From assembly GCA_016928115.1 (NCBI GenBank), contig JAFGLI010000019.1, positions 5,066-69,065 of the forward strand: 64,000 nucleotides of DNA. The letters are read 5' to 3'. Position 1 is the stretch's first letter. Each line of letters starts with the position of its first letter. Origin of the DNA: Candidatus Woesearchaeota archaeon. Its GTDB lineage: Archaea > Nanobdellota > Nanobdellia > Woesearchaeales > UBA9642. A model generated the notes under the pieces. The model saw nothing but the letters and a program-made list of their open reading frames with translations, was not told where the DNA came from and made no database searches. This document shows positions 1 through 64,000 of the stretch, piece by piece. The position numbers were made by a program, and so were the translations under genes.

Positions 1-267
1 CAGTAATGACTGGTATATTGGTGAAAGCAGTTCATAATTCTCATCCAGCTCCTTCATTGTAATCTCCCTTCCGTTAACCCTTGCAGCCAGTTCCTCTCTT
101 GTGAGGGGCAGGTTGAGGTTAAGTACGACTATTGCCAGAGCAGCAATAACCAGAATACCAGTAAGAATAAAAAGCCAAGTCTTATCTTTTTTTCCGGTAT
201 TGTTTTTTCTCTTTTTATTTACATTATTTTTTCTGTTTTTGGATTTTTTTCTTTTATTATTAGCCAT
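1..267 (-). CDS. Partial CDS; the start codon is at 267 and the gene runs off the window start. N-terminus has a basic tail, a TM helix, then 'VNGREITMKELDENYELL', suggesting a membrane-anchored PpiC/SurA-type chaperone/PPIase.
   Basis: My own reverse-complement translation gives MANNKRKKSKNRKNN...TWLFILTGILVIAALAIVVLNL...VNGREITMKELDENYELLSPIYQSL in frame to position 1. A hydrophobic helix follows a Lys/Arg-rich tail, and the motif resembles the SurA/PrsA N-terminal region. Confidence 0.35.
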   Translation of the reverse strand, partial: MANNKRKKSKNRKNNVNKKRKNNTGKKDKTWLFILTGILVIAALAIVVLNLNLPLTREELAARVNGREITMKELDENYELLSPIYQSLL

Positions 268-365
268 TATTACCACCTTTTTTAAAAACTGAATTAATAA
301 AAATCCCAGAAATGAATCTGAGATGTGTCCAACACACCTCTTTTTGAAAACATTAAGCACACAAG

Positions 366-374
366 ATATATAAA
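366..374 (+). promoter_or_regulatory. Putative archaeal TATA box (atatataaa) upstream of leuS
   Basis: An AT-rich TATA-like octamer about 40 bp upstream of the ATG at 411; 'gtggtaac' between them could serve as a weak SD. Confidence 0.2.
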
Positions 375-410
375 TTTTTTGATTTTAACAGGGGCTGTGG
401 TAACCGCAAT

Positions 411-3400
411 ATGGGTTTTTCATTAAAGCCTGTTTTAACAGGAAAACATTTAAAAACCAAAACTGTTTTTTATTTCCTTATGGTAGATTTCAGAAAGACA
501 GAAAAAAAATGGCAGGATAAATGGGATAAGAAGAAATTATTTCAGGTTAAGAAAGACAAAAACAAAAAAAAGTACTATGTTCTCGTAATGTTCCCCTACC
601 CATCAGGCTCCGGACTGCACATGGGTCATGCATTTAATTATATTGTGGGAGACATAATAGCAAGATACAAAAAAATGCAGGGCTTTAATGTTCTGCATCC
701 TATGGGATATGACTCTTTAGGGTTACCTGCAGAAAATGCAGCCATTAAGCAAAAAGAGCATCCGGGGAAATACTCAGAAAAGGCTATTAAAAATTTTATG
801 GACCAGCAGAAATCCTTAGGTATAAGCTATGACTGGTCAAGAACTGTTGAGACTCATTCTCCTGAATACTATAAATGGGACCAGTGGATTTTCCTCAAGA
901 TGCTTGAAAAAGGCCTTGCTTATCAGAAAGAGTCTTCAGTAAACTGGTGCCCTGAATGCAAAACAGTATTGGCAAATGAGCAGGTTCATGACGGAAAATG
1001 CTGGAGGCATGAAGACACAAATGTTGAGATAAAACAACTAAAGCAATGGTTCTTAAGGATAACTGATTATGCTGATGAATTATATGAAAGTATTGACTCA
1101 TTGAAAGGGTGGCCTGAAAGGACAAAAGCAATGCAGAAGAACTGGATTGGAAAAAGCCACGGAACTGAGATTGATTTTGAGATTGAAAATCCAAATAAGA
1201 AAAAAGAAATTAGTAATGTTGTAATTATTCATGGTTCTCCTCATAGTAAAAAACGAGCAAAAGAAGAACCTCAAAATAAGGCTCATTGGATTTCATGGTT
1301 GAAAAAAGAATTAGAAAAACAAGAGATAAAAGTATACAATCCTTTAATGCCTAATTGTTGGAAACCAAAATATGAAGAATGGAAAAAAGAATTTGAAAAA
1401 ATTAACATTAATGAAGATAGTGTTTTAATTGGACATAGTGCAGGAGGAGCTTTTGTGGTTAGATGGTTAAAGGAAACCGGGAAAAAAATTAATAAATTAA
1501 TTTTAATATCTGCAGGGAAAACAACAACTAAGGAAAATAAAAGATTGCATAAATTTTACAGTTTTAATATTGGTGATAAAATCAAAAATAATGTGAAGGA
1601 AACTATTATTTTTATCTCAGATGACGAACCAGATTATAGGAAGAAAAATGCCATAGAATATGAAAAAAAATTAAATGGAAAATTAATCAGTTTGAAAAAC
1701 AGAGGACATTTCACTCTAAAAGGAATGAAAACAAAAGAATTCCCAGAACTTCTTGATGAAATTATTTCAAAAACAAAATTCCCAATATTCACAACACGCC
1801 CCGATACAATCTATGGAGTAACATTTATGGTTATATCTGCACAGCATCCAAAACTTGTTGATTTGATTACAAAAGAGCAGGAAAAAGAAGTTAAAGAATT
1901 CCTTAAAAAGCTTAAATCAGTAAGTGAAAAGGAAATGGAGGATATGGAAAAGGAAGGCGTCTTTACAGGCTCGTTCGCTGTCAATCCAATGACAAATGAA
2001 AAGATTCCTGTTTATGCAGGAAATTTTGTCCTTGCTGATTATGGCTCAGGAATGGTTATGGCTGTGCCTGCCCATGACCAAAGGGATTTTGAATTCGCCA
2101 AAAAATACAATATTCCTGTAAAGATAGTAATACAGCCTGATGCCTATGACATAAATCCTGAAAAAATGTCAAGGGCTTATACTGGAAACGGCAGAATGGT
2201 AAATTCAGGGGAATTCAATAATCTACCTAATAATATTGCAATTGATGAAATCACCAAATACCTGATTAAGAAAAAATCAGGAAGAAAAACAATACAGTAT
2301 AAACTAAAAGACTGGTGCATATCAAGACAAAGATATTGGGGAACTCCCATACCAGTAATATACTGTGATAAATGCGGGATTGTTCCTGTAGCTGAAAAAG
2401 ACCTGCCTGTTAAGCTGCCTGAAAAAGTGAAATTCGGAAAAGGCAATCCTCTTGAAACAAATAAGGATTTTGTGAATGTAAAATGCCCCAGATGCAAAGG
2501 CAATGCAAAAAGGGAAACTGACACAATGGACACTTTTGTAAATTCATCATGGTATTTCTTAAGATACTGCGACCCTGAAAATAATAAAAAGATATTTGAT
2601 AAAGAAAAGGCAAAATACTGGATGCCTGTTGACCAATACATAGGCGGGGCAGAGCATGCATGCATGCACCTTATTTATTTCAGGTTTTACAACAAATTCC
2701 TGAGGGACATTGGCCTTGTTGATGTAGATGAGCCTGCAGTTAATCTGTTCCACCAGGGAATGCTTCATGGTCCGGATGGAAAGGTTATGTCCAAAAGCAG
2801 GGGCAATGTTGTGCTGCCGAAAGAGGTTTCTGAAAAATACGGCATAGATACAGCAAGATTGTTTCTTGTCTCAATAGGCTCTCCTGACAAAGACAGGGAA
2901 TGGAATGAAAAAGGAATCCGGAGCAGCCTTAAGTTCATTGAGAAAGTGTATGATTTTGTAAAAAAATTTAAAGAAAATAAGTCATCACCAATTATTGAAT
3001 CAAAGCTGCATAAAGCCATAAAGACTGTCAGCCAGGATATAGAGAATTTCAGGTATAATCTTGCTGTAATAAAGCTGAGGAAATTATTTGAGGGCATTTG
3101 CGATGAAAAAAACATTACTAAAAAAGACCTTGAAATCTTCCTGAAAATGCTTGCGCCTTTCTGCCCGCATATATGCGAGGAATTATGGGAAAAACTTGGC
3201 AATAAAGGATTTATTTCAGAAGCAAAATGGCCCGGATATGATGATAAGAAAATAAATGAAAAAGCCCTGTACTCTGAGGAGCTTGTTGATAATGTAAGGA
3301 AAGATATTCTTGAGATTATCGGGCTGATTGGAAAAGATGAGAAAGGCATCTCAGAAATTACAATCTATATTGCAGATGAATGGAAATACGGATTATATAA

Positions 3401-3692
3401 AGAGATAAAAAAAGCTATGGAAAAGACACAGGACATAAACGAGATAATGAAAGCAGTGATGAAGACAGAATTCAGGAAATATGGGAAGTATATATCCAAA
3501 AACATGAAGACCATGGTTAACCAGATGCCCTCTATGGTAACTTCAGCAAAAGAGGAGAAAAAAGTGCTTGAAAATTCAGCTGAAAAAATCACTGACTTTA
3601 AATGCAGTGTTATTATAAAGTATGAAAAGGAAGCAGGCGAAAAAGCAAACAAAAGGGCACTGCCCGGGAAGCCTGCAATTGTCATTGAATAA
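411..3692 (+). CDS. leuS: Leucyl-tRNA synthetase, bacterial-type, with an inserted alpha/beta-hydrolase domain. An alternative start at 480 (MVDFRKTEKKWQDKW) matches canonical LeuRS N-termini.
   Basis: HMGH (HIGH-class) motif 'PYPSGSGLHMGHAFNY', 'GYDSLGLPAEN', 'TTRPDT' entry to the CP1 editing domain, 'AVPAHDQRDFEFAKKY', KMSKS as 'VMSKSRGNVV', and a C-terminal anticodon-binding region. About 190 aa are inserted between 'IDFEIEN' and 'TTRPDT'. Confidence 0.9.
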   Translation: MGFSLKPVLTGKHLKTKTVFYFLMVDFRKTEKKWQDKWDKKKLFQVKKDKNKKKYYVLVMFPYPSGSGLHMGHAFNYIVGDIIARYKKMQGFNVLHPMGYDSLGLPAENAAIKQKEHPGKYSEKAIKNFMDQQKSLGISYDWSRTVETHSPEYYKWDQWIFLKMLEKGLAYQKESSVNWCPECKTVLANEQVHDGKCWRHEDTNVEIKQLKQWFLRITDYADELYESIDSLKGWPERTKAMQKNWIGKSHGTEIDFEIENPNKKKEISNVVIIHGSPHSKKRAKEEPQNKAHWISWLKKELEKQEIKVYNPLMPNCWKPKYEEWKKEFEKININEDSVLIGHSAGGAFVVRWLKETGKKINKLILISAGKTTTKENKRLHKFYSFNIGDKIKNNVKETIIFISDDEPDYRKKNAIEYEKKLNGKLISLKNRGHFTLKGMKTKEFPELLDEIISKTKFPIFTTRPDTIYGVTFMVISAQHPKLVDLITKEQEKEVKEFLKKLKSVSEKEMEDMEKEGVFTGSFAVNPMTNEKIPVYAGNFVLADYGSGMVMAVPAHDQRDFEFAKKYNIPVKIVIQPDAYDINPEKMSRAYTGNGRMVNSGEFNNLPNNIAIDEITKYLIKKKSGRKTIQYKLKDWCISRQRYWGTPIPVIYCDKCGIVPVAEKDLPVKLPEKVKFGKGNPLETNKDFVNVKCPRCKGNAKRETDTMDTFVNSSWYFLRYCDPENNKKIFDKEKAKYWMPVDQYIGGAEHACMHLIYFRFYNKFLRDIGLVDVDEPAVNLFHQGMLHGPDGKVMSKSRGNVVLPKEVSEKYGIDTARLFLVSIGSPDKDREWNEKGIRSSLKFIEKVYDFVKKFKENKSSPIIESKLHKAIKTVSQDIENFRYNLAVIKLRKLFEGICDEKNITKKDLEIFLKMLAPFCPHICEELWEKLGNKGFISEAKWPGYDDKKINEKALYSEELVDNVRKDILEIIGLIGKDEKGISEITIYIADEWKYGLYKEIKKAMEKTQDINEIMKAVMKTEFRKYGKYISKNMKTMVNQMPSMVTSAKEEKKVLENSAEKITDFKCSVIIKYEKEAGEKANKRALPGKPAIVIE

Positions 3693-3727
3693 AACATATT
3701 CCTGTTTATTCTGTATTAATAAAAAAA

Positions 3728-3735
3728 TTTATAAA
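3728..3735 (+). promoter_or_regulatory. Putative TATA box (tttataaa) about 27 bp upstream of the pilin gene ATG, suggesting a leaderless transcript
   Basis: Spacing is typical of archaeal promoters for leaderless mRNAs. Confidence 0.3.
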
Positions 3736-3757
3736 CATTTAATAATTTAGATATAAC

Positions 3758-4216
3758 ATGAACAAAAAGGGGATATCTCCGTTAATAGCTACTGTACTTC
3801 TGATTTCATTCAGCGTAGCCCTGGGAACAATGGTCATGAGCATAGGCAGGCAGGTTGCAGACACCAGTGGAGAATGCGAAGGGGTTATTCTTGAAATACA
3901 GCAGCTTAATAAAAAAGCAGTCTTGTGCTATGATACTATTGAATCATCCATAAATGTAATCCTGAAAAATATAGGGAGCACTGAAGTCAATGGGATAAAA
4001 ATGAGGGTTATTGACATTGATGAAGAAATAAACGAAGTAAACATATCAAACTCAAAGATACTGGTTGGGGGAATATTCAAAAAAAACATACCCTACAGCA
4101 ACGGAATGGGGGTTTATGTTGAGTTTATACCTTCTGTTATGAAAGAAAGCGGAGAAATAATATACTGCCCCGGGAAAAGCGTTTCAATGGACGGAGTGCC
4201 TGTATGTTCGGCCTGA
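3758..4216 (+). CDS. Archaeal type IV pilin-like protein with a class III signal peptide
   Basis: N-terminus MNKKGISPLIATVLLISFSVALG matches the archaeal prepilin signal (K-G-I/Q-S cleavage site followed by a hydrophobic helix). Confidence 0.7.
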   Translation: MNKKGISPLIATVLLISFSVALGTMVMSIGRQVADTSGECEGVILEIQQLNKKAVLCYDTIESSINVILKNIGSTEVNGIKMRVIDIDEEINEVNISNSKILVGGIFKKNIPYSNGMGVYVEFIPSVMKESGEIIYCPGKSVSMDGVPVCSA

Positions 4217-4226
4217 GAATATAAAA

Positions 4227-5261
4227 TTACTCATAAAAAAATTCTTTTAGATGTGGGTTTTCTTTTTTTAATATCTTCAATGATTTATATCTAAGCTGAT
4301 TTGCCCTTTCTCTTGAGATGTTAAATAATATTCCTATTTCTTCCAGAGTGTGTTGATTTTTCCCGTTTAAACCATAATAAAACTCAAGAATCTTTCTGTC
4401 TCTTCCATTATATTCTCCTCTTGATTCCAGTTTATCAAGGGCTTTTGAAAGTTCATCATGAAGCCTTTTTTTCCTGTAATCATCTTCAGGCATACTTTCT
4501 TCAACAGGAATAAGCTCGCTCCTTTCATCTCCTTCTTCATTAAAGGGGGATGATTCATCGAGTGAAACAAATTCTGTGAATGCCGCTTTCAGGGTATATT
4601 TGCTGTATCTTAAATCAAGCATTTCATTGATCTCATCAAGAGTGGGCTTATAGCCATACTTATTTATAAACTTCTTCTCTGCTTTTTTAACTAAACTTAT
4701 AGAATATGAAAGATTAGCAGGCATCCTGATTGTTCCAATCATTTCAGATATGTGCCTGTAAATACCTGATTTTAACCAAAAATCAGCATATGAAATAAAT
4801 TTTATCTCCTTGTATTTATTCTTATCCCTGAATTCTTTACAGTAATACTTTTCTGCAGCTGTTAAAACCTTCTCTAATCCTGCCTGTATCAAGTCTTCCT
4901 CCTGCAAGGACTCGTCTGGATTGAATTTGAAATAAATATCTCTTGCTGATTTTATGAAAAAAGGAATATTGCGGCTTACGAGTATGTTCTTTGATAATGC
5001 CTTTATATATTCTTTTGGAACATTTCCGTTTTCTGCTTTTTCCTCAAGTCCGATTTTTTCAAGAACTGAAAGCCCGGGGATTTTTTTAATGGCTGTTTTA
5101 AGATTAGTATATCTTCCAGGATTATCCCTTATGTAAGCTAACTTAATTTCCTCTTTTGGCTCCAATAGCTTCACATCTTTAAGATTGCCGTCCTTGAAAT
5201 CCTTAGGAACTAAAATATTTGATACCATTTTTATATAATCTTTACTATTAAAAAGTAACAA
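4227..5261 (-). CDS. Sigma-70 family RNA polymerase sigma factor homologue
   Basis: Region 2 'EEDLIQAGLEKVLTAAEKY...IKFISYADFWLKSGIYRHISEMIGTIRMPANL' resembles DLIQEGNIGLMKAVEKF...FSTYATWWIRQAITRAI...IRIP. Region 3 'KPTLDEINEML'. Region 4.2 'TLEEIGILFNISRERANQLRYKSLKILKK' resembles TLEEVG..F.VTRERIRQIE.KALRKLR. It has no TFB-like zinc ribbon or cyclin folds. Confidence 0.75.
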   Translation of the reverse strand: MLLFNSKDYIKMVSNILVPKDFKDGNLKDVKLLEPKEEIKLAYIRDNPGRYTNLKTAIKKIPGLSVLEKIGLEEKAENGNVPKEYIKALSKNILVSRNIPFFIKSARDIYFKFNPDESLQEEDLIQAGLEKVLTAAEKYYCKEFRDKNKYKEIKFISYADFWLKSGIYRHISEMIGTIRMPANLSYSISLVKKAEKKFINKYGYKPTLDEINEMLDLRYSKYTLKAAFTEFVSLDESSPFNEEGDERSELIPVEESMPEDDYRKKRLHDELSKALDKLESRGEYNGRDRKILEFYYGLNGKNQHTLEEIGILFNISRERANQLRYKSLKILKKENPHLKEFFYE

Positions 5262-5300
5262 TAACTAAAAGATTTAAATATCTTTCCTTTTTAGCAGAAT

Positions 5301-5310
5301 ATATATAAAT
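5301..5310 (+). promoter_or_regulatory. Putative TATA box (atatataaat) about 28 bp upstream of the ATG at 5334
   Basis: AT-rich TATA-like element at leaderless spacing. Confidence 0.25.
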
Positions 5311-5333
5311 AACAGATTATTAAACAATAAAAG

Positions 5334-6131
5334 ATGAGAATAAAACTAAAATTTACAAAATCTCTGGAGGAAAACGCATCATATTATTTTGAAAAGTCTA
5401 AAAGGGCAAAACAGAAATTAGAGAAAACCAAGAAAGCAGTGAGGGATACAAAGAAAAAGCTGGAAAATGCAGAGAAGATTACGAGTGAAGAGATAAAAGA
5501 GGAAAAGAAGAAAAAGAAACTGAAGAAAGTCATAAAAAAGAAAAAATGGTACCAGAATTTCAGGTGGTTCATGTCATCAGACGGCTTTCTTGTTGTGGGT
5601 GGAAGGGATGCAACATCAAATGAGATTATTGTAAAGAAGCATGCATCCGGAAATGACATTGTATTTCATACACAAATGGCAGGAAGCCCTTTTGTTGTAA
5701 TAAAAAATCCTTTAAATAAAGACATTCCTGATTCCACAATACAGCAGGCTGCTGATTTCTGTGTAAGCTTCAGCAGGGCATTTGACGAGGGACTGCAGAC
5801 TTCAGAGGTCTATTATGTAAAGCCCGAGCAGCTTTCCAGGAAAACCAAAGCAGGAGAATATATGGGAAAAGGCGCATTCATGGTATACGGCAAGAGAAAC
5901 TACACAGAAGGGAGGCTTAATGTTGCTGTTGGAAATTACAATGGAACCACTATGTCCGGGCCTGTTGAGGCAGTTGAAAAACACTGCAAAAAATATGTCG
6001 TCCTTAAAAAAGGAAAAGAGAAAAAAAGCGAGCTTGCAAAGAAGATAAGGCATTTATTGGAATTAGATGACCTGGATGAAATAATAAGGTTTATACCAAA
6101 AGAGGCTGAGATTGAAGAAGTAAAAAAATAA
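5334..6131 (+). CDS. C-terminal half of an NFACT/Rqc2-FbpA family protein, with a coiled coil and the NFACT-R/DUF814 domain
   Basis: Lys/Glu-rich coiled coil, then 'WYQNFRWFMSSDGFLVVGGRDATSNEIIVKKHASGNDIVFHTQMAGSPFVV...EVYYVKPEQLSRKTKAGEYMGKGAFMVYGKRNY', typical of DUF814. Confidence 0.7.
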   Translation: MRIKLKFTKSLEENASYYFEKSKRAKQKLEKTKKAVRDTKKKLENAEKITSEEIKEEKKKKKLKKVIKKKKWYQNFRWFMSSDGFLVVGGRDATSNEIIVKKHASGNDIVFHTQMAGSPFVVIKNPLNKDIPDSTIQQAADFCVSFSRAFDEGLQTSEVYYVKPEQLSRKTKAGEYMGKGAFMVYGKRNYTEGRLNVAVGNYNGTTMSGPVEAVEKHCKKYVVLKKGKEKKSELAKKIRHLLELDDLDEIIRFIPKEAEIEEVKK

Positions 6132-6137
6132 AACCAA

Positions 6138-7583
6138 TCAGTTTCTTTTATATAATTTATAAGTTTCTGTTTTATATATTAATTTATTGCTTCTTATTAT
6201 CTCTAAAATCTTTTCTCTTTGCTCCGGACATTTTTCATCAACGGGATTACATTCTATAGAACTAAAAATTATATAATTATAATCTTTTTCTTCTAAAATA
6301 TCTTTCAGCCGCGGCATGCTATAATAATAAGCAATATACATTTTATTATCGATAAATACAGAAGGAAATGGGGTTGTTGTAATAACAGAGCCATTCAGGT
6401 TATTTTCTTTTAAGAAAGAATAAAAATCTTCATCCTTACCCGAAGTATTCAAAAGTTTAACAAGATTGTGTGTTGAGGAAAAAGGAATAATCAGAATGAT
6501 AATGAATATCAGAATTAAAGAAGCAGATAAAACATATTTATTCAGCCATTTCTGCCTTTTCAGAATATTAAAAATGCCATCAACCCCCAAACCTACAAAT
6601 AAGGCCATGAATGAAAAAAAAGCTAAACCATATCTTATTTCCTTATGTGAAGAAATACTGAAATATAAGGCAAATATCAGAAAAGCAAACAGAAAAACCA
6701 GTTTTTCTTTGTTTTTGTAATATTTTCTTCTAAAAAAGAAATATAAACCAGGCAATGAAAACCAAAATAAAGGATTCTGTAAAAAAATATTCTTAAAATA
6801 ATAAAGAAAACCTCCGGTATGAAAAAAACTCGTTATGTTTGATGTATAAATGCCCCCAAGTAAGGGCATGAATATTCTCTGAAAAAAGACCAAATCCTCT
6901 GATTCAAACATAAAATAAGAATATAAACACAAAACCACCACAGAAGAAATAAAAGGAATCCATATTTTTAATAGATTTAAAAGATTATCATTAAATTTTG
7001 TCTTATCTTTTATAATCTCTATGAAAAGCACAATGGTTAAAACCAATATAGACAAAGCAAAAGGAAATCTTGTTAAAAAAGCCAAGCCACAGAACACTCC
7101 TGCAAAAAAATATCTCTCTTTATTGAAAAAATAAAAACTAATAAATACCAACAACAAAGCAGGAAGTGTTGTAAAAATCCTAAAAGAATTAATAAAAAAA
7201 ACAGGCGTAATTATTAAAACAATAACTGCAATCAAAGAAATTGCTTTATTAAATACCTTCGCCCCAAAAAAATAAAGATAAAAAAGAAATAAAGAAGATA
7301 TAACTATAGATAAAATTCTTCCCATTATCAGGGGATCAAAAGATAATTTCCATAAAAAACCATTAATCAGAGACAATAATGGGGGTCTAAATGGCTCTAT
7401 GAATGCATTTCTGCCCAAGGAATAGAAATATTTCCCCATTGCAATATAAACTGCTTCATCCCAATAAATTTTTTGTCCTTTAAAAATTAGCAACTGAAAA
7501 ACAAAAAAAGCAAAGATAATAACAAGAATTAGAATTTTAGTTTCTTTAAAATTATTAAGAAAATCCTTTTTTTTAATATTCAT
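6138..7583 (-). CDS. GT-C fold glycosyltransferase, ArnT/PMT (GT39/83)-like polytopic membrane protein
   Basis: Multiple TM helices. The first extracytoplasmic loop 'IYWDEAVYIAMGKYFYSLGRNAFIEPFRPPLLSL' matches the ArnT-family DE..Y......KPPL motif. A C-terminal soluble domain is present. Confidence 0.6.
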   Translation of the reverse strand: MNIKKKDFLNNFKETKILILVIIFAFFVFQLLIFKGQKIYWDEAVYIAMGKYFYSLGRNAFIEPFRPPLLSLINGFLWKLSFDPLIMGRILSIVISSLFLFYLYFFGAKVFNKAISLIAVIVLIITPVFFINSFRIFTTLPALLLVFISFYFFNKERYFFAGVFCGLAFLTRFPFALSILVLTIVLFIEIIKDKTKFNDNLLNLLKIWIPFISSVVVLCLYSYFMFESEDLVFFQRIFMPLLGGIYTSNITSFFHTGGFLYYFKNIFLQNPLFWFSLPGLYFFFRRKYYKNKEKLVFLFAFLIFALYFSISSHKEIRYGLAFFSFMALFVGLGVDGIFNILKRQKWLNKYVLSASLILIFIIILIIPFSSTHNLVKLLNTSGKDEDFYSFLKENNLNGSVITTTPFPSVFIDNKMYIAYYYSMPRLKDILEEKDYNYIIFSSIECNPVDEKCPEQREKILEIIRSNKLIYKTETYKLYKRN

Positions 7584-7591
7584 TTTTAAAT

Positions 7592-8284
7592 TTAATTATC
7601 TGAGTCATTGCACTCTTCAATATCCCCATAATAAGAGCAGATTTTTTCAACTATCTTTTCTTTGGTGGTGAATGCAGGAAACTTCTCATCCTCAATTATT
7701 AATGTTGGGTACTGAGTAATGTTATATTGCTGCTTGAGAATCTCGACCATGGGCTCATTAAGCTGCTCATCTATCGGAAAGTTTAAAAGCTTTTCACCGA
7801 AATATTTTTTAAGGTAAGTAAGAACAAATTCCTGCTTCTCGCACATAGGGCATTTTTTATCATCTGAATAAAAATAAAGTATACTCACTCCCTTACGACC
7901 GCAGACATCCTTTACTTCATTTGCAAGCATCCAGTAATTAATCTGCTCCAATGTATACTTTCTTTTCAGCAGCTCGAACTTCTCATCATTTATTTTGCTG
8001 TCTTTTTCATAATTAACCAGCTTTACTCTTGTCTTTTCCAGCTCCACAAGGTTTTTCTCCAATGAAGAATAAAGAACAGAGCACGGCAGGTCTTCTTTTA
8101 ACCCAAGAAGATATTTATATTGTAATTGTGAAGAGCTGAGCTCAACCTCATGCTCCTCATACATTGATTCAACATAATAAGTTCTCTGGCCTTCTATAAT
8201 CAAGCCCAAGGATAAGCCAAGGGCAAATATCAGTAATGTAATTATTCCTGCCATCACATACCTTTTCCAGCTGAATTCTACCAT
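7592..8284 (-). CDS. Membrane-anchored thioredoxin-fold protein with a CxxC active site
   Basis: N-terminal TM helix; 'ILYFYSDDKKCPMCEKQE' (CPMC) and a downstream 'YPTLII' cis-Pro-like motif, typical of the thioredoxin/DsbA fold. Confidence 0.45.
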   Translation of the reverse strand: MVEFSWKRYVMAGIITLLIFALGLSLGLIIEGQRTYYVESMYEEHEVELSSSQLQYKYLLGLKEDLPCSVLYSSLEKNLVELEKTRVKLVNYEKDSKINDEKFELLKRKYTLEQINYWMLANEVKDVCGRKGVSILYFYSDDKKCPMCEKQEFVLTYLKKYFGEKLLNFPIDEQLNEPMVEILKQQYNITQYPTLIIEDEKFPAFTTKEKIVEKICSYYGDIEECNDSDN

Positions 8285-9525
8285 TTCTGAACCCTCCTGA
8301 ATATCAAATCAAAAAACACGCCTACCCAGATAAATCCCATAAGAAGATAATAAAACAGGAAATATGTAAACAAGCTGAAAACCCCTTTCCTGAACATCCT
8401 CTCATTTGCATTCCTGATTGAGTTTACAAAAAATATCAGGCTCATCATAATCATAGTCATTATTGTTATCAAAGCCATATAATCAAGGTCAAGAATACTG
8501 AAGTTCAGGCTGAAATTGTATATGAAAGTCATGAAATCAAAATCCACAGAGGCAAAATTAAAAAGGTTGCTCACTAAAGGCGGGATTATTCTATTAATCA
8601 TCAGAAATAAAAGTATGATAACAATAACTCCGGATAATATTATTGAAGGCATCTGCAGCATGCCAAAATTTCCGTATTCCTTCCTGAAAAGCATTCTCCT
8701 GTAATTTATAACATTCAGTGTAGAGCCCTTGAACCATCGGTTTCTCTGTTTTACCACGCCCCGTATGTCCTTTGGCGCTATTGTATAAACTTCAGTATCA
8801 TAAGTCTGCACAACCCTGTACTTGTGCTTGTGCATCCTGAAAACAATCTCAAGGTCCTCTGTAAGGTTGTTCTCATCAAAACCACCTAATTTTTCAAGAA
8901 TGGATTTCCTGTATATTGAAAAAGGACCCGGAGCAACATGAATACAGTTTAATGCATTCATAAGTTTTTTATAGAACATGTTTATCAGGTACTCATACCA
9001 TTGTATCTTCTGTATATTTGATTCTGCTTTTTTTATCTTCATCAGAGGCAGAACAGCCGCCATATTCCTGTCAGCATAAAAATAAGGAAGCATCTTTTTC
9101 AGGGCATCTTTTCTTACAAAAGAATCAGCATCCAGACACACAAAAAAATCTCCTCTTGACTCTTTTAACCCCAGATTGAGGGCCTTTCCCTTTCCGCCGT
9201 TCTTTTTGCTTATGAGCCTCAGGGGCTGTTCTGGATTGTCCTTTATTATTCTTTTTACTATATTTTTAGTATGGTCTGTAGAGCCGTCATTTACAACCAT
9301 TATCTCCATTTTATCTTTCGGATAATCCAGGTCAAACAAAGACATTATGCTGCCTTTTATTGAGTCTTCCTCATTATATGCGGGAAGGACTACAGAAACA
9401 AAAGGATAGTTTTTTATGGGCTTTTTTTCAGGATAATGCTTGTTTTCAAAAATGACCATAATCCAGAATACTCCAAGATACAAAGAGATGAAATACACTG
9501 TCCAAAATAATATATTAAGTATCAT
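8278..9525 (-). CDS. Processive family-2 glycosyltransferase (PgaC/NodC/cellulose-synthase-like) with flanking TM helices
   Basis: 'VVLPAYNEEDSI', 'MVVNDGSTD', 'CLDADS' (DxD) and 'QRNRWFKG' (the QxxRW motif of processive beta-glycosyltransferases); N- and C-terminal TM segments. Confidence 0.8.
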   Translation of the reverse strand: MILNILFWTVYFISLYLGVFWIMVIFENKHYPEKKPIKNYPFVSVVLPAYNEEDSIKGSIMSLFDLDYPKDKMEIMVVNDGSTDHTKNIVKRIIKDNPEQPLRLISKKNGGKGKALNLGLKESRGDFFVCLDADSFVRKDALKKMLPYFYADRNMAAVLPLMKIKKAESNIQKIQWYEYLINMFYKKLMNALNCIHVAPGPFSIYRKSILEKLGGFDENNLTEDLEIVFRMHKHKYRVVQTYDTEVYTIAPKDIRGVVKQRNRWFKGSTLNVINYRRMLFRKEYGNFGMLQMPSIILSGVIVIILLFLMINRIIPPLVSNLFNFASVDFDFMTFIYNFSLNFSILDLDYMALITIMTMIMMSLIFFVNSIRNANERMFRKGVFSLFTYFLFYYLLMGFIWVGVFFDLIFRRVQKW

Positions 9526-9533
9526 TGCTATTA

Positions 9534-10925
9534 TCAGGGATTATATTCCCACAGCTCAACCTCATTGAAGTCCCTGATTTTAATAAACTTTTCGTTATAG
9601 TGCAATAAAAACAACAATCCCTTCAGGGGCCTTGGCCATATCTCCTCCCTGCTTTTTTCATCTATAATTATGTATTTTATATCATTCTCATCGAAAATCC
9701 TGCTTGTGGTCTGTATGTTCTGCGAATCGAACAATGAATAGAATTCTTCGTATTTCTTTGGCTTTGTGTGCTTATATTCATAATACAATGCAGGCTCCCT
9801 TTCTGCAATATGCTTGATGAACATGTCATTCTGAGGACGGGACAATACTTTATAGTCGGGGTCAGAATGCTTTTTCAGGTACAATAATGCTTTTTCCATA
9901 TCAATAGAAGGCTCTTCTGTAGTAAGGGAGGAAAGGGTGAAAACAGTGGAGAAAACAATACTGAATATTATGATTGAAATTACAAAATCTTTCAGCAGGG
10001 AGAAATCCCAGTACCTTTCAATAAGATAAATCATTCCTGATGAAGCATAGAACACCATGACAAGATTGCAGAAAAGCCTTGCCGAAGGGCTGAAAAAAGA
10101 GATTACAAGCAATGCAAAAAATGCCAGGTGGGGCAGGACAAAATAAAACGACCTTTTCCAGTTTACTGAAATTCCAAGGATGAAAAGTATGACAAGGAAA
10201 ACAGGAAAGCCTGTATATGAGCCTATTTCAGAGAAATAATTTGCAATTCCTATGTTGGGGTCAAAAAAGTTAAGTATGTTATTGTTGAAAACAAGCAAGC
10301 CAAGCAAAAAGGCTGTGAAAGGAAATATTATTAGGAAGAGCCAGGACTTTGATTTCCTGTATTCCGACATATATAAAAGATAAAAGGAAAAAAACAGGAG
10401 CATTATGACAAATGAGAATATTTCAGTAAAAGCAAGAAGGGCAACCAACACAGATGATTCAATGAGGCGGTTCTTAAGGGCTAATAATACTACTGATAGT
10501 GAAATTACCATTATAAATGAATAAGGGGTAAACGCAGTTGAAATGAAAATGATAAAAGGAGAAACTGTGAAAAAAAGCATTCCCAGAAATAACTCATTCC
10601 GGTTGATTTTCGGATTTATTTTTGATTTTATCTCAAGCACGATAAAATAAAAAAGGACAAAGCTTAACAACCCAAATAAAAGGGGAAGCGCCTGTGTTAT
10701 GAAGTTTAATGTGAATGCCTTTTCCAGCACGATTATGATAAAATGGAAAAGGTTGAAGTTATTAATATTTATTGCTGAAGGTATGTTGTTAAGATGGATG
10801 TATGACTCATAAGTAAAGGTATGGGTGTGCCCCTGAATATTCCTGAGCCTCGGGGGTATAAGTATGAGGATTACAAATACAAAAAACAATGCCAAAAGCC
10901 ATTTTTTGTCTTTCATTTTCCACAC
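9534..10925 (-). CDS. Polytopic membrane protein with a C-terminal soluble domain, probably GT-C-like; part of the glycan operon
   Basis: About 10 predicted TM helices followed by a roughly 130-aa hydrophilic tail; tightly packed, same strand, between GT2 and GT-C genes. Confidence 0.4.
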   Translation of the reverse strand: MWKMKDKKWLLALFFVFVILILIPPRLRNIQGHTHTFTYESYIHLNNIPSAININNFNLFHFIIIVLEKAFTLNFITQALPLLFGLLSFVLFYFIVLEIKSKINPKINRNELFLGMLFFTVSPFIIFISTAFTPYSFIMVISLSVVLLALKNRLIESSVLVALLAFTEIFSFVIMLLFFSFYLLYMSEYRKSKSWLFLIIFPFTAFLLGLLVFNNNILNFFDPNIGIANYFSEIGSYTGFPVFLVILFILGISVNWKRSFYFVLPHLAFFALLVISFFSPSARLFCNLVMVFYASSGMIYLIERYWDFSLLKDFVISIIIFSIVFSTVFTLSSLTTEEPSIDMEKALLYLKKHSDPDYKVLSRPQNDMFIKHIAEREPALYYEYKHTKPKKYEEFYSLFDSQNIQTTSRIFDENDIKYIIIDEKSREEIWPRPLKGLLFLLHYNEKFIKIRDFNEVELWEYNP

Positions 10926-12418
10926 CTGTATTCATAAATCTCTATCATGGGCTCCCCAATATTTGACCCATATAGCAAATCAAAACATAAAGGGTCATCT
11001 TTTGTATAGACTATATCTTTTATATTAAATTCATCTTTTATTGAATCTGATAGATATATATAATCAACCCCGTAATAATTGAGCTTCTCTGCTGCCGGGC
11101 TCTCTAATCTTGATGCGTATATTATCCTTATGTCCTGCAGCCTCGTACTTACGTCGTTTATGAGCAGAAAGTTGTTATCTGCAATATTCTTAGTGTTGGA
11201 ATAATAGTTAAGTATATATCCCTTGTCTGCTGTTATGAGGGTTGTTTCTGACGGGTTTGAATGCTCTTTCAGCCATATAAAGGAATCAACCTCGCTTTCT
11301 GTGGGTGTCTTTTTCAGGGAGTCCCGGGCTGCCTTGACTGAGCTGAAACCTGATGAAAGCAGGAATATGCTTACAAAGAATATCAGGAGGAACCTGTATA
11401 TGAATGAAATCTTTGTCTTATGAAAATAAAGGTAAAATGTCTTCAGTGTGAATGATGATGCAATAACCATCAGTAATGATAATATTAATAATCCTGTCTT
11501 TAATTCTATTAATGTGAAGAAAAGAAGGACAAATATCAAGGAAGAGATTGCGGTTATAAGGAAAACAATCTTGTTTTTTCTTTCATGGAACGCAAAATAC
11601 ATCGCCAATACGCCCAGTATTAAGGGGAGTATGCCTATATATGCAAACATCTGCGGGAAACTGAGATTTATGAAATATTCCCTCAGAACAGTCTGGGGAA
11701 GGTTCTTCCATATAACCCTTATGCCGTGGTTCACAAGCGCGTTTTTGTATATCAGGAGGTTTGCCCAGACTGAAAGGAACAATGCAAAAAGAACCCACTC
11801 AATCCTCCCCGTCCTTACCTGCTTCTGCTCTATCCTGCATATTGCAACGTATATTAAAAGACCCAATACCAAAATAAAGACTAAAGGTGAAGAGAAAACT
11901 AACAGAATGAGTAAGAATATTGACCAGTTAAGGTGGTTTTTGTTTTCAAGGTTTAAAAATAAGAGTAAAATTATGAATGTGATGATTATTGAAAAATAGT
12001 CTGTTGTGAGTGTGTTTATGTCAAGAAACCAGACAGGTATGAACACGGATAGGAAAGATGTGACTAATGAAATCTCCTTGTTTTTTGTGATTTTATGTGA
12101 AAAAAAGTAGATTATGAATATTATAGATGAAGCTAAAATATTGGGGATGAGTTTGACTGCTATTGTAATGGGCATAAAAAGGCTGAAGAATGCAAGGAAA
12201 TAATAATATGCCGGAGTGAATAAGAAAGTTCTTCCCTGGTATGATAAAGGGTCATTGAACAAAGGCATTCCTGTCTTGGATATATGTTCGATTTGTCTTA
12301 GGGCAAAATAAGCATCATAGTCCATGTATTGTGTTTGGAAAGCAAAGAATAATCTTAAAGATAAAACTACAAAGAAAAATACCCATAACCACACCCATGG
12401 CTTTTTTATACTTCTCAT
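10913..12418 (-). CDS. GT-C fold glycosyltransferase-like polytopic membrane protein (STT3/ArnT superfamily, N-terminal DxD loop)
   Basis: N-terminal loop 'YMDYDAYFALRQIEHISKTGMPLFNDPLSYQGRTF' resembles the STT3/AglB/ArnT first periplasmic loop (DxD...R...DP.SY.GR). Many TM helices, C-terminal soluble domain. No WWDYG motif was seen, so I do not call it AglB. Confidence 0.45.
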   Translation of the reverse strand: MRSIKKPWVWLWVFFFVVLSLRLFFAFQTQYMDYDAYFALRQIEHISKTGMPLFNDPLSYQGRTFLFTPAYYYFLAFFSLFMPITIAVKLIPNILASSIIFIIYFFSHKITKNKEISLVTSFLSVFIPVWFLDINTLTTDYFSIIITFIILLLFLNLENKNHLNWSIFLLILLVFSSPLVFILVLGLLIYVAICRIEQKQVRTGRIEWVLFALFLSVWANLLIYKNALVNHGIRVIWKNLPQTVLREYFINLSFPQMFAYIGILPLILGVLAMYFAFHERKNKIVFLITAISSLIFVLLFFTLIELKTGLLILSLLMVIASSFTLKTFYLYFHKTKISFIYRFLLIFFVSIFLLSSGFSSVKAARDSLKKTPTESEVDSFIWLKEHSNPSETTLITADKGYILNYYSNTKNIADNNFLLINDVSTRLQDIRIIYASRLESPAAEKLNYYGVDYIYLSDSIKDEFNIKDIVYTKDDPLCFDLLYGSNIGEPMIEIYEYRCGK

Positions 12419-12499
12419 TTATTATAGGGGGAAGTTATGGTTTAAAAATGTTTTTTAATTGGTAATGTTTATAAAGTATATTTATTTTCTGAATATAAA

Positions 12500-12895
12500 A
12501 TGAAAATTGAACATTCCCTTCCTAAGGGAATTAATATGGGGGAAATAAAAGAAAAAAAGAACGATTACCAGAGAAAAATCGGTCTGGATATATTGCTGAC
12601 AAAAAAACCCATACGAAGAGACCAGAAAGGCATTAAATCACTAAAAGAGCTGGAGAGGATTCTGATAGAAAATGACTTCACCATAACATATATGAATGAA
12701 AGAAGAATTTTGAGGGTTCAGAGGATTATTCAGGGAATACGCGAAGAAAGAACTGATTATCCGACTTTTTACACTATAAAAATGGGGAATACGCCCAGGC
12801 ACATAAGACTAAGGGTAAAAAGCCCCATAAACAACAAAGACCCCGAGAAGCTTGTGGATATTTTATCTGAGTATGTTAAGCATTTATACAGATAA
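12500..12895 (+). CDS. Hypothetical protein, tandem paralogue A
   Basis: 131 aa; shares 'IGLDILLTK...ITY...RLRV...PE.LVDILSEYVKHLYR' with the adjacent ORF, whose counterparts are 'ISLDLLLTK...IEY...RLMA...LLEISSKFVKSLYK'. Confidence 0.5.
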   Translation: MKIEHSLPKGINMGEIKEKKNDYQRKIGLDILLTKKPIRRDQKGIKSLKELERILIENDFTITYMNERRILRVQRIIQGIREERTDYPTFYTIKMGNTPRHIRLRVKSPINNKDPEKLVDILSEYVKHLYR

Positions 12896-12915
12896 AAAAT
12901 AGAAGGCGATTAAAA

Positions 12916-13281
12916 ATGTATGACGATATAAAAAAACTTTTTCCTGAAGAAGTTAAAATCAATAAATGGGTGGAAAAAGTAGGCGAAAGTGAAAGGGATA
13001 TAAGCCTGGACTTATTGCTGACAAAAAACCCTGTTTGTAATATTAAATTACAGGAACTGCTGACAGAAGAAGGATTTTATATTGAATACAAGGATGAGGC
13101 AAAGCTAAGAAGCCAGGAAATCTATGAAGGAAGATCCTATAAAGAAATGGGACTGACTTCATACAGAATAATAATAACAAACAACTCGTTAAGGCTGATG
13201 GCTCACGGACAGAAAAAGAATAAGGGGCCAGATGTGCTTTTAGAAATTTCTTCAAAATTTGTAAAAAGTTTATATAAATAA
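12916..13281 (+). CDS. Hypothetical protein, tandem paralogue B
   Basis: 121 aa; paralogous to 12500..12895. Confidence 0.5.
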   Translation: MYDDIKKLFPEEVKINKWVEKVGESERDISLDLLLTKNPVCNIKLQELLTEEGFYIEYKDEAKLRSQEIYEGRSYKEMGLTSYRIIITNNSLRLMAHGQKKNKGPDVLLEISSKFVKSLYK

Positions 13282-13324
13282 ATATTAAAAAAATTTATAA
13301 AGTTAGTTAATTAATATTGTTCTG

Positions 13325-14008
13325 ATGGAAAAAATAACTAGCGGCAGTTCTGCTATTGATGAATTGCTTAAGGGGGGCTATGAAAAGGACATTATAACCA
13401 CCATATATGGCCCTGCAGGCTCCGGAAAGACAAACTTATGCTTGGTTGCTGTTAAAGCTTTGGATGATGAAAAGAAAGTATTGTTTATAGACACAGAAGG
13501 GGGTTTTTCTGTTGACAGGTTTAAGCAGATGTGCAAGGATGAAGAAGAGCTTGAAGAAAAGATGAAAAGGATAATGTTCATTACACCAGTCACATTTGAT
13601 GAGCAGAAAAGGATTTTTTCCAAATTAGATGAATATGTTGATGAGAATGTGGGGCTGCTTGTTTTTGACAGCATTGCTATGTTATATAGGCTGGAGATGG
13701 GAAAGGGGAAGAATGTGCAGAAGATTAATAGTTTGTTAGCACAGCAGTTAAGCTGTTTGAGTAAGATAGCGAGGGATAAGAACATTCCTGTCCTGATTAC
13801 CAACCAGGTTTATGCTGATTTTGAGAATAAAAATAATGTCAAGATGGTTGGCGGTGATTTGTTAAAATACCAAAGCAAGTGTCTGATTGAATTACAGAAT
13901 TTAAAAGGCTCTAACAGAATGGCTGTTATTAGGAAGCACAGGTCCCTGCCAGAGGGCAGGAAAGTCAAGTTTAAGATTATTAATAAGGGTATTGAAAAGG
14001 CTGAATAA
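13325..14008 (+). CDS. radB: RadB, a RecA/RadA-family recombinase paralogue
   Basis: Walker A 'GPAGSGKTNLC' and Walker B 'LLVFDSIA'. About 227 aa, with no N-terminal HhH domain, which fits archaeal RadB rather than RadA. Confidence 0.75.
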   Translation: MEKITSGSSAIDELLKGGYEKDIITTIYGPAGSGKTNLCLVAVKALDDEKKVLFIDTEGGFSVDRFKQMCKDEEELEEKMKRIMFITPVTFDEQKRIFSKLDEYVDENVGLLVFDSIAMLYRLEMGKGKNVQKINSLLAQQLSCLSKIARDKNIPVLITNQVYADFENKNNVKMVGGDLLKYQSKCLIELQNLKGSNRMAVIRKHRSLPEGRKVKFKIINKGIEKAE

Positions 14009-14025
14009 ACTTTTGGGGTGAGAAA

Positions 14026-14514
14026 ATGCCTGCATGCGATATGTGCGGTAAGACAATAGACAGAATCTATAAGACCATGGTTGAAGGTGTTTTAATGGAT
14101 TTGTGTGATGACTGCTCTAAGTTTGGTGAAGTTGTTTCTGAAAGAAATGTTTTGATAGAGAAAAAGAAGAAGAAAATTAAAGAGAAAAAAGAAATTAAAA
14201 GAGAAGAAGATGAAAAACAACCTGAAATTGTACAAGTTATTGTTGATAACTATGGTAAATTAATAAGAGATAAAAGAGAGAGAAAAGGATTAAAGCAGGA
14301 AGAATTAGCCAATAAATTAAAGGAAAAAGAATCTGTAATCAAAAAACTGGAAAAAGAAGAACTAGAACCTTCTATTAAACTGGCAAAGAAACTTGAATCT
14401 TTCTTCAATATAAAATTAATTGAAGAAGTTAAATTAAAGGAAAATATCTTACAAAAACTAAAAAAAGAAAACAATGACAAAGGAGATGAGTTGACTTTAG
14501 GGGATTTGATGTAG
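14026..14514 (+). CDS. Archaeal multiprotein-bridging factor 1 (aMBF1): N-terminal Zn ribbon plus C-terminal XRE HTH
   Basis: 'MPACDMCGK...DLCDDCSKFG' (C4 ribbon) and C-terminal 'GLKQEELANKLKEKESVIKKLEKEELEPSIKLAKKLESFFNIKLIE', matching the aMBF1 HTH. Confidence 0.8.
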   Translation: MPACDMCGKTIDRIYKTMVEGVLMDLCDDCSKFGEVVSERNVLIEKKKKKIKEKKEIKREEDEKQPEIVQVIVDNYGKLIRDKRERKGLKQEELANKLKEKESVIKKLEKEELEPSIKLAKKLESFFNIKLIEEVKLKENILQKLKKENNDKGDELTLGDLM

Positions 14515-14561
14515 GGGAAAAATACAAAAAACATTATATATGAGAAAAACATTCTGGGATT

Positions 14562-15164
14562 ATGGGGAAAGATATAAAAAAGAGATTTAAAAAAAAATTT
14601 AAGAATTTCATGAAGAATTATGGCACTGTCCTTCTTGCTATCGCTACTCTTATTATGGCATTAGGAGTATTTTACCAAGCTGAAGAAGCTAGAAGATTAG
14701 CAGATATAACTTCTCAACAATTCAGACCTGATTTAATGATTAAAATAAATAGTCCTAAAATTCCTATGGTTTGTGGAATAAATAATAGTGAATGTAAAAA
14801 AGCAGATTATATATGGATTCAAAAAAATGATTTTGTTAAATTTAAAGAAACTTTTACGAATGATGTTTTTATTCCTTTATATATATCTATTTACAATTTA
14901 GGTACTATGCCTGTTAAGTTTGAAAAACTATCTTATGATTTAGAATGTAAAAAGTATGTGAACCACAGAGATAAGATTAGTTTACTTTCAAATATAACCA
15001 CTGTAATCGAATCTGCAAAATTCATAGAGTTTAATAAACTTATACCTTTAATTTATAAAGAAGGGTCTAGAGAAAAAGAGGAAGACTGTAATTTAAAACT
15101 TATATTTGAATTTAGTAAAAATCTCACTAAAACAAAAACAATTTTAGTTAAAATTGGGGAATAA
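14562..15164 (+). CDS. Hypothetical membrane-anchored protein
   Basis: Basic N-terminus followed by one TM helix (VLLAIATLIMALGVFY); no recognisable domain. Confidence 0.4.
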   Translation: MGKDIKKRFKKKFKNFMKNYGTVLLAIATLIMALGVFYQAEEARRLADITSQQFRPDLMIKINSPKIPMVCGINNSECKKADYIWIQKNDFVKFKETFTNDVFIPLYISIYNLGTMPVKFEKLSYDLECKKYVNHRDKISLLSNITTVIESAKFIEFNKLIPLIYKEGSREKEEDCNLKLIFEFSKNLTKTKTILVKIGE

Positions 15165-15218
15165 AATATTTATTTAGAAACTTTTTTATATAAATTCCAT
15201 TTTTATTAAAAAAATAAG

Positions 15219-15767
15219 GTGTGTTGTATGGAAATAAAACATTTGATAATTATTAGTTTGATTATAATATCATTATTTTTATCTTTGCCAGTAATAGTTA
15301 AAACAAGAGATATTGTAACTTTTAATTCAGAAGGAATTCGTCTCACAAAAAAAGAAAGCATTTATGGAGACAGAAATTACTGTGAATATGATAAATGCTC
15401 AGATCCTAAATGTTTAGATCCTGAAGATCTACCAAAAGATTTACAAGATTATAAAATTTGTTTCTGTTGTATTGCATTTGAATATGAAGGAAAAGATAAT
15501 GGAAAAAAAATATGGGAAGTAGAAGAATATAGATTAAAAATTTTTTATATAGAAGATGAAAAAGAAAAAGAAAAACCTTTTTTCATTTCTGATATATCAA
15601 CAAAAATTTCATTACCTAATAAAGAAAATGTAAAAATTTCAATTGATAAAAGTTATACAAAGCCATATTATTATAAAGAAAACTATCCTGACGAATTGAA
15701 AATATATTTTGAAAGAATAAGAATTAACTATCGAGCTTTATTGAGTTGGATTACTTCAAAAACATAA
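15219..15767 (+). CDS. Hypothetical secreted or membrane-anchored Cys-rich protein
   Basis: Signal/TM segment IIISLIIISLFLSLPVIV; several Cys pairs (CEYDKCSDPKC, CFCC). Confidence 0.4.
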   Translation: MCCMEIKHLIIISLIIISLFLSLPVIVKTRDIVTFNSEGIRLTKKESIYGDRNYCEYDKCSDPKCLDPEDLPKDLQDYKICFCCIAFEYEGKDNGKKIWEVEEYRLKIFYIEDEKEKEKPFFISDISTKISLPNKENVKISIDKSYTKPYYYKENYPDELKIYFERIRINYRALLSWITSKT

Positions 15768-16229
15768 TTATAACTTCTTGCTTTTAATTTTAGATTTAAC
15801 AGATTCTCTGAACTTACAAAAATCATTCCAGATTTTATTGAAACCAATTTCTTGAATTTTTTCATAAGCCATAACAACTTCCTTTGGAGCATCTTTTGTA
15901 AAATGTGCTATGGTATTATCCCTGAGTTCCTTAATATATTTCCATGAGTCTGGGTATTCAATTGTGTCTTCAAATTTTTTATATGCAATCCAGTAAAAAT
16001 TCCTTATATCTAAAATAAAAAAGTCCATGAGGGGTTCAGAAGGTCTAATACCTCTTTCTTTGATTACTGATTTGTAAGATGGATCAAGTTCTTCAGGATG
16101 ATTATCAATAATTTTTGCAAATTGTTTCAAAAAAAAGAGTCTTCTAATAATACACTCAAATGGGAACCATTCATCATATTCTCTATTTCTTAGATCTTGC
16201 AAATATTTCTTCTTTTTTTCTTCATCCAT
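15768..16229 (-). CDS. Hypothetical protein containing an Rx5H motif (possibly HEPN-like)
   Basis: 153 aa, soluble; 'ELRDNTIAHFTKD' fits the HEPN Rx4-6H signature; immediately downstream of a 2-TM protein on the same strand. Confidence 0.35.
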   Translation of the reverse strand: MDEEKKKKYLQDLRNREYDEWFPFECIIRRLFFLKQFAKIIDNHPEELDPSYKSVIKERGIRPSEPLMDFFILDIRNFYWIAYKKFEDTIEYPDSWKYIKELRDNTIAHFTKDAPKEVVMAYEKIQEIGFNKIWNDFCKFRESVKSKIKSKKL

Positions 16230-16252
16230 AAAAAATAATCACCTAACTCAAT

Positions 16253-16555
16253 CTATTTTTTATACTTCATAACTAAATAAGTTATAACAACAGAAAAAAT
16301 AATTAAGATAATCAAACTTAAGTTCAGATATGTTAATCCTACTCTTGCATAATGAGATATATAATGGTCTTCTAATTGATCAATTCCCATAGAAACTCTT
16401 ACATTTCCAAAATAAAGAAATGCTAATCCCCAAGGTAAAATAAACATTGCCCAAAAGAATGCTGTTGTTTTAAATATCTTTTTAATTATATTAGTCATTT
16501 TATTCCTGATTAGATTAAATAATATAAATAATTTATGAAATTGGGATTTTTTCAT
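16253..16555 (-). CDS. Small 2-TM membrane protein
   Basis: Two hydrophobic helices; co-oriented with 15768..16229. Confidence 0.35.
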   Translation of the reverse strand: MKKSQFHKLFILFNLIRNKMTNIIKKIFKTTAFFWAMFILPWGLAFLYFGNVRVSMGIDQLEDHYISHYARVGLTYLNLSLIILIIFSVVITYLVMKYKK

Positions 16556-16587
16556 AAATTTTTTAAATAATCTTTATTTACCCCCTT

Positions 16588-17160
16588 ATGGGGGTTGATA
16601 ATATGAAAAAAATAATGTTTTTAATTTTTATTCTTGCTATTTTATTAATTAGTGGGTGTGCTTCACCTACATACACAAAAGATAATTCTCAAGAAACAAG
16701 CAACCAACAAACAAATACTCAAGAAGAAATAGAACCTAAAGAAAAAGAAATCACTTATATAAGCCTATTGTGGCCCATATCTAAAAACTGGGATTCAGAT
16801 CCGGAAGTAGATGGTATAGAAATAGATTTAACACCATATACAAAAAATGATGAAATGGTTGAAACAGAAGGAATAGTTGAAGTAAAACTATGGGAATATA
16901 CCTGTACTGATTATTCAGAAATGCTTGAAATGTGTATAGAAAAGGATTGTGTTAAATCTGAAGATGCCCTATTAGAAGAATGGAATGTTCCTCTAAAGAA
17001 AGAGGATTTTGATTTTATGGGTGCTACTATAAGAGCAGAATATGAAAAATATGATCCTACAGAAGACGAAAGAAATTATCCACAGGGGTGTATACTAGTA
17101 ACATTAAAAGCCCAGGATAAAGAGTTTTCAGCAGAGGAAGATTCAGTAAGTTTGAAATAA
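16588..17160 (+). CDS. Putative lipoprotein (acidic)
   Basis: Signal peptide ending in the lipobox-like LISGCAS; highly acidic mature region. Confidence 0.5.
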   Translation: MGVDNMKKIMFLIFILAILLISGCASPTYTKDNSQETSNQQTNTQEEIEPKEKEITYISLLWPISKNWDSDPEVDGIEIDLTPYTKNDEMVETEGIVEVKLWEYTCTDYSEMLEMCIEKDCVKSEDALLEEWNVPLKKEDFDFMGATIRAEYEKYDPTEDERNYPQGCILVTLKAQDKEFSAEEDSVSLK

Positions 17161-17196
17161 ATTAATCGTTTTTATCGGGGTCATGAATATCAGAAA

Positions 17197-17409
17197 ATGA
17201 CAAAATGGGAATATAAATTAGTAGATGTAGGAAAAACTCAAGGGGCTGAGACTTTAGATTTTGTAAGCCTGAAGGAAAGCTTGTTAAATGAATATGGAAA
17301 AGAAGGATGGGAATTAATAAACATTATAGGTAAGGACCCAGCTTTTTTTGAATATGTACCACCAGCAGGAAAAGTAGTTTTAGTATTTAAGAGAAAAATT
17401 GAAGAATGA
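17197..17409 (+). CDS. DUF4177-like small protein
   Basis: 'MTKWEYKLVDVG...EYGKEGWELINI' matches the DUF4177 signature (WEYK...G.EGWELV). Confidence 0.5.
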   Translation: MTKWEYKLVDVGKTQGAETLDFVSLKESLLNEYGKEGWELINIIGKDPAFFEYVPPAGKVVLVFKRKIEE

Positions 17410-17438
17410 TATATAATTTCATAATATACTAATCAAAA

Positions 17439-18251
17439 ATGCAAAAGAAACTAAATAAATTTAAACAATGGTTCAAAGAAAACCAGGCTTCTTTTATAAT
17501 AATTATTACTTGCGCTTTATTATTGTTGTGGGTATTTTTCAAAAACTCAAAATATTTTGATTTATTGAAGGATATTTTTATTTTTATTCCTAAGATTAAA
17601 ATAGTTATATCGATTGTGGGTGTATTAATAATTTTCTTTATTTTATATTATATATATAAATATACATATAATAAAACTAAAAACGAACAAAAACCGAACT
17701 CCGAAAAAAACTTCCTGTCCATATTAATATTTCTTATTTGTTTAGGTTTACTTATATCTGATTTAAAGATTCCAGACCTTGGAACATTCCTTATTACTAA
17801 TTGGGGAAAAGTTTTTATTTTCATTTCTGTTTTTATATTCTTGTCTTATAGACTATTAAGACTTTGGGGAAATAAAAATAATTGGGATATATCTTATTCA
17901 AAGATAGGTATAATGATTATAATCTTAGTTTTTGCTTTCTGGTTAATTCAGCACGGTAGTGGGATAGAACCTAACTTGAAATATAAAGAAATATCCGACA
18001 AAACTTTTAAGCCAATAGTTGATGAAAGTAGACAATCTAAAAAAGATATTTATATAGGCATAGGCATATCTCTTTTTGCTTCTGCTATAATTTTATTATC
18101 TCAATATTTCTTTAAAGCTTGGAAAGAAGAAGAGAATAATAAAGAAATAAAAAATAAGATTGAAGAAATTGAAAAAAATATTAAAAAAATTAGTAAATAT
18201 ATTGAAACGAAAACTAAAAAGAAAAAATCTCCTTCTAAAAAATCTAAATAA
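17439..18251 (+). CDS. Hypothetical polytopic membrane protein with a Lys-rich C-terminal tail
   Basis: Five or six TM helices, then a coiled-coil/K-rich C-terminus. Confidence 0.4.
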   Translation: MQKKLNKFKQWFKENQASFIIIITCALLLLWVFFKNSKYFDLLKDIFIFIPKIKIVISIVGVLIIFFILYYIYKYTYNKTKNEQKPNSEKNFLSILIFLICLGLLISDLKIPDLGTFLITNWGKVFIFISVFIFLSYRLLRLWGNKNNWDISYSKIGIMIIILVFAFWLIQHGSGIEPNLKYKEISDKTFKPIVDESRQSKKDIYIGIGISLFASAIILLSQYFFKAWKEEENNKEIKNKIEEIEKNIKKISKYIETKTKKKKSPSKKSK

Positions 18252-18264
18252 AATAGAAGACCCA

Positions 18265-18558
18265 TCAATCTATCTTCTCAAACCTAGGAACTTTCTTACC
18301 TTTATAATTAACTTGCTCTAAGAACATCTTTTTTGGTCTTATCCATATAGATCCTTTACCAAATGTTCTACAATCATAAAGAGCTTTATATACTACAAAA
18401 TCTTCCAAGGTTTCACTATGGTGTGCTGTGAATAATACCTCTACAGTTCCTCCTTTATAATGTTTGTATTTACCTAGTTTTATTTCAGACATATAATAAA
18501 ATATTATTTTTTTAAATTTAAAAAGTTTTTCTTTAAAAAAATCTATAATAAAACTCAT
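18265..18558 (-). CDS. DUF1653-like protein
   Basis: 'YKHYKGGTVEVLFTAHHSETLEDFVVYKALYD' matches the DUF1653 core (Y.HYKG..Y.V...A.HTE....VVY). Confidence 0.5.
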   Translation of the reverse strand: MSFIIDFFKEKLFKFKKIIFYYMSEIKLGKYKHYKGGTVEVLFTAHHSETLEDFVVYKALYDCRTFGKGSIWIRPKKMFLEQVNYKGKKVPRFEKID

Positions 18559-18911
18559 GCAGAAACCGAAGCAATTAAAGGGCTTTTATATTCAGCAGCA
18601 GAAACTACTGGCAGCATAACTTTATTATCTTCTTCAAATATTAATATAATATACCAATAATTCCTGTAATTCCTGACTTCAACTTTTGCATTATTAATTT
18701 CAGACAACATCTTTCTTGTAAATTTCTTATCCAGTGAATGAAGAAAATCATATGCATCCATTACCTCCAAACTGACTAATTTCCAGTCTTTATCCAAATC
18801 CATAACAATTTCATCTGATAATTCAATGCTTTCCTTTACATCGCCATTATTCCGGTAAATAGTTAAAACATCCCCTTCCTTGTCATATGAAGCCTTAAAT
18901 TTTCGTCTCAT
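18555..18911 (-). CDS. DUF2283-like protein, a putative antitoxin partner
   Basis: 'SYDKEGDVLTIYRNNGDVKESIELSDEIVMDLDKDWKLVSLEVMDA' parallels the DUF2283 protein at 29571..29777 (YDQDADALYIYL...VIDFDEKGKVIGIEI). Confidence 0.45.
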   Translation of the reverse strand: MRRKFKASYDKEGDVLTIYRNNGDVKESIELSDEIVMDLDKDWKLVSLEVMDAYDFLHSLDKKFTRKMLSEINNAKVEVRNYRNYWYIILIFEEDNKVMLPVVSAAEYKSPLIASVSA

Positions 18912-18936
18912 TTTTCCTACCCCATTATAAATAGTT

Positions 18937-19284
18937 CTAGTATTTAAATCTTTTTTTATATCTCCTCAGGGTTGTTCTTCCCAAAGGAAATGCTGTAATT
19001 ATCTTGATTTTTTCATTAAACTTTATTACATAACACCGGCCTTTTGAGCTGGAGTAGACAAAATAACACCTGAACCTTTTCTCTTTTTTTCTGTTATGTG
19101 TTCTTTCCTGCTTCTCAGCAAAAACCATGTCTTTTAAATTATAAATCTCTTTTTTCATATCTTCTAACGTACACTTATTACGTTTAGCCAGCCAACTTAA
19201 TAATCTGCCTTTTTTAGTAAAAGACACATCACATAAATTATATTCTTTTATCTTATTTTTAACATAATCAGACCAGTCAACCAT
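18937..19284 (-). CDS. BrnT-like (DUF497) toxin
   Basis: N-terminal 'DWSDYVKNKIKEYNLCDVSF' resembles FEWDENKNRSNLKKHGVSF; C-terminal 'KRFRCYFVYSSSKGRCYVIKFNEKIKIITAFPLGRTTLRRYKK' resembles ERF..IG.S..GRLL.VVYTERGD.IRIISARRAT..ERK.Y. Confidence 0.5.
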   Translation of the reverse strand: MVDWSDYVKNKIKEYNLCDVSFTKKGRLLSWLAKRNKCTLEDMKKEIYNLKDMVFAEKQERTHNRKKEKRFRCYFVYSSSKGRCYVIKFNEKIKIITAFPLGRTTLRRYKKRFKY

Positions 19285-19358
19285 TATTTATTTCCTATGG
19301 TTTTGTTTATAAGTATTACCTAAGAAATTTAGAAATATATCCGGTTTTTTAATAGAAA

Positions 19359-19790
19359 CTACTCTTCTACCTGCTTTTTATTGTATCTTTCTGCCTCTTG
19401 TGAGAGAATTCTGTCTGCTTCATGAAACTCATCTTTATAATCTTCATAATTATATTCCCTTATTAAAAGGGATTTCAACCTATGTGCCTGCCATTCAGGT
19501 CCATTAACTCTTATCCTGTCTACAAGACCATCACCATCTAAATCCTGATATAACTTACTTGAAGCAATTCTATGCCCCCAGACACCAGGATAAACCTTAA
19601 CATCAGTAGAACCATCGTTATATATTGTATACTCCCTGTGTCCGGTAATTGCGGTTGCATGAGAAATTGTATGTCTCCCGTCTTTTTTAATATCCCGGTT
19701 ATTAAAAGCCATATTACATCCACGAGTACCAGCCATAGCTATAACAATTACGGCTAACTTCATTAAATTTGATTTTCCGAATTCATCCAT
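19359..19790 (-). CDS. Hypothetical secreted protein
   Basis: N-terminal signal-like segment (LMKLAVIVIAMAGTRGC); no recognised domain. Confidence 0.4.
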   Translation of the reverse strand: MDEFGKSNLMKLAVIVIAMAGTRGCNMAFNNRDIKKDGRHTISHATAITGHREYTIYNDGSTDVKVYPGVWGHRIASSKLYQDLDGDGLVDRIRVNGPEWQAHRLKSLLIREYNYEDYKDEFHEADRILSQEAERYNKKQVEE

Positions 19791-19856
19791 AAAAAATAAG
19801 AAATTAACTATTATTTATAAATATTATGTTCTTAACTATTATAAAGTAGAAATAAC

Positions 19857-20546
19857 CTAATACTCCACAGGATCCAGTAATTCTTCCCTTAATCTTTTCA
19901 ACAAATCTTCTTTATAATAAAAGTCATAAAAATTAGATAGAACATTTTGTCTATATTCTGAGTTTAAGTCAATTCCTCCTTTCATAATTTCTTCTATTTC
20001 ATCATCTTTGAAAAATTCTTTTTTCATTGCATATGCCATAATTTCAGGGCGGGGAAATTCTTCTACAAGAGTAATAGAATTAATACAATAATTCTCATTC
20101 CAGTTTTCCATATATTTATCCAGATCATCTTCTTTTAATGTCGTCATATATTTTTTTAACTGATGTTCAGTTAATCTTTCTATATCTGTTGGATTTGATG
20201 TTTCATCCCTGATTTTCTCATTGACAATCCTTTTTTTCCTGTTTTTAACAAGCCTTTTATAATAATCCTTAGCCTTTGAAATAACAGCAACTTCCAAAGC
20301 CTTTTCTATGCTCTCACCATTGATGATTCCTGCATTATAATCCACCTGTAAATAAAGCATATGCCTGGCATATAAATTCAAGTGATCTAAATCAATCTTA
20401 CTTATTTCCTCCAAATCTTCCTGAGCTATATTAAATGCTTCCTTATAATATAGTATTATGTCCATATTGAAATAAGTAAGACTTATTTTTTTATAAATAT
20501 TCTGTTTCTTAACTATTTTATAATAGAAACAATTATAAACAGACAC
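19857..20546 (-). CDS. Hypothetical protein
   Basis: 229-aa ORF with compositional coding bias; no recognised motifs. Confidence 0.4.
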   Translation of the reverse strand: MSVYNCFYYKIVKKQNIYKKISLTYFNMDIILYYKEAFNIAQEDLEEISKIDLDHLNLYARHMLYLQVDYNAGIINGESIEKALEVAVISKAKDYYKRLVKNRKKRIVNEKIRDETSNPTDIERLTEHQLKKYMTTLKEDDLDKYMENWNENYCINSITLVEEFPRPEIMAYAMKKEFFKDDEIEEIMKGGIDLNSEYRQNVLSNFYDFYYKEDLLKRLREELLDPVEY

Positions 20547-20563
20547 AATTTTCTCAAATCAAA

Positions 20564-21304
20564 ATGAACGGGGTTAAGGTATTTCCGGGGAACTTAAAGG
20601 ATATTGTTGATAACCACTTCTTTAAAAAGAAAAATAACAGCATTAACATCTATGACTTCAATAATGAAGAAAGCATAACTGCATTTATAGGGGATGCACT
20701 GGATTTTCACAAAAATTATATAAAAAACAAGTATGAATTCGGGCTGGATAATATAAGCCTCAAAACAGGCGAAAAAAAGGAAGGCTTGGTATATCCCCAG
20801 CATTCTGATGATGAATATTACCTTTGCATCAACCTTCCGCGAATAAAAAAGATACTTGAACACAAAAAAAGGGAGCCTTTCTTCAAGTGCATAAGCCTTG
20901 TTGAGTACAGCGTAATAAAAAGCTATTTCCATAACTCACTCTATGACCTTTTCCAGAACAGGATTATTATAGACCACACCAAAAAAGAGCTTTTCGGGAT
21001 TTTTGATCCTTCTGAAAAAGAAAATAACATCAACATAAAAAAAATAACAAGATTCTTCGGAAGGGTAAAAGACCCATTAAGCGTGAAGTACATAGAGGAA
21101 TACTGCAGCTCAGCAAGAAAAGAGCTGGAAAAAAGAAAGAATGAAGATAACAAAACCAGCGTAAACATGCTGAACCACCACCTGAACTGCCTTCATTCAA
21201 TGACAAGCAAACTGCACTCATCCAAAAGCATGTATTTTGAAAGAAGCTTTGATGAGATTATAAACTTCATAAAGCACCCGGACATTATAGATAATTTAAT
21301 CTAA
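20564..21304 (+). CDS. Hypothetical protein
   Basis: 246-aa ORF, divergent from 19857..20546; no recognised motifs. Confidence 0.4.
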   Translation: MNGVKVFPGNLKDIVDNHFFKKKNNSINIYDFNNEESITAFIGDALDFHKNYIKNKYEFGLDNISLKTGEKKEGLVYPQHSDDEYYLCINLPRIKKILEHKKREPFFKCISLVEYSVIKSYFHNSLYDLFQNRIIIDHTKKELFGIFDPSEKENNINIKKITRFFGRVKDPLSVKYIEEYCSSARKELEKRKNEDNKTSVNMLNHHLNCLHSMTSKLHSSKSMYFERSFDEIINFIKHPDIIDNLI

Positions 21305-21670
21305 ATACTTCTTAACTTCATTCCTAAGAATCCCTTTGCTTCTTAATCTTAAATTCTCCCATTTTTCTCCATATACAGAATATACTTCAGAAGCATCTTC
21401 CCCTAAAAGAATCCTGTTTTCAAGGTCTGCAAAATGAGTAACTGCTACTAATTCAGGCGTATAACCTTTGGGATAATTCTTCTTAAAATCCTTAAAAATC
21501 TTGTCTCCAAGATAATTATAACAATCTGAAGATGAAGGGACTAATAACTTAAAATAATTTTTATTGCATTTTAATCTTATTTCTTCAAGGTCTTTCACAG
21601 GTTTTTTGTTTAATATATCTCTTACTGCCTCGAAATATGGCTTGAAAATCTCCTTTTGTTCTTTATTCAT
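21296..21670 (-). CDS. Hypothetical protein, tandem paralogue (the start is placed at the internal Met 'MNKEQKEIFKPYFEAV', so the ORF-track N-terminal extension is not used)
   Basis: The region from the MNKEQ start onward aligns with the upstream paralogue (…YFEAVRDIL…DLEEIR…FADLENRILLGE…S.G…LR.EVKKYLD). The longer ORF would overlap the neighbour by about 150 nt. Confidence 0.45.
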   Translation of the reverse strand: MNKEQKEIFKPYFEAVRDILNKKPVKDLEEIRLKCNKNYFKLLVPSSSDCYNYLGDKIFKDFKKNYPKGYTPELVAVTHFADLENRILLGEDASEVYSVYGEKWENLRLRSKGILRNEVKKYLD

Positions 21671-21686
21671 TATTATCCTCTGTATT

Positions 21687-22115
21687 TTAATCCAGATATC
21701 TCTTAACTGCTCTCTGAAGAATTTTTCTGCCTTTGGACCTTGAATGCTTCCAGTATTCTCCCGGACTGAAATATGCTTCAGAAGGTTTTTCTCCCATAAG
21801 AATCCTGTTTTCAAGGTCTGCAATGTTTCCAATTCTAGTATTTACTGATTCAGGATCCAATCCTTTTAGAAAGTATCCTTTTTGTTTATCTAACAAACGA
21901 TCTCTTCTAGCAAGTTTTGCTCCTAATTCAATAGGATAAAAATAATCCCAGAAACGAAGTTTATTTTCATTTAATTCTACTTGTATGAGATATTTATTAA
22001 CTTCTTTTCTTTTTTCTTCAAGGTCTTCCACAGGGTATCCGCTTAATATTATCTTTACAGCCTTAAAATAAGGCCTTAATATTTCCCTGGTTTCCCTGTC
22101 AATTATTTCTGCCAT
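21687..22115 (-). CDS. Hypothetical protein, tandem paralogue
   Basis: 'ILRPYFKAVKIIL...DLEEKR...IADLENRILMGEKPSEAY...KILQRAVKRYLD' is paralogous to 21296..21670. Confidence 0.5.
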   Translation of the reverse strand: MAEIIDRETREILRPYFKAVKIILSGYPVEDLEEKRKEVNKYLIQVELNENKLRFWDYFYPIELGAKLARRDRLLDKQKGYFLKGLDPESVNTRIGNIADLENRILMGEKPSEAYFSPGEYWKHSRSKGRKILQRAVKRYLD

Positions 22116-22172
22116 AAATAAAGGTAATTCATAATTATTTATAAATATTATTTTTTAAAAGTAGAAAAACAT

Positions 22173-22799
22173 CTAATTCTTTAAGCTATCCTCACTTAAA
22201 CCCCTGCCAACTGCTTTTGAGATTATCTTAAAATATTCTTCTCCGCCATGTAAAATAAGATTGTTCCTTGCTGTCTCTTTGCCGTAATTCTCTTCATTAT
22301 TCAGCAGCATTTCCAGAAACTCTTTTTGCTTAAAAACATAAATGTGTATAAACGGAATGCTAATTTCACACTTATGCCTCAATTCAGAGTATATTCTTTT
22401 TTTATTAAAAGAATCATCACATACAATAACCAAGTCAAGGTCTGATTTTTTAGTCTCTTTTCCCTTAACATAGCTTCCTGTAACCAAAGCAATAAAAAAC
22501 TCAGTAGGCATTTTCAGAAAAACATCCTCAATCTCATCAAAAGGAATATTCTTTCTTGAAAAAGCAATATGCTCTGCAATAAACCCAAGATAAGCAAAAC
22601 TCTTAACATTAAACTTTAACCAATACTGAAAAACATTCCCTATTTTGTTCCTTCTCAAAATACCTTTATCCAAGAGCCTCTTTATCCTGCTGTAAACATA
22701 ACTTCTTGAGCTATATCCTTTCATAATGTCCTGAAAGCCAAAACCTTTCCAGGGCTCTTCAATAAAACATTTCAGTAATTTATATTCTTGCTTTAGCAT
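22173..22799 (-). CDS. Nucleotidyltransferase (MNT-type, Pol-beta superfamily) with an N-terminal wHTH
   Basis: 'GSYVKGKETKKSDLDLVIVCDD' is a GS...D.D nucleotidyltransferase motif; the N-terminal 'SRSYVYSRIKRLLDKGIL' is wHTH-like. Confidence 0.6.
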   Translation of the reverse strand: MLKQEYKLLKCFIEEPWKGFGFQDIMKGYSSRSYVYSRIKRLLDKGILRRNKIGNVFQYWLKFNVKSFAYLGFIAEHIAFSRKNIPFDEIEDVFLKMPTEFFIALVTGSYVKGKETKKSDLDLVIVCDDSFNKKRIYSELRHKCEISIPFIHIYVFKQKEFLEMLLNNEENYGKETARNNLILHGGEEYFKIISKAVGRGLSEDSLKN

Positions 22800-22846
22800 T
22801 TTAATACCTATTTTTAGATATAATCCTTCCTATATTTAGGAAATAT

Positions 22847-23320
22847 TTAAATCTTTCTATTTACTTTAAAAATATTAGAAACAAATGTTCTGGCATTTTT
22901 AAGAGAATCTTCTGCAGGCTTCTTATTTGCCTGAGGAATGGTCTTATAAGTAAAGTGCCCTCTTTTCCATTTTTCTTTTTTGAAAATTTCCAGCAGCTCA
23001 TCAGCCCTTAATATTAATTTATTGTAAATATTTAACAATCCTAAATCGAGCTCTCCACTATCAACAAGAAATTTCTTAAAATTCTCATATGTTTTTCTGT
23101 GAATTTCGGGAGCCTTTGTTTCTATTCCTTTATTCAGAAGAATAGATTTGGCAGCATAAAAAATAGCATAATAAGAATGGGAAATAACTGAACTGTAAAA
23201 TGTTGTATTCTCAGGGATATTAAATACCTCTTTATAGTTTTCACTTAATTTTTTCAAACATTCTGCAGTTATAATCTCATTATCTGCCCTGTCCAGATAA
23301 ATTCTTGCTTTTGGTTTCAT
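22847..23320 (-). CDS. HEPN-domain protein, partner of the MNT
   Basis: 'ISHSYYAIFYAAKSILLNKGIETKAPEIHRKTYENF' fits the HEPN fold signature (hayyA..ha.kAlL...g......H); the gene is immediately upstream of the MNT gene. Confidence 0.5.
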   Translation of the reverse strand: MKPKARIYLDRADNEIITAECLKKLSENYKEVFNIPENTTFYSSVISHSYYAIFYAAKSILLNKGIETKAPEIHRKTYENFKKFLVDSGELDLGLLNIYNKLILRADELLEIFKKEKWKRGHFTYKTIPQANKKPAEDSLKNARTFVSNIFKVNRKI

Positions 23321-23386
23321 ATAAACAATTAAAAAAAATCCAATATAAAATCTAATGAAGAAAAACCGAAAAGTTTTCAGAAAAAA

Positions 23387-23782
23387 CTAATGCTCCAGCT
23401 TCCCCAGAAATAATATTACTATCACTAATGCTCCCACCGTAAGGGCTAGAAAATAATATCCCAGGCCCAATGCTATACCAACGCATGCAATCACCCACAA
23501 TGTGGCTGCAGTGGTTAATCCTTTCACTTTCTCGCCTGAGCCTATGATTGTTCCTGCACCTAAGAAGCCTATTCCTGTTATTATTCCCTGAAGAGCCCTG
23601 CCAGGATCTATAATCCCTGCATAGTTAGTTGCAACAATCATCACTAAAGTTGAGCCCACGCATACAAGCATATTTGTCCTTAATCCTGCGGGCTTTTTCC
23701 TTACTTCCCTCTCATAGCCTATTATTGCGCTTAATCCCATTGCAAGGACAAGCTGAAGAACCTGCTCTATTGTGAATGTCAT
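23387..23782 (-). CDS. MgtC/SapB family membrane protein
   Basis: 'AIIGYEREVRKKPAGLRTNMLVCVGSTLVMIV' matches the MgtC N-terminal signature (GLERE...K.AGLRT). Confidence 0.7.
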   Translation of the reverse strand: MTFTIEQVLQLVLAMGLSAIIGYEREVRKKPAGLRTNMLVCVGSTLVMIVATNYAGIIDPGRALQGIITGIGFLGAGTIIGSGEKVKGLTTAATLWVIACVGIALGLGYYFLALTVGALVIVILFLGKLEH

Positions 23783-23806
23783 ATCATCATTTATAGAAAC
23801 AATTGT

Positions 23807-24334
23807 TTAAATATTTTTTTGTTCTTCTTTAATCTCCTCTATTCGTTTAAGAATACTTGAATTTTCATGTTTTTTATCATCCAGTCCAAGAAAAAGGGGC
23901 CCTTTTATTTCTCCTTTCAATACAAAAAGTATATAATTTAAGCGATTATCAAACAGCTTTTTATCATCATTAGTTAATTTATCATAAGGCACCCTGTAAT
24001 GACACACTACGGGAAAATAGCCCTCAACAGCATAGGGCTTTTCTTTCTTTTCATAAACCGCCACCATATTAACAGACCTGAGCCCGGAATATCCGCCCTT
24101 ATATATTTTTCTTGCACCATCACACTTAAATTTCTTAAATATATCTGTGTAATTTATATCTGCTGACCCAAAATTATCTTTGATTATAATAATATCCCCT
24201 CCATCACTCATTTCCTCGATTGGGGGTAGTATATAGCATGTAAACATATCAGAATATATTTTTTTTATTTCAGAATCGTCTGCAACTCTTGAAACAATAT
24301 CATCAATTACCTCTTTTCTTTTTTTATTATTCAT
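23807..24334 (-). CDS. Hypothetical protein
   Basis: 175-aa ORF; no recognised motifs. Confidence 0.4.
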   Translation of the reverse strand: MNNKKRKEVIDDIVSRVADDSEIKKIYSDMFTCYILPPIEEMSDGGDIIIIKDNFGSADINYTDIFKKFKCDGARKIYKGGYSGLRSVNMVAVYEKKEKPYAVEGYFPVVCHYRVPYDKLTNDDKKLFDNRLNYILFVLKGEIKGPLFLGLDDKKHENSSILKRIEEIKEEQKNI

Positions 24335-24491
24335 CTTATTATAAAAACATTCTATGTTTATAAAAATTATGTTTCTTGACTATTAAAAAGTAGATAAAAA
24401 GAAAAGCATATAGATATTATTTATTATTTGGTAGTAACAAAATGGAAATATTTATAAATAATTAATAATTTCTCTTGAAAAGGTGATATAA

Positions 24492-24860
24492 ATGGGTTGG
24501 GAATATGTAATTAATGCTGAAGTCGAGTATAATAATAGAGAAGTGATGGGTTTCTCCGGAGAAAAAATCAAGTATGAAAAGAGAGAAGATTTTTTTGAAG
24601 ACCTTCCTGGAATAATGGAAAATAAAAAATGTGAATTCGGTATAGATTTTAATTCTAAATGTAATTCTCTTTTATTAAAAATCATAGAAACCAATAATGA
24701 ATATGGTGAAACTAATAAAACAGTATTTGACATTAAAGAAGAAAATGGCGAAATTAAAATAAGCGAAGAAGGACAAACACCCTTTTTACCTGTTGATGAA
24801 TATATGAAAAATTATATGATAAAAAAATGGAACACATATTTCACAAGTATGTCGCAATAA
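24492..24860 (+). CDS. Hypothetical protein
   Basis: 122-aa ORF; overlaps the next ORF by 34 nt in a different frame. Confidence 0.35.
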   Translation: MGWEYVINAEVEYNNREVMGFSGEKIKYEKREDFFEDLPGIMENKKCEFGIDFNSKCNSLLLKIIETNNEYGETNKTVFDIKEENGEIKISEEGQTPFLPVDEYMKNYMIKKWNTYFTSMSQ

Positions 24861-25270
24861 AGGACTCTGAACATTTCATGATAAAGGTTTATGCTTTCCC
24901 TGAATGTCTGCCTTATGAAGAAATAAGCAGGCAGCAGGAAATAGGATTTGTTAATCTGAATTGTGTCCCTGAAATCCCTGAAGGAAAAAATATTGAGAAA
25001 GTAATTTCTGAAAACATTGATTTCATTGGTTCTGAGATACACAGGATTACAAAAAAATTCATTGACAAAGAGATTTTGAAGGACTATTTTAATAAGTCAA
25101 TAATGAGCATTTTATTTGAAAAATATCTTGGTGATTTAATAAAAACAAATATAATTGAACCTAACTTAGACGATTATATAAACTTAAAAATCCAGGAAGA
25201 AATATTATTCCTTGAAGACAATAAATTAATGAATGAAGAGGAATGGGTTAAACAATACAAACAAATATAA
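24827..25270 (+). CDS. Hypothetical protein
   Basis: 147-aa ORF. Confidence 0.35.
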   Translation: MEHIFHKYVAIKDSEHFMIKVYAFPECLPYEEISRQQEIGFVNLNCVPEIPEGKNIEKVISENIDFIGSEIHRITKKFIDKEILKDYFNKSIMSILFEKYLGDLIKTNIIEPNLDDYINLKIQEEILFLEDNKLMNEEEWVKQYKQI

Positions 25271-25292
25271 AGTTCTGCTTATTCTATAAAAT

Positions 25293-25985
25293 GTGATGGA
25301 TATTGTTTTAATAGAGCCCAAAACATCAGGGAACGTAGGGGCAATAGCAAGGGTTATGAAGAATTTTGGTTTTAAAAACTTAATTTTAATCAATCCGAAA
25401 TGCGAAATAAACAAAGAAGCATTAAACAGGGCTTCACATGCAAGAGACATTCTTGAAAAAGTTAAAATTACAGATATGAATTGTCTTAAGAAATATGACT
25501 GTAAAATCGGCACAACAGCCAAAATAGGCAATGACTATAATATATTGAGAATTCCATTGCTGCCTAAAGAAATGGCTGAAAAAATAAAAAAAACAAAAAA
25601 TAAAACAGCCTTAATTCTTGGAAGGGAGGAAACAGGATTAAAAAACAGTGAATTAAAGCAATGCGACTTTGTTGTAACAATCCCCACAGATAAAAAATAT
25701 AAAACAATGAATATAAGCCATTCACTGGCTATATTATTATATGAGATTAATGAAACAAAAGATGAAAACAGGATAACAAAAACCTTTAAAACAGCAACTA
25801 AAAAAGAAAAAGACAGGATTATGGAATTATTGGATAATGCAATGGATAAAATGGATTTCCCTACAGAATCCAAAAAGGAAACCCAGAGAAAACTGTGGAA
25901 AAAACTCATAGGAAAAAGTAATTTAACCAGAAGGGAATCATTTGCATTGATGGGCTTTCTGAAAAGGATAGAAAAGCTTAAATAA
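25293..25985 (+). CDS. SpoU-class (SPOUT) RNA 2'-O-methyltransferase, TrmJ-like
   Basis: 'IVLIEPKTSGNVGAIARVMKNFGF', 'LILGREETGL' and 'VTIPT...MNISHSLAILLYEI' are SpoU motifs 1-3; a C-terminal helical extension resembles TrmJ. Confidence 0.65.
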   Translation: MMDIVLIEPKTSGNVGAIARVMKNFGFKNLILINPKCEINKEALNRASHARDILEKVKITDMNCLKKYDCKIGTTAKIGNDYNILRIPLLPKEMAEKIKKTKNKTALILGREETGLKNSELKQCDFVVTIPTDKKYKTMNISHSLAILLYEINETKDENRITKTFKTATKKEKDRIMELLDNAMDKMDFPTESKKETQRKLWKKLIGKSNLTRRESFALMGFLKRIEKLK

Positions 25986-26007
25986 ACTATTTGTTTAATA
26001 ATATAAA

Positions 26008-26289
26008 ATGACAGATAACCCTTGGCCTTTATTAGAAAAAATAGAAGATATTTATTGCTCGTTTTTAAAAAAGAGAGAAAATTTCTTAAAAAAAAGAGAA
26101 AAAAGTTTTGCAGAATTAGATGAAAAAAAAGATAATGATTCATATAAAAAAAAGATTATTAAAATAAATACAGAAAATCCTTTTTATAATCCTATGTATA
26201 GATTTATTCCTTTTGAAAATAATCCTGATTTGGATATGATGGAGCGTAATTTTGAAGAACTTGCTATAAGAGCGGGTTTAATAAAATGA
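26008..26289 (+). CDS. Hypothetical protein, gene 1 of a 5-gene coupled operon
   Basis: 93 aa; its stop overlaps the next start (ATGA at 26286). Confidence 0.4.
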   Translation: MTDNPWPLLEKIEDIYCSFLKKRENFLKKREKSFAELDEKKDNDSYKKKIIKINTENPFYNPMYRFIPFENNPDLDMMERNFEELAIRAGLIK

Positions 26290-26738
26290 GAGAAAATAAG
26301 GATCTTGTAAAATTAACTGAAGAAGAATCAAGCTCAATTAAAGAGTATAGTGAAGATATAGTGATGACCCCTATACCTCTGAAAAGAGCATTTATAAAAA
26401 TGGGAATCTGGAATCCTGACGGCAGTTATAATGACGGTGAAATAATACCTTTATATGAAAAAGAAAATAAAAAACTTTTGAAAAAATACGGAAAAAACCT
26501 TGTTTTTCTTATGTGTAACAGTACTGATAATTCAGGCATTGTCAAAATCATAGAAAAGACAGAAGGATTAACTATAAACCCTGAGAATAAAACATGGTCT
26601 TACAAAGGTTATGAAGATATACCTTATGGCCAAAAAATAGAAATAGGTAATGAAACATTTGGGGTTTATTACAGAAAAAGACACAGGAAAAGGATTTTAA
26701 AAGATTTAATAAAAGGAACAGAGATGAAAACAAAATGA
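26286..26738 (+). CDS. Hypothetical protein, operon gene 2
   Basis: 150 aa; 4-nt overlap with both neighbours. Confidence 0.4.
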   Translation: MRENKDLVKLTEEESSSIKEYSEDIVMTPIPLKRAFIKMGIWNPDGSYNDGEIIPLYEKENKKLLKKYGKNLVFLMCNSTDNSGIVKIIEKTEGLTINPENKTWSYKGYEDIPYGQKIEIGNETFGVYYRKRHRKRILKDLIKGTEMKTK

Positions 26739-26923
26739 AAATTAACAGAATTTATCCTGAGGACAAAGAGAAAAAAGCTTATTCTGAAATAAATCCTGAT
26801 TTTGATATAACTGTGCATTGGTTCAAAGAATTAGCTAAGAAGTATGGATTAGTTATAGGAGAAGGGCCTTTATATGAAAAGCCTGAAGAAGATAATATTC
26901 CATATCAAAACAAAAAAACTTAA
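26735..26923 (+). CDS. Hypothetical small protein, operon gene 3; its N-terminus 'MKINRIYPEDKEKK' is related to that of gene 5
   Basis: 62 aa. Confidence 0.35.
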   Translation: MKINRIYPEDKEKKAYSEINPDFDITVHWFKELAKKYGLVIGEGPLYEKPEEDNIPYQNKKT

Positions 26924-26973
26924 ATATTATATGCTTATTTCTATAATAAATTAAATACTCTCGGGGGGTAAAA

Positions 26974-27441
26974 ATGGATAATGAGTTTTTAGATTATATA
27001 AATGAAGAAAAAAATAAAGGATATCTCAGGGATTTAGATATAGAAGAAAGATTAAGCCTGGAAAAGCCTTTGGAAGAAAAATGTGAATTATATGATCTAA
27101 TGAGCCTGGATTTGGATATAATGAAAATAACCATTGCATATAAGCATAATTCTTTGGTAAAAGCAGTTCTGGATAAAAAGGATTGTGATATGAAAATATC
27201 AATAAACAAAAACTATGAATATTTTCCCAAAAAAAATCTGTATGATACTGTCGGAACAAACCTGCTTGAAGACGACAGAATAATAACAAAGAAATTTCTT
27301 GGAATGAAAACAAGAAAAGAAAACAATAAGTACATAATCAGTGCTGAATTCGGGATAAATGATGGTCTAAAGGACATTCTTGACCTTGAATTTAAAGATG
27401 AGCCTTCTGTATGCTGCTGCATAAAAAATGAAAATAAATAG
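26974..27441 (+). CDS. Hypothetical protein, operon gene 4
   Basis: 155 aa; overlaps gene 5 by 14 nt. Confidence 0.4.
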   Translation: MDNEFLDYINEEKNKGYLRDLDIEERLSLEKPLEEKCELYDLMSLDLDIMKITIAYKHNSLVKAVLDKKDCDMKISINKNYEYFPKKNLYDTVGTNLLEDDRIITKKFLGMKTRKENNKYIISAEFGINDGLKDILDLEFKDEPSVCCCIKNENK

Positions 27442-27934
27442 ATTTAACATTGAGGAAAAAAAATCAGATAATAAATATATTATAACATCTGTAAATATTT
27501 ATCAAAAAAAGAATAATTATATAACTTTTCTAAGTAAAAATAAAAAAACAGAAAGAGAGATGAATATAAGATTCGAAAAGTCAAAGCCTCTGGAAATAGC
27601 ATTGATGGGTGAAGAAAAATATATTAAAAGAATAAAAAGAGGAAGGTTCAGGTTTAATAAAAATAACCTTGCTGGAATAATAAATGACCTGAAAGGAAAG
27701 GAAATAACTGAAGGTAATAAAGAAAGAGAAAAATGCGTTAAAACAGGAAAAATGGACTTTTATTACAGCATAACATTGAAAAATGGAAAAGATAATAATT
27801 ATTCATTAAGATTTAGGTTTGACAAGCCCTTTAAATCAGTGATAGAATACGAGGAATTATCAATAAATAAAAATCATAAAAGATCAAAAAAAGAAAAACA
27901 TGAAAATCTTGAGTTAAAAGTAAGTAATATCTAA
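27428..27934 (+). CDS. Hypothetical protein, operon gene 5 (N-terminus 'MKINRFNIEEKK')
   Basis: 168 aa, basic; its stop overlaps the end of the convergent Mre11-like gene. Confidence 0.4.
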   Translation: MKINRFNIEEKKSDNKYIITSVNIYQKKNNYITFLSKNKKTEREMNIRFEKSKPLEIALMGEEKYIKRIKRGRFRFNKNNLAGIINDLKGKEITEGNKEREKCVKTGKMDFYYSITLKNGKDNNYSLRFRFDKPFKSVIEYEELSINKNHKRSKKEKHENLELKVSNI

Positions 27935-29169
27935 TTCTTTAAGCCGAATAATTCATCAGTTTCTTTTTTTATCCTTTCCTCATAAGCGTATTTCTTCTCG
28001 CCTTCTTTAATCGGGGAGCTTAACAGGTGCATCAGAGTTTTTACTGTATTGGGGGAGCTTAATAAATCCTTTATTTTTTTTGCCATATTCCCTGTATTTA
28101 CCTGCTCTCCGGACTTATCAATCAGAGTATTTTCTATTTCCTCAACACTGCCCTCTTTTACTTTAATTTCCTCAAATTCCTTCGAGGTTAATTTAGATGT
28201 GTTTTTCATGACAAAATAAGCCCTTTTTTTCTCCAGGTTATTAAATATCTCTTTAAAATTTATGTCATAAGGCTTTCCTGAATCAAGCTTTCCCTCAACC
28301 CTGATAAGAACAATAGAATCCTTTATATTCTCCTTTTCAGTCAGTTCATTAATCTCCATTTCAACTTTCTCACTGCTTTTGTTTTCAGCATTCAAAGTTA
28401 AGGCTATAACATTCTTCATCTTTAAATCAATATACTCCAGCCTGCCTTCATCCCATATATAAAATCCTCCGTGTTTTAACCTTTCCAATTCCCTGAAGTT
28501 ATTGGGGAAAACAGGCCCGGGAAAAACAACAGTGCCGTATTTTTCCTGTTTTTCCTTCATCACAAAATGCACGTGGCCTCCTGCATAATAATTAAAGCCC
28601 TTGGGCAGTATTGAAATAGATGAAGAATCCATCTTTGACAATTCCTCTGGCTTGAACTCATCAAGAGCAGTATGAAACATGAAAATCTTAAAGCCCGGCT
28701 CATTTTCCAGATATTTATAATCAAGAATACCATAATCAGTTTTCTCAAGCATGTTTCTCCTTCCGACCATGCCTGTGATTTTTGCATTTGTTATCCTGTC
28801 TTCTGTAAAGTCAAGCCTTAATTTATCATTCACCATTTTGCCTTTTACAACATTTATAACCAGGCCTGCTTTTTCAAGAACATCAATCATTGTTTTCCCT
28901 GATGGAGAAAAATCATGGCTTCCGGGGATGATATAAACATTCACTCCTTTATCTTTTACTTCTTTTAATTTTTTAACAACATTCCTCAATGAATCTATGT
29001 CGGGGAGTGCAGTATTGAATAAGTCTCCTGAAATAAGGATAAAATCCACATTCTTAGTCAAGGAAACATCAACAGCCCTGAAAAAAGCCTTTATCCCTAA
29101 TTCTTTAAGCTGCGGCTCTCTCCATCCTCCTATATGACAGTCTGCCATATGTGCAAATTTCATTATCAA
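27931..29169 (-). CDS. Mre11/SbcD-family calcineurin-like metallophosphoesterase (DNA repair nuclease-like), with no adjacent Rad50
   Basis: Phosphoesterase motifs I-VI: 'HMADCHIG', 'ISGDLFN', 'GSHDF', 'HTALDEF', 'GGHVH'; a C-terminal capping or DNA-binding-like extension. Confidence 0.7.
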   Translation of the reverse strand: MIMKFAHMADCHIGGWREPQLKELGIKAFFRAVDVSLTKNVDFILISGDLFNTALPDIDSLRNVVKKLKEVKDKGVNVYIIPGSHDFSPSGKTMIDVLEKAGLVINVVKGKMVNDKLRLDFTEDRITNAKITGMVGRRNMLEKTDYGILDYKYLENEPGFKIFMFHTALDEFKPEELSKMDSSSISILPKGFNYYAGGHVHFVMKEKQEKYGTVVFPGPVFPNNFRELERLKHGGFYIWDEGRLEYIDLKMKNVIALTLNAENKSSEKVEMEINELTEKENIKDSIVLIRVEGKLDSGKPYDINFKEIFNNLEKKRAYFVMKNTSKLTSKEFEEIKVKEGSVEEIENTLIDKSGEQVNTGNMAKKIKDLLSSPNTVKTLMHLLSSPIKEGEKKYAYEERIKKETDELFGLKN

Positions 29170-29256
29170 AAAGATAGAAGAATATATTTTATAAATATTT
29201 TTCCATACACAACCAAAAGATATTTATATTTCCTTTGTTTCTATTAAATCTATAAG

Positions 29257-29574
29257 ATGAGACTCAAAATTCCTAGACTGGGAAAATTACATGTTCCATA
29301 TTCAGAAGTAGAATACCTCGCTAGTTTTTTAGATGAGAGAAAAGATAAAGACTTAATTGGCACTCCTGAATATGAACGATTATGTCGTGTTGGTTTTATA
29401 ACTAAAAATTTGAACGCCCAAACACAAGAGTCCCTATCCACTCTAAGTAATAAAGGAAGAGATGAATTAGACATACTAATACATAATCTACGTCTCGAAG
29501 ACCAAATTAGATATTTATATAATTTATTCACCAGAAAATTCCAGAATTGGGATAAATACCATAACCTTGATTAA
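29257..29574 (+). CDS. Hypothetical protein (the strand choice against the overlapping minus-strand ORF is uncertain)
   Basis: 105-aa ORF; the minus-strand alternative (29250..29531) is Ser/Leu-rich and looks less protein-like. Confidence 0.3.
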   Translation: MRLKIPRLGKLHVPYSEVEYLASFLDERKDKDLIGTPEYERLCRVGFITKNLNAQTQESLSTLSNKGRDELDILIHNLRLEDQIRYLYNLFTRKFQNWDKYHNLD

Positions 29575-29777
29575 GCAGAAACAACATTATTAAATTTAAG
29601 TTCTTTTAACAATTCAGGATTCCTTTCCTTAACAAACAATATTTCTATTCCTATAACCTTACCTTTTTCATCAAAATCAATCACAGTATTATCATCTACA
29701 TTTTTTGAATGATCAACCTTTTCGTTTCTTAAATATATATACAGTGCATCCGCATCCTGGTCATATTCTATTTTCAT
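29571..29777 (-). CDS. DUF2283 family protein, a putative antitoxin
   Basis: 'MKIEYDQDADALYIYLRNEKVDHSKNVDDNTVIDFDEKGKVIGIEIL' is the canonical DUF2283 pattern. Confidence 0.6.
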   Translation of the reverse strand: MKIEYDQDADALYIYLRNEKVDHSKNVDDNTVIDFDEKGKVIGIEILFVKERNPELLKELKFNNVVSA

Positions 29778-29795
29778 TTTAATTAAATTTATTTT

Positions 29796-30008
29796 CTAAA
29801 CTATAAAAAAGCATGAAATTACCTTTATATATTTTTCCTTTAAATAAACCACTTTAAGTGTTTTACCATTAAGTTTTTTTACAACACAATATTTGTTCTT
29901 TTTTCTACTGATTAAATCAGGATATTTTATGGTTTCTTCAACCCAGATTTTTAATATATTTCTCTCTTTTAGTCTTTTTTCAGCATGTTTTGAATAGATA
30001 AATCTCAT
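29796..30008 (-). CDS. DUF4258-like small protein (a putative toxin paired with DUF2283)
   Basis: 'FIYSKHAEKRLKERNI...KIWVEETI' resembles DUF4258 (H...Rm.eRgI....v); DUF4258/DUF2283 gene pairs are a recurrent arrangement. Confidence 0.45.
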   Translation of the reverse strand: MRFIYSKHAEKRLKERNILKIWVEETIKYPDLISRKKNKYCVVKKLNGKTLKVVYLKEKYIKVISCFFIV

Positions 30009-30083
30009 ATAAGCAAAAGATAATGAATTATTTAAATGCTTTTTTAACAGATTTCCGAAAGGTTTTCATTAGAACTAAAATAT

Positions 30084-31292
30084 CTACTTCCTTAGCCATT
30101 CAACCTCTTTTTTATCCAGTTCCAAAAACTTTGAAATATTCTCAGCCTGCTTTTTATTCTCTTTAAATATTCTTTTCATATAAGGAATTGTGCTCTGCAA
30201 AGCCTCTTTTGATGAGCAGTGTGTTTTCTCGGCAATCTTTGCGCTTATCTCCTTCCTCTGCTGGTAGCTCCTGTTTGCCTGCCATATTCTCAAAGGCCTC
30301 ATGCTTCTTGCATAGCTCACAAACTGCTTATATCTTTCCTTTTTTGAAAGCGCAATCCCCGCAGTCAATAAATTATATATGTAAACATAATACCTGTAAT
30401 ACTGCCATCTCTTTATCCTGCCGTGGAAGACATCTGCCTTGCTCAGGTTTTCAAAGCCTTCATTTAAATCGCGGGGTTTTACATACTCTTTCGGAATATT
30501 GTTCTCAATCCAAAGGAATATCTCCTCAAGGTCCTCATCAACATCATCAAAAGCTCCCAAAGCAGTTTCAGGGCTTGTTGTCTTAAAAACCTTTTTCAGG
30601 GCATTGAATATGGACTCTTTCTGCTTTCTTTGGTCTAAATTAATTAAAGAATCATCCCTTAATTCCCCATCTGTTGTCAATACTTGCAAGTCATTTACAG
30701 CAGCCCTCATATCCCCTCCGCACTGCCTTGCCAATTGTTTTAATACAGAATCATCATATTTTATGTTTTCTTTTTGACATATATTTTTAAGATAATTATA
30801 AATAGATATATAAGAAAGGGCATGGAACTCAATTAAGATGCATTTTTTCCTTAAGCTCCTTAGTTTCTGTGTGTAAATGTCATTAGCTGTCAATATCAAA
30901 GGATAGCTTATATTTTCAGTCAGTTTCAGTATTGAGCTTATCCCCCCCCTGTCCTGATGCCCCGACAATCCGTCTATCTCATCCATAAGGATTATCTTTC
31001 CTTTTGAAAACAGGGCCTTCTGCTCCAAAGCAGGCTTTATTATGTTTTCTATGGAAGACTTGTTCCTTATGTCTGAGGCATTAAACTCAATCAGGTCATA
31101 ATTATATTCCCTTGCCAGAGCATATACTGAAACTGTTTTTCCGTTTCCCGGAGGGCCATATAAGAGCAGAGCCTTTGCTTTTCCCGGCCTGAAATTCTCT
31201 ATATATTCCTTTAAATCAGAAACAGCTTTATTCTGGCCTTTAACTCCATTAAGGGTTTTTGGGGCATATTTTCTTATCCATGGCTTGCTCAT
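30084..31292 (-). CDS. rfcL: Replication factor C large subunit. The start is placed at the internal 'MSKPWIRKYAPKTL'; the ORF-track extension to 31436 is probably not translated.
   Basis: 'PWIRKYAPKTL', Walker A 'LLLYGPPGNGKT', 'ILMDEIDG', sensor 'LTAND'; clamp-loader AAA+ architecture with a C-terminal domain. Confidence 0.8.
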   Translation of the reverse strand: MSKPWIRKYAPKTLNGVKGQNKAVSDLKEYIENFRPGKAKALLLYGPPGNGKTVSVYALAREYNYDLIEFNASDIRNKSSIENIIKPALEQKALFSKGKIILMDEIDGLSGHQDRGGISSILKLTENISYPLILTANDIYTQKLRSLRKKCILIEFHALSYISIYNYLKNICQKENIKYDDSVLKQLARQCGGDMRAAVNDLQVLTTDGELRDDSLINLDQRKQKESIFNALKKVFKTTSPETALGAFDDVDEDLEEIFLWIENNIPKEYVKPRDLNEGFENLSKADVFHGRIKRWQYYRYYVYIYNLLTAGIALSKKERYKQFVSYARSMRPLRIWQANRSYQQRKEISAKIAEKTHCSSKEALQSTIPYMKRIFKENKKQAENISKFLELDKKEVEWLRK

Positions 31293-31379
31293 ATTAAAAA
31301 AGGAATATGCATTAGTTTTTATTTTTATTGGTATAATGGGCTTTATTGAAACTCTGGGCATCTGTGCCGTGAATGTCAT

Positions 31380-31398
31380 TGATTGTTTTTGACAATCA
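31380..31398. promoter_or_regulatory. Perfect 7-bp inverted repeat TGATTGT-N5-ACAATCA in the rfcL upstream region, a possible operator
   Basis: Read directly: tgattgt ttttg acaatca, about 90 bp upstream of the rfcL start at 31292. Confidence 0.25.
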
Positions 31399-31527
31399 TG
31401 GCATGGCCAGACGGAACTGACTTTGTTCGTATACAAAGTATATAGTTAAAGTCAGTGAAGTAGAACAGAGTTTTATCAAAGCCTGGGTTTGGAAACTTTT
31501 ATATAATAACCTTCTTTACTGAAATAT

Positions 31528-32046
31528 ATGAAAGAAACTGAAATAAAAATACTTGAAATTGACAAAGAATCCATTGAAGCTAAAATAAAAGAGCTTAGCG
31601 GAAAGAAGGTATTTGATGATGAAATTCACACAACCATCTTTGATTTTGAGGATAATTACCTAAAGAAAAATAAAAGCCTTTTAAGGTTAAGAAAAGAAGG
31701 AAATGAGCATTACCTTGTTTTCAAGAAAAATGAGCAAAAAAAAGAGCTGAAAACAGCAGATGAGATTCATGTTAAGATAGATGACTTTAATAAAACAAAA
31801 ACAATACTTAACAATATAGGGTTATTTGTTGTGGAAGAGAACAGGAAACACAGGACCAGCTATAAAATTGAGGATGTGAGGTTTGATATTGATGAGTTTA
31901 AAAAGGAATATAGCCATATTCCTGCTTTTCTTGAAATAGAGTCAAATAATATAGGCAATATATACAGATATGCTGAAAAACTGGGGTTTAAGAAAGAAGA
32001 CTGCAGGCCCTGGAACTTCTTTGACCTGAAAAAATATTATTCTTAA
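31528..32046 (+). CDS. CYTH-domain protein (CyaB/thiamine-triphosphatase-like triphosphate tunnel metalloenzyme)
   Basis: N-terminal 'ETEIKILEID' (the EiEhK motif), 'LRLRKEGNEHYLVFK', C-terminal 'LEIE'. Confidence 0.6.
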   Translation: MKETEIKILEIDKESIEAKIKELSGKKVFDDEIHTTIFDFEDNYLKKNKSLLRLRKEGNEHYLVFKKNEQKKELKTADEIHVKIDDFNKTKTILNNIGLFVVEENRKHRTSYKIEDVRFDIDEFKKEYSHIPAFLEIESNNIGNIYRYAEKLGFKKEDCRPWNFFDLKKYYS

Positions 32047-32098
32047 TTTTATCAAGCAAAAAATATAAATATTTATTCATACATATTATTGAATTAAA

Positions 32099-32374
32099 AT
32101 GAAAATGACGCCAACTGAAATGAGGTTTTTCAGAGAGAAAGTTATCAAGGAATATAGAGAAAGAAGTGAAAGAAAAAGAAAGAAATCTCATTATAACGTG
32201 TTTGTCAAGAAGATAAAAAGCATTATGCCTATAAACATTGCCGTCGGATTGACAGCATCCATTATGGTAGGGGTATGGAAAGGATGGGATTCACTGGTCT
32301 ATCTTCTGCTTACGGGCGTCATATGGATTACATTGATATCAACACTTATTTCTGCACTCATAAAGACTAAATAA
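32099..32374 (+). CDS. Small membrane protein
   Basis: Basic N-terminus, two TM helices. Confidence 0.35.
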   Translation: MKMTPTEMRFFREKVIKEYRERSERKRKKSHYNVFVKKIKSIMPINIAVGLTASIMVGVWKGWDSLVYLLLTGVIWITLISTLISALIKTK

Positions 32375-32425
32375 AAAAATTTATATAGTTTTATATTATA
32401 CTTCTATAAAATAACAAATGAAAAA

Positions 32426-32866
32426 ATGGCAGAATATAAATCTGGACTGGTTCTTTTATTGGAAGCAAACGGTGCAACAGAAGAAGATTGTGAGGGAGTA
32501 GATAATATATGGAGAGAAAAGAGATTTCGTTCAGGAGAATATCCCATTGGAGGATTGGCTAAATTTATTGATAAAAGAATAGACTCTTCAAAAATAGATT
32601 TTGGACCTTTTTCTTATGACGACTGTCTGTTCCTCCTTCTTTTAGGAAAACCAAGAATAATACCTCATGCATTACAGGGTAAAATAAAACGTTTTAGGAA
32701 TGTAGGGCTTACCACTCCTTACTTGTATTCTGATGGAAAAGTTAGAGAAGGTACCACTAAAGGTGGATGGGATTATTTAGACTTTGCTTTTCATGTAATG
32801 GGCTTAGCAAACCAGTTTAAAATTCTTCGTGAGTTAAAATATCTAAAGCCTAAAATGTCAAAATGA
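32426..32866 (+). CDS. Hypothetical protein, tandem paralogue A
   Basis: 'AEYKSGLVLLLEANGATEEDCEGVDNIWREK...FHVMGLANQFKILRELKYLKPKM' compared with the neighbour's 'EEYESGLVRILKENGATEEDCKGVDNIWREK...FHQMGFFATRKFFRELKYLRSKM'. Confidence 0.5.
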   Translation: MAEYKSGLVLLLEANGATEEDCEGVDNIWREKRFRSGEYPIGGLAKFIDKRIDSSKIDFGPFSYDDCLFLLLLGKPRIIPHALQGKIKRFRNVGLTTPYLYSDGKVREGTTKGGWDYLDFAFHVMGLANQFKILRELKYLKPKMSK

Positions 32867-33237
32867 TGAATGAAGAATATGAATCTGGATTAGTTAGAAT
32901 ATTAAAAGAGAATGGGGCAACAGAAGAAGACTGTAAAGGAGTAGATAATATATGGAGAGAAAAGTATGGTCGTCCAAAAAAGAATGCTATATTTACATAT
33001 CACGACCGTCTGATTCTGGGAATTGTAGGTTTTATTAAAAAACCAAAAAAAATTCCCTGGGAAATCTATAAAGAATTTTCACTATATATACCTGAGGATG
33101 CTGATTTAGATAATGTTACTATTCTCTCTAAGATGGGGTATGAGTTATTAGAATTTGATTTTCATCAAATGGGATTCTTTGCAACCCGTAAGTTCTTTCG
33201 TGAGTTAAAATATCTAAGGTCTAAGATGCTCTTATAA
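32863..33237 (+). CDS. Hypothetical protein, tandem paralogue B
   Basis: Paralogous to 32426..32866; 4-nt start/stop overlap. Confidence 0.5.
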   Translation: MMNEEYESGLVRILKENGATEEDCKGVDNIWREKYGRPKKNAIFTYHDRLILGIVGFIKKPKKIPWEIYKEFSLYIPEDADLDNVTILSKMGYELLEFDFHQMGFFATRKFFRELKYLRSKMLL

Positions 33238-33448
33238 AGACCAAATGAAAAAATTTATATATTATTCTTACAATCTTTAAATAAAATGAAAGCTGCCGGA
33301 AAAAACAAGATATTGAAGTTGGTTTCAGTAGTCTTGGTTCTGGTAGTTGTTTTAGTGCTGTAAAGCCCATGTTGTTTCTTGGCTTTGCAGGGTGAAAAAA
33401 ACAAATAGATGATTCTGTAAATGCCTCGGGATGACAGGGACATAAAAG

Positions 33449-33787
33449 GTGATAAAAATGACAAATGTATTAATTGATTTACCTAAAGATAAACAAAAAA
33501 AACTTGATGGGATTATAGAAGATATAATAAAAAACAATGGAAAAAAAGAAAAGCTTAGGAAGGAAATCAACATCCTGATAGCAGGATTCTGTATAGGTGA
33601 TTATTTAGTGGATATTATAAACTCAGAATATAGTGAAAATGAGCTTAAAAAAATAGGATTTGAAAAACAATCTCTTTTTGAAGAAAATAAAAAAGAATTT
33701 TTAGGTTATAGAACCATCAGGGGAACTTTGTTGTTCAGAAAAATTGAGAAAGACAACGGAAAATACTCGAAATACTGTATTAAATAA
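33449..33787 (+). CDS. Hypothetical protein
   Basis: 112-aa ORF. Confidence 0.35.
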   Translation: MIKMTNVLIDLPKDKQKKLDGIIEDIIKNNGKKEKLRKEINILIAGFCIGDYLVDIINSEYSENELKKIGFEKQSLFEENKKEFLGYRTIRGTLLFRKIEKDNGKYSKYCIK

Positions 33788-33824
33788 AAAAAACATTTAA
33801 ATAAAACAAAAACAATATAAAAAA

Positions 33825-34178
33825 ATGAAAAACAAATATCTTATCTGGACTCCAAGAATATTGGGCATCTTATTTGCAGTATTCATAAGCCTTTTTGCTT
33901 TTGATGTTTTTGTTGAAGGCTATGCCTGGTATCAAACAATAGCAGGATTTCTCATACACCTTATACCAACATACTTTGTTGTAATTGCATTATTAATAGC
34001 ATGGAAATTTAAGAAAGAATTAATCGGCGGAATTATCTACATTCTTTTAGGAATATTTTATATAATCATGGTCTGGGGAAAAGCTGAATTAAAAATAGCA
34101 ATGTTAATCATATCAGGCCCTGTTTTTATTATAGGAATACTATTTATAATTAACTCACTTTTAGAAAAGAAAAAATAA
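33825..34178 (+). CDS. Small polytopic membrane protein
   Basis: Three or four TM helices. Confidence 0.4.
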   Translation: MKNKYLIWTPRILGILFAVFISLFAFDVFVEGYAWYQTIAGFLIHLIPTYFVVIALLIAWKFKKELIGGIIYILLGIFYIIMVWGKAELKIAMLIISGPVFIIGILFIINSLLEKKK

Positions 34179-34179
34179 T

Positions 34180-35040
34180 TTATTTCTTTTTCTTCTTGGT
34201 TTTTTCCTGCTTCATCCAGACTGTTGTCTGTGGGAAAGGTATTGTTATTCCTTTCTTGTCAAATTCCTCTTTTATCTTTTTAACTGTATCAAAATATACA
34301 TCCCAGTAATCCTCTTTCTTCACAGCAGGCCTTACTGCTATATTAACAGAACTGTCGCCAAGGCTCTTTACTACAACCTGGGGTGCAGGATCTTTTAAGA
34401 CTCTTTTATCTTTTTTAAGAATATTATTTATAATCTTAATTGCCTTGCCCATATCATCAGAATAACTTATTCCTATATCAAGATTAAATATTTTTCTCAC
34501 AGGATTTCCACTAAGGTTTTGTATTGTATCCCCCCATATCTTGCTGTTTGGTATGGTTATTTTTACACCATCAGGAGATTTCAATGTGCAGGCAGCTATG
34601 CCTATTTTCTCAACACCCCCTACAACGTCCCCTATCTTTATCCAGTCATCAACCTTAAAAGGCTTATGAAACAAGATAAACAAGCCAGAGGCAAAGTTAC
34701 TCAATGTATCTTTAAGTGCAAAACCTATGACAATTCCTGCAACACCAAGACCTGCTATTAATCCTGAAACATTAACCCCTAAAACAGAAAGTATTACTAC
34801 AAAAATAACAGTGCCAAGCAGAAGATTCAGGATATTCTTTATAAAAATCCTCAGTGTTTTATCACCAATGTCTTTTGAAAAAATGCGTTGTATAATAGCT
34901 CTTATTATTCTTATAGCAATCAAGCCCATTACCAGAACAATAACTGAATTTATAATCTTCGGAAGCCAAGTAGAATTAAATGAAGCTAATTTATCCATTA
35001 AATTATATTTTGAAAAAAACTCAGTTATTATCTCAAACAT
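34180..35040 (-). CDS. Small-conductance mechanosensitive channel (MscS family)
   Basis: TM3-like 'LGVNVSGLIAGLGVAGIVIGFALKDTLSNFASGLFILFHKPFKVDDWI' and a beta-domain match the MscS core. Confidence 0.8.
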   Translation of the reverse strand: MFEIITEFFSKYNLMDKLASFNSTWLPKIINSVIVLVMGLIAIRIIRAIIQRIFSKDIGDKTLRIFIKNILNLLLGTVIFVVILSVLGVNVSGLIAGLGVAGIVIGFALKDTLSNFASGLFILFHKPFKVDDWIKIGDVVGGVEKIGIAACTLKSPDGVKITIPNSKIWGDTIQNLSGNPVRKIFNLDIGISYSDDMGKAIKIINNILKKDKRVLKDPAPQVVVKSLGDSSVNIAVRPAVKKEDYWDVYFDTVKKIKEEFDKKGITIPFPQTTVWMKQEKTKKKKK

Positions 35041-35201
35041 TTAAACCCCTCTTCAAATATAATGAAAAAACAGTTCTATAAAAATGTTTTGATTATAATT
35101 AACTGGTTTTTATCCAAAGATGATTAATTCTAAAAAAATTTAAGTATTTTAAAATAGTAACAAACGAAATATTTTTAAAGTTTTATTGATTACGCTTTGT
35201 T

Positions 35202-35696
35202 ATGGAGTATAAAAATCTAAAAGAACATTATACGAACACTATGAGAAGAATTAAATATTATAAAAATTTTAGTTTTTTATTGTCTATACTCGGATTAACA
35301 GGAATTGGGGTTGGCCAGTTTCTACCAAAACCCAAAATTCCTAAAGCATATACTCAATATCTAGAAACTAAATCAAAAATTGAAAGTCTGATAGAAGAAA
35401 AAGAACGTATAGAACGTTTAGGTTTAAAAGAATATGGAAAAAATATTTCGTCTATTTTAAATAAAGAAAAAGAAGAAAAACAAATTATTGCAGACAGTTT
35501 AAAAAAGGAAAAAAGTTTTCAGGATTATTTAGAAACTAAGGAAAAAGATGATAAAAAAAGGAATATGATATTTTTGGGGGGGTTTTCAGCAACATTAATT
35601 GGAATGTTTGGAACGGTTTATTTTATGGGATTGTATAAAAGAAAAGAAGAGGAAGAAATGAAAAAATTGGAAGAAGCAGTTCTAACAGCAGAATAA
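35202..35696 (+). CDS. Hypothetical membrane-anchored coiled-coil protein
   Basis: Two TM segments flanking a coiled-coil. Confidence 0.35.
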   Translation: MEYKNLKEHYTNTMRRIKYYKNFSFLLSILGLTGIGVGQFLPKPKIPKAYTQYLETKSKIESLIEEKERIERLGLKEYGKNISSILNKEKEEKQIIADSLKKEKSFQDYLETKEKDDKKRNMIFLGGFSATLIGMFGTVYFMGLYKRKEEEEMKKLEEAVLTAE

Positions 35697-35775
35697 AAAT
35701 TAAACTATTCTAATAGGTATTATTCTCAAAAATAAACAAAATCTTTAAAAAGTTATATAAATATAATTAAAAATA

Positions 35776-36255
35776 ATGAAACACCCTTTTAAGATAGGAC
35801 TAAGCTTTGGACTAACATCGGCAATAATAACAACCCTTGGCTTAATGGTCGGGCTTAATTCAGGGACGCATTCTAAACTTGTAGTTGTGGGCGGTATTTT
35901 AACAATAGCAATAGCAGATGCTTTTTCAGATGCTTTGGGAATACATATTTCAGAAGAATCTGAAAACAAATACAGCCAAAAAGACATATGGAAAGCAACA
36001 TTTTCAACATTTTTTTGTAAATTTGTTTTTGCTTTGTTGTTTATTATACCAATTCTTATTGTGAATCTGGATAGTGCAGTATTGATAAACATAATATTAG
36101 GATTAACATTATTAAGCATATTGAGTTATTTCATAGGCAGAAAAGAGAAAACCAAGACATGGAAAGTTATTACAGAACACTTAACAATAGCAATGGTGGT
36201 TATAATAATAACCCATTTTATAGGAGAATGGATTTCAACTGTTTTTACAGTTTAA
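35776..36255 (+). CDS. VIT1/CCC1-like membrane protein (putative metal transporter fragment or family)
   Basis: '[19 protein letters not shown]...[18 protein letters not shown]' resembles the conserved VIT-family TM region. Confidence 0.35.
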
Positions 36256-36446
36256 TTATCAAAAATAAACAACTCTTCTATTGTTGTACTCAAAGCTTCT
36301 GCAACATCATGGGCTAATTTTAAAGAAGGATTATATTTCCCTTTTTCCAGAAAAACTATTGTTTCTCTCCTGACTTTAACTTTATCGGCTAATTCTTCCT
36401 GAGTCAGATTCATCCTTGCCCTGAATTCTTTAATTCTTGTTTTCAT
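36252..36446 (-). CDS. XRE-family HTH transcriptional regulator
   Basis: '[41 protein letters not shown]' is a classic HTH_3 domain. Confidence 0.8.
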
Positions 36447-36447
36447 T

Positions 36448-36831
36448 TTACAGCTCAGATTTTTTATTGTAATAGAAATAAAATCCCAGATAAAGCAATA
36501 TAAGCCAGCATGCTGAATAAAGAATTGTTGTTCCTATTGTTTTCATAGCCTGGCTGTCAAATAAAGTCATCAGGATTAAGCCTGCAACTGCAATAGTCAA
36601 TGTGAAAACCTGGTATGCTGCTATTGCTGCCCTGCCCACTATTTTATTAATTCTTTCATCTGGTTTTAATTCCCTTGGCTTATACAAAGCAAGGATAAGC
36701 ATAAATCCTGTTCCGATAACCAAAGCAATAAAAGGCAAATACTTTAAACCCATGGCAAAAGATAATCCTATTACTCCTCCCATGGCTCCGGCAATGACTG
36801 CTTTTAATACCTTATATGTTATTTTATTCAT
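36448..36831 (-). CDS. Membrane protein co-transcribed with the XRE regulator (DUF2178-like arrangement)
   Basis: Four TM helices; only a 1-nt gap to the downstream HTH gene. Confidence 0.4.
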
Positions 36832-36964
36832 ATTATCACCTTGTTAATTATTTTTAACATTATGTTAGAAATATATAACATAAATAATATATAAAGTTTT
36901 TGGTTTTATCAATAAAACATTTAAATAACTTCATTTTACACATTAAAAATTATATTTAAACGGG

Positions 36965-37441
36965 GTGAAATTAATGAAAAATAATATTATGGCATTTCTT
37001 GCTGTTTTGGTATTGGGAACAATTTTAATTAGTGGGTGCGGAAATAATGACAATACAGTAAGAGAAGAAACCGGAACAGAAGAAGATATTATGGAAGAAA
37101 GCAATAATGAAGCATCTTTAACCGACTGGTGTGAAATAGGTGCATTTGTCCAGACACAATACGGAGAAGCAAGAATCACAGGCTTTGAAGAACATCAGCT
37201 TGGAAGCAATAATGTTGAACTATGCTGTCTTGAAGTTGACATGGATTATGGCGAGGGAGTGACTGAAAAAGGAAAACTGTGCTATGATGAAGACAACAAT
37301 AATATGATTCACTGGAAATATGATGAAAGCCAGGGAAAAAACGTAAAACAAACAGAAGTATATGAAGAAGGAAATAACATATGCAGTGTTTTCTATAATC
37401 CAGACGGAAGCATATTAGCACAATCCTGTGTTCCTCAATAA
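36965..37441 (+). CDS. Putative lipoprotein
   Basis: Signal peptide with 'LISGCGNN'; acidic mature protein. Confidence 0.45.
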   Translation: MKLMKNNIMAFLAVLVLGTILISGCGNNDNTVREETGTEEDIMEESNNEASLTDWCEIGAFVQTQYGEARITGFEEHQLGSNNVELCCLEVDMDYGEGVTEKGKLCYDEDNNNMIHWKYDESQGKNVKQTEVYEEGNNICSVFYNPDGSILAQSCVPQ

Positions 37442-37481
37442 TCAGATATTTTTATAAACTTTCTTTTTTTCTTTTTTTATT

Positions 37482-38429
37482 ATGGATAAAACATTCAAAG
37501 AAAAACTTGAAAACCAGCAATATAGGGTTATTGGCAATAACACGGCTGTAAAGATATGCACCTGGACCAAGAAGTCATTAAGAGATGAGGGTGTATGTTA
37601 TAAGGAAAAATTCTATGGGATAAAAGCACACAGGTGCTGCCAGATGACTCCTACTTTGGGATATTGCCCCAATCATTGTATTTTTTGCTGGAGAATATAT
37701 ACAAAAAGAAAAGATGAAATGGATGAGTTTGATAATCCTGACTTAATAATAAAAGAATGCCCTGAGAAACAGCAGGAATTACTGGAAGGGTTCTATGGTT
37801 ATGATAAAGTAAACAGAAAAAAATTAGATGAAGCACAGGAGCCAATGCACTATGCTATTTCTTTAACAGGAGAGCCTACAATGTATCCTGAACTTGCAGA
37901 ACTAATCAAAAAGCTGCATGAAAAAGGAAAAACCACTTTCCTGGTTACAAATGGATTATTTCCTGAAAGAATAGAGGAATTATATGAAAAAGATGCTTTG
38001 CCAACACAATTATATATTTCTTTAGATGCCCCTAATGAAGAACTATGGAAGAAAATAGACAGGTCAATAATAAAAAACGGATGGGAAAAAGTAATAAAAA
38101 ACCTGAAGCAGATGAAAAAGCTTAAGAAAAAAACAAGAACAACCATAAGGATTACAGCAATTAAGGGCATTAATATGATAAAGCCAGAAGAATGGGCTGA
38201 AAAGCTCAATATAGCTAATCCTGAATTCATTGAAGTTAAAGGGTATATGTTCATAGGAGATAGCAGGAAAAGGATGAAAAAAGAGAACATGCCTTTTCAT
38301 AAAGAAGTAAAAGAATTTGCTGAAGAAATATGCAAAAACTCAGACTACAATATAATAGACGAGCAGGAATCGTCAAGAGTAGTTTTATTAATGAAGAAAG
38401 ATACAAAGGACAGGATTATGAAGTTTTGA
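37482..38429 (+). CDS. taw1: tRNA 4-demethylwyosine synthase (radical SAM, Tyw1/Taw1)
   Basis: 'HRCCQMTPTLGYCPNHCIFCWR' (radical-SAM CxxxCxxC) with surrounding Taw1-specific context; length about 315 aa. Confidence 0.75.
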   Translation: MDKTFKEKLENQQYRVIGNNTAVKICTWTKKSLRDEGVCYKEKFYGIKAHRCCQMTPTLGYCPNHCIFCWRIYTKRKDEMDEFDNPDLIIKECPEKQQELLEGFYGYDKVNRKKLDEAQEPMHYAISLTGEPTMYPELAELIKKLHEKGKTTFLVTNGLFPERIEELYEKDALPTQLYISLDAPNEELWKKIDRSIIKNGWEKVIKNLKQMKKLKKKTRTTIRITAIKGINMIKPEEWAEKLNIANPEFIEVKGYMFIGDSRKRMKKENMPFHKEVKEFAEEICKNSDYNIIDEQESSRVVLLMKKDTKDRIMKF

Positions 38430-38525
38430 TTGAATTATAATAAATTAAACAGGAAAATCTAAATATACCAGCCATATTTATCTATTCTGAAAAAATAACC
38501 ATAATTTACGAAAACTAAAAGTTTT

Positions 38526-38612
38526 CTAAGTTAGGAAATTCACCTGGAATTTCCGTAACTTAGTAAAACCAAAGGTTTTTCAAGTTCGAAAATGTCCCAT
38601 TTTCGTAACTTT
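38526..38612. repeat. Two bulged-hairpin repeat elements (locus A of a family shared with 48.4-48.57 kb)
   Basis: ctaagttaggaaattc-acctg-gaatttccgtaacttag (38526-38563) and aagttcgaaaat-gtccc-attttcgtaactt (38582-38611); each stem carries a single-base bulge. Confidence 0.55.
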
Positions 38613-38653
38613 TATAAATCTCTTAAAAATACCAAAAAATAGGGTGATGTCAA

Positions 38654-38908
38654 ATGGTAATAAGTCCGAAGGAAGCATCTGAACTTACTGAATATGAAAA
38701 AGAAAAAATTTCAGAACTGGAAGAAGAAATAGATAATACAATAATGAATGATTATATTCCATCTAAAAACAACGTAGTTTACTTTTCACTAAAAGAAGTT
38801 ACACCAAGAATAACAGAAACTTTAAAAGATATGTATGGAAAAGCAGGATGGGAGGTTGATTATAATTGTGAACAAGGATTTGAAAGTCTTGAATTCAGAA
38901 CAAATTAA
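38654..38908 (+). CDS. Hypothetical protein
   Basis: 84-aa acidic ORF downstream of the hairpin repeats. Confidence 0.35.
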   Translation: MVISPKEASELTEYEKEKISELEEEIDNTIMNDYIPSKNNVVYFSLKEVTPRITETLKDMYGKAGWEVDYNCEQGFESLEFRTN

Positions 38909-38932
38909 TAATATAAATAAGGTGATGCTAAA

Positions 38933-39346
38933 ATGATTATAGGATTTAATTTTACAAAAATATCTGCTGAAAAAAAGGGAAACCCGAAAGGGAATATCAA
39001 GGTAAAAAACAATATAACCATAACAGATGTTGATGAGTCAAAATCAAACATTGGAAAAGGGAAAAAAGCAGTTAATTTTAAGTTTAAGTTCAGCTCAGAA
39101 TTTAACCCTGATATAGGGTCAATAGAGATTGAGGGCAATGTTGCTGACCTAACAGATGAGAAAGATTCCGCGAAGTTAGTGAAAGAATGGAAGAAAAACA
39201 AGAATGTCACAAAAGAATTCGCAGCAAGAATCCTCAGCAAAGCATTAAGGGAATGTTCTGTGGAAGCAATTACACTAAGCAAGGAAATGAATCTGCCTTC
39301 ACCTGTTCCTTTGCCTAAGATTGAAAACAAAGGGGCTAAAAAATAA
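38933..39346 (+). CDS. Hypothetical protein
   Basis: 137-aa ORF, 24 nt downstream of the previous gene. Confidence 0.4.
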   Translation: MIIGFNFTKISAEKKGNPKGNIKVKNNITITDVDESKSNIGKGKKAVNFKFKFSSEFNPDIGSIEIEGNVADLTDEKDSAKLVKEWKKNKNVTKEFAARILSKALRECSVEAITLSKEMNLPSPVPLPKIENKGAKK

Positions 39347-39387
39347 ATCCTGATTTTTAAATCAGGATATGATATAAAGGGGTAATT

Positions 39388-41676
39388 ATGATAGATAATA
39401 AAAAAACTTTAAATCTGAAAGTTGCAGAAGCTGTCCAGGATGATGTAAATAAAGGAATAGTCAGGATAGACAGAAACTTTATGAAGAAGATAGAAGCAGA
39501 TCCCGGCGACATAGTTGAACTGGAAGGAAAAAAGAAAACCGTCGCTATTGTGGACAGGGCTTATCCGGGCGACATCGGGCTTGAGATAATAAGAATGGAC
39601 GGGCTTATAAGAAGAAATACAGGCTCATCAATAGGAGAAAGAGTTAGAGTAAGGAAAACCGAAGTAAAAGAGGCAAAAAAAGTTGTCATTGCACCCACAA
39701 GAGAGGGTGTAATGATAAAGGCCAGTTCAACATTTCTTAAGCAGGGACTTTTGGGAAGGGCTGTCTCCCAGGGAGACATTGTTTCATGGGGAGGAACCAA
39801 AAGCAGGAGGACAACAACAAGCCAGAACCCTTTCTTTGAGGATGTATTCAGCATGCTTGACAACACATTATTTGACTTCGGCTTGGGAGACATCAAGTTC
39901 ATAGTGGCGAAAACAATGCCTAATGAGCCGGTTATAATAACTGAAACAACAGAAGTAGAGTTTATATCAGAGCCAATAAAAGAGATTGAAAAAGGGGCAA
40001 TACCTGAAGTCACTTATGAGGATATTGGTGGTTTGGATGAGGAAATAAAAAAAATAAGGGAGATGGTGGAATTACCTTTAAAACACCCAGAACTTTTTGA
40101 AAGACTGGGTATTGAGCCGCCAAAAGGGGTTTTACTTCATGGTCCTCCGGGAACAGGAAAAACCTTATTGGCAAAAGCTGTAGCCAATGAATCAGATGCT
40201 CATTTCATATTAATCAATGGTCCTGAAATTATGTCCAAATACTACGGACAAAGCGAGGAAAACCTCAGAAAGAAATTCGAGGAAGCGCAGAAAAACGCTC
40301 CTTCCATCATATTTATAGATGAGATTGATGCTATTGCAGGAAAAAGAGAGGAAACCAAAGGTGAGGTTGAGAGAAGGGTTGTTGCACAATTGCTGACAAT
40401 GATGGACGGCCTGGAATCAAGGGGAAAAGTTGTTGTCATAGGGGCAACAAATATCCCAAATTCACTGGACCCTGCCCTGAGAAGGCCCGGAAGGTTTGAC
40501 AGGGAAATCTCAATAAGGGTCCCAAGGGAAAATGACCGGGAGAATATCCTTAAAATCCATACCAGAAATATGCCTCTTGACAAAGACATAAACCTGAAAA
40601 AAATCTCAAGGATAACACACGGCTTTGTTGGAGCTGATTTATCTGCACTGGCAAAAGAGTCTGCAATGATAGTGTTAAGAAGAATATTCCCGGATATTGA
40701 GCTGAGCAAGGAAGAGGCACTTTCAGAGGAAACGCTGAAGAAATTAAAGGTTACGATGAAAGACTTTATGGATGCCTTAAAGAGCATCACACCTTCGGCA
40801 ATGAGAGAAGTAACTATTGAAAGCCCCAATGTGCATTGGGATGAAGTGGGGGGATTAAAGGAAGTTAAAGAAGAACTTGAGGAGACACTTGAATGGCCAT
40901 TGAAAAGAAGAAAGGCTTTTGAAAGATTAAATGTCAAGCCGCCAAAAGGCGTATTGCTTTATGGTGCTCCGGGAACAGGAAAAACCTTATTGGCAAAAGC
41001 CGTAGCTACAGAAACAGAAGCTAATTTCATACTGATAAAAGGCCCTGAGTTGTTAAGCAAGTGGGTTGGAGAAAGTGAAAGGGCTGTAAGAAAAATCTTT
41101 GAAAAAGCAAGGCAGTCTTCACCATGTATAATCTGCTTTGATGAAATTGATGCAATTGCACCAAGAAGGGGTGTATCTGCAGACAGCCATGCTACTGAAA
41201 GAGTAATAAACCAATTGTTGACTGAAATGGACGGGCTGCAGCCTTTGAACGAGGTCATGATTGTTGCAACAACAAACAGGCCTGATATTATAGACCCTGC
41301 ATTTTTGAGACCTGGAAGGTTTGATAGGATTATCCATACAGGGGTTCCTGACAAAAAGGCAAGAAAGGCTATTTTTGAAGTACATACAAAAAACATGCCC
41401 CTGGCTAAGGATGTTGATTTAGATAAATTGGCTGAAAAAACAGAGAACTATGTGGGCGCAGACATTGAGGCAATATGCAGGGAAGCAGCAATCTTTGCCT
41501 TGAGGGAAGATATAAAAACCAAAAATATCAAACTAAAACATTTCCAGGAAGCCATGAAAAAAGTAAGGCCTTCAGTAACAAAAGAGATAGAAGAGTCCTA
41601 CAAAAGGATAAAAGACCATTTCACACAGGCCAAGGCAAAGGAAATGAAGGAAAAGATGCCTAATTATTTTGGATGA
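39388..41676 (+). CDS. cdc48: CDC48/VCP-like AAA+ ATPase (N-domain plus tandem D1/D2 AAA modules)
   Basis: Two Walker A motifs ('[15 protein letters not shown]' twice), Walker B 'IIFIDEIDA' and 'IICFDEIDA', SRH regions, and an N-terminal double-psi barrel region. Confidence 0.9.
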
Positions 41677-41694
41677 TTTTTTATTGTTTATCAT

Positions 41695-42477
41695 TTGCTC
41701 TTTAAAATGAATCTTAAAAAAATAATAAATTTTTTAGATGAAACATTAAATATAGGAGAACTTAAGAATATTGACAATTCTTTAAACGGCTTGCAGGTTT
41801 CTGTGGATGATGATAAAAAAGAGATTAAAAAAATAGGATTTGCGGTTTCTGCATCAATAGAAGTTTTTGAAAAGGCAAAGAAAGAAAAATGTGACCTTAT
41901 TGTTGTGCATCACGGCCTCATATGGGAAAAAGCGCCCATAAAAAATATTCTGAGGAAAAGAATCAAGTTCCTGTTGGAAAACAACATAGCGTTATATGCT
42001 GCCCACCTGCCCCTTGACAGGCATGAAGAATACGGCAATAATGTAATCATGGCTAAGATGCTCGGCCTTAAAGTCATAGAAAAATTCGGGAACTATAAAG
42101 GCACAGAAATCGGTTTCATGGGGTTGTTTGATAAGGATATTGAATTAAAGGAATTATTAGATAAGGTTGAAAAGATAACAGGACAAAGGCCGAAAACAAT
42201 AAAGTTCGGAAAAGATAAGGTAAAGAAAATAGCCATTGTGAGCGGAGGCGGGGGAAGCTGTATGGATGAGGCTATAGAAAAAAATGTTGATGTATTCCTT
42301 ACAGGAGAAGTTGTATTGAGCAATTATGATTCTGCAAGGGATTCATCGATAAATTTAGTATATGGGGGGCATTATGCCACTGAAACTTTAGGTGTAAATG
42401 CTCTGGAAAGGCTGATAAATGAAAAATTTAATATAGATACTGTATTTATAGATATTGAAAATTATGATAAGTTCTGA
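41695..42477 (+). CDS. Nif3 family dinuclear-metal-centre protein (GTP cyclohydrolase 1 type 2 homologue)
   Basis: 'LIVVHHGLIW', 'LYAAHLPLD', 'GGGGSC' and 'GGHYATE' are NIF3/YbgI family motifs. Confidence 0.7.
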   Translation: MLFKMNLKKIINFLDETLNIGELKNIDNSLNGLQVSVDDDKKEIKKIGFAVSASIEVFEKAKKEKCDLIVVHHGLIWEKAPIKNILRKRIKFLLENNIALYAAHLPLDRHEEYGNNVIMAKMLGLKVIEKFGNYKGTEIGFMGLFDKDIELKELLDKVEKITGQRPKTIKFGKDKVKKIAIVSGGGGSCMDEAIEKNVDVFLTGEVVLSNYDSARDSSINLVYGGHYATETLGVNALERLINEKFNIDTVFIDIENYDKF

Positions 42478-42480
42478 AAA

Positions 42481-43746
42481 ATGGAAAAGGCAATAATCAA
42501 GACAAAAGACGGGCATAAATTCGAGGGCATATTAATGCCTTCAAGAGATAAAAAAATAACTGTGATAAAATTAAATAACGGCTATAATATAGGCATAAAA
42601 AACATAAATATAAACTCTGTAAAAAAAGAAAAAACGGGGGGGAAAACAGGCACTAAACAGGAAAAAATAAAACAAAAAGAAAACCTGCCTGAAATAATGA
42701 TTATACACACAGGAGGAACAATAGCAAGCAAAGTTGATTATGAAACTGGTGCTGTAAAGCCGCAGTTTGAGCCTTTTGAATTATTGAGGATGTTTCCTGA
42801 ATTAAAGGATATGGCTAAGATAAAAACAAAGCTTTTGGGAAATATATTCAGCGAGAACATAAGGCTTGAGCATTATAATCTGATGATTGATACGATAAAA
42901 GAACAAGCCAAGGATAAAAACATAAAAGGTATTGTTATAACACATGGAACAGACACATTACATTACAGCTCTGCAGCCATGGCTTTTGCCCTTGAGAACA
43001 TAAATATTCCTGTGGTATTTGTGGGCTCCCAGAGAAGCTCTGACAGGGGAAGCAGTGATTCTTTTTTAAACCTTATTTCAGCAGTCTCATTTATTGTGAA
43101 TACAAATTATAACGGTGTTATGATATGCATGCACAGCTCCATTGAAGACAAAAATGCATTGATACTGAACGGGGTTAATGCAAGAAAACTTCATTCATCA
43201 AGAAGAGATGCCTTCAAGGCTGTAAACATAAAGCCAATAGCTATTGTTAATTATGAAGAAAAAAAGATAAAAATAATTACAAAGAAAACAAATTCAAAAG
43301 GAAAACTAACTGTAAAAAAATACAATCCTAAACTAAAAGTCGGAATTGTAAGAAGCTATCCCCACATGAATAGTGATGTTTTGAAGAATTACAAAGATTA
43401 TGACGGTTTAATACTTGAAGGCACAGGCCTGGGGCATTTCCCGATAATTGAATATGACAAATACACAAAAGAGAACAGCAAAATAAAGGAAACATTGAAA
43501 GAATTATGTAAAAAAACGCCTGTTTTCATGACAACCCAGGCTGTTTTCGGAAGGATTAATATGGGTGTGTATTCAGCAGGAAGAGAATTACAGGAATTAG
43601 GTGTTTTAGGCAATTATTCAACAATGTGCACTGAAACAGCCTATATCAAATTATGTTATTTACTGAGCAATTATTCCAAGGAGAAAGCAAAAGAATTAAT
43701 GCTAAAAAACCTGAGGGGAGAGATTACAGAAAGGGATGAGGTTTAA
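42481..43746 (+). CDS. gatD: Glutamyl-tRNA(Gln) amidotransferase subunit D
   Basis: N-terminal GatD-specific domain plus an asparaginase-like domain with 'IHTGGTIAS' and 'THGTDTL'. Confidence 0.8.
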   Translation: MEKAIIKTKDGHKFEGILMPSRDKKITVIKLNNGYNIGIKNININSVKKEKTGGKTGTKQEKIKQKENLPEIMIIHTGGTIASKVDYETGAVKPQFEPFELLRMFPELKDMAKIKTKLLGNIFSENIRLEHYNLMIDTIKEQAKDKNIKGIVITHGTDTLHYSSAAMAFALENINIPVVFVGSQRSSDRGSSDSFLNLISAVSFIVNTNYNGVMICMHSSIEDKNALILNGVNARKLHSSRRDAFKAVNIKPIAIVNYEEKKIKIITKKTNSKGKLTVKKYNPKLKVGIVRSYPHMNSDVLKNYKDYDGLILEGTGLGHFPIIEYDKYTKENSKIKETLKELCKKTPVFMTTQAVFGRINMGVYSAGRELQELGVLGNYSTMCTETAYIKLCYLLSNYSKEKAKELMLKNLRGEITERDEV

Positions 43747-44522
43747 TCAGAAGCCCAAACAACCTTCTTAATATCTTTAATTTTTACTGGATTATAGATA
43801 AAAGAATTATCCTTAAATTTTATGATTTTATAGTCTATTTTATCGATAAATATCTTTTCATAAATTTCATCAACTGAATCAAATATTGGAAGTGTACACT
43901 CAAATATTTCGCCTCCCAAAATACCAAATTTATTATTTTCTTTGCTTTTATATAAAAAAACAGTATGATGGGGAATAAAATTTGATTTAAGTAATAAAAA
44001 ACAAGGCTGAAATCCATCATCAAAAAGGACTGCTGCTATAGCAGTTGCAATATCTTCACAGTCACCTGCTTTATTCTCATGTATCTCTTTAAATGAAGCC
44101 CAATATTCATCCTTTTTATATAATTCAGAATCCTCTTTGTACTTCAGAATCTCTGTAGAATAAAAACCCGACCAATAAGGAGTTTTTATTTGTTTTATTA
44201 TATCTTTATAATCTCCGGATTCAGAAGCCTTTATTATTAATTTTTTTATTTCTTCTCTACTCATCCCAGGATAGGCTTCATAAGTAGTCTTAATATCAGA
44301 AGCCTCAACCTGCTCAGCAGTTATTTCTACTATATGCGGGTTTTGTTTTAATACTGACTCTATCTCAGAACCTAATAATGAAAAAACACCTAAACCAAGA
44401 AAAAGCCCGGCATATCCCAAACCATACCTAAAACGCCTTTTCAAAGTTGAGAATCTTTTTTTATTTTCAGTTTTATTATTAAAACAAGAAATTCTTTTTT
44501 CCAGATTATCATCTGGTTCCAT
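43743..44522 (-). CDS. Membrane-anchored transglutaminase-like putative cysteine peptidase
   Basis: TM helix 'GLGYAGLFLGLGVFSL'; Cys in 'AGDCEDIATAIAAVL', His in 'HHTVFLY' and a downstream Asp fit the transglutaminase-core triad. Confidence 0.35.
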   Translation of the reverse strand: MEPDDNLEKRISCFNNKTENKKRFSTLKRRFRYGLGYAGLFLGLGVFSLLGSEIESVLKQNPHIVEITAEQVEASDIKTTYEAYPGMSREEIKKLIIKASESGDYKDIIKQIKTPYWSGFYSTEILKYKEDSELYKKDEYWASFKEIHENKAGDCEDIATAIAAVLFDDGFQPCFLLLKSNFIPHHTVFLYKSKENNKFGILGGEIFECTLPIFDSVDEIYEKIFIDKIDYKIIKFKDNSFIYNPVKIKDIKKVVWASD

Positions 44523-44644
44523 GTTATAATATTAACATTCATTATTTATAAATTTTTTTACTATTTAAAAATACTGAAATTATTTATATCTAGAAATTTA
44601 ATAAAACTAAACATTTATAATAAAATAATATTTACACCGAAATA

Positions 44645-45853
44645 ATGAAAGCATTTGCAATAACTAATAAAGGAATGGAAGATTTATGCAAAGAGGAGAT
44701 TAAGGAATTAATCAGCTGCAAGAATACTGAAGAAAAAGAAACTATTGTAAAGTTTGATTTTAAAAATCTTGAAGACATTTGTTATTTATGCTATAATGCA
44801 CAATCCGTAGAAAAAATAATCTATTATCTTGGTGAATGTAAAGTTAAGGAAAAAATACCAGAAAATGAAATAAAAAAAATCATTGAAAAAATAAAATGGG
44901 AAAAATGGCTTAACAAAGGAGATAAATTCAGGGTTAAATGTAAAAGAGAAGGAGAGCATGATTTCTCAAGCCAGGATATAGAGCAAAACATAGGAAGAAT
45001 TATTAAAGGCTATCTTAACAAAGAATTAAAATTAAACATAGATGTTGAATTAGACGCTCCTGATTTAATTGTTTATGCTTATGTTTATAATAATAAACTA
45101 TATCTGGGAATAGATTTTGCAGGAAAAGACCTTTCTAAAAGACAATATAAGATATTTAATTATCCAACTTCCTTAAAAGGAACAATTGGCTTTGGAATAT
45201 TGAAATTCTCAGAATTTAATCCTGAAAAAGACAAAGTTCTGGTGAACCTGTTCTGCCATGACGGTGTTATTGCAATAGAATCCACATTATATGTTTCCGG
45301 ACTAAGCGTAAATTATTATGATAAGGAATTTATTTTCAGGAAAATAAAACCTTTAAAAGATAAAAACTGGGAAAAATGGTTTAATGACATAGACAAAAAA
45401 GCCATGAAAAAAATAAAAAACAAAATATGTGCAATTGACAGTGATTTCAGGAATATAAAGGCAGCAAAGAAGAACAGCAAAATTGCAGGTATTGATAAAA
45501 TTATAGAGTTTTCAAAAAAAGAAGTTGATTTTCTTGATATAAGATTCAAAGAGGATTCAGTGGATAAGATTATTAGCTATATTCCTTCTGTTTCAAAAAG
45601 AAATAGTGAAGAAAAACTAAAAAAACTATATGATGAGTTATTTTACCAGCTAGAGTTTATTTTAAAAGAAAACGGAAGCCTGAATTTCATTGCAAGGGAA
45701 AATGATTTAGTAAAAGAAAAAGCAGAAAGATATTTTAAATTAATCAGGGAAAAAGAAGTCTGGACAGGAAAGAAAAAACTATATTTTCTGCAGTTTGAAT
45801 TAAAGAAAGAAAGGCCTAAGGATTACAAAATAATCGATAAAAAGAAAAAATAA
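44645..45853 (+). CDS. THUMP-domain putative tRNA (guanine-N2) methyltransferase (Trm14/Trm-G10-like) with degenerate SAM-binding motifs
   Basis: N-terminal ferredoxin-like/THUMP region; in the Rossmann region, 'NLFCHDGVIAIES' replaces DPMCGSGTILIEA and 'ISYIPS' replaces DPPYG. Confidence 0.45.
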   Translation: MKAFAITNKGMEDLCKEEIKELISCKNTEEKETIVKFDFKNLEDICYLCYNAQSVEKIIYYLGECKVKEKIPENEIKKIIEKIKWEKWLNKGDKFRVKCKREGEHDFSSQDIEQNIGRIIKGYLNKELKLNIDVELDAPDLIVYAYVYNNKLYLGIDFAGKDLSKRQYKIFNYPTSLKGTIGFGILKFSEFNPEKDKVLVNLFCHDGVIAIESTLYVSGLSVNYYDKEFIFRKIKPLKDKNWEKWFNDIDKKAMKKIKNKICAIDSDFRNIKAAKKNSKIAGIDKIIEFSKKEVDFLDIRFKEDSVDKIISYIPSVSKRNSEEKLKKLYDELFYQLEFILKENGSLNFIARENDLVKEKAERYFKLIREKEVWTGKKKLYFLQFELKKERPKDYKIIDKKKK

Positions 45854-47095
45854 TTATACACTTTCTTTAAATATCTCCATTAAAAGAGGCATTAGATCTG
45901 TGCCTTTGTTAAGAAAAATATTGCCTTTTTTGCATATTTTCTCATCAAAGCCTGGATAGCTGTCTTTCAGCCTTGGGTGTGAAATCATCAGCGCAACAGG
46001 GTCGCTGCTGTGCGCCTTCATTGAACAGGGGGTGCAGTGGTCTGAAGTCACAACCACTATAGTGTCGTTCAGGTCTATATTTTCAATTAATCTTGAATAA
46101 AACTTATTATCAATCTCCTCTATTGTCAGTTTTTTTCTCAGGGCATCCCCGTCATGCCCTGGCTCATCAGGGCCTTTTAAATGTATATACAAACAATCAT
46201 ATTTTTTCATTGCTTTAATGGTTTTGTTGACCCATTCATCATAATTCTTCTCATCATTTATTTTTATAACATCCATGCCTGCTGCACCCGCAATACCTCT
46301 CTCAAGAGGCATATTGGCCAGTATAGCCCATTTCACGCCATATCTTTCATTTATATTGAAAAGTTTCGGATTTTCATTGCCTGCATCCCTCATCAGGACA
46401 GCATTAGCCTTGAACAATCCTTTTTTCTGCCTTGTCCTGTTTATCCTGCATTCATCAAGCACAGCAGTTGTTTTCTCACTGAATTCATTTACAAGATGTG
46501 CAGACAACTCTGATTTTTTATCAAGTGCAACAGACTCCTTTACCAAAGGCTCAAAATCCTTTTTGGCCATAGAAACAAAGCCTTTCTTGTCATAGGCAGG
46601 GTCTGTATAGGTGATGTTAGGATATAACTCATTTGATGACCTTATTATCAAAGCCCCCCTGTGGCCCAATGTGGCCCTGAATTCAAATTTTGCACCTGAT
46701 AATTTAACCCTTTTGTTTATTATTTTCTGTAATGCTTTTGCCTCTTTTGTCTTCAATGACCTTCCAACCCTCCTGTCAATTATTTTTTTATTGTCAACAG
46801 TTGCAAAATTGCACCTTAAAGCAAGATCACCATCTTTAAAATCCATGCCTGCGCCAATCGCTTCTAAAGGACCACGGCCAGTGTAATACTTGTTTGGATC
46901 ATAGCCCAATAAAGATAAAACAGCAGAATCACTCTCGGGGGCAATACCCGGCACAACACTCATCAGACCCATCTTAGAGTTCTTTGCAAGTTGGCTTAAA
47001 GCAGGAGTATTTGCTGCCTCAAGAGATGTTTTATTATCTAAATCAGGATTATTGCTCCCAGAAGCCCCGTCCATTACTGTAAATAAAAGTTTCAT
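45854..47095 (-). CDS. apgM: 2,3-bisphosphoglycerate-independent phosphoglycerate mutase, archaeal type
   Basis: 'LLFTVMDGASGSN', 'TSDHCTPC' and alkaline-phosphatase-superfamily metal ligands; length about 413 aa. Confidence 0.8.
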   Translation of the reverse strand: MKLLFTVMDGASGSNNPDLDNKTSLEAANTPALSQLAKNSKMGLMSVVPGIAPESDSAVLSLLGYDPNKYYTGRGPLEAIGAGMDFKDGDLALRCNFATVDNKKIIDRRVGRSLKTKEAKALQKIINKRVKLSGAKFEFRATLGHRGALIIRSSNELYPNITYTDPAYDKKGFVSMAKKDFEPLVKESVALDKKSELSAHLVNEFSEKTTAVLDECRINRTRQKKGLFKANAVLMRDAGNENPKLFNINERYGVKWAILANMPLERGIAGAAGMDVIKINDEKNYDEWVNKTIKAMKKYDCLYIHLKGPDEPGHDGDALRKKLTIEEIDNKFYSRLIENIDLNDTIVVVTSDHCTPCSMKAHSSDPVALMISHPRLKDSYPGFDEKICKKGNIFLNKGTDLMPLLMEIFKESV

Positions 47096-47144
47096 TAGTT
47101 TATTTCTGAAAGAATTGATAAATAAATGTTTTGATTTTAAAACA

Positions 47145-47399
47145 TCATAAATCTCTGTAAACGTTCTTTCTATGTCTAATTAATGTAACTTCAATCATTT
47201 GTTTGTCTTTATTTATATCTGCTATAACTCTGTAATCTCCAACTCTTAATCTGTAGTCTTTTCTTCCTTTTAGTTTTTTAAAGAAATGAAATGGTTTTTT
47301 CTTTGTCGAGATAATCTTTTCAAAAATTCTTTTCTTCTTTTCATGTGGTAATTTATTTAATTCTTCAATTGCTTTTTCATCAAAAATTATCTCATACAT
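47145..47399 (-). CDS. RelE/ParE family toxin
   Basis: 'KGRKDYRLRVGDYRVIADINKDKQMIEVTLIRHRKNVY' is the canonical RelE/ParE C-terminus. Confidence 0.8.
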   Translation of the reverse strand: MYEIIFDEKAIEELNKLPHEKKKRIFEKIISTKKKPFHFFKKLKGRKDYRLRVGDYRVIADINKDKQMIEVTLIRHRKNVYRDL

Positions 47400-47407
47400 A
47401 TAAACAC

Positions 47408-47644
47408 CTATAAACCCAATCTTTCTTTGGCTTCTTTTTCAGTAAGAAAATTACCTCTTTTTATTCTCTCTCTTGCTTTTTCTATGGCTTCAACTGTTTC
47501 TTTACTAAGTTTAGGGTTTTCTTTCATATTTTCAGCTATGAATATTACCTTCTTCAAAACCTCGTCATAACTTTCATTTTTATATTCCCTAAACTTATCT
47601 AGCTGGTTTTTTGTATCATCATGTAGCTTTATTGTTGTAGTCAT
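47408..47644 (-). CDS. Cognate antitoxin
   Basis: 78 aa; 'TIKLHDDTKNQLDKFREYKNESYDEVLKKVI' is antitoxin-like (a ribbon-helix/VapB-type family); 8-nt gap to the toxin gene. Confidence 0.6.
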   Translation of the reverse strand: MTTTIKLHDDTKNQLDKFREYKNESYDEVLKKVIFIAENMKENPKLSKETVEAIEKARERIKRGNFLTEKEAKERLGL

Positions 47645-47765
47645 ATTATCACCCAGTATACCTAAGTATACTAAAGTATATAAACCTTTCTAAATTAATA
47701 AAAAATATAATCCAATATAAATACTAACAAAGAAAAATTGAAAATCTTACAAAAATATAAGAAAA

Positions 47766-48365
47766 CTACTCAGACATGAAATCCTCAACAGTATAATCAA
47801 ACTTCTGTATCTTCTGCTTCAAGCCTTTTTTCTCAAGATAAGTTTTAGCTAATAACCAGAAAAACAAAGCCAATGACTTCCTTCCCTTATTATTGCAGGG
47901 CATTACAAGGTCTATATCATTGGACTTATTGTTGCTGTCGCAAAGTGCAATCAGGGGAATCCCTATTTTCTCAGCATCCTCAACAGCATTTTTATCAGGC
48001 CATGGGTCTGTAACCATCAGCAGCCTGGCTTCCCTGTAAATATCAAGATTAGGATTGGTTAATAATCCAGGAGGGTATCTTCCTGTATATACCTTTATTC
48101 CAGTAATCTCGCCAAATAATTTAACAGCCTTCCATGAGCTTTCCCTTCTTGAGAATATTAAAACTGATTCAGGCTCATATTGGGATAAAAGATTAACCAC
48201 AGACCTTATTCTCTTGTCTATCTGCTGGACATTCAGAACAGATAACCCATCAGGCCTTGTCTGGAAAATAAACTTCTCCATATGTTTAGTCTTGAATTTA
48301 GTCCCTATATGTATCCCTGACTTAAGATATTCATCTTTGGGTATTAATAATTCCTTTTCTTTCAT
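47766..48365 (-). CDS. rps2: 30S ribosomal protein uS2 (archaeal/eukaryal type)
   Basis: 'LLIPKDEYLKSGIHIGTKFKTKHMEKFIFQTRPDGLSVLNVQ' and 'IALCDSNN...VMPCNNKGRKSLALFFWLLA' match archaeal S2/SA. Confidence 0.85.
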   Translation of the reverse strand: MKEKELLIPKDEYLKSGIHIGTKFKTKHMEKFIFQTRPDGLSVLNVQQIDKRIRSVVNLLSQYEPESVLIFSRRESSWKAVKLFGEITGIKVYTGRYPPGLLTNPNLDIYREARLLMVTDPWPDKNAVEDAEKIGIPLIALCDSNNKSNDIDLVMPCNNKGRKSLALFFWLLAKTYLEKKGLKQKIQKFDYTVEDFMSE

Positions 48366-48401
48366 ATAAATAGGGAAAAATGAAGTATTTAAAAAGGTTA
48401 T

Positions 48402-48566
48402 GGAATTTGGATGCCAAATTCCAAACTTAGAAAATATTCTATTTTCGTAAGTTACGAAAATTTATTGTAAATAAATTTTCTAACTTAGGAAACGCTCTGT
48501 GTTTCCGTAAGTTACGAAATTACCGAGTAATTTCTAACTTGAAAAACGTTCCGTTTTACTAAGTTA
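48402..48566. repeat. A perfect 9-bp inverted repeat (ggaatttgg-atg-ccaaattcc) followed by three bulged-hairpin repeat elements (locus B; same family as 38.5 kb)
   Basis: aacttagaaaat-attct-attttcgtaagtt (48424-48453), taacttaggaaa-cgctctgtg-tttccgtaagtta (48481-48514), taacttgaaaaacg-ttc-cgttttactaagtta (48535-48566). Confidence 0.55.
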
Positions 48567-48656
48567 TGGAATTTTCTCTTTATAATTTGATATTTTTTTA
48601 ATTACATATACTATTAAATAGTAACATTTAAATAAAAAACAGATATTCTTTCTCAT

Positions 48657-49184
48657 ATGAATAATTTAGAAGAGATTCTGGATGATGTAGTTATAAACGG
48701 CTTTCCTGAATTTATGGATGAAGATATCTGGATAGAATATAAATCAATTAAAAAAAGTCTTCTTAAATCAGGAGAATTAACAGACGAAGGTTTTTATATT
48801 GAAGTTGATAATTTATTAAAAGATACCTCTGCTAATGTGATAATGGGTGGGGTGGCTCATGAACTTGCCCATTTAGTAACAGAAAGGAACTTAAGCAAAT
48901 ATTCTTCCAAAAAAGATGGACTTCATTATAAAAGATCAAAAAGATATAAAACTCTTGACGAAAGAGATACTGATTTAAGAGCAATTCTAAGGGGTTATGG
49001 TCCACATCTGTTAGAGTTTATGAAATATTCTAAAGAAAAAGGATTCCCTTATTATAAAAAAGACGGCCTTTCTATAAACGAAATTAAGACTTTATTAAAA
49101 ATTAAACCCCATAAGAATTTATTTTCACCATTTATCCTACTTTACAGAAAATTACGAACAAAAAATAAATCTTTTATTATTTAA
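48657..49184 (+). CDS. Putative Zn-dependent metallopeptidase (HExxH)
   Basis: 'MGGVAHELAHLVTERN' holds the only convincing motif, an HExxH. Confidence 0.4.
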   Translation: MNNLEEILDDVVINGFPEFMDEDIWIEYKSIKKSLLKSGELTDEGFYIEVDNLLKDTSANVIMGGVAHELAHLVTERNLSKYSSKKDGLHYKRSKRYKTLDERDTDLRAILRGYGPHLLEFMKYSKEKGFPYYKKDGLSINEIKTLLKIKPHKNLFSPFILLYRKLRTKNKSFII

Positions 49185-49701
49185 ACTCCTCCAGAACTTC
49201 ATAAACAGGGCCTTCTTTGGTTAAAGTGCTTTTGTATAGCTTAAAACGATTGACATCAAAGCTTATCTCAGGCAGTTTTATCTTATTCATTAATTTAATG
49301 AACTCTTTTTTCATTTTCAGGTTTTTAATCCTCATAAAAGTTATATGGCCCTTGAAATTAAAATCCTTTTTGAAACCTTTCAGGCTTGATTCTATTTCAT
49401 CATGCAATTTTACCAAACCTGAATCATCCTTAAATCCTATCCAAACAACTTTTATATAATTCTCATTCGGGAAAAAGCCTATGTTCTTTATCTCAAGATT
49501 AAAAGGCTCGAATTTTATATCTTTAAGTGCAGAAATAATCTTTTCTTCATCATTCACTTCTCCCAGAAACTTCAAAGTAATATGGCAGTTTTCAGGCTTC
49601 ACCAGGTTAAACCTTCCGTATTCAGGATTAATTTTAGCCTCCATATCATTAATCAACTGTTTCATTTCTTCAGGTATATCAACAGCTAAAAACAATCTCA
49701 T
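49177..49701 (-). CDS. thpR: RNA 2',3'-cyclic phosphodiesterase (LigT/ThpR, 2H phosphoesterase)
   Basis: Two H-x-T/S-x motifs: 'CHITLKFLGEV' and 'GHITFMRIK'. Confidence 0.75.
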   Translation of the reverse strand: MRLFLAVDIPEEMKQLINDMEAKINPEYGRFNLVKPENCHITLKFLGEVNDEEKIISALKDIKFEPFNLEIKNIGFFPNENYIKVVWIGFKDDSGLVKLHDEIESSLKGFKKDFNFKGHITFMRIKNLKMKKEFIKLMNKIKLPEISFDVNRFKLYKSTLTKEGPVYEVLEEFK

Positions 49702-49737
49702 AAAATAAAAAGAGAAAAAATAAATATTTAAATCTTA

Positions 49738-50073
49738 TCAATCGAGCTCTGAGCCGAAATCTTCACTGTCTAATGAAGGGTCATAATCAAGCAGGTTCTC
49801 AGGTTTTTCTTTCTTTTTAGGCTTTGTTTTTTTCTCCTTTTTCTCTTCTTTTATCTCTGTCTCTTCTTCAAATGCTTCTTTTCTCTCAACAACCTCAGCA
49901 AAGCCCATGTTTTTTATAACCTTATTCACTTTAACCTTCACTTCATCTCCTTCCTGAGTACCGGGAACTATAAGGACAAAACCCTTTACCCTGCCTATTC
50001 CGTCGCCTTTATCCCCTATTCCCTCTATTCTCACATCTACTATATCACCTTCATTTACAGGCGCTTGTTCCAT
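49738..50073 (-). CDS. TRAM-domain protein with an acidic/Lys-rich C-terminal tail
   Basis: 'GDIVDVRIEGIGDKGDGIGRVKGFVLIVPGTQEGDEVKVKVNKV' is a TRAM fold; the tail is 'EEKKEKKTKPKKKEKP...DSEDFGSELD'. Confidence 0.55.
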   Translation of the reverse strand: MEQAPVNEGDIVDVRIEGIGDKGDGIGRVKGFVLIVPGTQEGDEVKVKVNKVIKNMGFAEVVERKEAFEEETEIKEEKKEKKTKPKKKEKPENLLDYDPSLDSEDFGSELD

Positions 50074-50209
50074 TTTTCACACATCACCCCGTTTAGTATA
50101 TTTTACATTCATATTGATATAATCTTATTTAAAAAAAAGTATCTAGAAATCTTAAAATAAAAATTACCCATTATGATGATTTTATATCTGTTTTTCTTTA
50201 TAAAGTTTT

Positions 50210-51298
50210 TTATTCTTCTTCTGAATCAATCTTTTCTATAGTTATTTTTCCTTCATCTGAATTTATGACAATCTCATGCCCATGGTCCAGCTTGGAAATC
50301 TTCGTAACCATGTCAGGAAGAAGTATCCTGTTTCCCCTTAAATCAACATTTGAGACAAAATGCTTTATCTTATCCTCTTTTCCCATGTTTTGCATTATCT
50401 TTCCTGCAGTAACTTTCTTCTTTTCATCCCTGAACTTTTTTGTCTTCTTATATAAATACTTGGCAATCTTATCAGCTACATTGATGTCTGTGGCTGAAGT
50501 TATACCTTGTAATCCAACAGAAAGATTGGCCTCAATAACAAAATAACCCAAACTTGTTTCAAGCAAATCTATGGCACAGACTTCTGCTCCGAGAACCTTG
50601 GCGCTTTTCACACATATTTTCTCAAGCTTTTCATCAATATCATATATTATTCCTTTTCCCCCTGAATGTATATTTGCCCTTTTTTCCCTTTCATCAGCCT
50701 TTCTCAGCATGCAGGCAATAACATTATCCCCTGCGACAATAGCCCTTATATCCTCTCCCTTGGTCTCAAAATAAGTCTGTATTATTAAAGGCGACTGCCT
50801 TGACTCAACAGCATCCAGCATAGAAGAAGCGCTTGCATAACTTTCAGCATACATAACCCCCTTGCCGTGCGTTCCGGTGGGGAACTTAATGATAATAGGA
50901 TAATTTATATCCTTTAGTATTTTCCTTGCAGCATCGCCGGTAGCTACAAGATAAGAAGGAGGGGTAAGGATTCTGTGCTTGGCCAGCTCTATTTGTGTAA
51001 AAAACTTGTCATGAACTGTAACAAAACTCTGTGGCTGTATGGGCATATATGTTTTATCATACAAAACCTCTGAAATAGCCTGCAGTACATTTGCATACCT
51101 GAAAGAGCCTCTTGCATATACGCAGTCATAATCCTTCAGGGGCTTTCCCCCGTAAAATACGCCAACCTCTTTCTTGTTCGCAAAAATCTCAATTTCCCTT
51201 ATATCGAGGAAATCAACTTCATCAAAATATTTTTTCATTGCTTTTGCTATCCATTGTGAACTTGCGCTTCCCATGCTTATTAAAGCAGCTTTTACCAT
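50210..51298 (-). CDS. RimK-like ATP-grasp ligase with a C-terminal extension of about 70 aa (an AbrB/SpoVT-like swapped hairpin?)
   Basis: ATP-grasp motifs ('IIIKFPTGTHGKGV', 'LIIQTYF', 'EANLSVGLQG'); the tail 'RGNRILLPDMVTKISKLDHGHEIVINSDEGKITIEKI' resembles the AbrB/MazE looped-hinge pattern. Confidence 0.6.
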   Translation of the reverse strand: MVKAALISMGSASSQWIAKAMKKYFDEVDFLDIREIEIFANKKEVGVFYGGKPLKDYDCVYARGSFRYANVLQAISEVLYDKTYMPIQPQSFVTVHDKFFTQIELAKHRILTPPSYLVATGDAARKILKDINYPIIIKFPTGTHGKGVMYAESYASASSMLDAVESRQSPLIIQTYFETKGEDIRAIVAGDNVIACMLRKADEREKRANIHSGGKGIIYDIDEKLEKICVKSAKVLGAEVCAIDLLETSLGYFVIEANLSVGLQGITSATDINVADKIAKYLYKKTKKFRDEKKKVTAGKIMQNMGKEDKIKHFVSNVDLRGNRILLPDMVTKISKLDHGHEIVINSDEGKITIEKIDSEEE

Positions 51299-51332
51299 TT
51301 TTGCACCTTTTTATTATATTTTGTTTATATAT

Positions 51333-51746
51333 TTAATCTTTATTTTTCTTTTTTATTTTCCTGTTTGAGATATCAGGGTCAACCATAAAACCATTATTCT
51401 TCAGTGTATTCTGGCCTATTAATACAGGATAGGTCATATGGCTTCTGTTGTAAACTGTAAAAGCTGACTCTATTATTTTATCTTTAATCTTTAATTTACA
51501 GACAACAACAGGCCTGACACTTTTGCCGTGGCTTGATTTTATAACCTTGGTTTTTTTTATCGGCCCCAGACCAATCTCAGAAGCAAGCTTAAGGTCAATT
51601 GAACTGTGGGTTGCACCTGTATCTATTCTTGCCCAGACCTCTTTTTCCCTGTCTTCACCTATTAAAATTATTTTTTCATCTATTCCGACAATAGTTTTTG
51701 AGCTTTTCCCTGATGCCTTTTTTTTAGTTGTCTGTTCCTGTTTCAT
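51333..51746 (-). CDS. RimK-associated retropepsin-like putative aspartic protease ('ATP-dependent zinc protease' family)
   Basis: 'ARIDTGATHSSID' (DTGA); sits directly upstream of rimK as in the known RimK neighbourhoods. Confidence 0.55.
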   Translation of the reverse strand: MKQEQTTKKKASGKSSKTIVGIDEKIILIGEDREKEVWARIDTGATHSSIDLKLASEIGLGPIKKTKVIKSSHGKSVRPVVVCKLKIKDKIIESAFTVYNRSHMTYPVLIGQNTLKNNGFMVDPDISNRKIKKKNKD

Positions 51747-51768
51747 TTTAAAATTAAAAAAATCTGTT

Positions 51769-54261
51769 TTATTTGTTCTGGATTTTATCTTCTTCCAAAG
51801 AATCTTCGTGGTCTTTTTCCTTTATTATGGCAACATCCCTGACCTTATCATTCTCATTTAAGGACATAAGCCTTACTCCCTGTGTGTTCCTGCCTATTGT
51901 TGAAATCCTGTCACAAGAGGTCCTTATCAAAATGCCCTCTTTGCTTATCAGCATTATCTCATCATCCTCTTTCACAGACTTTACGCCGATAACATTGCCG
52001 TTTCTCTTGCTACATTTAATGTTAATAACTCCTTTGCCTCCCCTATGGATAATCCTGTAATCATTAATTTTTGTTTTCTTTCCATAGCCGTTTTCAGTAA
52101 CAGTCAATAATTTTTTATCCTCATCAGCAATTACCATACCTATAACTTCATCATCTTTCTTAAGCCTTATGCCTATAACTCCATGGGTGTTCCTGCCCGT
52201 AGGCCTTACATTATTTTCATCAAACCTTATTGCATGCCCTTTCTTTGTTGCCAGGATTATATCCTTATTGCCGTCTGTAAGGACAACATTTACCAAATCA
52301 TCATCTTTATCCAGATGTATTCCTATAATCCCTCCCTTTCTTGGCCTTGAATACTGTTCAAGAGAAGTCTTTTTCACTATTCCTTTTTTTGTAGCCATTA
52401 CAAGATAAGAATCTTCTTTAAATTCCTTTACCGGAATCAGGGCCATTATCCTGTCTTCAGGCTTTAACTCAAGGAAATTTATTATGGGCTTGCCTTTTGC
52501 ATATCTCTCAGATTCAGGTATTTTCCAGACTTTGAGCCAGTAAGCAATACCTTTGTCTGAAAAAATCAGCAGATAAGAATGGGTATTTGCAACAAAAAGG
52601 TGCTCAATAAAGTCACCTTCCCTCAGGTCAGAGGCTATAATCCCTTTTCCTCCGCGATTCTGGACCTTATAATTCTCAAGGGACATTCTTTTTATATATC
52701 CTGAATTAGTCATTGTAACAACAACAGGCTCATCCTCTATTAAATCCTCAATCTGCAAATCATCTTCTTCCTCTGCAATTATTGTTTTTCTTTCATCCCT
52801 ATATTTTTCCATTATTTCCTTAAGCTCATCTTTTATAATGGATTTTATCCTTTCCCTGCTTGAAAGAATCTCGTTTATTTCCTTTATTTTTTTAATTAAG
52901 CCGTCAAACTCATCCTTTATCTTTTTCTGCTCGATTGATGCAAGCTTCTGCAATTTCATGTCAAGTACAGCATCTGACTGAATCTTGCTAAGGCTGTATT
53001 TCTGCATTAATTTTTTTTCAGCATCTTCTCCTGAATCAGAATTCCTTATCAGGCTTATTATATCATCAACATTCTTTAATGCTGTTATCAGGCCCTCCAA
53101 TATATGAACCCTCTCTTTTGCCTTTTTAAGCTCATAATTATTCCTTTTTATCACAACATCCTTCCTATGGTCAACATAATGCCTTATGCACTCTTTCAGG
53201 CTCAGCCTCTGCGGCTTTTTTCCCACAAGGGCGACCATATTTATTGAAAAACTATCTTCTAATCTTGTTGACTTGAACAATATATTTTTTACAATTTCAG
53301 GGTTTGAATTAGCCTTAAGCTCAATAACTATCCTCACACCATCCTTGTCAGACTCATCCCTTAAATCGCTTACTTCAGTTATTTTCTTGTTTTTCACAAG
53401 GTTTGCAATCTCTTTTATAAGGTCGGACTTATTAACTTCATAAGGGATCTCTTTTACAACCAGTATTTCCTTATTGCCTTTTTTCTCAATATCAATTAAA
53501 CTTCTTATCCTGATAATTCCATGCCCTGTTTTATAAGCACTAATAATGCCGTTCCTCCCGCATATAATCCCTCCTGTCGGGAAATCGGGGCCTTTTATTA
53601 TTTCTATTAACTCAAGAATATCAATATCCGGATTATCAATATATTCTATCGTGCCCTCGCATATCTCCTTAATATTGTGGGGGGGAATGTTTGTTGCCAT
53701 GCCAACCGCAATTCCCGAAGAGCCGTTAATCAATAAATTAGGAATCTTTGAAGGCAGCACCTCAGGCTCTTTTAAAGAAGCATCAAAATTATCATTCCAT
53801 TCAACAGTCTCTTTGTCTATATCCTGGAGCATCTCCTGGCTTATCTTCGCCAATTTTACTTCAGTATATCTCATTGCAGCCTGCTTATCACCATCTAAAC
53901 TACCCAGATTACCCTGGCCTTTAACCAATGGGTATCTTAAAGAAAAATCCTGGGCCATCCTTATTAAGGCATCATATACAGCCTGGTCTCCATGGGGATG
54001 GTATTTTCCAAGAACCTCTCCCACAATCCTTGCTGATTTCTTTGTTGCCTTATTATAAGTTAATCCCATGTCATGCATTGCATAGAGAATCCTCCTATGT
54101 ACTGGTTTTAAGCCGTCTTTTACATTAGGCAAAGCCCTGCCAACTATTACAGACATGGCATAATCTATGTAAGAGGACTTCATTTCATCCTCTATTACTT
54201 CATTTATGACCTCTTTCCCAAGGATTTTTTCCCCCTGATTTTCCTGTTTTTTATCCCCCAT
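51769..54261 (-). CDS. gyrA: DNA gyrase subunit A
   Basis: '[27 protein letters not shown]', active-site 'AAMRYTE', and C-terminal beta-pinwheel repeats (…HRGGKG…); 830 aa. Confidence 0.9.
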
Positions 54262-54340
54262 TTTAAATACCTTTTTAGTCGATAAATATGAAAATACTAT
54301 TATTTATAAGTGTTGTGTTTTTTTGAGGAGAAATAGATGA

Positions 54341-55003
54341 TTATTTTATCTCGAAATATTCCTTATCACCAAGAACCCTGACCTCAATATAAGAATCCCT
54401 CATTTCATCTACAAATCTATCAGGATCCATTGGATGTCCAGGGCTGTCATAATGTATTGGTATTGCAATTTCAGGGTTTATTTGTTTTACAAAAACAGCA
54501 GCTTCTTTTGGCCCCATTGTAATCCAATCATCAGAAATAGGGACTAAAACAACATCAGCATAAGGCTTATCCTTGAAATATAATGTGTCTGAGCAATGAT
54601 ATATGCTTTTTTTATCTTTGATTAAAAAACCAACAGTCTCTTTGGGTGATGTTGTCATATCCGGATGCTCCCCATGTATTGCCTTAACAGCAGTTATGGT
54701 AATTTTACCAACTTTCTTGGTTTGTCCTTCATTCATTGTTTGCACAGGAATTTTAGTTTCCTTTAAGATTTCACCAACCCATTTACTTCCAAAAATTTTA
54801 GGTTTATTGTTTTTATATATGATTTTCACTGCCTCAGGTAAACAATGGTCTTTGTGCCCATGTGTTAATAAAAGAATATCAATATCCTTCCATTCATCTG
54901 GTTTAAACTCTTCATTATATGTGTATTTTCCCGGATCAATCAATATCTTTTTATTATTTAATTCAATTAATACACAAGATTGAGGATATTTGGTTATTTT
55001 CAT
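54341..55003 (-). CDS. MBL-fold metallo-hydrolase
   Basis: 'LLLTHGHKDH' is an HxHxDH-type motif; about 220 aa. Confidence 0.65.
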   Translation of the reverse strand: MKITKYPQSCVLIELNNKKILIDPGKYTYNEEFKPDEWKDIDILLLTHGHKDHCLPEAVKIIYKNNKPKIFGSKWVGEILKETKIPVQTMNEGQTKKVGKITITAVKAIHGEHPDMTTSPKETVGFLIKDKKSIYHCSDTLYFKDKPYADVVLVPISDDWITMGPKEAAVFVKQINPEIAIPIHYDSPGHPMDPDRFVDEMRDSYIEVRVLGDKEYFEIK

Positions 55004-55048
55004 AACTCTTTTAAAATACTAAATATATTTAAATATTTTTATTAGAAA

Positions 55049-55606
55049 CTAATAGGATTTGTAAAATAATTTTATTTCCGGAGCAACTATTATCTCAATG
55101 CCTGCTTCTCTTATCAGTTTTTCAGCCATCTCAAAATTATAAGGCTGGTCCTGAAGTTTGGGAACAAGAAGATGATGTTCTTTATCAAGATAAACTTCAT
55201 CAGGAGTTATAAGCTCTGTCAAGCCTGCTTCTATAATAGATTTTGCACAGTCAGCACATGGAAACCATTCACTCATATATATGGAGCCTCTGTTTATAGA
55301 AATGCCGTCTCTTGCAGCATAAGCAATGGCTCTTCTCTCAGCATGGACTGAAGGGCATAAATGCATTCCTTCTCCTGAAGCATAGCCTTTTCTTGAACAT
55401 TCAAGATGCTCTTCACCTCTTGATGGAGCTCCATTCCAGCCAAGAATAAAAATCTCTTCCAATCCAAAGAAATCGGGAGCATATAACGGCTTGATTACTG
55501 CCCCGACAGGATGCTTGTAGCAGGTTGATTTGTCAAGTGCTTCTTCCAATAATTCTGCTATTCTCGGCAGTCCTATCACATTCCTTATACCACTTGCAGG
55601 ATCCAT
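55049..55606 (-). CDS. dCMP deaminase (cytidine/deoxycytidylate deaminase family)
   Basis: 'HAERRAIAYAA' (H-A-E) and 'PCADCAKSII' (PCxxC) are the zinc ligands. Confidence 0.75.
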   Translation of the reverse strand: MDPASGIRNVIGLPRIAELLEEALDKSTCYKHPVGAVIKPLYAPDFFGLEEIFILGWNGAPSRGEEHLECSRKGYASGEGMHLCPSVHAERRAIAYAARDGISINRGSIYMSEWFPCADCAKSIIEAGLTELITPDEVYLDKEHHLLVPKLQDQPYNFEMAEKLIREAGIEIIVAPEIKLFYKSY

Positions 55607-55674
55607 AAAAAGAAGGAAAATATATAATAATATATAAACCTTTTTATTTGTACCTATTTAAAAGTAGAAAATAA

Positions 55675-55848
55675 TTAAGACTCCCTTTTCTTTTTTAGAA
55701 TTCTGTTCTTCTCTAAACTGGGATGTATCTTAAATGAATGATTACAGTAAACACACCTTTTGGTTTTATTTGTAATAAAATCCTTAGTCCTTGGCTTGTA
55801 TTTCATAGTGTTTTTACAGTTAGGGCATCTCAGAATATAATAAACCAT
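55675..55848 (-). CDS. Small C4 zinc-ribbon protein (57 aa), absent from the ORF track
   Basis: My own translation gives MVYYILRCPNCKNTMKYKPRTKDFITNKTKRCVYCNHSFKIHPSLEKNRILKKKRES, with two CxxC pairs 20 residues apart. Confidence 0.4.
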   Translation of the reverse strand: MVYYILRCPNCKNTMKYKPRTKDFITNKTKRCVYCNHSFKIHPSLEKNRILKKKRES

Positions 55849-55949
55849 TTCAATAAAATAAAATAAACCAAATTTATAAACTTTTATGATGTAAATGTCT
55901 AGTGAAAAGTAATATTTAAATAATAGGGTTTTCTATAACTAACTAAAAG

Positions 55950-56936
55950 GTGGGTCAATTGGATAAAGCTGTACTGAAAATAAGCCATATTTCTAAATCA
56001 TTTGGCAAAAGTGATATATTAAAAGACATAAACCTGAAATTCTATCCTGGTGAGATATTCGGCCTTATAGGGGCTTCTGCCTCAGGAAAAACTACTCTTT
56101 TAAGGACAATAATAGGATTCCTTGAGCCTGAAAAAGGAAAAGTATTTTTCAGGAAAGAGCACCTCTTAAGCCATGAAAACGGAAGTGAAAAATTCAAAGA
56201 AGTACTTAAAGACCCTGCAGGAATAAAAGAGATAGTGGGATTTGCAGCCCAGACACCATCTTTTTATGAGGAGCTTACTTTAAAGGAAAACCTTGAGTAT
56301 TTCGGCTCTTTATACAACCTGAAAAAAGAGTCAATAGCATCAAACCTGAAAACTCTTCTCGGATTAATGAATCTCAATGATTCAATTAACCTGAAGGCAT
56401 CCCAGCTTTCGGGGGGAATGAAAAGGCGTCTTGATATGGCATGCGCCCTGATACATGACCCCCAGGTATTGATACTTGATGAGCCAACTTCTGACCTTGA
56501 CCCCATATTAAGGAAGCATGTCTGGGAACTGGTCAGGAAAATAAACAAAAAAGGAACCACCATCATAATAGCAAGCCACAACCTCAAGGAAATAGAGGAG
56601 ATATGCGACAGGATTGCAATCATTAAGGACCACAGGGTGCTTAAAGTGGGTACTACTGAGGAAATAAGAGAAGAGTTCTCAGAAGCAGAAGAAATCCATC
56701 TTGAAAGCTTCCCGGGCAATTATGAAAAAATCATGGAACTTCCCTCCAAATACAGGAAGCAGATTATAAACACAGAGCAGAAAGCCACTGAGTTCATAAT
56801 ATACACAAAAAAGCCAGAATACATACTCCATGAGCTCCTTCATAAAATAGAAAAGGAAAAAGAGACAATCATACAGCTGAAAGTCAAAAAACCGGATTTA
56901 GATGAAATATTTGTGTCTTTATCAGCAAACAAATAA
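55950..56936 (+). CDS. ABC transporter ATP-binding protein
   Basis: Walker A 'GASASGKTT', signature 'LSGGMKRR', Walker B 'LILDEPTS'; a C-terminal regulatory extension. Confidence 0.85.
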   Translation: MGQLDKAVLKISHISKSFGKSDILKDINLKFYPGEIFGLIGASASGKTTLLRTIIGFLEPEKGKVFFRKEHLLSHENGSEKFKEVLKDPAGIKEIVGFAAQTPSFYEELTLKENLEYFGSLYNLKKESIASNLKTLLGLMNLNDSINLKASQLSGGMKRRLDMACALIHDPQVLILDEPTSDLDPILRKHVWELVRKINKKGTTIIIASHNLKEIEEICDRIAIIKDHRVLKVGTTEEIREEFSEAEEIHLESFPGNYEKIMELPSKYRKQIINTEQKATEFIIYTKKPEYILHELLHKIEKEKETIIQLKVKKPDLDEIFVSLSANK

Positions 56937-56938
56937 AA

Positions 56939-58873
56939 ATGGCAATAAAAGATATACTGAAAAAAAACTTTAAGATTTTAACCAGGTCAAAAAGTTCAGG
57001 ACTGGTAATAATACTCGGACCTTTATTGGTCATTCTGCTTGTTGGTTTAGCTTTTAACACAAGCTCAACTTCAAAGCTGAATATAGGCGTGTATATTCCT
57101 GAAAAAACAGAGCTGACAGGAACATTTACTGATGTACTTAATGAAAGCGGCTTCGGGGTTATTGAATACGGGCAGCAGGAGGAATGCATCATTGACCTGA
57201 AACAGTCCGCAGTGCATTTGTGCATGGTTTTTCCTGAGAATTTTGTTATAGAAAGCAACAGCTCAAATGAAATATTATTTTATGTTGACAAAAGCAGAAC
57301 TAATTTTGTATATACTATTATTAACACTGTTTCTTCCAAAGTACAGCTGCAGTCTTCTGAATTAAGCTATGAGCTGACAAATGCAGTCATAAATGCGCTT
57401 AACAATGCAAGAGACATTAATTCAGAGAACATGATAAAAGTAATAAAGATGAAAGAAGACCTGTCAAGCAGCATGGAAGGCATTGAATCTGTACTTGGTG
57501 ACCTTAATGACCTTGACCTTACACAGGAAAGCGTCGGCACAATCCTTGTGTTGAATTATGCAAAGAACATATATGATTATGCCAAAGATATGGAAGAGGT
57601 TATGGAAGAAGTAAATTGTGATAGTATAGGGGACAATGAAACAAAAGAATTATGTAAAGACATACAGGATGAGATTGATAATTCCACCCTTACAAAAGAC
57701 TACGCTAATTTCACAGGGTCATTAAACACTCTTGAGCAGAATCTTAACCTTATTAAAACAAAACTGTCCCTGGCTGAAGCAGCAAAAAAATCCTCTGTAA
57801 GCGAGCTTGAAACACTTAAGGGAAAAGTGAACAGCATGCTTTTATCTATAGACCTTATAAAAACAGAGACAGAAAAGGTTAACTCTGAAATTGAATCCCT
57901 AAAGGTCAAGGAAGCAAAAAAAATAGTCAGCCCCATAACAACTAAAATAGAGCCTGTAAGCTCACAAACAGCGTATATTAATTACCTATTCCCTTATTTT
58001 ATAATATTAATAATAATGTTTGTCAGTATACTGCTGAGCAGCAATATAATAGTCATGGAAAAGAACTCACGGGCATTTTTCAGGAACTTCACAACACCCA
58101 CAACAAACTTCAAGTTCTTCGGCTCAACATTCTTAACTAATTTTCTGCTTGTGATGACACAGGTAATAATAATTCTCGGCATAGTCTATTTCCTGCTGGA
58201 AATGAACTGGATAGCTAACTGGTATATCGTCCTTATCCTTATCATATTAACAATAACATTATTCACATCAATAGGTATGATAATAGGGTACTTATGCAGC
58301 AGCCAGGAAACAGCATTAATGATTTCCCTGGGAACCTCAAGCATATTTCTTTTATTGTCAAATCTTGTCATGCCCCTTGAAAGGATGGCTTCTTTTATTC
58401 AGAATGCAGCACATTACAACCCCTATGTCATGGCTTCTGAGCTGTTGAAGAAAGGCATGCTGTTTTCACTGCACATAAAACAGATTTATTTTGACCTTCT
58501 TATACTATTGGCTATTGCATTTACCTTTTTCATTTTGGCTTACCTGCTTTCAGTCATATCAAAGAAGCAGTATTTCACAGGCTTCAAGGCCCTGAAGCAC
58601 ATCAGCAACGGGAAGGAGAAAAATAAAATATTTGAACTGTCGGGGAAAAATATAGAGAATATTGATGATATGATTGATGAGATAAATAAATCCTCAAAAA
58701 AGGAATTTGATGACTTTGTTGAAGATGACTTCAGTGAGTTTTCTTTGTGGGCAAGAGATATATATAAAAACAAGAGATTATGCAAAATGCTTACAGGAGT
58801 GAAAGACAAAGAAAAGATTATAAGAATTCTTGAGGAATTCAGGGAAATAGATGGAAAAAAGAGGAAAAAATGA
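56939..58873 (+). CDS. ABC-2 family permease with a large extracytoplasmic domain
   Basis: N-terminal TM helix, an extracellular domain of about 330 aa, then six C-terminal TM helices; translationally coupled to the ATPase. Confidence 0.65.
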   Translation: MAIKDILKKNFKILTRSKSSGLVIILGPLLVILLVGLAFNTSSTSKLNIGVYIPEKTELTGTFTDVLNESGFGVIEYGQQEECIIDLKQSAVHLCMVFPENFVIESNSSNEILFYVDKSRTNFVYTIINTVSSKVQLQSSELSYELTNAVINALNNARDINSENMIKVIKMKEDLSSSMEGIESVLGDLNDLDLTQESVGTILVLNYAKNIYDYAKDMEEVMEEVNCDSIGDNETKELCKDIQDEIDNSTLTKDYANFTGSLNTLEQNLNLIKTKLSLAEAAKKSSVSELETLKGKVNSMLLSIDLIKTETEKVNSEIESLKVKEAKKIVSPITTKIEPVSSQTAYINYLFPYFIILIIMFVSILLSSNIIVMEKNSRAFFRNFTTPTTNFKFFGSTFLTNFLLVMTQVIIILGIVYFLLEMNWIANWYIVLILIILTITLFTSIGMIIGYLCSSQETALMISLGTSSIFLLLSNLVMPLERMASFIQNAAHYNPYVMASELLKKGMLFSLHIKQIYFDLLILLAIAFTFFILAYLLSVISKKQYFTGFKALKHISNGKEKNKIFELSGKNIENIDDMIDEINKSSKKEFDDFVEDDFSEFSLWARDIYKNKRLCKMLTGVKDKEKIIRILEEFREIDGKKRKK

Positions 58874-59751
58874 TTTCTATACTGCCATGGTATATTTTTG
58901 CTTTTACAAGTGCAATCTTTAATACCTTATTCCAGATTATAAGGAAAAAAGCTGTTTCAAAAGCACATGCAATGAACTTTGAGTCTGTGAGGGCTATGTA
59001 TGAAGCCCTGCTTGCATTATTATTAATCCCATTCATCAGCTGGTCTTTTGACAAATCCGTCCTTATATGGATATATATAGTTTCATTGATAGCTGTAATA
59101 GGAATATTGTATGCATCAAAAGCATTCAGGCATGGTGAAATCTCTTTAATATCCCCGTGGGCAAATATGAGGCCTTTTTTTGTTGCAGTCCTGGCTTTCA
59201 TATTCCTGAATGAGGCATTGACAATAAAACAAATTATCGGAATATCTATTATACTAATATCAGCATATCTGCTTGAATCAGACCACAGGATTTCCAGTTT
59301 TATAGAGCCATTGAAACATTTGTTGAAATCAAAATATAGCCTTTATTTCATATTTGCCACTTTCTTATTTAGTATTACGAGTGTACTTGACAAGTTTGTC
59401 CTGACAACAAGAATGGATAATATATTCACATATTCCTTTTTTATATGGATATTTATTGCTGTTAACTTTAACATAATCCACACTATGATGTATGGGTTTA
59501 AGGATACCCTGGAATGCCTGAAGAAAGAAAAACATCTTCCTGTTATTGTTGCTTTATGCTCAATGCTTTCAGGTCTTCTGGCATACAAAGCTTTTACAAT
59601 GGCTTATGTTTCCTTAGTAATGCCTATACTGATGATGAGCACACTATTTACTGTTCTTCTGGGAGGAAGGTTCTTTCATGAAAAAAACCTGCTGTTCAGG
59701 CTTGGGACTTCTGTAATAATGCTCTTCGGTGCTTATCTTATTATTGTTTAA
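58870..59751 (+). CDS. EamA/DMT family transporter
   Basis: Ten TM helices in two EamA-like halves; 4-nt overlap with the permease gene. Confidence 0.6.
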   Translation: MISILPWYIFAFTSAIFNTLFQIIRKKAVSKAHAMNFESVRAMYEALLALLLIPFISWSFDKSVLIWIYIVSLIAVIGILYASKAFRHGEISLISPWANMRPFFVAVLAFIFLNEALTIKQIIGISIILISAYLLESDHRISSFIEPLKHLLKSKYSLYFIFATFLFSITSVLDKFVLTTRMDNIFTYSFFIWIFIAVNFNIIHTMMYGFKDTLECLKKEKHLPVIVALCSMLSGLLAYKAFTMAYVSLVMPILMMSTLFTVLLGGRFFHEKNLLFRLGTSVIMLFGAYLIIV

Positions 59752-59804
59752 AAGGCTCTGGTGAAAAAATAATTTTATAAACTTTCTTTATTTACAATAG
59801 TAAT

Positions 59805-60380
59805 ATGATAATATTAATAACTGGTACTCCGGGAACAGGAAAGACATCATTCAGCAGGAAGCTGTCTGAAATAACCGGCTTTAAGCATATTGAATTAAAT
59901 AAGGAAATAAAAGAGAATATGTTATATGAAGAATATGACAAGGAAAAAGATACACTAATTATGGATAAAAAAAAGACTGCTGAGTTCTTAAATGACTATG
60001 TAAAGAAATATTCCGGTGTGAAAAAAAAGATTTATAGTTATTTTAAAGAAATACAGGAAAAACAGGAGATTATGTTGAAGGAAAACCCTGTTAATGAAAA
60101 GAATTTTTATCCTATAGAAAAAATATTGAATGATCTTCAGGGAATAAACATAAAAGAAAAAGGGCTTATAATAGACTCCCATTTATCCCATTTGTTTTTT
60201 CCAGAAAAAATAGATTTCTGTATTGTTATTAAAACTAAACTAAAAGAACTGGAAAAAAGGCTTAAAAAAAGAAATTACACTGAAGAAAAAATAAGGGAAA
60301 ATATTGACTCAGAGATTTTCAATGTTTGCTTTAATGAGGCTGTTGAGAATGGTTTGAAGGTTGTTGTTCTGGGGAATTGA
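59805..60380 (+). CDS. Putative adenylate kinase (Fap7/AK6-like P-loop kinase) with an internal insertion
   Basis: 'MIILITGTPGTGKTSFSRKL', 'IIDSHLSHL', 'LKKRNYTEEKIRENIDSEI'; carries an extra Lys-rich segment of about 60 aa. Confidence 0.5.
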   Translation: MIILITGTPGTGKTSFSRKLSEITGFKHIELNKEIKENMLYEEYDKEKDTLIMDKKKTAEFLNDYVKKYSGVKKKIYSYFKEIQEKQEIMLKENPVNEKNFYPIEKILNDLQGINIKEKGLIIDSHLSHLFFPEKIDFCIVIKTKLKELEKRLKKRNYTEEKIRENIDSEIFNVCFNEAVENGLKVVVLGN

Positions 60381-60400
60381 TTTTTTTATATTACGGAAAC

Positions 60401-60688
60401 TCAGTCCTCGCTTTTTGGTCTCCATTTATATACTTCATCATGGTGGCCATAAAAATATATATCCACTTTTTCTTCAGAATGGTCTATTTTGAAAATTAAC
60501 ACAAAGTGTTTATCTATATGAACTCTATTAAATGTTTGTAAGGGTTTTCTTAAGAATTTGTAATTGTGTTTAGGATTGGATCTTATCTCTCTAATTTTCT
60601 TATCAATAATTTTAAGATGGTTTAAATTTTTCTTTGCTAATTTATGAAAAATCTTATCCGCTTCTGGCTTAATGTCAAGAAAATACAT
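60401..60688 (-). CDS. RelE/ParE-like toxin
   Basis: 'KFLRKPLQTFNRVHIDKHFVLIFKIDHSEEKVDIYFYGHHDEVY' fits the RelE-fold C-terminus. Confidence 0.55.
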   Translation of the reverse strand: MYFLDIKPEADKIFHKLAKKNLNHLKIIDKKIREIRSNPKHNYKFLRKPLQTFNRVHIDKHFVLIFKIDHSEEKVDIYFYGHHDEVYKWRPKSED

Positions 60689-60689
60689 T

Positions 60690-60923
60690 TTAACTTAAAC
60701 CATACCTCTTAGCAAAACTTTCAACCCTTATGCTTTTCTGTTTTTTTATTTTCTTAATTTTCTCAATAAAATCCGGTTTAAGTTCGGGCTCATTTTCAAA
60801 TTCTATATACTCATTAACTACATACTCTATAGCTTCGCCTTTATCTTTCAAATTAAATTTAGCCTTTACAATATTCAATACTCTGTTTGTATTCTCATTT
60901 AATTCTATTAATGCCTGCACCAT
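60690..60923 (-). CDS. Putative antitoxin (DUF2683-like)
   Basis: 77 aa; 'ALIELNENTNRVLNIVKAKFNLKDKGEAIEYVVNEY'; 1-nt gap to the toxin gene. Confidence 0.45.
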   Translation of the reverse strand: MVQALIELNENTNRVLNIVKAKFNLKDKGEAIEYVVNEYIEFENEPELKPDFIEKIKKIKKQKSIRVESFAKRYGLS

Positions 60924-61037
60924 ATTAGTTCACCTTAGTCTAGATAAGTTTAACTTATTTATATATTTTTCGCTCTCACCTTCATCAAACCCTGATTATT
61001 CGTAAATATTTATAAACTACGCTTTTTTTATATAATC

Positions 61038-62159
61038 ATGAAAAACCAGATAAGTTCTCTTGAACTGAATTATTTGACAAGGGAGTTAAAAACACTTGTT
61101 AATTCAAAACTGAATAAGGTTTACAGCAAAAAAAACAGTTTTGTTTTTGACTTCCATAAAACCAGTAAAGGAAGATTAATGTTAAAGGTTGAGCTTCCGG
61201 GAAAAATATACCTCACAAAATACAAGGAAGAATATGAAGAGCCCGGTAATTTCTGCATGTTCCTGAGAAAACATTTAGCCAACAGTTTTGTCAGGGATAT
61301 TTATACAAAGGATTTTGAGAGAATCCTGATAATTGAGTTTAAAACAAAAGAAAAAAAACTAAAACTCATATTTGAACTGTTCAGCAAAGGCAATATTGTT
61401 CTGGTTGATGATAAAGGCATTATAAAAAATATATACAGGAAAGAGGAATGGAAAGATAGAATATTAAAGCCAAAGGAAAAATACAAATTCCCTCCTTCGG
61501 GCATTAACATAATCAATATGGATATGAATGAGTTCAGGATAAAAATCATGAAAAGCAATAAGGATTTAGTAAGGACCCTGGCTGTAAAATTTTCACTCGG
61601 AGGGCTTTACAGTGAAGAAGTTTGTGTAAGGACTAAAACTAAAAAAGGAATTAATACAAGCATACTGAAAAAAAATGAACTGTTAAAACTATATAAAACA
61701 ATAAAATCAATGCTTAACAGCAAAGAAGACCCCACGGCTTATTTTGAAGATGGAAAATTAAAAGAGATAACACCTTTTGAATTAAGAATGTTCCAAAATC
61801 TTGAAAAGAAAAAATACAGCTCATTTAATGAATCCCTTGATGAAAGCCTTTCAATAATGGCTGAAGAAAAGAATGAAGAGGAAATAATAAAGACCAAAAA
61901 GGGAAAGGTAGAAAAATTAAAAGAGATTATTGAAAAACAAAAAGAGGACATAAATAAAAGGTTAAATATTATTGATGAAAACTCAAAAAAAGGGGAGATA
62001 TTATACAAAAACTACAATATGCTTAAGCAATTACTGGATGATTTCAGAAAGATACAAAAAGAGCATTCATGGGAAGAGATTAAAGAAAAACTTAAAAACC
62101 ATAAAATCATAAAGGAAATAAATGAAAAAGAAGGGTACATAATTGTTGATGTAAAATAA
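61038..62159 (+). CDS. N-terminal half of an NFACT/Rqc2-FbpA family protein (NFACT-N plus HhH plus coiled coil)
   Basis: 'FCMFLRKHLANSFVRDIYTKDFERILIIEF...LIFELFSKGNIVLVDDKG' is the NFACT-N signature; it ends in a coiled coil with no DUF814 domain. Confidence 0.7.
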   Translation: MKNQISSLELNYLTRELKTLVNSKLNKVYSKKNSFVFDFHKTSKGRLMLKVELPGKIYLTKYKEEYEEPGNFCMFLRKHLANSFVRDIYTKDFERILIIEFKTKEKKLKLIFELFSKGNIVLVDDKGIIKNIYRKEEWKDRILKPKEKYKFPPSGINIINMDMNEFRIKIMKSNKDLVRTLAVKFSLGGLYSEEVCVRTKTKKGINTSILKKNELLKLYKTIKSMLNSKEDPTAYFEDGKLKEITPFELRMFQNLEKKKYSSFNESLDESLSIMAEEKNEEEIIKTKKGKVEKLKEIIEKQKEDINKRLNIIDENSKKGEILYKNYNMLKQLLDDFRKIQKEHSWEEIKEKLKNHKIIKEINEKEGYIIVDVK

Positions 62160-62160
62160 A

Positions 62161-62664
62161 ATGACTCTGAAAAAAACTAAAAAGAAAAAAAGCAGATTGA
62201 ACAAAAAGATTGTTTATGCAGTGGTTATAGCTTTCATATTGATTGCAGGATTTTTCATGATTGAAAAACAGCTGATTCTGAAATGCAGATTTGAGATTGA
62301 AAATGTTTTTGTGGATGTTGAAAGCTCGCAGTGGTCCCATGCAACTGCACTGCCCATGGATATAACTATGAAGGTAAATAATCCCTCACCATTGCCGAGA
62401 TACCTTATTAAAATGGATTATGAGCTTTATGCTGATAATGAATTATTATCCCGGGGAGTATTTTCAGACAATATAAGAATAAGACCTAATGAAAAAGAAG
62501 AGCTGAGGGCAACAATGTTCCTGGATTTCAATTATTTCTCACCTGAATTATTAAACTCTATAGCAAATAATCAAGCAGAATACAGCATAAAGATAAAGCC
62601 TTATTTTGACAGTTTATTTGGAAGGACTGGTTATGAGCTTTTTGCTGTTAAGAAAAAACAATAA
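62161..62664 (+). CDS. Membrane-anchored LEA_2/WHy-like domain protein
   Basis: N-terminal TM helix; 'NPSPLPRYLIKMDYELYADNELLSRG' resembles the LEA14/NDR1 fold pattern. Confidence 0.4.
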   Translation: MTLKKTKKKKSRLNKKIVYAVVIAFILIAGFFMIEKQLILKCRFEIENVFVDVESSQWSHATALPMDITMKVNNPSPLPRYLIKMDYELYADNELLSRGVFSDNIRIRPNEKEELRATMFLDFNYFSPELLNSIANNQAEYSIKIKPYFDSLFGRTGYELFAVKKKQ

Positions 62665-62707
62665 AAACCTTTTTAAACAAATATAGGTTTCTTTCTCTAT
62701 ATAATAT

Positions 62708-62780
62708 GGCGGTAGTAGTTCAATGGTCAGAATAGAAGACTGTGGATCTTCAGAAGCGGGTCCGATTCCCGTCTACCGCC
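62708..62780 (+). tRNA. tRNA-His (anticodon GTG) with a genomically encoded G-1 and discriminator C73; no encoded CCA
   Basis: Folded by hand: 7-bp acceptor (ggcggtag.../...ctaccgc), the extra 5' G pairing with C73, D-arm with G18G19, anticodon stem gaaga/tcttc with loop cTGTGga, 4-nt variable loop, T-arm gcggg/cccgt. Confidence 0.8.
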
Positions 62781-62788
62781 TTTTTTAT
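62781..62788 (+). terminator. Oligo-T tract directly after tRNA-His
   Basis: ttttttat immediately 3' of the tRNA; archaeal Pol III/Pol II terminate at T-runs. Confidence 0.4.
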
Positions 62789-62858
62789 AATAAGGGCTTG
62801 ACGAACGAAGTGAGGAAACCCTTGGTTTTTACGAGATTTTTCTCAAAAATCTCTGCAT

Positions 62859-62875
62859 GATTCCCGTCTACCGCC
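62859..62875 (+). repeat. 17-bp direct repeat of the tRNA-His 3' end (gattcccgtctaccgcc), an att-site-like duplication
   Basis: Identical to 62764..62780; separated by 78 bp. Confidence 0.6.
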
Positions 62876-62902
62876 CTCAAACAATTAAAATGGGTTAATA
62901 AA

Positions 62903-63298
62903 ATGGAAATAACCAATCAGGATTTGATTGAAAAGGCAAAGCAGGCAGCTAAATTGCATAAATCATCAGAAGATGTTAGAATAGGTGATGTTGGCTGTGC
63001 ATTAATTACTGATAAAAATAATGTCTATGTTGGGGTAAGCATTGATGCCTGCTGTGGAGTAGGATTTTGTGCTGAACATAGCGCTATTGCCAGCATGGTA
63101 ACCAATCAGGAATATAATATAAAAAAAATTGTGGCTGTTCTTGGTAATGGGACAATTTTACCCCCTTGTGGAAGATGCAGAGAACTAATGTATCAAATCA
63201 ATGACAAAAACTTAGACGCAAAGATAATCATTGAAAAAAATAAAATAGTCAAACTTAGTGATTTGCTTCCTGAGATTTGGCAAAAGAAAATTCATTAA
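62903..63298 (+). CDS. cdd: Cytidine deaminase
   Basis: 'CAEHSAIASMV' (C/H-A-E) and 'PCGRCRELM' (PCxxC); about 131 aa, the typical homotetrameric Cdd size. Confidence 0.75.
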   Translation: MEITNQDLIEKAKQAAKLHKSSEDVRIGDVGCALITDKNNVYVGVSIDACCGVGFCAEHSAIASMVTNQEYNIKKIVAVLGNGTILPPCGRCRELMYQINDKNLDAKIIIEKNKIVKLSDLLPEIWQKKIH

Positions 63299-63331
63299 AT
63301 TTATAAACATATAGATATTCCCAATTTTAAA

Positions 63332-64000
63332 ATGGGGGCAGAGGAAAAGCTTGATAAAATATCTTCTTCTTATTTTAAAACTGACTATTACGAAGACAAG
63401 GAAACAGAAAACAATAACCTGAAACAAACTGTTTCTTACCTGAAAGAAGAACTGGAAAGACTGAAGAAGCCGGCATTAATGGTTGGCGAGGTTCTCAGGG
63501 TTTATGACAGGCAGGCAGTGATAAGGATACCCAACGGCAACAGGTTTTATGTCAACATATCAGAAGACATAAAAGGCCTGATGATGGGGGAGAATGTCTT
63601 ATTGGAGCAGAAAAACCTCAATATTATTGACAGGATAGACACTCCTGATGACCTTGATGTTGAAAAATTTGTGATTATTGAAAAACCCAAAATAACATGG
63701 AAAGAGATAGGGGGCCTTGACAGCCAGATTAATGAAATAAAAGAGGTTATTGAGCTGCCTTTGTTAAAGCCCGACAGTTTCAGGAAAGTTGGGATAACGC
63801 CTCCGAAAGGATTATTATTATATGGTGTACCAGGAACCGGAAAAACATTACTGGCCAAGGCTGTAGCCAACAGCACAAACAGCACTTTTATCGAAATTGT
63901 AGGCTCAGAATTAGTCCAGAAATTCATTGGGGAAGGGGCAAAACTGGTAAAGAGCATTTTCGAGCTTGCTAAAAAAGAAGCCCCGTCAATCATATTTATA
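63332..64000 (+). CDS. pan: Proteasome-activating nucleotidase (PAN), partial; the 3' end lies beyond the window
   Basis: My own translation from the ATG at 63332 gives an N-terminal coiled coil, an OB region, then '[26 protein letters not shown]...PSIIFI'; the ORF stays open to the window end. Confidence 0.75.
   Translation, partial: MGAEEKLDKISSSYFKTDYYEDKETENNNLKQTVSYLKEELERLKKPALMVGEVLRVYDRQAVIRIPNGNRFYVNISEDIKGLMMGENVLLEQKNLNIIDRIDTPDDLDVEKFVIIEKPKITWKEIGGLDSQINEIKEVIELPLLKPDSFRKVGITPPKGLLLYGVPGTGKTLLAKAVANSTNSTFIEIVGSELVQKFIGEGAKLVKSIFELAKKEAPSIIFI

What the first reader, a model, noticed from the sequence alone, without database searches (positions are those of the whole stretch)
1191..1776. 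Complete serine-hydrolase (YdeN/RBBP9-like alpha/beta-hydrolase) domain inserted in-frame into a bacterial-type LeuRS just upstream of the CP1 editing domain
Canonical bacterial LeuRS has only about 7 residues between the '...GxEIxF' strand and the 'TTRPDT' entry to the CP1 editing domain; this ORF has about 190. The inserted segment carries an oxyanion-hole region 'VVIIHGSPHS', a nucleophile elbow 'LIGHSAGG', an acid 'FISDDEPD' and a His in 'NRGHFT'. That is a full Ser-Asp-His triad laid out like the YdeN/RBBP9 serine hydrolase family. The CP1 editing domain itself is retained downstream (AVPAHDQRDFEFAKKY), as are the HMGH (HIGH-class) and KMSKS (VMSKS) motifs, so the synthetase looks functional. 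A catalytically competent esterase grafted next to the editing site could act as an extra deacylase or proofreading module, for example hydrolysing mischarged aa-tRNA or aa-AMP. I do not recall this architecture being described. The synthetase is also bacterial-type (GYDSLGLPAE, TTRPDT) inside a clearly archaeal gene neighbourhood, which implies horizontal acquisition.
Basis: partly seen in the sequence, partly recalled or inferred. Interest (0 to 1): 0.85.

Follow-up and report, generated by a model that had tools for sequence, protein, structure and literature searches.

The report
Serine hydrolase nested inside leucyl-tRNA synthetase
A complete, apparently active small serine hydrolase sits in a surface loop of this archaeon's leucyl-tRNA synthetase; the same pairing recurs across ultra-small archaea and some bacteria and is swapped between genes, which points to an undescribed partnership whose purpose is unknown.

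Summary
Window 1185-1775 encodes a whole YdeN/RBBP9-type (PF06821) alpha/beta serine hydrolase nested in frame in the first beta-hairpin of the CP1 editing domain of LeuRS (gene 480..3692; NCBI MBN1377370.1, Woesearchaeota). Catalytic Ser, His, an acidic residue and the HG motif are conserved. The model is confident (pLDDT 94.5) and matches YdeN and RBBP9 (TM about 0.8). LeuRS synthetic and editing motifs are intact.

It is not unique. 94 of the 120 closest LeuRS carry the domain at three different sites, and so do genuine CPR bacterial LeuRS. In other archaea it is a separate gene abutting leuS. 28 of 37 archaeal-labelled hydrolase loci are linked to leuS.

Insert and host histories are decoupled: hosts 95% identical carry inserts 51% identical. 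A sister locus 86% identical lacks the insert entirely. The same domain is also nested in ValRS, UvrB, Der and a glycosyltransferase, and the LeuRS loops also host NUDIX and other modules.

Best reading: an independently folding aminoacyl ester/amide hydrolase tethered to LeuRS, functionally coupled to it but dispensable and horizontally exchanged. An extra-proofreading role is plausible but unproven. The LeuRS is chimeric (bacterial core, archaeal C-terminal domain). I found no publication.

The parts
480..3692 (+). leuS gene: chimeric LeuRS (bacterial-type catalytic core and CP1, archaeal-type C-terminal domain), 1070 aa. The ORF is open from 411.
   Evidence: full-length AF2 model pLDDT 88.0, pTM 0.77, best PDB matches are bacterial LeuRS (2bte TMt 0.77, 4aq7 TMt 0.79)
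618..629 (+). HMGH (HIGH-class) motif of the synthetic site
   Evidence: H, G, H invariant in 120 relatives
1161..1184 (+). first strand of the host hairpin (GTEIDFEI), left flank of the insertion (site A)
   Evidence: (strand E225-236 in the model)
1185..1775 (+). inserted segment (591 nt) absent from the syntenic sister locus L001; GC3 0.173 against 0.371 for the rest of the gene
1209..1769 (+). PF06821 YdeN/RBBP9-like alpha/beta hydrolase domain. It covers positions 2-188 of the roughly 190-aa free-standing protein profile.
   Evidence: pLDDT 94.5, pTM 0.92; 1uxo TM 0.80/0.83; RBBP9 about 0.78-0.84
1230..1235 (+).
   Evidence: H 99-100%, G 99-100% in nested and free copies. The oxyanion-hole role is assumed from the alpha/beta-hydrolase fold, not tested here.
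1437..1439 (+). nucleophile Ser in GHSAG
   Evidence: Ser in 94/95 nested and 76/76 free copies; aligns with RBBP9 Ser75
1626..1628 (+). probable triad acid (Glu of SDDE)
   Evidence: D/E in 91/95 nested and 76/76 free copies; lines up with RBBP9 Asp138 after a one-residue shift of the HMMER alignment
1707..1709 (+). triad His in RGHFT
   Evidence: His in 93/95 nested and 76/76 free copies; aligns with RBBP9 His165
1776..1808 (+). second strand of the host hairpin (KFPIF) followed by TTRPDT, the threonine-rich entry to the CP1 editing pocket
   Evidence: T, T, R, D, T invariant in all 94 insert-bearing relatives and invariant or nearly so (D in 25 of 26) in the 26 insert-free ones
1770..2264 (+). 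CP1 editing domain (Pfam tRNA-synt_1_2), including AHDQRD at 2070-2087
2784..2798 (+). VMSKS (KMSKS-class) motif
3150..3689 (+). archaeal-type C-terminal tRNA-binding domain
   Evidence: 31% identity, E 2e-21, aligned to the last residue of an archaeal-type LeuRS; archaeal models match to their end, the bacterial model stops at 781/843

Best explanation
Window 1185-1775 encodes a whole-protein-sized, catalytically intact YdeN/RBBP9-family serine hydrolase. It is nested at the tip of the first beta-hairpin of the LeuRS CP1 editing domain, and its C-terminal junction lies five residues before TTRPDT. It folds as an independent domain on very short linkers and leaves the synthetic site and the canonical CP1 editing site intact.

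It is one instance of a recurrent, horizontally exchanged partnership between this hydrolase and LeuRS in DPANN archaea and some CPR bacteria.

The most likely mode of action is a tethered hydrolase of alpha-aminoacyl esters or amides with a free amino group. It would act, in cis or in trans, on a LeuRS-related small substrate: an aminoacyl ester such as the 3' end of (mis)acylated tRNA, or an aminoacyl-nucleoside/nucleotide by-product or mimic. It is an accessory clean-up module, not a part needed for aminoacylation.

Shown: the anatomy, fold, triad conservation, distribution, linkage to leuS, and exchange between genes. Inferred: the substrate class (from RBBP9 biochemistry) and any link to proofreading.
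For: Domain identity and integrity: PF06821 at 51-56 bits. PDB sequence hits to RBBP9 and YdeN. AF2 pLDDT 94.5 and Foldseek TM about 0.8 to 1uxo, 2qs9 and 7oex. The nested copy spans profile positions 2-188 of the free protein. Ser, His, the acid and the HG motif are 96-100% conserved in 95 nested and 76 free copies.

Host intact: HIGH, KMSKS, TTRxDT and HDxRD are invariant or nearly so in LeuRS both with and without the insert. The full-length model has pLDDT 88 and pTM 0.77 and matches bacterial LeuRS structures.

Coupling to LeuRS: 94 of 120 nearest LeuRS clusters carry the domain, at site A (89), site B inside CP1 (5) or site C after KMSKS (1). Genuine bacterial LeuRS of CPR carry it at A or B. 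In species-level genomes, 28 of 37 archaeal-labelled hydrolase loci are nested in or abut leuS. That includes separate genes overlapping the leuS stop by 4 nt (L002, L009, L025), one 16 nt upstream (L027) and one next to an archaeal-type leuS (L074). A ValRS fragment hosts two copies.

[quoted passage not shown] It was reported as a valacyclovir (L-valyl ester) hydrolase by Shenoy et al. 2020, known to me only from the reference list of PMC7730578.
Against: The same domain is nested in UvrB, Der/EngA and a GT2 glycosyltransferase. It is end-fused to NUDIX, Ham1, YdjC and a receiver domain. So LeuRS is the favourite host but not the only one.

The same LeuRS loops host NUDIX, a HAD-like module and an unrecognised module in relatives, which suggests permissive loops.

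The syntenic sister gene lacks the insert with no other visible change, and only 1 of 6 insert-free leuS loci examined has an adjacent free copy. So the module is dispensable.

In CPR most copies are free and unlinked to leuS.

The RBBP9 residue that binds the substrate amine (Glu108) aligns with Lys here, and the cap region is variable, so substrate specificity cannot be transferred.

No geometry could be measured between the hydrolase site and the CP1 pocket.
Confidence: 0.5

Rival explanations
1. Passenger or selfish cassette. The hydrolase is a small house-cleaning enzyme whose job has nothing to do with LeuRS. Its coding segment lodges in frame in permissive surface loops of housekeeping genes, where only precise deletion can remove it, and it spreads between alleles by recombination. 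LeuRS CP1 is simply the most tolerant landing site.
For: Non-LeuRS hosts UvrB, Der, GT2 and ValRS. Other cargo in the same LeuRS loops. Presence/absence between hosts whose LeuRS bodies are 86% identical. Host and insert distances uncorrelated (Pearson 0.03, Mantel p 0.26), with host pairs 95% identical carrying inserts 51% identical and the reverse. Insert GC3 below host GC3 in 25 of 31 loci, and 0.173 against 0.371 here. Recurrent NUDIX neighbour and NUDIX/Ham1 fusions suggest a house-cleaning guild.
Against: Free-standing genes abutting leuS on either side, some with 4-nt overlaps, are not explained by loop permissiveness. At least three independent sites in LeuRS, against one observed case each for the other hosts. 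28 of 37 archaeal loci are leuS-linked. No endonuclease, intein blocks, terminal repeats or target duplication. No viral copies found. The triad is under strong conservation, so the enzyme is used.
Confidence: 0.3
2. Resistance module. The tethered hydrolase destroys natural aminoacyl-nucleotide mimics that target LeuRS (of the agrocin-84/TM84 or aminoacyl-sulfamoyl-adenosine kind). This would explain its patchy, horizontally exchanged, fast-turning-over distribution.
For: Exchange and diversity pattern typical of conflict genes. The family's chemistry on aminoacyl derivatives of nucleoside analogues. LeuRS-targeting natural mimics exist (PDB 3zgz TM84 complex and the 5ah5 AgnB2 LeuRS appear; that AgnB2 is the producer's self-immunity enzyme is from my own knowledge).
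Against: No match to any PADLOC defence model, and only weak esterase matches in PHROGs. No such inhibitor is known for DPANN or CPR habitats. Does not explain the UvrB, Der and GT2 hosts.
Confidence: 0.1
3. Substrate supply. The domain works as an aminopeptidase that frees leucine from scavenged peptides right next to the synthetase in these auxotrophic organisms.
For: RBBP9 is an aminopeptidase for hydrophobic N-terminal residues and forms Leu/Ile adducts. DPANN and CPR organisms depend on scavenged building blocks (general knowledge).
Against: Free leucine diffuses, so tethering gives little advantage. Three insertion sites and operon forms show that geometry is not critical. Nothing specific to leucine is seen in the variable cap region.
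Confidence: 0.06
4. Replacement of a dead CP1 editing site, an intein-like splicing element, or an assembly or frameshift artefact.
For: None beyond the unusual length of the gene.
Against: CP1 editing residues are invariant or nearly so with or without the insert. No Hint, intein or homing-endonuclease Pfam match, and the hydrolase fills the whole insert. The architecture occurs in more than 90 independent protein clusters and in complete genomes such as CP061211.1.
Confidence: 0.02

Closest known systems
RBBP9 (human) and YdeN (B. subtilis), Pfam PF06821 Ser_hydrolase
   Same: Same fold (TM about 0.8), same size (about 190 aa), same Ser-His-acid triad layout. 22-27% identity.
   Different: Those are free-standing proteins. 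Here the domain is nested inside another enzyme. The RBBP9 amine-binding Glu108 and pocket residue Tyr99 are not conserved. The natural substrate is unknown.
Chimeric LeuRS of Halobacteria (NmLeuRS1/2; Fang et al. 2014, PMC4005665)
   Same: Bacterial-type N-terminal region (Rossmann fold, CP1) combined with an archaeal-type C-terminal tRNA-binding domain.
   Different: No hydrolase insertion is reported there. The present enzyme belongs to DPANN archaea. Its relationship to the haloarchaeal clade was not tested.
aaRS with appended or inserted catalytic modules, e.g. CP1 itself, INS of ProRS, AlaX/ThrRS-N2 editing domains, 'ileS_w_GNAT' (NCBIfam NF040702)
   Same: A synthetase polypeptide carrying an extra hydrolytic or transferase domain. 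NF040702 appears in the list as a named IleRS-plus-acetyltransferase family.
   Different: None of these is an alpha/beta serine hydrolase nested in the editing domain. Known editing domains are vertically inherited parts of their synthetase, whereas this module is swapped, lost and shared with unrelated hosts.
Inteins and homing elements in housekeeping genes
   Same: In-frame insertion in conserved housekeeping genes, patchy distribution, exchange with flanking co-converted sequence, and composition differing from the host.
   Different: No splicing domain, no endonuclease, and no Cys/Ser/Thr...His-Asn junction residues. The insert is an enzyme that must stay in the mature protein.

Membership tests
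PF06821 Ser_hydrolase (YdeN/RBBP9 family) | Score above the Pfam gathering threshold | tested here: met
   51.2 bits (whole ORF) and 55.8 bits (insert alone) against a cut-off of 22
PF06821 Ser_hydrolase (YdeN/RBBP9 family) | Compact alpha/beta-hydrolase fold superposable on YdeN and RBBP9 | tested here: met
   AF2 pLDDT 94.5; Foldseek 1uxo TM 0.80/0.83, 2qs9/7oex/9fcr TM 0.78-0.84, E 6e-12 to 1e-9
PF06821 Ser_hydrolase (YdeN/RBBP9 family) | GxSxG nucleophile Ser, catalytic His and acid in the family positions | tested here: met
   GHSAG Ser aligns with RBBP9 S75 and GH with H165. The acid column is D/E in 167 of 171 copies.
PF06821 Ser_hydrolase (YdeN/RBBP9 family) | Hydrolase activity on aminoacyl amides or esters with a free alpha-amine (RBBP9) | not testable with these tools
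   Biochemistry is needed. The RBBP9 Glu108 equivalent is Lys in the alignment.
Bacterial-type LeuRS (TIGR00396) | Score above the curated cut-off, with CP1 inserted after the zinc-binding module as in bacteria | tested here: met
   933 bits against 548; best structural matches are T. thermophilus, N. gonorrhoeae and E. coli LeuRS
Bacterial-type LeuRS (TIGR00396) | Bacterial-type C-terminal domain | tested here: not met
   The model match stops at 781/843. The last 180 aa align to the end of an archaeal-type LeuRS, E 2e-21.
Functional LeuRS with CP1 post-transfer editing | HIGH and KMSKS motifs; Thr-rich TTRPDT and the HDxRD aspartates of the editing pocket | tested here: met
   All present, and invariant or nearly so in 120 relatives. 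Activity itself was not tested.
Intein | Hint splicing blocks, N-terminal Cys/Ser/Thr, C-terminal His-Asn followed by Cys/Ser/Thr | tested here: not met
   No Hint, intein or LAGLIDADG match at E <= 1. The hydrolase occupies the whole insert. The junctions read ...EIENPNKKKEISN and ...IISKTKFPIF.
Transposon-like insertion | Terminal inverted repeats and/or target-site duplication at the junctions | tested here: not met
   Only short AT-rich chance matches, none bracketing 1185/1775
Known anti-phage defence proteins (PADLOC) | Match to a defence-system model | tested here: not met
   No match for the insert or the whole protein

The most novel reading that the evidence does not exclude
The LeuRS-hydrolase pairing is a previously unrecognised, horizontally traded accessory activity of class-Ia synthetases in ultra-small archaea and bacteria. 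It would be a second hydrolytic site, chemically unlike CP1, that removes aminoacyl esters or aminoacyl-nucleotide mimics that CP1 cannot handle. That makes it either a new layer of translational quality control or a resistance function. It is carried on a non-splicing, intein-like domain cassette that moves between alleles by gene conversion.
Probability: 0.2. Interest if true: 0.85.

Novelty: new variant of a known kind. Interest (0 to 1): 0.68.

Why it matters
Synthetase editing domains are textbook examples of ancient, vertically inherited quality-control modules. Here a different kind of hydrolase has been placed in or next to LeuRS many times: at three sites, in two domains of life, and as an operon partner. 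It is exchanged between genes much faster than the host gene diverges.

If the hydrolase acts on aminoacyl esters, it would be a new proofreading or detoxifying activity in organisms with minimal genomes. It would also give the poorly understood RBBP9/YdeN family a natural substrate context.

If it is a passenger, it is a clear natural case of whole-enzyme domain insertion behaving like a mobile element without splicing or an endonuclease. That would be useful both for understanding protein evolution in CPR and DPANN organisms and as a map of permissive insertion sites in LeuRS.

Tried and rejected
- **Searching with the insert alone** returned only free-standing proteins. This wrongly suggested that the fusion was unique. 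The word-index limit was the cause, and the full-length search corrected it.
- **Low GC3 as proof of recent acquisition:** rejected as a specific argument. The hydrolase segment has lower GC3 than its host in 25 of 31 loci, and the window contains other low-GC3 genes.
- **Complementary distribution** (insert-free leuS always next to a free hydrolase): not found. It held for 1 of 6 loci, and the 188-aa neighbour in L086 is not a hydrolase.
- **Conserved neighbours of free copies in CPR:** none apart from NUDIX in 4 loci, plus L019 by eye only.
- **L062/L042 'aaRS nearby':** L062 is a ValRS about 2.7 kb away with unrelated genes between, and L042 was not pursued.
- **Viral carriage:** none found.
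- **Defence-family membership:** none.
- **Terminal repeats or target duplications:** none.
- **Co-conversion tract in the window against L001:** none. Identity is flat at 80-90% up to both junctions, so gain versus loss here is unresolved.
- **NJ trees** were used only descriptively, without support values.
- **Nine literature searches** found no description of the architecture. The library lacks most subscription journals.
Full report
**1. What is in the window**

The + strand carries an ORF open from 411 to 3692. The protein starting at 480 (1070 aa) is an exact match to NCBI MBN1377370.1, 'leucine--tRNA ligase [Candidatus Woesearchaeota archaeon]', on a 74-kb contig. Other genes of the window are archaeal in character: GatD, CDC48, an RFC-like AAA+ protein, archaeal-type phosphoglycerate mutase and a split NFACT.

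Pfam finds the class-I synthetase core, the LeuRS editing domain, the anticodon-binding domain and PF06821 Ser_hydrolase (51 bits in the ORF, 56 bits for 1191-1776 alone, cut-off 22). NCBIfam gives leuS_bact at 933 bits.

**2. The insert is a whole enzyme**

- A profile built from 76 free-standing relatives matches the nested copy over positions 2-188 of about 190.
- With an alignment of 37 sequences, AlphaFold2 gives pLDDT 94.5 and pTM 0.92.
- Foldseek places it with B. subtilis YdeN (1uxo, TM 0.80/0.83) and human RBBP9 (2qs9, 7oex, 9fcr; TM 0.78-0.84). It is far ahead of other alpha/beta hydrolases.
- Across 95 nested and 76 free copies, the HG after strand 1, the GHS nucleophile and the GH histidine are 96-100% conserved.
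- The invariant acidic column is the fourth residue of S-D-D-E, here Glu (1626-1628). This corresponds to RBBP9 Asp138.
- There is no intein, Hint or endonuclease signal, and no terminal repeats or target duplication.

**3. The host is intact and chimeric**

HIGH, KMSKS, TTRxDT and HDxRD are invariant or nearly so in 94 insert-bearing and 26 insert-free relatives. The hydrolase therefore does not replace a degenerate editing site.

The full-length model (pLDDT 88.0, pTM 0.77) shows the two host strands (225-236 and 432-438) flanking the insert with very short linkers. It matches bacterial LeuRS structures.

The last 180 residues align to the very end of an archaeal-type LeuRS (E 2e-21), and the bacterial model stops at 781/843. 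The enzyme is thus a chimera of bacterial core and archaeal CTD, as described for Halobacteria (PMC4005665).

**4. It is widespread and recurrent**

The insert-only search misleadingly returned only free proteins of about 190 aa from Pacearchaeota and Patescibacteria. The full-length search showed that 94 of the 120 best LeuRS clusters carry the domain.

Mapping against the insert-free relative P0091 shows three sites:

| Site | Position | Number of cases |
|---|---|---|
| A | the hairpin before TTRPDT (the finding's site) | 89 |
| B | a loop inside CP1 | 5 |
| C | after KMSKS | 1 (P0179) |

P0179 has copies at both A and C plus NUDIX at B.

Genuine bacterial LeuRS of CPR also carry the domain at A or B. 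These have a bacterial CTD and ParAB/Noc neighbours.

Among 80 hydrolase loci from species-representative genomes:

| Label | Loci | Linked to leuS | Clearly unlinked |
|---|---|---|---|
| Archaeal | 37 | 28 (20 nested, 5 directly downstream, 2 upstream, 1 next to an archaeal-type leuS) | 4 |
| CPR | 30 | 3 (all nested) | 16 |

- The remaining loci in each row (5 archaeal, 11 CPR) had flanks too short to judge.
- Three downstream cases (L002, L009, L025) overlap the leuS stop codon by 4 nt. L002 is a further locus, found separately from this 80-locus scan.
- A further 13 loci with doubtful taxonomic labels include 2 nested at site B.

**5. It is dispensable and exchanged**

The syntenic locus L001 encodes a LeuRS whose body is 86% identical to the window's. 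The DNA is 80-90% identical right up to both junctions, but L001 lacks the 591-nt segment.

The insert's GC3 is 0.173 against 0.371 for the rest of the gene. That puts it in the lowest 1.5% of same-sized windows from the other genes. A lower GC3 than the host holds in 25 of 31 loci.

Across 87 site-A carriers, host and insert distances are uncorrelated (Pearson 0.03, Mantel p 0.26). Examples:

| Pair | Host identity | Insert identity |
|---|---|---|
| P0124/P0126 | 95% | 51% |
| P0167/P0164 | 94% | 50% |
| P0195/P0148 | 65% | 88% |

Sliding identity shows mosaic tracts made of the insert with or without adjacent CP1. This is recombinational cassette exchange between leuS alleles. No viral copies were found.

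**6. It is not exclusive to LeuRS**

An exhaustive search of 1.84 billion representatives finds only 1,571 relatives. Among the longer ones, about half are LeuRS. The domain is also nested in ValRS (two copies), UvrB, Der/EngA and a GT2 glycosyltransferase. It is end-fused to NUDIX, Ham1, YdjC and a receiver domain.

The LeuRS loops also host NUDIX, a HAD-like module and an unrecognised module. In CPR the only recurrent neighbour of the free gene is NUDIX.

**7. Mechanism**

- **Shown:** an intact hydrolase under purifying selection is tethered to an intact LeuRS, with strong and repeated physical linkage to leuS in DPANN.
- **From the literature:** RBBP9 forms acyl-enzyme adducts with single hydrophobic amino acids including Leu/Ile, requires a free alpha-amine, and is thought to cleave amide, ester or thioester bonds (PMC8866121). 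It was reported to hydrolyse the L-valyl ester valacyclovir (Shenoy 2020, seen only in a reference list).
- **Inferred:** the module hydrolyses aminoacyl esters or amides related to LeuRS chemistry, as an accessory clean-up activity. I give this about 0.5.
- **Rivals:** the main rival is a passenger cassette in permissive loops, at about 0.3. A resistance function and a leucine-supply function are minor rivals.
- **Limits:** substrate specificity cannot be transferred, because the RBBP9 amine-binding Glu and pocket residues are not conserved. The geometry relative to the CP1 pocket could not be measured.

**8. Novelty**

The parts are known families. Their nested combination, its recurrence and its exchange dynamics are not described in any paper I could find, although the sequences sit in public databases labelled simply as leucine--tRNA ligase. 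I rate it a new variant of a known kind (synthetases with accessory catalytic domains), with interest 0.68.

Noticed in passing
window 4227..5261 (-): A 344-aa protein with a Sigma-70 region 4 domain (PF04545, 31.9 bits) in an archaeal genome. It is conserved beside leuS in the sister locus L001 (13173-14174).
   Followed up: partly
window 5334..6131 (+) and 61038..62159 (+): NFACT appears split into two distant genes: NFACT-R_1 (113.8 bits) near leuS and NFACT_N (154.3 bits) 55 kb away.
   Followed up: no
window 14562..18251: A run of small genes with very low GC3 (0.11-0.21, against a window mean of 0.345). Possibly a foreign island.
   Followed up: no
window 3758..4216 (+): A 152-aa ORF directly downstream of leuS. 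By eye, its N-terminus (MNKKGISPLIATVLLISFSVALG) looks like an archaeal class III (pilin-like) signal peptide. It has no Pfam match and is conserved in L001.
   Followed up: no
relatives P0114, P0130, P0133, P0149, P0162, P0193, P0201 (site B); P0186, P0200 (site A); P0105, P0153 (unknown module): The same LeuRS loops carry other cargo. These are a NUDIX domain (about 55 bits), a weak HAD-like module (below the Pfam cut-off), and an unrecognised module of about 110 aa found at either site.
   Followed up: partly
P0179 (1379 aa); P0328 (1169 aa): LeuRS with several insertions. P0179 has the hydrolase at sites A and C plus NUDIX at B. P0328 has two tandem hydrolase copies at A.
   Followed up: partly
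P0229, P0245, P0223, P0235: The same hydrolase domain is nested inside UvrB (between UvrB_inter and Helicase_C), Der/EngA (between the two G domains), a GT2 glycosyltransferase and a ValRS fragment (two tandem copies).
   Followed up: partly
L074 5989-6558 and 6696-9521: A hydrolase gene lies directly upstream of an archaeal-type leuS (TIGR00395, 845 bits). It has a TGA at the conserved Trp of 'RWL', so it is a pseudogene, a sequencing error or a recoded codon.
   Followed up: partly
L002 358-759; L088 1469-2938: HIT-family hydrolase genes lie 1-3 kb upstream of insert-free leuS in two loci. From general knowledge, HIT enzymes act on aminoacyl-adenylates.
   Followed up: no
L043, L051, L053, L084 (and possibly L019): In CPR genomes the free-standing hydrolase gene recurrently sits next to a NUDIX hydrolase gene. 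L019 was judged by eye from its sequence only. P0249 is a direct hydrolase-NUDIX fusion, and P0320 and P0343 are hydrolase-Ham1 fusions.
   Followed up: partly
L009, L010, L025, L064 (also L002): In these loci, where the hydrolase is a separate gene directly downstream, the leuS is of a shorter type (818-832 aa) than the 870-880 aa insert-free type. In L065, the fifth downstream case, the leuS ORF is 859 aa.
   Followed up: no

Follow-up and report, generated by a model that had tools for sequence, protein, structure and literature searches.

A very divergent, intact sigma-70-family gene stably held in a Woesearchaeota (DPANN) chromosome

Sigma-70 factors and the archaeal initiation machinery

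Sigma factors on one side and TBP/TFB on the other mark the textbook divide between bacterial and archaeal/eukaryal transcription initiation. Some sigma-70 factors are encoded outside the genome whose polymerase they serve, as phage sigma factors and the nuclear-encoded plastid SIG factors of plants act on the bacterial-type RNAP of the host and the plastid, respectively. The clamp coiled-coil of RNAP is the docking site for both bacterial sigma2 and archaeal TFE, and both of these stabilise the open complex.

Sigma-70 genes are already known from archaea. They were described as prevalent in Woesearchaeota (fam00359) by Castelle et al. (2021, PMC8204110), who excluded mis-binning, did not find anti-sigma factors, and recorded TBP, TFB, and TFE as present. 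In a 2018 review (PMC6126073), the first archaeal sigma factors are credited to Rinke et al. (2013). Sigma factors are not mentioned in a 2024 paper on the activity of Woesearchaeota. The gene described here is located on a 64,000-nt stretch of Woesearchaeota DNA (hereafter the window), and the first-pass annotation had treated a sigma factor in an archaeon as unexpected. The finding is not new, as such factors are published and this very protein is annotated in GenBank (MBN1377372.1). The new information is limited to the residue-level description of one isolated lineage, selection mainly on its sigma2, and a candidate cis-element.

With the fam00359 genes, this sigma-70-family gene has in common its location on genuine Woesearchaeota contigs and the lack of a nearby anti-sigma factor. 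The lineage is at best a distant member of the fam00359/Rinke set, because in an exhaustive search nothing except its 84% orthologue was closer to it than generic bacterial RpoD. With group 1/2 sigma factors (RpoD/SigA/RpoS) it shares the fold and the domain order 1.2, 2.1–2.4, a probable 3.0–3.2, and 4.1–4.2, and also Y430, W434, R441, the TIRxP motif, an acidic loop in region 3.2, and the core of the region 4.2 helix-turn-helix. Cyanobacterial SigA (PDB 8h3v and 8gzg) and a compact, 288-aa Bacteroidota sigmaA are the best matches within these groups, but with only 31–37% identity. Other differences are its archaeal location, its own N-terminus of 45 aa, the lack of region 1.1, an 8-aa insertion between regions 2.2 and 2.3, and substitutions of core-binding and specificity residues given below. 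Phage sigma factors (PHROG 351, matched with E 1e-25) and plastid SIG are likewise sigma-70 genes outside the genome of the polymerase served, but a bacterial-type RNAP is neither known nor seen for the Woesearchaeota sigma. The likeness to TFE would be an analogy, in the use of the clamp coiled-coil and the stabilising of the open complex as for sigma2. TFB and TFE are unrelated to the sigma protein in sequence and fold, and it has no winged-helix match. As had been noted before, it lacks TFB features, with no TFIIB, zinc-ribbon, or cyclin match in Pfam and a single Cys.

Gene, family assignment, and domains

The ORF initially reported at 4227..5261 on the minus strand is real, with 344 aa if counted from TTG, and the motifs quoted from it (DLIQAG, SYADFWLKSGIYRHI, IRMP, and TLEEIGILFNISRERANQLRYKSLKIL) were each found there. 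In database copies of the protein and its orthologues, the start is an internal ATG (5228), which gives 333 aa. A GTG at codon 19 is the other candidate for the true start. The interval 5229..5261 is probably non-coding promoter DNA, since all orthologues have 333 aa, promoter-like motifs are present, and the DNA is about 95% conserved. Features of the locus are listed in Table 1.

Table 1. Coordinates of the sigma-70-family gene, its predicted domains, and adjacent control elements in the window
Feature	Position	Strand	Remark
Sigma-70-family gene, 333 aa + stop, ATG start	4227..5228	-	Exact match to GenBank MBN1377372.1
Sigma4 domain, residues 247–333, with region 4.2 helix-turn-helix	4230..4490	-	Pfam Sigma70_r4; AF2 pLDDT 82–92
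Putative sigma3 domain with region 3.2 linker, residues 171–246	4491..4718	-	RpoD-model alignments and AF2; Pfam r3 sub-threshold
Sigma2 domain, residues 69–170, regions 2.1–2.4	4719..5024	-	From alignments; near-invariant between orthologues
8-aa insertion KEFRDKNK, residues 131–138, loop between regions 2.2 and 2.3	4815..4838	-	Absent from every PDB and bacterial sequence aligned
Region 1.2-like segment AIKKIPGLSVLEKIGLEEKAENG, residues 46–68	5025..5093	-	Aligned by hhalign with region 1.2 of Bacteroidota-type sigmaA
Lineage-specific N-terminal extension, residues 1–45	5094..5228	-	No detectable homology; low AF2 confidence; evolves fast
In-frame extension to upstream TTG (344-aa version)	5229..5261	-	All database orthologues 333 aa
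Divergent sigma / NFACT-R intergenic control region	5229..5333		Identity between genomes about 95%
Near-palindromic motif TTACTTTTTAATAGTAA, core CTACTTTWWAAWAG	5242..5258		Beside TATA-like boxes

Judged by its sequence, the gene is intact and codes for a primary-like (group 1/2-like) member of the sigma-70 family with regions 1.2, 2, and 4, a probable region 3, and no region 1.1. Membership in the family, as originally claimed, is well borne out: the family-level model TIGR02937 scored 49.0 bits against a cutoff of 42.9, and phmmer and hhalign gave E values of 1e-27 to 6e-35. When compared with PDB in phmmer, cyanobacterial SigA was matched with E 1.2e-27 and 65 sigma chains with E<=1e-3; region 2 by itself matched PDB SigA with E 2e-6. 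Residues 46–331 were aligned with a Bacteroidota-type sigmaA in hhalign (probability 99.9%, E 6e-35), and NCBIfam model TIGR02393 (RpoD_Cterm) matched residues 93–339 with E 3e-30. In Foldseek, all 50 top matches of the AF2 model were primary sigma chains. Taken together, the identity of the Woesearchaeota sigma-70 gene and its ancient bacterial origin are close to certain.

The proposed check with the three Pfam domain models was passed in part. Sigma70_r4 (PF04545) reached 32 bits against a cutoff of 24.1, r3 stayed sub-threshold with 13.5 bits (19.4 bits in the orthologue), and Sigma70_r2 gave no significant match, though full-length alignments cover regions 2.1–2.4. RpoD models align across the sigma3 stretch, which AF2 predicts to be helical. 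No match to Sigma70_r1_1 (region 1.1) was obtained even at E<=10. The protein is not an RpoD equivalog, as TIGR02393, with a cutoff of 354, gave the best score of 105.6 bits, and all scores with RpoD, RpoS, and SigA models are far under the equivalog cutoffs. Nor is it an ECF/group 4 factor with sigma2 and sigma4 only, as region 1.2 and, by alignment, region 3 are present and group 1/2 models score best.

The non-canonical N-terminus, first estimated at about 110 aa, is reduced to about 45–56 aa, with regions 1.2 and 2.1 recovered from residue 46 in hhalign. Region 1.2 had first been assigned by eye to LLEPKEEIKLAYIRDNPG, a reading replaced by the hhalign placement at residues 46–68. Residues are numbered here as in E. 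coli according to our own mapping, which agrees with the PDB alignment ranges. Out of 64 bacterial columns conserved at >=80%, 38 are retained, including Y430, W434, R441, TIRxP, and the region 4.2 core TLEEIG..(S/T)RER.NQ. In sigma2, W433 is replaced by F, and further changes are R385P, V387F, E407A, N409L, G411K, G424E, and Q437S. The first five of these affect what we take to be near-invariant positions for binding of bacterial core RNAP. As to the residues that we regard as the canonical set for −10/−35 recognition (Q437, T440, R584, E585, and R588), R584 and E585 are kept, but the other three are changed (Q437S, T440Y, and R588N), and H455N is a further promoter-specificity substitution. 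R586 and Q589 are also kept in sigma4, the C-terminal helix of which is fast-evolving. The KEFRDKNK insertion, in the −10 ‘specificity loop’, is common to both orthologues. The altered residues concentrate at core-binding and specificity positions and are the same in both orthologues.

Archaeal host and relatives

Genes for RadB, an MBF1-like protein, GatD, CDC48, apgM, RFC-L, Tyw1, and uS2 are the archaeal neighbours of the sigma gene, and their NCBI names agree. Gene identities and order confirmed the archaeal context already recognised from RadB, aMBF1, RFC-L, and the pilin-like neighbour. BRE/TATA elements were located about 25–32 nt ahead of the ATG in most of 46 upstream regions. The order LeuRS / pilin-like / sigma / NFACT-R / ... 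/ RadB is conserved in four independent assemblies, namely the NCBI MAG, a re-assembly from Logan, another MAG with 84% identity, and contigs from JGI. The composition of the sigma gene is host-like, with GC 0.33, GC3 0.30, and codon-usage distance 0.086, all within the host range. A chimeric or bacterial contig, considered from the outset as the main objection, is excluded by this gene order and composition, and the sigma-70 gene is thus encoded by a DPANN archaeon, on a contig with archaeal markers. No integrase, phage, or mobile-element genes were identified near it. A provirus or mobile-element origin was rejected, as the scan of viral contigs yielded only an irrelevant 27% partial match and both flanks are syntenic. 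In the 64-kb window, no bacterial RNAP genes were found, nor any second sigma, RNAP, TFB, or TBP genes. The sigma gene is intact yet very divergent, and it is stably held in the chromosome of this DPANN lineage.

In an exhaustive phmmer search of 1.84 billion representatives, one cluster of orthologues with 84% identity was recognised, and everything else was below 40% identity. A word-index search together with the exhaustive phmmer yielded just the 84% cluster. Names were lacking for most clusters, and no donor clade emerged. Scans of GTDB and metagenomes for sigma homologues in other genomes, which had been recommended, re-found the same lineage only. Three sequences that seemed to be next-best relatives (P0101, P0102, and P0106) proved to be artefacts in which assembly had duplicated segments. 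P0135, found in dnaG-rpoD surroundings, is bacterial, and the gene block around P0136 is phage-like. By these searches, the sigma lineage is isolated. The contig bearing the orthologue is labelled ‘uncultured Methanosarcinales archaeon’.

Selection and the control region

The sigma gene is under purifying selection, which is greatest over sigma2 to sigma3.1. Its dN/dS is 0.22 at dS 0.4, with no indel or stop over 333 codons, in one pairwise comparison, as just two diverged orthologue clusters exist; the value is 2–4 times that of the neighbouring genes. Synonymous and non-synonymous differences number 5 and 12 in residues 1–56, 13 and 5 in residues 106–200, and 15 and 19 in sigma4, respectively, and a 48-residue stretch of sigma2.3–3.0 is 100% identical between orthologues. 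According to these counts, the constrained part is sigma2/3.0, the RNAP-docking and DNA-melting module, and not the helix-turn-helix on which a stand-alone DNA binder would rely.

The high identity of the intergenic control region contrasts with dS of 0.4–0.9 for the flanking genes in the same genomes; the promoter region of the sigma gene is constrained and archaeal-style. Distances from its near-palindromic motif to the TATA-like boxes are 7 nt on the sigma side and 17 nt on the NFACT-R side. The degenerate 14-mer core CTACTTTWWAAWAG is modestly enriched, with six occurrences against 1.2 expected and one of 100 shuffles reaching six, and the recurrent motif sits 7 or 16–17 nt from TATA boxes. 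Neither the perfect palindrome TACT-N7-AGTA (2 against 0.6 expected) nor the 15-mer of the motif with <=3 mismatches (14 against 8.8) is significantly enriched. Canonical sigma-70 promoter-like sites are also not enriched, with 95 sites against 91.7 +/- 10.1 in shuffles.

Possible function

The likeliest reading, which we favour only tentatively, is that the protein is a sigma2-centred auxiliary for promoter binding or melting, co-opted by archaeal RNAP. The sigma2 module would dock onto the clamp coiled-coil of archaeal RNAP, and the retained melting residues Y430, W433F, and W434 would contact AT-rich promoter DNA and the non-template strand. The protein would act as a gene-specific promoter-recognition or melting factor beside TBP/TFB. 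The five changes at the core-binding face of sigma2.1/2.2 (R385P, V387F, E407A, N409L, and G411K) might represent a fit to the archaeal Rpo1 clamp, and the 8-aa loop insertion with Q437S and R588N might confer a promoter specificity other than TTGACA/TATAAT. Support for co-option comes from selection strongest on sigma2/3.0, the retained melting residues, and changes at core-binding and specificity positions. Against it stand the unenriched canonical sigma-70 sites and a dN/dS above that of the neighbouring genes, and the altered residues, the most important ones for binding of bacterial core, are consistent with lost RNAP binding and with re-adaptation alike. We know of no counterpart on archaeal RNAP of the bacterial flap-tip helix, which anchors sigma4.

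A more specific form of co-option is unlikely, namely a working archaeal-RNAP factor on the Rpo1 clamp with hybrid promoters that carry CTACTTTWWAAWAG 7 or 16–17 bp upstream of TATA(A/T)A. The longer of these spacings, 16–17 bp, is that of the bacterial −35/−10 geometry. If this form were true, the CTACTTTWWAAWAG hybrid promoters would constitute a sigma-dependent regulon in a TBP/TFB organism, its own autoregulated promoter included, and the protein would be the first bacterial initiation factor working with a Pol II-like polymerase.

The sigma protein could also be a stand-alone helix-turn-helix regulator that has lost its role in the RNAP holoenzyme, binds a dsDNA operator such as CTACTTTWWAAWAG, and modulates TBP/TFB recruitment; we hold this possible but rather doubtful. 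Among archaeal regulators, bacterial-type helix-turn-helix proteins predominate, and region 1.1, the autoinhibitor of DNA binding by free sigma, is absent here. The changed core-binding residues and the position of the motif near TATA boxes, also in sigma's own highly conserved promoter, point the same way. However, the dsDNA-binding sigma4 is among the least constrained parts of the protein, constraint is greatest on sigma2, which holds the melting aromatics, and nothing connects the modestly enriched motif with the sigma protein. Purifying selection on a sigma gene of an archaeon whose promoters are of the ordinary BRE/TATA type implies either that a bacterial initiation module can serve a Pol II-like polymerase or that sigma has a role independent of RNAP. 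Either outcome bears on the interchangeability of initiation machineries and on how DPANN archaea run many bacterial-derived genes.

It is improbable that the sigma serves a bacterial RNAP, be it that of a bacterial host or partner, to which it would be delivered and which it would redirect as phage sigma factors do, or a bacterial-type RNAP elsewhere in the genome. The match to the phage sigma family PHROG 351 and the phage-like surroundings of P0136, one of the nearest distant relatives, agree with such a role, but all five positions that we take as near-invariant for bacterial core binding are substituted, and neither a signal peptide nor a secretion-associated neighbour is evident. The 64 kb contained no bacterial RNAP gene, and the literature search gave no report of such an RNAP. 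That DPANN archaea are probably episymbionts, according to Castelle et al. (2021, PMC8204110), also agrees with such a role; RNA polymerase is not mentioned in that paper.

Still less probable is a functionless relic of an old transfer, drifting to loss. The failure of the Pfam r2 and r3 models to detect their domains, the many altered conserved residues, the dN/dS above that of the neighbours, and the rarity of the lineage would fit such decay, but the reading frame stayed free of indels and stops at a dN/dS of 0.22, the sigma2.3–3.0 stretch is fully conserved, and the promoter region is constrained.

A part in anti-virus defence, like that of the sigma-like MzaA of the MZA system, is very improbable. 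MzaA models are matched (NCBIfam E 2.6e-26, PADLOC E 4.6e-15), but the match is limited to the generic, C-terminal sigma domain of MzaA (positions ~450–700 of 683–726) and its 92.7 bits are far under the 800-bit cutoff. The adjacent genes have no PADLOC match, and the neighbourhood is a housekeeping one. Membership in this system was rejected, as neither a full-length match (~700 aa) nor MzaB-E neighbours were found.

Nothing speaks for an artefact in which a fragment from a bacterium (e.g., CPR) or a virus entered an archaeal contig by mis-assembly or mis-binning, and only the Methanosarcinales label is odd. Such an artefact is effectively refuted by the same adjacency in four independent assemblies or samples, archaeal genes on both sides, the lack of a relevant match among viral contigs, and GC, GC3, and codon usage in the host range.

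Reading Frame and Family Identity of the Sigma Protein

The minus-strand ORF 4227..5261 proposed in the first-pass annotation was confirmed with a TTG start and a product of 344 aa, and all motifs quoted there were found in it. An ATG at 5228, internal to this ORF, is the start in MBN1377372.1 (exact sequence) and in the database entries P0001 and P0002, each 333 aa long (the length used for residue numbers here), and a GTG at codon 19 is kept in both orthologues. The TATA-like box of the gene abuts its ATG, so the true transcription start and the start codon are uncertain.

Membership in the sigma-70 family was borne out by HMM, phmmer, profile-profile, and Foldseek matches and is beyond doubt. 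NCBIfam RpoD_Cterm matched over regions 2-4 with E 3e-30, and the score for the family-level model TIGR02937 was above the cutoff. In PDB, 65 sigma chains were matched by phmmer, with cyanobacterial SigA as the top one (E 1.2e-27); SigA was also matched with region 2 by itself (E 2e-6). Compact Bacteroidota-type sigmaA was aligned profile to profile with residues 46-331 (probability 99.9%, E 6e-35). The AlphaFold2 model has a mean pLDDT of 65.8, with 82-92 in sigma4 and <50 in residues 1-56, and its top Foldseek matches were primary sigma factors only. Of the regions 2, 3, and 4 named in the first-pass annotation, only Sigma70_r4 passed as a single Pfam domain, while r3 was sub-threshold and r2 was lost, which reflects divergence, not absence, of these domains. 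Model scores place the protein with primary-like sigma factors (group 1/2) and not with ECF, FliA, or SigB/F/G.

In an alignment of 40 bacterial homologues, 64 columns reach a conservation of 80% or more; the protein retains 38 of these. Residues are given in E. coli sigma70 numbering according to our own mapping, which agrees with the ranges of the PDB alignment. D403, Q406, R441, the TIRxP motif, and the 4.2 core (R584, E585, R586, Q589) are kept. Of the DNA-melting aromatics Y430, W433, and W434, the first and the last are kept and W433 is conservatively replaced by F. Both orthologues share the substitutions R385P, V387F, E407A, N409L, and G411K, located on the sigma2.1/2.2 face that touches the beta' clamp helices in bacteria, as well as G424E and the altered promoter-specificity residues Q437S, T440Y, H455N, and R588N. 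The 2.2/2.3 loop of sigma2, which shapes the -10 base pocket, carries an 8-aa insertion KEFRDKNK (residues 131-138).

Features of the sigma protein (residues) and of the window (nt), with synonymous/non-synonymous codon differences between the orthologues as the measure of constraint
Feature	Position	Syn/non-syn
Unique N-terminal extension	residues 1-45	
Region 1.2	residues 46-68	
Sigma2	residues 69-170	
Sigma3 and region 3.2	residues 171-246	
Sigma4	residues 247-333	15/19
N-terminus	residues 1-56	5/12
Region 1.2 to region 2.1	residues 57-105	6/12
Regions 2.2-3.1	residues 106-200	13/5
CTACTTTWWAAWAG sites	5242-5258, 19836-19849, 20513-20526, 22151-22164, 24380-24393, 55654-55667	
Weaker CTACTTTWWAAWAG-like sites	44560-44574, 48608-48624, upstream of 35202	
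Very regular archaeal promoter architecture (examples)	3727-3757, 12419-12499, 24335-24400, 44523-44644	
LeuRS	411..3692(+)	
LeuRS insertion	nt ~1191-1772, residues ~261-454	
152-aa pilin-like protein	3758..4216(+)	
NFACT-R	5334..6131(+)	
NFACT_N	61038..62159(+)	
Nucleotidyltransferase and HEPN pair	22173..22799(-), 22847..23320(-)	
Tandem small genes, first pair	12500..12895 / 12916..13281	
Tandem small genes, second pair	32426..32866 / 32863..33237 (+)	
DNA gyrase subunit A	51769..54261(-)	

Genomic Context

The contig, from a 'Candidatus Woesearchaeota archaeon' MAG, is 74.4 kb long, and the window covers 64 kb of it. As the first-pass annotation held, the context is archaeal: archaeal/archaeo-eukaryal markers (RadB, MBF1-like protein, CDC48, GatD, archaeal-type apgM, RFC large subunit, Tyw1/Taw1, uS2, and the neighbouring NFACT-R) flank the sigma gene on both sides. 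RNAP subunits (bacterial or archaeal), TFB, TBP, an anti-sigma factor, and a second sigma factor were not found in the 64-kb window. The order LeuRS, 152-aa pilin-like protein, sigma, directly adjoining NFACT-R and, further on, glycosyltransferases and RadB recurs in contig L001 of a second MAG (84% protein identity), in a JGI contig (98%), in JGI contig L003, and in the independent Logan re-assembly L010. GC (0.33), GC3 (0.30), and codon-usage distance (0.086) of the sigma gene are all within the range of its neighbours, no mobile-element genes were found near it, and the protein had no relevant match among viral sequences. The same gene order in independent assemblies and the neighbour-like composition exclude a chimeric or bacterial contig; the gene is not a recent arrival, and an artefact has next to no probability.

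The gene for the 152-aa pilin-like protein and the sigma gene converge, with 10 bp between them, and this placement is kept in the orthologous loci. The 152-aa protein has no Pfam match, and its N-terminus MNKKG/ISPLIATVLLISFSVALG resembles a class III signal peptide of archaea (type IV pilin-like). Contig CAZQLC010000003.1 (L001/L002, GCA_964594025.1), whose proteins share 84-94% identity with their counterparts in the window, is recorded as 'uncultured Methanosarcinales archaeon'; the probable cause is either a wrong taxonomic label or a bin contaminated with, or made up of, a DPANN genome.

Relatives

Exhaustive phmmer against 1.84 billion representatives revealed only one close cluster (P0002, 84%), followed by a continuum of RpoD-like proteins from bacteria and phages with 31-39% identity, and no donor clade could be named from it. 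Two of the best genuine distant matches are bacterial (dnaG-rpoD context) and phage-like, respectively. Sigma-factor entries P0101, P0102, and P0106 were rejected as intermediate relatives. Regions 2-4 occur twice in them through internal duplication of segments, which inflated their scores and hence gave the intermediate look; they are probably assembly artefacts.

Sigma-70 genes (fam00359) were described as 'particularly prevalent in Woesearchaeota' by Castelle et al. 2021 (PMC8204110), who excluded mis-binning, did not find anti-sigma factors, and left the function open. A 2018 review (PMC6126073) credits Rinke et al. 2013 with having 'first described archaeal sigma factors'. Given these precedents and the annotation already carried by MBN1377372.1 in GenBank, the protein is not a discovery but adds one more, unusually isolated, representative to a known but unexplained kind; archaeal sigma-70 genes still puzzle transcription specialists.

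Selection and Possible Role

What this archaeon encodes is a primary-like sigma factor that is divergent, domesticated, and under selection. Compared with the L001 orthologue, its gene has dN/dS of 0.22 and zero indels, and seven neighbouring genes have dN/dS of 0.05-0.10. Most sigma4 changes between the orthologues are in the C-terminal helix. A sigma2-centred role on archaeal RNAP is tentatively taken as the most likely one, because sigma2-3.0 is where selection is concentrated, the melting residues have been preserved, the C-terminal helix of sigma4 drifts, and bacterial core-contact residues are replaced. The protein would dock on the clamp coiled-coil of archaeal RNAP and may engage AT-rich promoter DNA with a new specificity. 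That it is instead a stand-alone helix-turn-helix regulator is rather unlikely. Action on the RNAP of a bacterial partner is improbable, and a decaying relic slightly more so; a component of a defence system is hardly credible.

Promoters and Recurrent Motif

Upstream regions were examined where the gap was 45 nt or more; most of these 46 contain the BRE/TATA-like element AAACATTTATAAA, with an extended form AAACATTTATAAA(C/T)A, which indicates that the organism uses ordinary archaeal promoters. The element ends ~22-30 nt before ATG, which implies that the mRNAs are mostly leaderless; in an alternative layout, it lies further upstream and is followed by a GGTGA Shine-Dalgarno, present 5-8 nt before ATG in a minority of genes. 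Canonical sigma-70 -35/-10 sites were not enriched in the window (95 vs 91.7 +/- 10.1 in shuffles).

The 105-bp sigma/NFACT-R intergenic region is ~95% identical between the two genomes, against dS of 0.4-0.9 in the flanking genes, and is thus under regulatory constraint. Within it is the near-palindrome TTACTTTTTAATAGTAA with core CTACTTTWWAAWAG. Six sites with at most one mismatch to this core, all intergenic, are in the window (1.2 +/- 1.2 expected; a count of 6 was reached in 1 of 100 shuffles). A TATA(A/T)A box follows downstream of the motif at a distance of 7 nt or 16-17 nt; at the divergent promoters 5242-5258 and 20513-20526, one TATA-like box is 7 nt and the other 17 nt away. Downstream genes code mostly for small uncharacterised proteins, besides a dCMP-deaminase-like gene and the sigma gene. 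The motif is a candidate transcription-factor site/regulon, with a possible link to the sigma protein as a testable lead.

Other Genes

The leucyl-tRNA synthetase (true start probably M24) has a clean ~194-aa insertion exactly at the junction of the catalytic core and CP1 editing domain. The inserted part is a serine hydrolase domain of the RBBP9/YdeN type, with matches to Pfam PF06821 (E 2e-13) and PDB 2qs9 (E 2e-9), and contains a GHSAG nucleophile elbow. In the L001 orthologue (876 aa, 83-92% identical), the flanks are joined directly. An NFACT/RqcH-type ribosome quality-control protein is apparently split, with NFACT-R, its RNA-binding part, and NFACT_N 55 kb apart. Adjacent nucleotidyltransferase (NTP_transf_2/Polbeta) and HEPN genes are present, an arrangement typical of MNT-HEPN toxin-antitoxin systems. 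Two tandem pairs of paralogous small genes have no Pfam match; their similarity was judged by eye from the translated sequences, as for '...GATEEDC.GVDNIWREK...' in the second pair. The full-length bacterial-type DNA gyrase subunit A (E 1e-165), with six C-terminal beta-propeller blades, adds to the bacterial-type information-processing genes of this sigma-carrying archaeon.

Follow-up and report, generated by a model that had tools for sequence, protein, structure and literature searches.

In proteins of the RqcH/Rqc2 group, the NFACT-N/HhH module engages tRNA and drives tailing. The arrangement on the ribosome has been described for Bacillus subtilis RqcH, in which NFACT-N/HhH lies near the P and E sites with tRNA, the coiled coil opens like scissors, and only two direct contacts are made with the 50S subunit: one between NFACT-R and the A-site finger and one between the CC-M tip and uL11/H44. 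CC-M of this protein ends at approximately residue 433; the M part forms a small tip resembling a hairpin, which touches uL11/H44 at the stalk base. Mutant data from B. subtilis RqcH place functional sites at D97/R98 and at D482/W484/H486. As the literature searched yielded no experimental study of archaeal RqcH, a role in ribosome rescue is assigned to the archaeal proteins by homology only.

A gene of this family has been reported in two pieces before, under another name. Podar et al. (2013), citing the Nanoarchaeum equitans genome paper, listed a "Predicted RNA-binding protein" that is split in N. equitans (NEQ438-NEQ506) and in Nst1 (Nst1_176-Nst1_251). This is one of three genes that are split at the same position in these two organisms and were intact in the other archaea then known, and the annotation table of the same paper assigns Nst1_176 and Nst1_251 to arCOG01695/COG1293. 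The same core of split genes has been reported for Nanopusillus acidilobi, and the authors writing on the nanoarchaeal split gene took it to require post-translational assembly. Because RqcH is COG1293, the gene family was already known to be split, with its identity as RqcH hidden by the old name. No literature was found that links the COG1293 split to ribosome quality control or to the M-domain hairpin, or that reports a split RqcH in Woesearchaeota, Diapherotrites or Altiarchaeota; a paper on split genes in Altiarchaeales lists only pheT and Dph2.

The window analyzed here (the whole stretch of DNA under study, 64 kb in length) carries two ORFs that together make up an RqcH, and we consider it probable that they represent a true, old and selectively maintained fission of archaeal RqcH (NEMF/Rqc2, COG1293), in a DPANN archaeon of the Woesearchaeota type, whose two chains reassemble non-covalently. 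The G+C content of the window is low (28-36%). The features of the two genes, referred to below as the C half and the N half, are as follows:

5262..5333, + strand: intergenic region with the putative C-half promoter; TATA-like atatatataaa approximately 23-33 nt before the ATG
5334..6131, + strand: C-half gene of the split RqcH, encoding the last M-domain strand, CC2, NFACT-R and the C-terminal domain
5334..5351, + strand: first C-half beta strand, MRIKLK, predicted to complete the M-domain sheet (AF2 strand 374-379 in the concatenated numbering, pLDDT ~94)
5364..5552, + strand: CC2 and lysine-rich linker, aa 11-73 (AF2 helices 384-420 and 424-446; linker 438-444 of low confidence)
5559..5891, + strand: NFACT-R (DUF814), aa 76-186, with D108..H112 and a GSP motif (PF05670; NEMF alignment)
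5892..6128, + strand: C-terminal domain typical of archaeal RqcH, aa 187-265 (NF041120 to position 640 of 645; AF2 strands and helices 562-637)
60924..61037, + strand: intergenic region with the putative N-half promoter; tttataaa approximately 21-28 nt before the ATG
61038..62159, + strand: N-half gene of the split RqcH, encoding NFACT-N, HhH, CC1 and most of the M domain
61038..61433, + strand: NFACT-N domain, aa 1-132 (AF2 secondary structure; phmmer match to NEMF 3j92_u)
61524..61814, + strand: HhH region and small beta unit, aa 163-259 (AF2 helices 163-226 and strands 233-259; inside the PF05833 match)
61824..62063, + strand: coiled-coil helix CC1, aa 263-342, ~80 residues (AF2 helices 263-324 and 326-342, pLDDT ~90-96)
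62070..62156, + strand: M-domain portion carried by the N half, with one short helix followed by two strands (AF2 helix 345-352, strands 358-362 and 367-372)

Each ORF is intact, with an ATG start and a stop codon of its own at exactly the limits first assigned to it (373 aa for the N half and 265 aa for the C half), and both sit on one contig, at a distance of 55 kb that is occupied by unrelated genes. Pfam analysis identified NFACT_N in the N half (PF05833, model positions 5-361 of 456, E=6e-45) and found no NFACT-R there, while the C half contains NFACT-R_1 (PF05670, aa 76-186, E=7.5e-33). The same division is seen with the NCBIfam model of archaeal RqcH (RqcH_arch, NF041120, 645 positions): the N half covers positions 1-376 (270.5 bits, E-value: 3.6e-80) and the C half positions 381-640 (293.2 bits, E-value: 5.1e-87). 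These E-values put a chance match out of the question. The initial annotation had read the first ORF as NFACT-N, an HhH and a coiled coil ending before NFACT-R, and the second as a coiled coil with the missing NFACT-R portion; Pfam, NF041120 and the AF2 model described below agree on the former, PF05670 and NF041120 bear out the latter, and the two proteins fall in complementary parts of the family. Whereas a member of the RqcH family is expected to carry all of the domains on one polypeptide and to score at least 400 bits (the equivalog cut-off of NF041120), each half alone scores below 400 bits and the summed score is 564 bits, so that this is a two-gene version of the family. The distribution of the domains over two genes is the defining difference from archaeal RqcH, NEMF and Rqc2.

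When five fused relatives were used as tblastn queries, both ORFs were tiled end to end without gap, overlap or extra sequence; for example, residues 1-370 of one relative (P0216) align with 61038-62153 and its residues 373-629 with 5334-6104. In sequence comparisons with PDB chains, the N half matches the N-domains of NEMF, RqcH and PavA, and the C half matches NEMF residues 467-644 (E-value: 2e-32). An exact database match to the N half (P0121), encoded on a 74 kb contig, is named "NFACT family protein [Candidatus Woesearchaeota archaeon]".

The position of the break was mapped by aligning the concatenated pair with 40 fused homologues. The junction lies at a hairpin that is conserved in these proteins, with the pattern ...(I/V)x(I/V)(D/E)(L/V)x - G - xx(I/V)x(L/I)xxxK(S/T)xxENAxxY(Y/F), and relative to them no residue has been lost or gained. 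The N half terminates just past a strand (…GYIIVDVK, then stop) and the C half opens with the next strand (MRIKLKFTKSLEENA…). A comparison with full-length relatives had been proposed as a check on the fission, and both this alignment and the tblastn searches give break points that coincide exactly. By sequence alignment, residue 362 of B. subtilis RqcH corresponds to C-half residue 4, which places the junction at approximately residue 359 of that protein, midway through its CC-M domain.

An AF2 model was built of the exact concatenation of the two halves, using a 38-row alignment that included fused homologues, and has a mean pLDDT of 90.8. Around the junction (373/374) it contains CC1 (263-342), a helix (345-352) and strands at 358-362 and 367-372 on the N-half side, followed by a strand at 374-379 and CC2 from 384 on the C-half side; CC2 leads into a low-confidence, Lys-rich linker, NFACT-R from approximately 450 and then the C-terminal domain. 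Because the modelled chain is covalently joined and fused homologues were present in the alignment, the model indicates compatibility with the fused fold only. Foldseek searches matched the model over its full length to human NEMF (9gy4_Z, 6e-36), yeast Rqc2 (8aaf_a) and B. subtilis RqcH (7aqc_R, 7as8_0), while a CCDC25 structure (7eoe) matched its C-half region. The CC-M architecture is therefore present (CC1 at 263-342, M at 345-379 and CC2 from 384), with its two helices on separate polypeptides. The cut is in the beta-hairpin turn of M, a small domain at the distal end of the pair of coiled-coil helices, and consequently each half retains one helix of the coiled coil and the sheet at the tip is drawn from both chains. 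The earlier suggestion that the two halves may assemble in trans through their coiled coils is consistent with this anatomy, with the cut falling between CC1 at the end of the N half and CC2 at the beginning of the C half in the modelled structure.

The exactness of the junction also bears on whether the two chains could be rejoined covalently, by trans-splicing of the mRNAs or by a split intein. There is archaeal precedent for such processes: N. equitans trans-splices tRNA halves, and a split intein brings the parts of its DNA polymerase back together. Each half gene here, however, has its own start and stop codon, and the two ORFs account for the fused homologues residue by residue, neither end carrying extra sequence of intein size. 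It is this lack of extra sequence that makes covalent rejoining exceedingly unlikely. Furthermore, Pfam detected no intein domain in either half, and Rfam identified nothing in the flanks of the half genes.

Residues that align with known functional sites appear to be retained in both proteins, as judged from alignment to NEMF. In the N half, E94-R95 aligns with D96-R97 of NEMF (phmmer, 3j92_u), a conservative Asp-to-Glu change, and both residues are invariant across 16 N halves. When the C half is aligned to NEMF, the NFACT-R motif reads D108-I-V-F-H112, which keeps the D and H of the D-x-W-x-H motif but has Phe where Trp is expected; H112, T113, S118 and P119 are invariant NFACT-R columns.

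The split is widely conserved. Relatives were drawn from 5.8 billion proteins, and the best 120 were considered for each half. All 120 best C-half relatives are short proteins (257-276 aa, 49-86% identity), as are 119 of the 120 best N-half relatives (344-406 aa, 33-79% identity), the remaining one being full length. Where names are given, the best relatives of both halves are labelled as Woesearchaeota or Nanoarchaeota archaeon. The C-termini of the N halves fall within ~2 residues of the same point in the first 60 of the best 120 relatives, and stand-alone C halves from many 50%-identity clusters share the same starting strand. One protein (P0411) has a 324-aa form that starts ~45 residues ahead of the usual break.

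A genome scan with the C-half alignment as query, covering one genome per GTDB species, yielded 544 confirmed loci, the best 80 of which (from 80 different assemblies) were analyzed; N halves in the scanned genomes were found through separate look-ups. A stand-alone C-half ORF is present at 79 of these 80 loci; for those in which a complete ORF starting with ATG could be defined, the length is 219-294 aa. At all 79, an in-frame stop codon is located upstream of the C half, usually 0-59 codons and at most 115 codons away. No N-half-like sequence was found up to 10 kb on either side of the C half at 79 of the 80 best loci; the only fused gene among them (650 aa) is in a MAG labelled Thermococcus sp. 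Each of the 80 genomes is represented by one C-half locus in this set. Both halves were located on separate contigs in assembly CAZQLC01 (contigs 3 and 68; loci L001 and L081) and in JBDRCD01 (contigs 3 and 15, which are 89 kb and 155 kb long; loci L042 and L082), and no NFACT-R gene adjoins the N half at the N-half loci examined. The same split is thus present in at least 79 other species-level genomes, which was the check on related genomes that had been called for.

Stand-alone C halves extend beyond the closest relatives. Among the best 150 representatives after clustering at 50% identity, 73 are fused, approximately 50 can be recognized clearly as stand-alone C halves and the others are fragments. 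Those with the usual starting strand include proteins from two MAGs labelled Candidatus Diapherotrites (P0394, downstream of topoisomerase I, and P0426), from Altiarchaeales archaeon IMC4 (P0455, on a 1.39 Mb contig), from another Altiarchaeota MAG (P0465) and from a further archaeal 108 kb contig (P0337); the gene neighbourhoods of the Diapherotrites, Altiarchaeota and P0337 genes are unrelated. The fused form occurs in at least one MAG labelled Nanoarchaeota (P0508). A neighbour-joining tree of the C-half regions has one large cluster that is mostly split, with fused proteins interspersed and some split proteins elsewhere. As this tree is poorly resolved, the number of fissions, whether one or several, cannot be counted from it. 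Across the 79 stand-alone loci, no family is adjacent to the C half in more than 18. The Mut7-C/AMMECR1 neighbourhood reported for archaeal NFACT genes is not among the recurrent neighbour families at these loci, where families were compared without Pfam annotation.

Purifying selection acts on both halves. With the closest relative, assembly CAZQLC01, as the reference, dN is 0.074, dS 0.82 and dN/dS 0.09 for the C half (compared with L001), and dN is 0.115, dS 1.02 and dN/dS 0.11 for the N half (compared with L081). Together with the conserved arrangement and the exactly complementary, intact ORFs, these ratios of ~0.1 uphold the view that the fission is genuine. That the pair is an artefact of a frameshift or mis-assembly, or a gene decaying into a pseudogene, has a probability close to nil. 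The bare fact of two partial ORFs is all that speaks for it, while the two are separated by 55 kb of unrelated genes on a single contig, the same arrangement recurs in 79 other species-level assemblies produced by many studies and assemblers, and dN/dS is ~0.1; conservation and selection thus exclude it.

Selection also argues against the ORFs being extra, paralogous fragments in a genome where a full-length RqcH elsewhere does the work, since strong purifying selection would be unexpected for redundant fragments. The window spans 64 kb of the genome and fused forms are known in MAGs labelled Nanoarchaeota, so that a hidden paralogue is conceivable, but we consider it very unlikely for three further reasons. 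First, tblastn with fused relatives detected no third NFACT-like stretch in the whole 64 kb window. Second, among the 120 best relatives of each half, only 1 is full length for the N half and none for the C half. Third, the 80 best genomes are represented by a single C-half locus each.

The two genes are transcribed separately. The gene upstream of the C half (4227..5261) and the genes upstream of the N half (60401..60923) are on the minus strand; as these neighbours are on the opposite strand, each half must have its own promoter. The TATA-like motifs listed above are candidates for these promoters, motifs of this kind being weak evidence alone in an AT-rich genome. Because the halves are not co-transcribed, equal dosage is not guaranteed.

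Unlinked, independently transcribed genes would be suited to proteins that have stopped cooperating and taken separate jobs after fission, with the C half acting, for example, as a solo 50S- or RNA-binding protein and the N half as a tRNA-binding factor. Eukaryotic solo NFACT-R proteins with a coiled coil do exist, CCDC25 structures match the C-half region, and in B. subtilis the contacts of CC-M and NFACT-R suffice for 50S binding without an ordered NFACT-N/HhH. This explanation is nevertheless quite improbable. Each protein has a single helix of the coiled-coil pair and a portion of one small sheet, elements that make little sense alone, and the break point is constant to within ~2 residues across very divergent sequences. 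The RqcH equivalog model is still matched end to end by both halves, and both were found in 3 of the 3 assemblies in which pairing could be checked. In addition, CC2 of the C half is N-terminal to NFACT-R, which is the reverse of CCDC25. Independent functions and a hidden fused paralogue are both less likely than a two-subunit RqcH. An identity of the C half as a CCDC25/Jlp2-type solo NFACT-R protein was also considered, and was rejected because the coiled coil precedes NFACT-R and positions 381-640 of NF041120 are matched end to end.

For a two-subunit RqcH, physical association of the halves and, by analogy with bacterial RqcH and Rqc2/NEMF, ribosome-rescue activity are inferred, and the following assembly is proposed. 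The N-half protein would bring NFACT-N and HhH together with the outgoing helix CC1 and two strands of the M domain; the C-half protein would add the third strand of that domain and the returning helix CC2, followed by NFACT-R and the C-terminal domain. CC1 and CC2 may zip into an intermolecular antiparallel coiled coil, with the first C-half strand pairing with the last N-half strand to form a shared, three-stranded tip sheet. A pair reassembled in this way would regain the normal shape of RqcH and act like the single-chain protein. The heterodimer would be expected to dock on large ribosomal subunits that still hold peptidyl-tRNA: NFACT-R would touch the A-site finger, the rebuilt M tip would touch the uL11 stalk base, and NFACT-N/HhH would engage tRNA, leading to addition of a C-terminal tail to the stalled peptide. 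The initial annotation had assigned these module roles differently, with NFACT-N binding both tRNA and the 50S subunit and NFACT-R driving tailing. The tRNA contact of NFACT-N stands, but the scheme was partly swapped: the 50S contacts in B. subtilis are made by NFACT-R and the CC-M tip and not by NFACT-N/HhH. The split would put NFACT-R, the ribosome anchor, and NFACT-N/HhH, the module that handles tRNA, on separate chains; both chains would form the stalk-base contact, and the scissor would have no covalent pivot.

A further-reaching proposal is that a single, very old fission in the M hairpin is common to Woesearchaeota, Nanoarchaeales, the Diapherotrites-labelled MAGs and Altiarchaeota, and that the two-subunit RqcH works unlike the single chain. 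We regard this combination as rather doubtful. If it were true, the C half might, for example, stay bound to the 50S subunit as the N half comes and goes with tRNA, and the scissor-like opening of the B. subtilis protein would become a real step of association and dissociation.

The split genes amount to a natural experiment, which suggests that RqcH does not need a covalent link at the tip of the coiled coil, where it contacts the stalk base, and that the tRNA-handling and ribosome-anchoring modules can come as separate proteins. A split RqcH also offers a natural starting point for reconstitution and for finding out which of the two modules is first to bind. A fission that many genomes share at the same residue-level position is an uncommon kind of character and could help to sort relationships within DPANN. 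As both halves score below the RqcH cut-off and are named "NFACT family protein" and "DUF814 domain-containing protein", annotation pipelines will report RqcH as missing from such genomes.

Among single-chain proteins, the best fused match is aRqcH of Pyrococcus furiosus (Q8U137, P0243, 649 aa), which has the same domains in the same order as the two halves and shares 49% (phmmer) or 47% (tblastn) identity with the C half and 34% with the N half. It differs from them in being one polypeptide, with the hairpin turn (…LD-G-IKVSL…) covalently closed at the place where the window genes are cut. B. subtilis RqcH (7AS8, 7AQC) and Rqc2/NEMF (8AAF, 9GY4) share the fold over its full length as well as the NFACT-N/HhH/CC-M/NFACT-R architecture. 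These bacterial and eukaryotic proteins are single chains with only 18-20% sequence identity to the window proteins, and eukaryotic Rqc2/NEMF have an additional large M insertion and NFACT-C. CCDC25/Jlp2 resemble the C half in joining a stand-alone NFACT-R to a coiled coil, but this coiled coil is C-terminal to NFACT-R, and CCDC25 originated by partial duplication beside an intact NEMF rather than by fission of the only copy.

The closest parallel is the COG1293 split of Nanoarchaeota. By COG assignment the family is the same, and in both cases two non-adjacent genes encode one conserved single-copy protein; the nanoarchaeal examples are from hyperthermophilic Nanoarchaeales, whereas the window belongs with mesophilic MAGs of the Woesearchaeota type. 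The COG1293 split is far more widespread than the reports from Nanoarchaeota indicate. The split RqcH described here is neither unique nor new in kind; it is an extension of the Nanoarchaeum report, to which it adds the breadth of the split across DPANN-type lineages, a break placed at residue level in the M hairpin, and the blind spot in annotation.

In the window, a gene encoding an AAA_18 nucleotide-kinase-like protein is found shortly upstream of the N half of the split RqcH, and the same arrangement occurs in the closest relative (locus L081, assembly CAZQLC01). A gene of this type also precedes the N half in a distant marine relative (L084/L085), with a 4 nt overlap between it and the start of the N half. 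The copies are as follows:

59805..60380, + strand: AAA_18 nucleotide-kinase-like gene of the window
L081 1939-2511: AAA_18 nucleotide-kinase-like gene of the closest relative
L084/L085 2414-3004: AAA_18 nucleotide-kinase-like gene of the distant marine relative

The kinase-like gene may be part of a conserved operon link that involves the N half only. In the window, the two are separated by a small gene pair:

60401..60923, - strand: two-gene pair between the AAA_18 kinase-like gene and the N half

Judged by its sequence matches, this pair resembles a toxin-antitoxin module: there is a weak match to HigB/RelE-like toxins (0.0015, below the cut-off) and a near-threshold match to DUF2683 (26.9 bits against a cut-off of 27 bits). 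The pair looks like a recent insertion, because a NUDIX gene occupies its place in L081.

Downstream of the N half, two genes follow:

62161..62664, + strand: LEA_2-family protein gene, starting 2 nt past the N-half stop codon
62708..62781: tRNA-His gene, next after the LEA_2-family gene

The LEA_2-family protein has a lysine-rich start followed by a hydrophobic stretch. As the pairing of this gene with the N half recurs in L081, the two are probably co-transcribed.

The immediate upstream neighbor of the C half is oriented divergently from it:

4227..5261, - strand: sigma-70 family-like ORF, 344 aa (Pfam Sigma70_r4, 9.2e-08)

A region-2-like stretch (identified by eye) is also present in this ORF: YADFWLKSGIYRHISEMIGTIRMPAN. 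By these features the product, which is encoded on an apparently archaeal (Woesearchaeota) contig, resembles a sigma-70 family protein of bacteria.

Among the homologues, P0411 (324 aa, from a 160 kb ENA contig) is a C piece with approximately 45 residues ahead of the usual break in the M domain, and it takes in the preceding M-domain strand ('…GILTLNLDG|VRVNIDTTKG…'). Possibly the gene was broken at a second, different position in another lineage; alternatively, the start may have been mis-called. In the neighbor-joining tree, a 277 aa "stand-alone" C half and a 687 aa fused protein (P0380 and P0382) are nearly identical where shared. Some short entries in the protein collections are therefore fragments of fused genes, and counts of the split form that rest on protein lengths alone are slightly inflated.

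Many species-representative MAGs with Woesearchaeota-like split RqcH genes (at loci L001, L004, L005, L009 and numerous others) bear the title "uncultured Methanosarcinales archaeon", which appears to be a bulk-submission label rather than a real taxonomic assignment.

A stand-alone C half was found in Altiarchaeales archaeon IMC4, a gene that the list of split genes published for the Altiarchaeales does not include:

L089 5001-5825 (MCBF01000001.1): stand-alone C half

Upstream lie a PLD-like gene and then a bPH_2 gene, whose end shares 4 nt with the C half; a HEPN/nucleotidyltransferase pair comes after the C half.
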